Of a stretch of DNA of 4,399 bases, positions 1 to 4,399 are shown in pieces. The stretch is from a virus. Lineage: Duplodnaviria > Heunggongvirae > Uroviricota > Caudoviricetes. Position numbers and translations under genes: made by a program. The stretch lies in IMG/VR virus record IMGVR_UViG_2690316321_000003; one strand, 5' to 3'. Every line of letters starts with the position of its first letter. Within the stretch, counting starts at the first letter, position 1. The notes below the pieces were generated by a model. The model made no database searches. It was given only the letters and a program-made list of their open reading frames with translations, and was not told the origin of the DNA.

Positions 1-155
1 TTAATCCCGTTCAGAGCATCACTGCCGGGAACGTTCGTCCGGGCATGAAGATACCCCGCGCTCAGCGTGGCCTGCTGCTCAGACGCCCATGCAGGCGCAC
101 CGGATACGGCCAGACAGATGGCTGCGGACAACATGGCTGCACAAACTTTACGCAT
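1..155 (-). CDS. lom: Lom/Ail/PagC-family outer-membrane protein, N-terminal fragment (3' end lies beyond window start)
   Basis: Minus-strand ATG at 153..155 preceded by GAGAGG (complement of 161..166) with 5-nt spacing. Translation to the window edge: MRKVCAAMLSAAICLAVSGAPAWASEQQATLSAGYLHARTNVPGSDALNGI. This has a signal-peptide shape (basic N-terminus, hydrophobic core, AWA-S cleavage-like site) and the early mature SAGY motif resembles the T/S-V-G-Y start of lambda Lom/Ail/PagC. Position directly downstream of J matches lambda gene order. Not in the ORF track because it is truncated by the window edge. Confidence 0.6.
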   Translation of the reverse strand, partial: MRKVCAAMLSAAICLAVSGAPAWASEQQATLSAGYLHARTNVPGSDALNGI

Positions 156-176
156 AATTACCTCTCGCTTTTCTGC

Positions 177-204
177 AATAAAAAAGGCGCCATTTCTGGC
201 GCCC
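177..204 (-). terminator. Rho-independent terminator downstream of J
   Basis: Minus strand reads GGCGCCA-GAAA-TGGCGCC followed by TTTTTTATT: a 7-bp perfect GC-rich stem, 4-nt loop and U-tract, beginning about 20 nt after the J stop codon (223..225). On the plus strand the hairpin is followed by CGTATATGGG, not a T-tract, so it is oriented for minus-strand transcription. Confidence 0.55.
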
Positions 205-222
205 GTATATGGGTTATAAAAT

Positions 223-939
223 TCAGCTAATCGTGATACCTGCGGTGGATTTCTTCATCACCACAACAAGCAAATCGCTGATACTGGTTGTCGGTGTCCA
301 GTTATTGACCATTGAAGAAGAGACCGTAAACTTTAACGTCAACGTTCCCTGCCCCGCAGGCATATCAATAACGGAAGAAAAAACCGCCGGAGCATCCGTT
401 GTTGACTGGTTAAAAATTTCTGTCCCGTTTTTCGTTACCTGCAAACGGCATACAGAATAAACATAAGACTGTTGATTATTACTGCCATAATTTTCCTTCC
501 TGCTTCCTTTAAACAGCAGAGCCGGGATCATGACCTGTCGGTCAAACTTCTGATCATCACTAATCGTGACCGTAATGGTGCCGCTGGCATAAGTGCTCGT
601 GCGGGGGAAAGACTTGCTGACCGTTTTGACAATATCGCCTTCAATCTGGTTGGCGGACAGTTTCCCCTTAATCTGACAGTTCTCATTTATCGTGACGTTG
701 TTGAGCGTCCCTGAGTTCGCATTCACACTGCCACTGATATCCGCATTTTTAGCGGTCAGCTTTCCGTCTGATGTCAGGGAAAATGCAGGAGGATTGCCAC
801 CACTGGTAATTGTGGGAGCAATAAGGGTCTTAATCAGCGCTTCATTGATAAACGTCTGTCCCCCCTGCGTGACCAGTGCTGGAGTGGTGTTACCGTTCTC
901 CGGATTAATGAACGCAATCCTGTCTGCCGCCAGCAGCAC
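223..939 (-). CDS. J: Tail-tip host-specificity protein J, C-terminal receptor-binding portion (238 codons; in frame with and 6 nt downstream of the TAG ending the 992-aa J ORF)
   Basis: Track ORF begins at a GTG. Its product (..[26 protein letters not shown]...[44 protein letters not shown]...FDRQ...IDMPAGQG...VMKK...GI..) aligns with the C-terminal about 240 aa of lambda gpJ as I recall it (..[26 protein letters not shown]...[44 protein letters not shown]...). Same reading frame as 946..3924. No convincing Shine-Dalgarno upstream of the GTG, so independent initiation looks unlikely. Confidence 0.8.
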
Positions 940-945
940 CTGACT

Positions 946-3924
946 CTACATACCGTCAGGGGTATTCTCAATACCGGCACCGATACCCGCAATGTAAAGG
1001 CGACCATCCTGCATCTGCTGCAGTTTCACGGCCCACATACTGTTCAGGTTATTACTGGTGTCTGTCTGAACCTTTTGTATCTGCTGGATTGTTGCTTCCT
1101 GCTCGCCCAGTTTTTTGTCTGTCGTCGAGATGATTTCACTGCTTTTTTCATCCACATACTGACGAACCTGCGCAATCTGGCGTGCATTCTCCTCATTACT
1201 CTGACTGACCGTTTGCGTGATTTCGCTACTGACGTTGTCCACTTTCTGACTCACCTGGGATATGGCCAGTGACTGCTCATCATTTTTTTTAGCAACCAGC
1301 TGCGTGAGGCTGTTTTCAGTTTCCCCGATTTTTTGGGTCACCCCGGCAATATCACTCTCCAGTCGCTGATTGACCTCATCCTCCAGTTGCTCAACTTCAC
1401 TGCGCAATGCAGAGGCATTAATACGATCATTCAGCTCCTGCCCCAGCAGGGTGCTGTTTATTTTCCCTTCAAAAAAATTGAGATACTCTTCAGGATTATT
1501 ACCCGGCTGGCCGACAGCCTCCGCGAATGCCGATTTGCCAACGGTATTCACACTGCGAACATAAAAGTAATAATCATGGCCCGGCTTAATATTCTGGCCG
1601 GAGGCTACCCAGTACAGTGCCGTACCAAGATAGCGGGCAGATTTGTCCACCTGTGAGACATCTGAAATCTTCGTTTCAGAAAACCAGAACTCAAACTGTA
1701 CCGTCGGATCATAAACCGCAAGATGCGGCGTGGCGGTTATCTGAAAATAGCCCGGCGTCAGCTCAATCTGTGACGGCGCTGCCGGTGCGGCAATCCGGAA
1801 CGATACCGACGCCGGATCGCCCTGCTGTCCCCACGCATTTACCGCCCGGACTGTCAGCGTGTAACGCCCCAGCGCCAGTTGCCTGAAGCGGTATGTGGTT
1901 TCCGTCGTCCGGGCCGTGCTGACCAGCCGCTCACTGCCGTCATCCGCTGCCACGGTCAGGCGAAGAAGGAAGCTCACGCCCTTCACCACCTTCGGCGTGT
2001 CCCAGCGCGCCAGCACCTGATATTCCCCGCTGTCTGCGGTGACTTCGGCGGTCAGGTGCTGCACCGCTGGCGGCGTGACACCATTCACCGTGCCGCTCTG
2101 GTCGCCGTCAAAGTGCGCCCCGTTATCCACGATGGCCTCTTTTTCCGGTACATGCTGCACGGCAGTGATGGCATACGTGCCGTCGTCGTTCTCACGGATA
2201 CTCACGCAGCGGAACAGGCGCTGGCGCAGCGTCGGCAGCTTCAGCCCCCACACGCTGTACTCGGCAACGCCGTCAGGAACACGGCTCACTTTCACCTTCA
2301 CGCCGTCGGTGACGGACTGAACCTCCACGCTGACCGGATTCCCCTGCCCGTCAACCAGGCTTATCAGCGTGGTACCGGAGGATGGCAGCGTGATTTCACG
2401 GTCGAGCGTCAGCGTCCGGGTCTGGCTGTTCACCGCCAGCACGCGACCACCGGTGCTGATACCGGCATAGTCATCATCACAGATTTCAATGACATCGCCC
2501 GGTACATGGCGAAGCCCTTCTGCGCCCACGCTGAAATCCACGGTCTGCGTTTCCAGCAGTTCTGTTTTAATCAGCCACAGCCCGGCGCGGTGTGCCTGCC
2601 CCCGGCTGGTACAGCCAAAAGCATCCATCTTCGTGACGTTACGACCGTAACGGGCAATGGCCTGCGTATCCTCCACAAGCTCTGTCGCCGTCTCCCAGCC
2701 GTTGTTCGGGTCAATCCAGTTCACCTCAACGGCATTATGGCGGTCTTTCAGGGCGCTGAAGCTGTAGCGGAACGGCGCGCCATCATCCGGCATAACCACA
2801 TTACTGCGGTTATAGGTCCACACCTTATCCGACGCTCGGTCCTGCACGAACGTCAGCGTCTGCCCGTTCCATACCGGCATACAGCGCATCGCCGAGCAGA
2901 AATCACTGAGCACATCCCACGCCTTGCGCTGTGTGGTCAGGTACGCATTACAGGTGATGCGCGGCTCCGTGCCGCCAAAGCCGTCCGGCACTGACTGGTC
3001 GCAGTACTGGCCGATGACATACAGCGCCCATTTATCCACATCCGCCGCACCAAGACGTTTCCCCATGCCGTAGCGCGGATGGGTAAGCATATCCCACAGA
3101 CACCAGGCCATGTTGTTGCTGTATGCCGGTTTTAACGTTCCGTCCCAGATACCGCTGTATTGTCGCGTCTGCGGGTTATAGTTCGACGGCACCTGCAGAA
3201 TGCGCCCGCGAAGATGATAATTACGGCTCACCTGCTGGCTGCCGAACTGCTCCGAATCCACCTGTACGCCGACCAGTGCCGTGTTCGGGTAGCACTGTTT
3301 CACATCGATGATTTCGGTGTATGACGACCAGAGCGTTTTGTTCTGCAGCTGGTCTGTGGTGCTGTCCGGCGTCATCCTGCGCATCCGGATATTGAACGGG
3401 CGCGGCGGCAGGTTACCCACCACCACCGATGCCAGATACTGTGAGGTGGTTTTGCCTTTAATGGTGATGTCTTTTTCCGTCACCCAGCCACCGTTACGTT
3501 GTATCTGAACCAGCAGGCGGACTTCCGATGGATTCCTGTCCCCCTTTGAGGTGGTTTCCACCAGTGCCTGCACACCGAAGGTAAAACGCAGTCGGTCAAT
3601 GTTTGCCGACGTGATGGTCCGGGTGATCGGCGTGTCGTATTTCACTTCCGTACCCAGCACCGTCTCGGAGCCGGAGGATTCAAATCCCTCCGGCGGTGTC
3701 TGCTCCTGCTCACCGGCCCGGAACACCACCGTGACGCCGGAGATATTGGTATTCCCCTCACTGTCCAGCACCGGCGTACTGTTCAGCAGCACGCTTTTTA
3801 AGCCATCCACCGGACCTTCAACCGGCCCTTCACTGATGGCATCGATCACACTCAGCAACTGCGTGGATTTCAGGTTGTCCTTCGCTTCGCGCGGGGTATG
3901 CCCCTTACTGCTGCCTTTACCCAT
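946..3924 (-). CDS. J: Tail-tip host-specificity protein J (lambda gpJ-like central tail fiber), N-terminal 992 aa, ending at an in-frame TAG
   Basis: ATG at 3922..3924 with GGAG (complement of 3933..3936) 8 nt upstream. The N-terminus [34 protein letters not shown]... and roughly the first 830 residues match lambda gpJ nearly residue-for-residue from memory (e.g. ..[93 protein letters not shown]..). The ORF ends ..[14 protein letters not shown] then TAG at 946..948, where lambda has ..EGKLSQF.. continuing in frame. Confidence 0.95.
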
Positions 3925-3946
3925 TCCTCACGCTCCATAAACGACA

Positions 3947-3966
3947 AAACCGCCCGCAGGCGGTTT
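3947..3966. other. Perfect palindrome / stem-loop in the I-J intergenic spacer
   Basis: Plus strand AAACCGCC-CGCA-GGCGGTTT (8-bp perfect stem, 4-nt loop). On the minus strand it is followed by TGTCGTTTATGGAGCGTGAGGA-ATG, i.e. directly upstream of the J ribosome-binding site. Could be an attenuating or terminator-like hairpin, an RNA processing or stability element, or a protein-binding site. Confidence 0.3.
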
Positions 3967-3984
3967 CACATAAAACATTTTGCA

Positions 3985-4399
3985 TCAGCGACCAATCACC
4001 ACAACCTGACCACCATCCTCTTCGTCTGCCGTGCTGATCTCCTGAGAAACCACGCGTGACCCCACGCGCATTTCACCGAACAGAACAGGCAAAATATTGC
4101 CCTGGGCAACCATGTTATCCAGTGAGGAGAAATAGGTGTTCTGTTTGCCGTTATCCGTTGTCTGCGTTCGGGGGGTTTGGGGTTTAGGAGCCAGCATCTG
4201 TGCAACACCACCAAGCGTCATCGCTGCCCCCATAGAAAAGAGAATGTCACTGAAAGCGATACTGATTCCCGGCATCCAGATTGCCGTAGCAATCAGCGCC
4301 GCACCCAGCACTACCTGAAAAACACCGCCACTTTTGGCTCCCGCAAGACGCGGAACGATGTGGATCACTGCACCATTTGCCAGCGGCTCATTAAGACGG
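3985..4399 (-). CDS. I: Tail assembly protein I (lambda gpI-like), C-terminal 138 codons; 5' end lies beyond the window end
   Basis: Minus-strand frame is open from the window edge to TGA at 3985..3987. Translation ..RLNEPLANGAVIHIVPRLAGAKSGGVFQVVLGAA...MLAPKPQTPRTQTTDNGKQNTYFSSLDNMVAQGNILPVLFGEMRVGSRVVSQEISTADEEDGGQVVVIGR matches the C-terminus of lambda gpI from memory (..AVIHIVPRVAGAKSGGVFQIVLGAA...QTTDNGKQNTYFSSLDNMVAQGNVLPVLYGEMRVGSRVVSQEISTADEGDGGQVVVIGR). The track ORF 3985..4368 is only the part after an internal GTG. Confidence 0.9.
   Translation of the reverse strand, partial: RLNEPLANGAVIHIVPRLAGAKSGGVFQVVLGAALIATAIWMPGISIAFSDILFSMGAAMTLGGVAQMLAPKPQTPRTQTTDNGKQNTYFSSLDNMVAQGNILPVLFGEMRVGSRVVSQEISTADEEDGGQVVVIGR

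Follow-up and report, generated by a model that had tools for sequence, protein, structure and literature searches.

An amber codon private to one contig interrupts the tail fibre gene J of a lambdoid prophage in Escherichia coli 200499

The lambda-type tip attachment and central tail fibre gene J on a short prophage contig from E. coli 200499 is interrupted by a single in-frame amber codon at codon 993, which lies in front of the receptor-binding domain and has replaced the glutamine codon found in its relatives. A recent inactivating mutation in the prophage J is, in our assessment, the probable cause. The locus belongs to a well-known gene family and is an ordinary case of a nonsense pseudogene or, with lower probability, of a base-call error; it calls for no new mechanism.

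Results

The contig carries the end of I, the whole of J and the start of lom

The DNA analysed here (the window) is the complete contig CYGJ01000030.1, of 4399 bp, from the draft assembly GCA_001286605.1 of the clinical isolate E. coli 200499; E. coli 200499 (prefix CYGJ01) is also listed as the source strain of retron Eco8 (PMC8934634). All genes of the contig, J included, lie on the minus strand, a detail that supplements the preliminary description of this DNA. Read along that strand, the contig begins with the 3' part of the tail assembly protein gene I (3985..4399, minus strand), which is open to the contig end and was assigned by comparing its translation with the orthologue at locus L001, called 'tail assembly protein' by RefSeq. 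Gene J follows (223..3924, minus strand), with 1233 codons and a TGA at 225..223. Between the J stop codon and lom lies a GC-rich hairpin with a T run (185..204, minus strand), a terminator-like element proposed from a consensus scan only. The contig then ends within the 5' part (51 codons; 1..155, minus strand) of an Ail/Lom-family outer-membrane protein gene, recognized by Pfam (PF06316, E=1.2e-22) and by the annotation of its orthologue. This I-J-lom order matches that of lambda and of NZ_CP027550, the closest complete genome, and the order in full, K-I-J-lom-stf, is present both in lambda and at the orthologous locus L001. The contig is a piece of a lambdoid prophage of E. coli 200499. An antisense ORF of 371 aa (1879..2994, plus strand) was considered as a further gene and dismissed as a codon-aligned antisense artefact.

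A single amber codon divides one J reading frame

Translation of the minus strand from 3924 to 223 yields one frame of 1233 codons whose sole internal stop is codon 993, an amber TAG (946..948, minus strand). The DNA around the stop reads GGT ATG TAG AGT CAG GTG, with the TAG at 948..946. The two parts of the gene appear in the ORF list as an ORF of 992 aa starting from an ATG (946..3924, minus strand) and an ORF of 238 aa starting from a GTG (223..939, minus strand); the latter is simply the J frame restarted at GTG 939, after two sense codons. ORF list, translation and DNA all agree with the preliminary description, in which the 992-aa and 238-aa ORFs shared a frame and were split by a TAG plus two sense codons. 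Besides the TAG, the contig contains no further defect: the partial I and lom genes run to the contig ends without a stop, and J has no other one. The deposited annotation lists the pieces as separate proteins, CUA13556.1 and CUA13553.1.

The stop falls within the tail-tip fibre domain

Alignment with lambda J gives 945 identical residues among 1127 aligned (84%); the identity is 91% up to the stop and 56% beyond it. The lambda residue opposite the TAG is Leu892, in the motif EEGKLSQF. An end-to-end alignment with lambda gpJ, with the TAG opposite the Leu of EGKLSQF, had been described before and is reproduced here. In the intact allele P0004, the families FNIII-A_GpJ, Phage-tail_3, Ig_J, Ig_J_second, Phage_Tail_Tip and Ig_GpJ_C score above the curated Pfam cut-offs, and the same six families are divided between the two ORFs of the window. 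The gpJ chain of PDB 8iyk (chain J) is matched with E=0 and 2102 bits, and the J orthologue of NZ_CP027550 is annotated as an intact gpJ gene of 3702 nt.

Lambda gpJ is built from hub domains, a pair of FNIII domains, an alpha-helical shaft (approximately residues 809-861), a beta-prism central straight fibre and a receptor-binding domain (PMC11101478); residues 1-807 correspond to the resolved tail-tip complex (PMC12617516). As Leu892 is located just past the alpha-helical shaft, truncation to 992 aa would leave the hub and the shaft in place and remove nearly all of the straight fibre together with the receptor-binding domain. In the Pfam assignment, PF09327 (the tail-tip fibre domain) spans residues 945-1073 and PF12421 (the receptor-binding domain) residues 1110-1233, so that the stop lies inside PF09327, at approximately profile position 47-52 of 139, and 117 codons upstream of the receptor-binding domain. 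The 992-aa product (949..3924, minus strand) comprises the hub domains, the FNIII/Ig domains and a long alpha-helical shaft, followed by the tail-tip fibre domain up to about its position 47. The untranslated remainder (223..945, minus strand), of 240 codons plus the TGA, contains the rest of the central straight fibre (PF09327 positions 52-138) and the C-terminal receptor-binding domain (PF12421). PDB 9e7m, with its J chain of 835 residues, was considered as proof that a truncated J can assemble and was rejected; it is an Ur-lambda tail tip for which only the proximal part of J was deposited, and is uninformative on this point.

The lost C-terminus resembles that of an OmpC-using gpJ

The C-terminus lost from the window protein is identical at 146 of 168 residues (87%) to the prophage-derived part of A8 gpJ (PDB 9wca), and the receptor-binding domain at 103 of 125 (82%). 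A8 gpJ is a chimera of lambda gpJ with the C-terminus of a natural E. coli prophage, and uses OmpC, not LamB, as its receptor (PMC11338833). Given an identity of ~85% between the lost C-terminus and this OmpC-using gpJ, the receptor of the ancestral protein was probably OmpC and not LamB. The preliminary description had stated that the receptor-binding region is lost, and that this region carries LamB binding in lambda; the loss is borne out by the position of PF12421 downstream of the stop, while the attribution to LamB has to be given up, as the closest protein is the OmpC-using A8 gpJ.

The stop is derived and found in no other sequence examined

The closest complete genome, NZ_CP027550, is 97.9% identical to the window over the whole contig and has CAG (Gln) at codon 993, where the window has TAG. 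In seven more complete genomes, the 57-mer at this site matches at 56 of 57 bases, with the sole mismatch at 948 and a G there in every case; G is thus present at this position in 8 of the 8 nearest complete genomes. By comparison with these relatives, the change at codon 993 is a single C>T transition at the first codon position (G948A on the plus strand). A TTG-to-TAG change had been suggested earlier, and is replaced by this transition since the nearest intact relatives carry CAG.

The exact 57-mer with TAG was absent from 5,426 complete E. coli genomes and from 50,697 phage records. The flanking 38-mer, with N at the variable base, was also scanned against metagenome, IMG/VR and GTDB-representative contigs, where it matched 20 contigs from metagenomes, 47 from IMG/VR and, among the GTDB species representatives, one (Escherichia ruysiae). 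Counting these matches together with L001, the variable base is C in 69 of 69 independent loci. Whether close homologues share the stop had been raised as a check on its origin, and the outcome was negative (0 of 5,426 genomes and 0 of 69 loci). At the protein level, an exact look-up among ~15 billion proteins returned the 992-aa and 238-aa products each from one contig, CYGJ01000030.1. The intact 1233-aa allele P0004 is present on 143 contigs and is identical to the window at all residues after codon 993. Over positions 32..1220, the window differs by 2-3 bases from each of four near-identical alleles, and position 948 is the sole site at which it departs from all four. These sequence comparisons indicate that the stop is private, derived and very recent, or else not real.

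A real mutation is favoured over a consensus error

The locus displays the features of a nonsense pseudogene, namely a single premature stop one base away from the sense codon of its orthologues, and a derived, strain-specific allele. Three points favour a real mutation. Independent disruptions are frequent in this J lineage; one of its members, the orthologue in E2348/69, whose 57-mer at the site differs from the window only at 948, is annotated as a 'frameshifted' pseudogene (RefSeq E2348C_RS28990). Frame breaks are present in ~5 of the ~48 loci that cover most of J (L023, L049, L051, L065 and L069), some of which may be assembly errors. Morphogenesis defects are also frequent in E. coli lambdoid prophages, where they can be complemented in trans (PMC2669165). 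The decaying or defective prophage listed as one option in the preliminary description is the best supported of its explanations, given a private, derived single-base change on a near-intact background. The 4.4 kb hold no second sign of decay, the other frames all being open, so the word 'decaying' rests on one base.

Alternatively, the genome may have CAG at codon 993 and an intact J, the A at 948 being a wrong consensus base introduced in sequencing, assembly or polishing. The TAG allele is confined to one contig of one draft assembly, and apart from this one transition its background nearly matches that of intact alleles. The region is also prone to artefacts, since the contig is short (4.4 kb), comes from a short-read draft assembly and carries a gene of a multi-copy family; the median number of places with J-like sequence in an E. 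coli genome is 3, and the contig ends within the flanking lom and I, as expected of an assembly broken at repeats. However, real disruptions affect roughly one in ten loci of this J lineage, and since the collapse of a repeat gives the majority base, some copy would still have to carry the TAG. The low per-base rate of consensus substitution errors in Illumina assemblies, few of which would create a stop, likewise counts against an error. We keep the earlier option of a sequencing or assembly error, to which a short contig of a draft assembly is open, as a lesser and unlikely alternative to a mutation; the base is probably real in the genome.

Suppression of the stop or a two-part J is highly unlikely

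Two readings would leave the gene functional as it stands, and we judge them highly unlikely even when taken together. In the first, full-length J is made conditionally, the amber being read by a suppressor tRNA of the host or of a co-resident prophage, or by a near-cognate tRNA-Gln, so that adsorption depends on suppressor status. The ancestral residue at codon 993 is Gln, and a supE-type suppressor or a near-cognate tRNA-Gln inserts Gln at an amber codon, which would restore that residue. The base 3' of the TAG is A, and in work by Bossi from 1983 an A after an amber codon is said to be a favourable context for suppression. Lambda carries Leu at the TAG column, which implies that the position tolerates substitution. 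Against this reading, the stop is conserved in no relative (5,426 genomes, 69 loci, the phage records and the 8 nearest genomes), and thus bears no sign of selection for it. A tRNA scan of the 4.4-kb contig found no tRNA gene, no Rfam element matched the contig at E<=1, and the 111 nt around and after the stop fold no better than shuffled sequences (z=+0.50). Because the working form of J is a trimer (PMC11101478), three full-length chains would seldom be expected to come together under low-level readthrough. The single in-frame TAG in 1233 codons is, moreover, not that of a recoded genome. The option of a J made full-length only by amber suppression or readthrough, put forward in the preliminary description, is accordingly very improbable with an unshared stop, no tRNA or RNA element on the contig and no folding signal. 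A more specific version is scarcely credible: a real amber partly read as Gln, through a supE-like allele, a prophage suppressor elsewhere or near-cognate tRNA-Gln in the UAG-A context, would give infectious OmpC-targeting particles at a low, host-dependent rate. If true, the partly read amber would make this a natural conditional-lethal 'Jam' prophage, its spread gated by host translational fidelity.

In the second reading, which we find barely tenable, J works in two parts: a 992-aa hub and shaft protein would assemble non-covalently with a separately initiated 238-aa fibre and receptor-binding protein. A GTG lies two codons past the stop, 6 nt downstream, where termination-reinitiation is possible, and both pieces carry gene calls in the deposited assembly. 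The predicted anti-SD duplex at GTG 939 is nevertheless weak, at -3.2 kcal/mol compared with -9.8 at the J ATG and -7.2 at lom, and the break is inside one Pfam domain (PF09327 positions 47/52 of 139), whose lambda counterpart is a continuous trimeric beta-prism fibre (PMC11101478). None of the relatives examined has a two-part arrangement. A promoter search near the site gave one match (971..943, 9/12), which is at chance level, 3 having been found against 3.0 expected. Separate initiation of the downstream ORF, which had been named earlier as a finding that would change the interpretation, is thus argued against by the weak Shine-Dalgarno at GTG 939 and the break within a domain. Two further candidates were rejected: a programmed or conserved stop, as every relative examined has CAG, and a recoded code 15 genome with TAG=Gln, as there is one in-frame TAG in J and none in the partial I and lom, and J ends in TGA.

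Discussion

In the preferred explanation, a recent inactivating mutation, a C>T transition in J would have converted Gln codon 993 from CAG to amber TAG, and translation from the normal J start would end after 992 residues. The truncated product is predicted to retain the tail-tip hub in full, along with the FNIII/Ig domains and the shaft, while the C-terminal receptor-binding domain and almost the entire beta-prism central fibre would be missing. It would then be non-functional for adsorption, and a prophage relying on this J alone would at best make tails unable to bind the outer-membrane receptor, probably OmpC, or to trigger DNA ejection. Such a step would be a first-hit inactivating mutation, of the kind that makes prophages defective.

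The significance of the observation extends little beyond annotation, and no new biological question is opened by it. The two deposited proteins, CUA13556.1 and CUA13553.1, represent fragments of a single J gene, and the record calls for a pseudogene annotation or, should the base prove wrong, for a correction. A real mutation would offer a first step of prophage inactivation that is both clean and datable, since it consists of one base on a nearly identical intact background. Transfer of the prophage would in that case depend on the tail-tip proteins of co-resident lambdoid prophages, as in the O157 prophage pool.

The arrangement can be set beside several known systems. In code 15 phages, TAG is read as Gln, in-frame TAGs are many and a suppressor tRNA is encoded. 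The window resembles them in that its TAG occupies a Gln position in a gene for a late structural protein, but differs in that its J has one TAG in 1233 codons, its relatives have CAG and the contig has no tRNA. The classical lambda J amber (Jam) mutants are conditional-lethal, laboratory-selected and propagated on suppressor hosts. They, too, have one nonsense codon in J, of the CAG>TAG type, open to rescue by a Gln-inserting amber suppressor, whereas the allele described here would be a spontaneous one in the prophage of a wild clinical isolate, on a contig without a suppressor tRNA. With lambda gpJ itself (UniProt P03749; PDB 8iyk, 8xcg and 8xcj), the window shares the Pfam domain series and the I-J-lom order; its J has ~100 extra residues in the alpha-helical shaft and is interrupted at the position aligned to lambda Leu892. 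A8 gpJ (PDB 9wca/9wcb) is an engineered, functional fusion, while in the window the homologous domain sits 3' of a stop codon; OmpC use is established for A8 gpJ and, for the window allele, is suggested by homology. A further parallel is provided by defective lambdoid prophages of pathogenic E. coli. The lesion in E2348/69 is a frameshift and that in the window a nonsense substitution found in no other strain, but in both, as in the prophage pool of O157 Sakai (PMC2669165), a morphogenesis gene is inactivated by a small lesion.

Mosaic structure and shaft length of J

The base composition of J (3924..223, minus strand) changes along its length, with a G+C content of 0.56-0.64 in the part encoding the hub and FNIII domains (window 1600-4000) and a lower value of 0.44-0.51 in the part encoding the shaft, fibre and receptor-binding region (window 200-1600). 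Divergence from the nearest genome, NZ_CP027550, is also uneven; it reaches approximately 3% across window 1500-3900, while only two base differences are found in window 223-1220. Taken together, the step in G+C content and the uneven divergence show J to be a recombinational mosaic.

Alignment with lambda J shows that the encoded protein, at 1233 aa against 1132 aa in lambda, carries its surplus of around 100 residues as a single block in the alpha-helical shaft, immediately upstream of the amber stop at codon 993 (window ~1105-1410, J codons ~838-940). Among loci that share the 38-mer flanking this codon, three length classes occur, in which the site is preceded by 993, 938 or 920 codons; shaft length is thus variable within this J lineage.

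Disrupted J genes in related loci

The orthologous gpJ gene of the reference EPEC strain E2348/69 (NC_011601.1 1078256-1081970) is annotated as a frameshifted pseudogene; this is a separate, independent inactivation in the same J lineage as the window. Apparent frame changes inside J were also seen by tblastn in five loci of this lineage from IMG/VR and metagenomes (L049, L051, L065, L069 and L023, the last with a coverage of 1x), and these are either real frameshifts or assembly errors.

Flanking and overlapping features

A strong terminator-like hairpin of eight pairs, six of them GC, followed by a T run, lies on the minus strand at 185-204, between the stop codon of J and the start of lom, as expected for a lom moron boundary. 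At both ends of the contig (window 12-31 and 4313-4369), mismatches to the nearest genome are concentrated, with five in the first 31 bases and six in the last 90; this pattern fits contig ends that extend into repeats of lom and the tail assembly gene I whose copies have diverged. Retron Eco8 is listed for E. coli 200499, the source strain of assembly CYGJ01 (PMC8934634), and has no relation to the J stop.

A 371-aa open reading frame on the plus strand (1879-2994) is antisense to J codons 311-682 in the codon-aligned frame. It is bracketed by TTA/CTA/TCA codons of J at 311 and 718, with none between, and was rejected as a gene, being a codon-usage artefact.

Comparison of the receptor-binding end with A8 gpJ

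The C-terminal ~168 codons of J (window 226-730) have 82-87% identity to the OmpC-using A8 gpJ (PDB 9wca), a chimera of lambda gpJ with the C-terminus of an E. coli prophage. Several of the A8 substitutions are present at the matching receptor-binding domain positions of P0010, a sister allele in the same 90% cluster.

Follow-up and report, generated by a model that had tools for sequence, protein, structure and literature searches.

A diverged gpJ receptor-binding tip in a lambdoid prophage segment: a probable allele of the OmpC-binding A8/phi330 class

The C-terminal end of J in the lambdoid prophage segment described here departs from that of phage lambda, and the locus raises the question of which host receptor such a tip would recognize. 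The initial annotation reasoned that divergence from lambda gpJ implies a receptor other than LamB. We analysed the whole stretch of 4,399 nucleotides (hereafter, the window), which is a lambdoid I-J-lom segment carried on the minus strand (Table 1). Taken as a whole, the best explanation is probably that J ends in an OmpC-binding tip of the A8/phi330 class, acquired as a swapped module and cut off in this copy by a stop codon.

Gene layout and the interrupted J frame

The window is the entire contig CYGJ01000030.1 of a short-read draft assembly (GCA_001286605.1), and it begins in lom and finishes in I. J has I on one side and lom on the other. The nearest complete genome, NZ_CP027550, is 97.9% identical over the window, and 82 of the 94 mismatches to it fall in window 1800-4399. 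Within the locus examined in that genome (1-12200), the prophage carrying J adjoins bioA/ybhB, in the vicinity of the lambda attachment site, and type III effector genes (nleH1-1 and an NleG family gene) are located beyond its side tail fibre genes. A G+C-rich hairpin with a run of T residues after it separates the stop codon of J from lom, and resembles a terminator annotated after J in phage 21; chance alone is expected to give one such match in the kilobase that was scanned.

Table 1. Features of the window, with window coordinates, and identity of successive J segments to lambda J
Feature	J residues	Window position	Strand	Evidence and remarks
lom (Ail/Lom outer membrane protein), 5' part		1..155	-	PF06316; Ail/Lom in relatives; gene truncated by contig end
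Terminator-like hairpin between J and lom		185..204	-	GGGCGCCAGAAATGGCGCCT then TTTTTATT; 1 such site expected by chance
J, tail tip attachment / host specificity		223..3924	-	1233 codons in one frame with one in-frame stop; ORF list, translation
Ig-like gpJ C-terminal receptor-binding domain, Pfam PF12421 (Ig_GpJ_C)	last 125	226..600	-	122.2 bits, cut-off 26.2
Diverged receptor-binding tip	1086-1233	226..669	-	Identity to lambda 40.5-43%, phi330 86%, A8 85% (126/148 over the 148-residue tip, a derived figure), phage 21 73%, 434 47%; against lambda J 40.5% is 62/153 columns, with 10 gap columns
Predicted bottom hairpin L4		274..309	-	Corresponds to phi330 A1015-P1020 (ANNWTP); one-residue indel relative to lambda
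Predicted bottom loop L3 (DAPA)		388..399	-	Loop in model; P186/A187 where A8 and phi330 have Q/G
Predicted bottom hairpin L2		466..507	-	5 residues longer than lambda; corresponds to phi330 E953-S962 (ENFNSNNQQS)
Predicted bottom loop L1		583..612	-	Between strands in model; corresponds to phi330 T918-Y921
Conserved junction island, fibre shaft to tip		665..819	-	87% DNA identity to lambda, the only such stretch in the distal third
In-frame TAG	codon 993	946..948	-	Splits J into 992-residue and 240-residue parts
Extra helical-shaft segment, ~100 residues	836-940	1105..1419	-	Segment not in lambda J; 101 gap columns relative to lambda
Lambda-like J block (hub domains, two Ig/FNIII domains)		1432..3924	-	94% DNA identity to lambda over J nt 1-2493 (blastn)
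Tail assembly gene I, 3' part		3985..4399	-	ORF list; relatives annotated as tail assembly protein; gene truncated by contig end
Proximal J	1-800			96.5% protein identity to lambda J
J segment	801-835			46% protein identity to lambda J
J segment	951-1000			50% protein identity to lambda J
J segment	1001-1085			76.5% protein identity to lambda J

The minus strand from 3924 to 223 is a single J frame of 1233 codons that is interrupted at 946-948. Because one J frame is broken by this TAG, what looks like a separate downstream ORF at 223-939 is the C-terminal part of J. Codon 993 is CAG (Gln) in NZ_CP027550, so the TAG of the window differs from it by one C-to-T substitution in the coding strand; the aligned residue in lambda is Leu. 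An amber suppressor such as supE, which inserts Gln, would restore the sequence of the relative exactly at this codon. A J frame that runs uninterrupted into this tip is absent from CYGJ01000030.1 and present in both NZ_CP027550 and STECUZB006. The intact gpJ of NZ_CP027550 has 1233 residues, and its gene is 97.8% identical in DNA to that of the window.

As sequenced, translation would end at codon 993 and reach neither the prism nor the tip, which would leave the tip unattached to the tail. A prophage with this sequence would be unable to produce an adsorbing tail, and a separately made fragment of 238 residues would have none of the hub domains by which J is anchored there. The J copy in CYGJ01000030.1 is thus probably defective, and this probable defect is all that the stop codon indicates.

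One could go further and regard the tip as the dead remnant of a J pseudogene that is silent on current host range, or regard the stop as a sequencing or assembly error. Besides the TAG itself, such readings draw on the nature of the window, a complete 4.4-kb draft contig that ends in repeated prophage genes. A contig bounded in this way means that assembly could have produced both the TAG and the mosaic in its exact form, and a chimeric consensus of several J copies may underlie CYGJ01000030.1. However, the tip protein is 100% identical to that of the intact J of STECUZB006, as is its DNA over 438 nucleotides, and it differs by one residue from the J of NZ_CP027550. The tip therefore exhibits no decay, which implies that the stop is either recent or an artefact of assembling repeated prophage genes from short reads. 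We regard the remnant or error reading as quite unlikely to be the better account of the locus. It is, moreover, compatible with an OmpC-binding module of the A8/phi330 class, since it concerns expression in this strain and not the identity of the module.

A mosaic J gene with a diverged tip

J of the window (1233 residues) was compared with lambda J (1132 residues) by global protein alignment, and blastn was used for DNA. The two genes are closely similar up to about J nucleotide 2493; there, where the helical shaft begins, the lambda-like DNA stops. Beyond this point, blastn finds a sole match to lambda, the island at J nucleotides 3106-3260, and the last 440 nucleotides of J give no blastn match to lambda. 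In protein, the prism is 50-76% identical to that of lambda. The shaft includes an extra segment of some 100 residues with no counterpart in lambda J. This segment is rich in E, Q, S and K, has a weak 29-residue self-similarity, and is present also in the intact relative; should it adopt a helical form, we estimate that the central fibre would gain roughly 15 nm in length.

The initial annotation correctly saw that the C-terminal tip has diverged from lambda gpJ, but drew its limits too tightly. Divergence begins near window position 669 rather than 600, and the peptide concerned is 148 residues rather than about 120; the interval 223-600 to which it had been assigned is that of the PF12421 match plus the stop codon. 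The proposal of a different receptor also depended on identity to lambda gpJ staying low upon proper alignment, and in global alignment over these 148 residues it is 40.5%, with no similarity in DNA. The motifs named as scattered anchors (GDIVK, FDRQ, IDMPAG.G and VMKK) have cores that are invariant in all seven of the J proteins aligned. With residues numbered along the 240-residue C-terminal fragment, these cores are G103-D104-x-V106-K107, F134-D135-R136-Q137, D194-M195-P196-x-G198-x-G200 and K231-K232.

Base composition changes along the gene as well. The last 444 nucleotides have a G+C content of 46.2% and a GC3 of 54%, compared with 58.8% and 71% in the first 2400 nucleotides of J, and with 55.6% and 63% in the lambda tip. 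These values agree with the earlier description of the segment as A/T-rich, and, together with the end of lambda-like DNA and the conserved island, they bear out the modular exchange that had been suggested from it. The pattern is nonetheless finer than that of a single swapped tip. Window 586-765 (residues 61-120 of the fragment) has 90-100% DNA identity to phi330, whereas its flanks have 57-73%, and we interpret this interval as a sub-domain recombination patch that spans the junction of prism and tip. The junction contains the swap point, lambda residue 964, that was used to build gpJ chimeras, and looks like a natural recombination joint. Judged by these identity profiles, the distal third of J (shaft, prism and tip) appears to differ in ancestry from the lambda-like proximal two thirds, and to be itself a mosaic. 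Exchange of distal J as a module at a conserved junction is already known, and the window confirms it.

Fold and predicted receptor loops of the tip

Window 226-669 encodes the receptor-binding domain of gpJ, and this domain has an Ig-like fold. The PF12421 match spans residues 116-240 of the fragment, and the domains FNIII-A_GpJ, Phage-tail_3, Ig_J, Ig_J_second and Phage_Tail_Tip are found upstream in the same frame. In the AlphaFold2 model, fragment residues 105-232 form a confidently predicted Ig-like sandwich. Over the domain, mean pLDDT in 10-residue blocks is 74-96, and drops to 64 only in the two blocks that contain the L2 and L4 hairpins. A comparison of structures had been proposed in the initial annotation, and the Foldseek matches of the model are led by A8 gpJ (9wca and 9wcb; 83-87% identity), followed by lambda (8xck and 8xcj; 53-54%), with E-values from 2e-28 to 3e-22. 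Identity to 9wcb is 87% over 174 Foldseek-aligned residues. A phmmer search of PDB sequences likewise finds A8 gpJ (E = 5e-125) ahead of lambda J (2e-73). The entry 9wca is A8 gpJ in its closed form and 9wcb is the open form with OmpC of E. coli EDL933, while 8xck and 8xcj represent the lambda fibre, closed and LamB-bound, respectively.

According to the lambda structure paper, four bottom loops of the tip insert into LamB. That paper gives no residue numbers for them, and loops L1 to L4 were therefore defined from the AlphaFold2 model of the window. Every indel in the tip relative to lambda resides in a model-placed bottom loop (L1, L2 or L4). L1 is four residues shorter than in lambda, and four to six shorter when lambda and 434 are both considered, and L4 is one residue shorter than in lambda. 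Loop lengths and sequences of lambda are absent from the window tip, and the loop sequences of the two are unrelated. The loops correspond instead to A8 and phi330 in length, with a short L1 (TSTY), a long L2 (EN..SNNQQS) and a similar L4 (.NNWTP). In an AlphaFold3 prediction from the phi330 paper, the L2 hairpin points into the OmpC barrel and L4 contacts its rim (PMC12502783).

The closest known systems are A8 and phi330. Comparison with J proteins of phages whose receptors are known, as the initial annotation had proposed, gives 84-87% identity to these two OmpC-class tips. A8 gpJ shares PF12421, the loop lengths and an identical junction sequence with the window, and is 84% identical in the Ig domain. 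It differs at 22 of 136 Ig-domain positions, and these include the predicted OmpC-contact regions at Y153 and G154, at the tip of L2, and at M212 and V213, at the base of L4. L2 thus reads ENYGS in the window and ENFNS in A8, and L4 reads SSMVNNW and SSGANNW, respectively. The Stx2a siphophage phi330 (vB_EcoS_phi330, PV189401) has an identical L1, TSTY, and is near-identical in DNA over fragment residues 61-120. It has 20 substitutions in the Ig domain, with F/N in L2 at the window's Y/G, and G/A in L4, as in A8, at M212/V213. In the prism upstream (fragment residues 1-60), DNA identity to phi330 falls to 57-72%. The J of phi330 belongs to another phage backbone (Pankowvirus), and its proximal part has 77% identity to the window.

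Other tips are more distant. The J tips of phage 21, ev017, 4A7, 1H12 and mEp460 have the same architecture and a long L2 (ENFNSNNQQSY), and form a class at 73-74% identity. Tips of the 1A2 class, which are found in O157-type prophages and bind EDL933-type OmpC, share the domain and the extreme C-terminus with the window, but have a longer L1 (RDSRAPERWPS) and a shorter L2 (HEKEHTDIY). Their identity to the window is ~62-64%, a figure that is unreliable for 1A2 itself because its sequence comes from a machine-read supplement with dropped letters. 1A2 falls in the P0020/P0036 class, separate from that of the window. The 434 tip shares the domain and the invariant core motifs, but is 47% identical and has L1, L2 and L4 of other lengths, so the window tip is not of the 434 type. 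Nor is it of the lambda type, at 40.5-43% identity. Lambda, whose tip binds LamB, has the same fold, probably the same triggering mechanism, and 94% DNA identity over the proximal 830 J residues; it differs in the indels in L1, L2 and L4, in the higher G+C content of its tip, and in a J that is without the 100-residue shaft segment.

Receptor, age and spread of the allele

Work on two relatives of this tip identifies OmpC as the receptor of the class. A8 is the J tip of a natural E. coli prophage, and in the chimera it takes the place of lambda J from residue 964 (Brodel et al., Nature 2024, PMC11338833). When the OmpC-binding side fibre was replaced, A8 particles delivered DNA into cells deleted for lamB and ompC only if OmpC was supplied in trans (PMC11338833). 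A8 accepts OmpC of both K-12 and EDL933, whereas 1A2 accepts that of EDL933 and not that of K-12, and together the two reach 21 of 23 OmpC variants (PMC11338833). The long-tailed Stx2a phage phi330 forms no plaques on the Keio ompC knockout, and Plac-ompC rescues plaque formation (PMC12502783). Ur-lambda has equal titres on ompC+ and ompC- cells, and OmpC-binding side fibres are therefore not essential for plaques. Since side fibres are dispensable in this sense, the total dependence of phi330 on OmpC suggests that its J tip is responsible, a point that A8 shows directly.

Tips outside this class can also use OmpC. The literature assigns OmpC to the 434 J tip (the classical h434 host range), and the paper on Gifsy-1 describes a further J that uses OmpC, with a C-terminus 18% identical to that of lambda. 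A 2026 preprint on receptor prediction covers GpJ of Drexlerviridae and leaves out the lambda tip. Among the papers that we searched, none assigns a receptor to phage 21, whose genome announcement is silent on the matter, and none gives receptors for the PhiR and mEp phage collections, whose J tips are 85% identical to that of the window.

The sequence relationships place the tip of the window in the A8/phi330 class, and suggest that OmpC is its most likely receptor and that LamB is a very unlikely one. The earlier proposal of a receptor other than LamB is thereby supported, by homology to the experimentally tested A8 and phi330. Its original grounds are insufficient, however: the 434 and A8 tips are 47% identical to one another and yet both use OmpC, so divergence alone predicts no change of receptor. 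By the same token, it could be supposed that the tip still binds LamB and that its divergence represents neutral drift over a conserved interface, given that the fold is common to the lambda and window tips, that the core motifs are invariant across the J tips compared, and that tips as little as 47% identical can have one receptor in common. We find this highly improbable. Identity to lambda is 40-43%, indels affect three of the four loops that insert into LamB, A8 works in lamB-deleted cells when OmpC is present, and phi330 fails on the ompC knockout. Modelling in the lambda structure paper also showed that OmpC loops clash with the lambda tip, and the LamB and OmpC interfaces are therefore not interchangeable.

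Lambda J can gain the use of OmpF through a handful of substitutions, and 85% identity to an OmpC-binding tip therefore leaves the receptor unfixed. The history of the allele bears on how far its receptor might have moved. Over the domain core (fragment residues 127-240), the comparison with phi330, which here stands for the A8/phi330 class, gives a pS of 0.71 and a dN of 0.13, with dN/dS of ~0.06. Synonymous sites are thus near saturation, which indicates that the allele is not a recent variant of A8 or phi330 but an old sister lineage. The low dN/dS points to long separation under purifying selection and to a conserved job, and the same kind of receptor is therefore expected. Diversifying selection at the interface was considered and rejected, since substitutions relative to phi330 are not enriched in the bottom loops (7/40, compared with 12/88 elsewhere; Fisher p = 0.37) and dN/dS points the opposite way.

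The allele is rare. At a DNA identity of at least 95%, it occurs in ~17 of 5,426 complete E. coli genomes, where the tip is 99-100% identical to that of intact J genes, while the next class, at 80-90% DNA identity, is found in 737 of the same 5,426. A protein database search returned mostly J fragments from draft assemblies, and we used it for allele classes rather than for genomic context. The classes are discrete, with identities of 99%, 84-86%, 74-75%, 67-69% and ~60%, and nearly all of them are from E. coli. Proteins matching the tip are mostly J fragments, or carry the tip fused to unrelated N-termini (terminase, DUF1441 or HTH), which suggests that J is often broken or misassembled in draft E. 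coli genomes. In NZ_CP171883 (positions 1242-3342 of the examined locus), a second prophage has tip DNA that is 100% identical but a shorter J of 1160 residues, and the same tip therefore travels with different J backbones and cargo. This prophage adjoins ssrA, and cdtABC, encoding cytolethal distending toxin, is located downstream of its tail fibre genes.

Age and rarity are both relevant to the proposal that the tip retains the fold and the mode of docking, but binds another trimeric porin (OmpF, PhoE or OmpN) or OmpC variants outside the range of A8. The lineage is old at synonymous sites, the 20 to 22 substitutions relative to phi330 and A8 include several in or beside the predicted contact hairpins, related alleles have allele-specific OmpC ranges, and a frequency of ~17 in 5,426 genomes would fit a narrow host range. 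Against these points, the dN/dS value indicates conserved function, the loops are not enriched for substitutions, the loops have kept their lengths and most of their residues (SNNQQS, NNWTP), and the 434 tip uses OmpC in spite of its 47% identity. We therefore consider this proposal unlikely, though it deserves to be taken seriously, and favour an OmpC-binding tip of the A8/phi330 class. Within this class, the window allele may recognize a different range of OmpC variants, which is plausible given the contrast between A8 and 1A2. That it has shifted to another porin, or to OmpC variants beyond those of known J tips, seems to us unlikely. If true, such a shift would represent a natural receptor switch inside one tip class and would provide a new targeting module for engineered lambda.

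If the tip functions as its relatives do, a mechanism of triggering can be proposed from the complexes of lambda with LamB and of A8 with OmpC. The tip would form the distal end of gpJ, the trimeric central fibre of the lambdoid prophage's tail, and its three domains would engage the three barrels of a trimeric porin by inserting their bottom loops. Docking would spread the bottoms of the domains apart and bring their tops together. New hydrogen bonds would then twist the prism, the helical shaft would flip, and the FNIII strings would detach, so that the tail tip could open for ejection of DNA. The closed structure of A8 and its open structure with OmpC suggest that the same sequence of events applies to the A8/phi330 class.

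J tips set which strains a lambdoid phage can infect, and this includes the toxin-carrying prophages of EPEC and STEC. They are also in use as swappable modules that aim engineered lambda particles at E. coli of the gut. On the basis of its sequence and predicted fold, the tip of the window appears to be an uncharacterized allele of a known and structurally solved class of OmpC-binding J tips. It would thus be one more natural variant of a class whose OmpC complex has been solved, and it might widen the set of OmpC variants that can be targeted.
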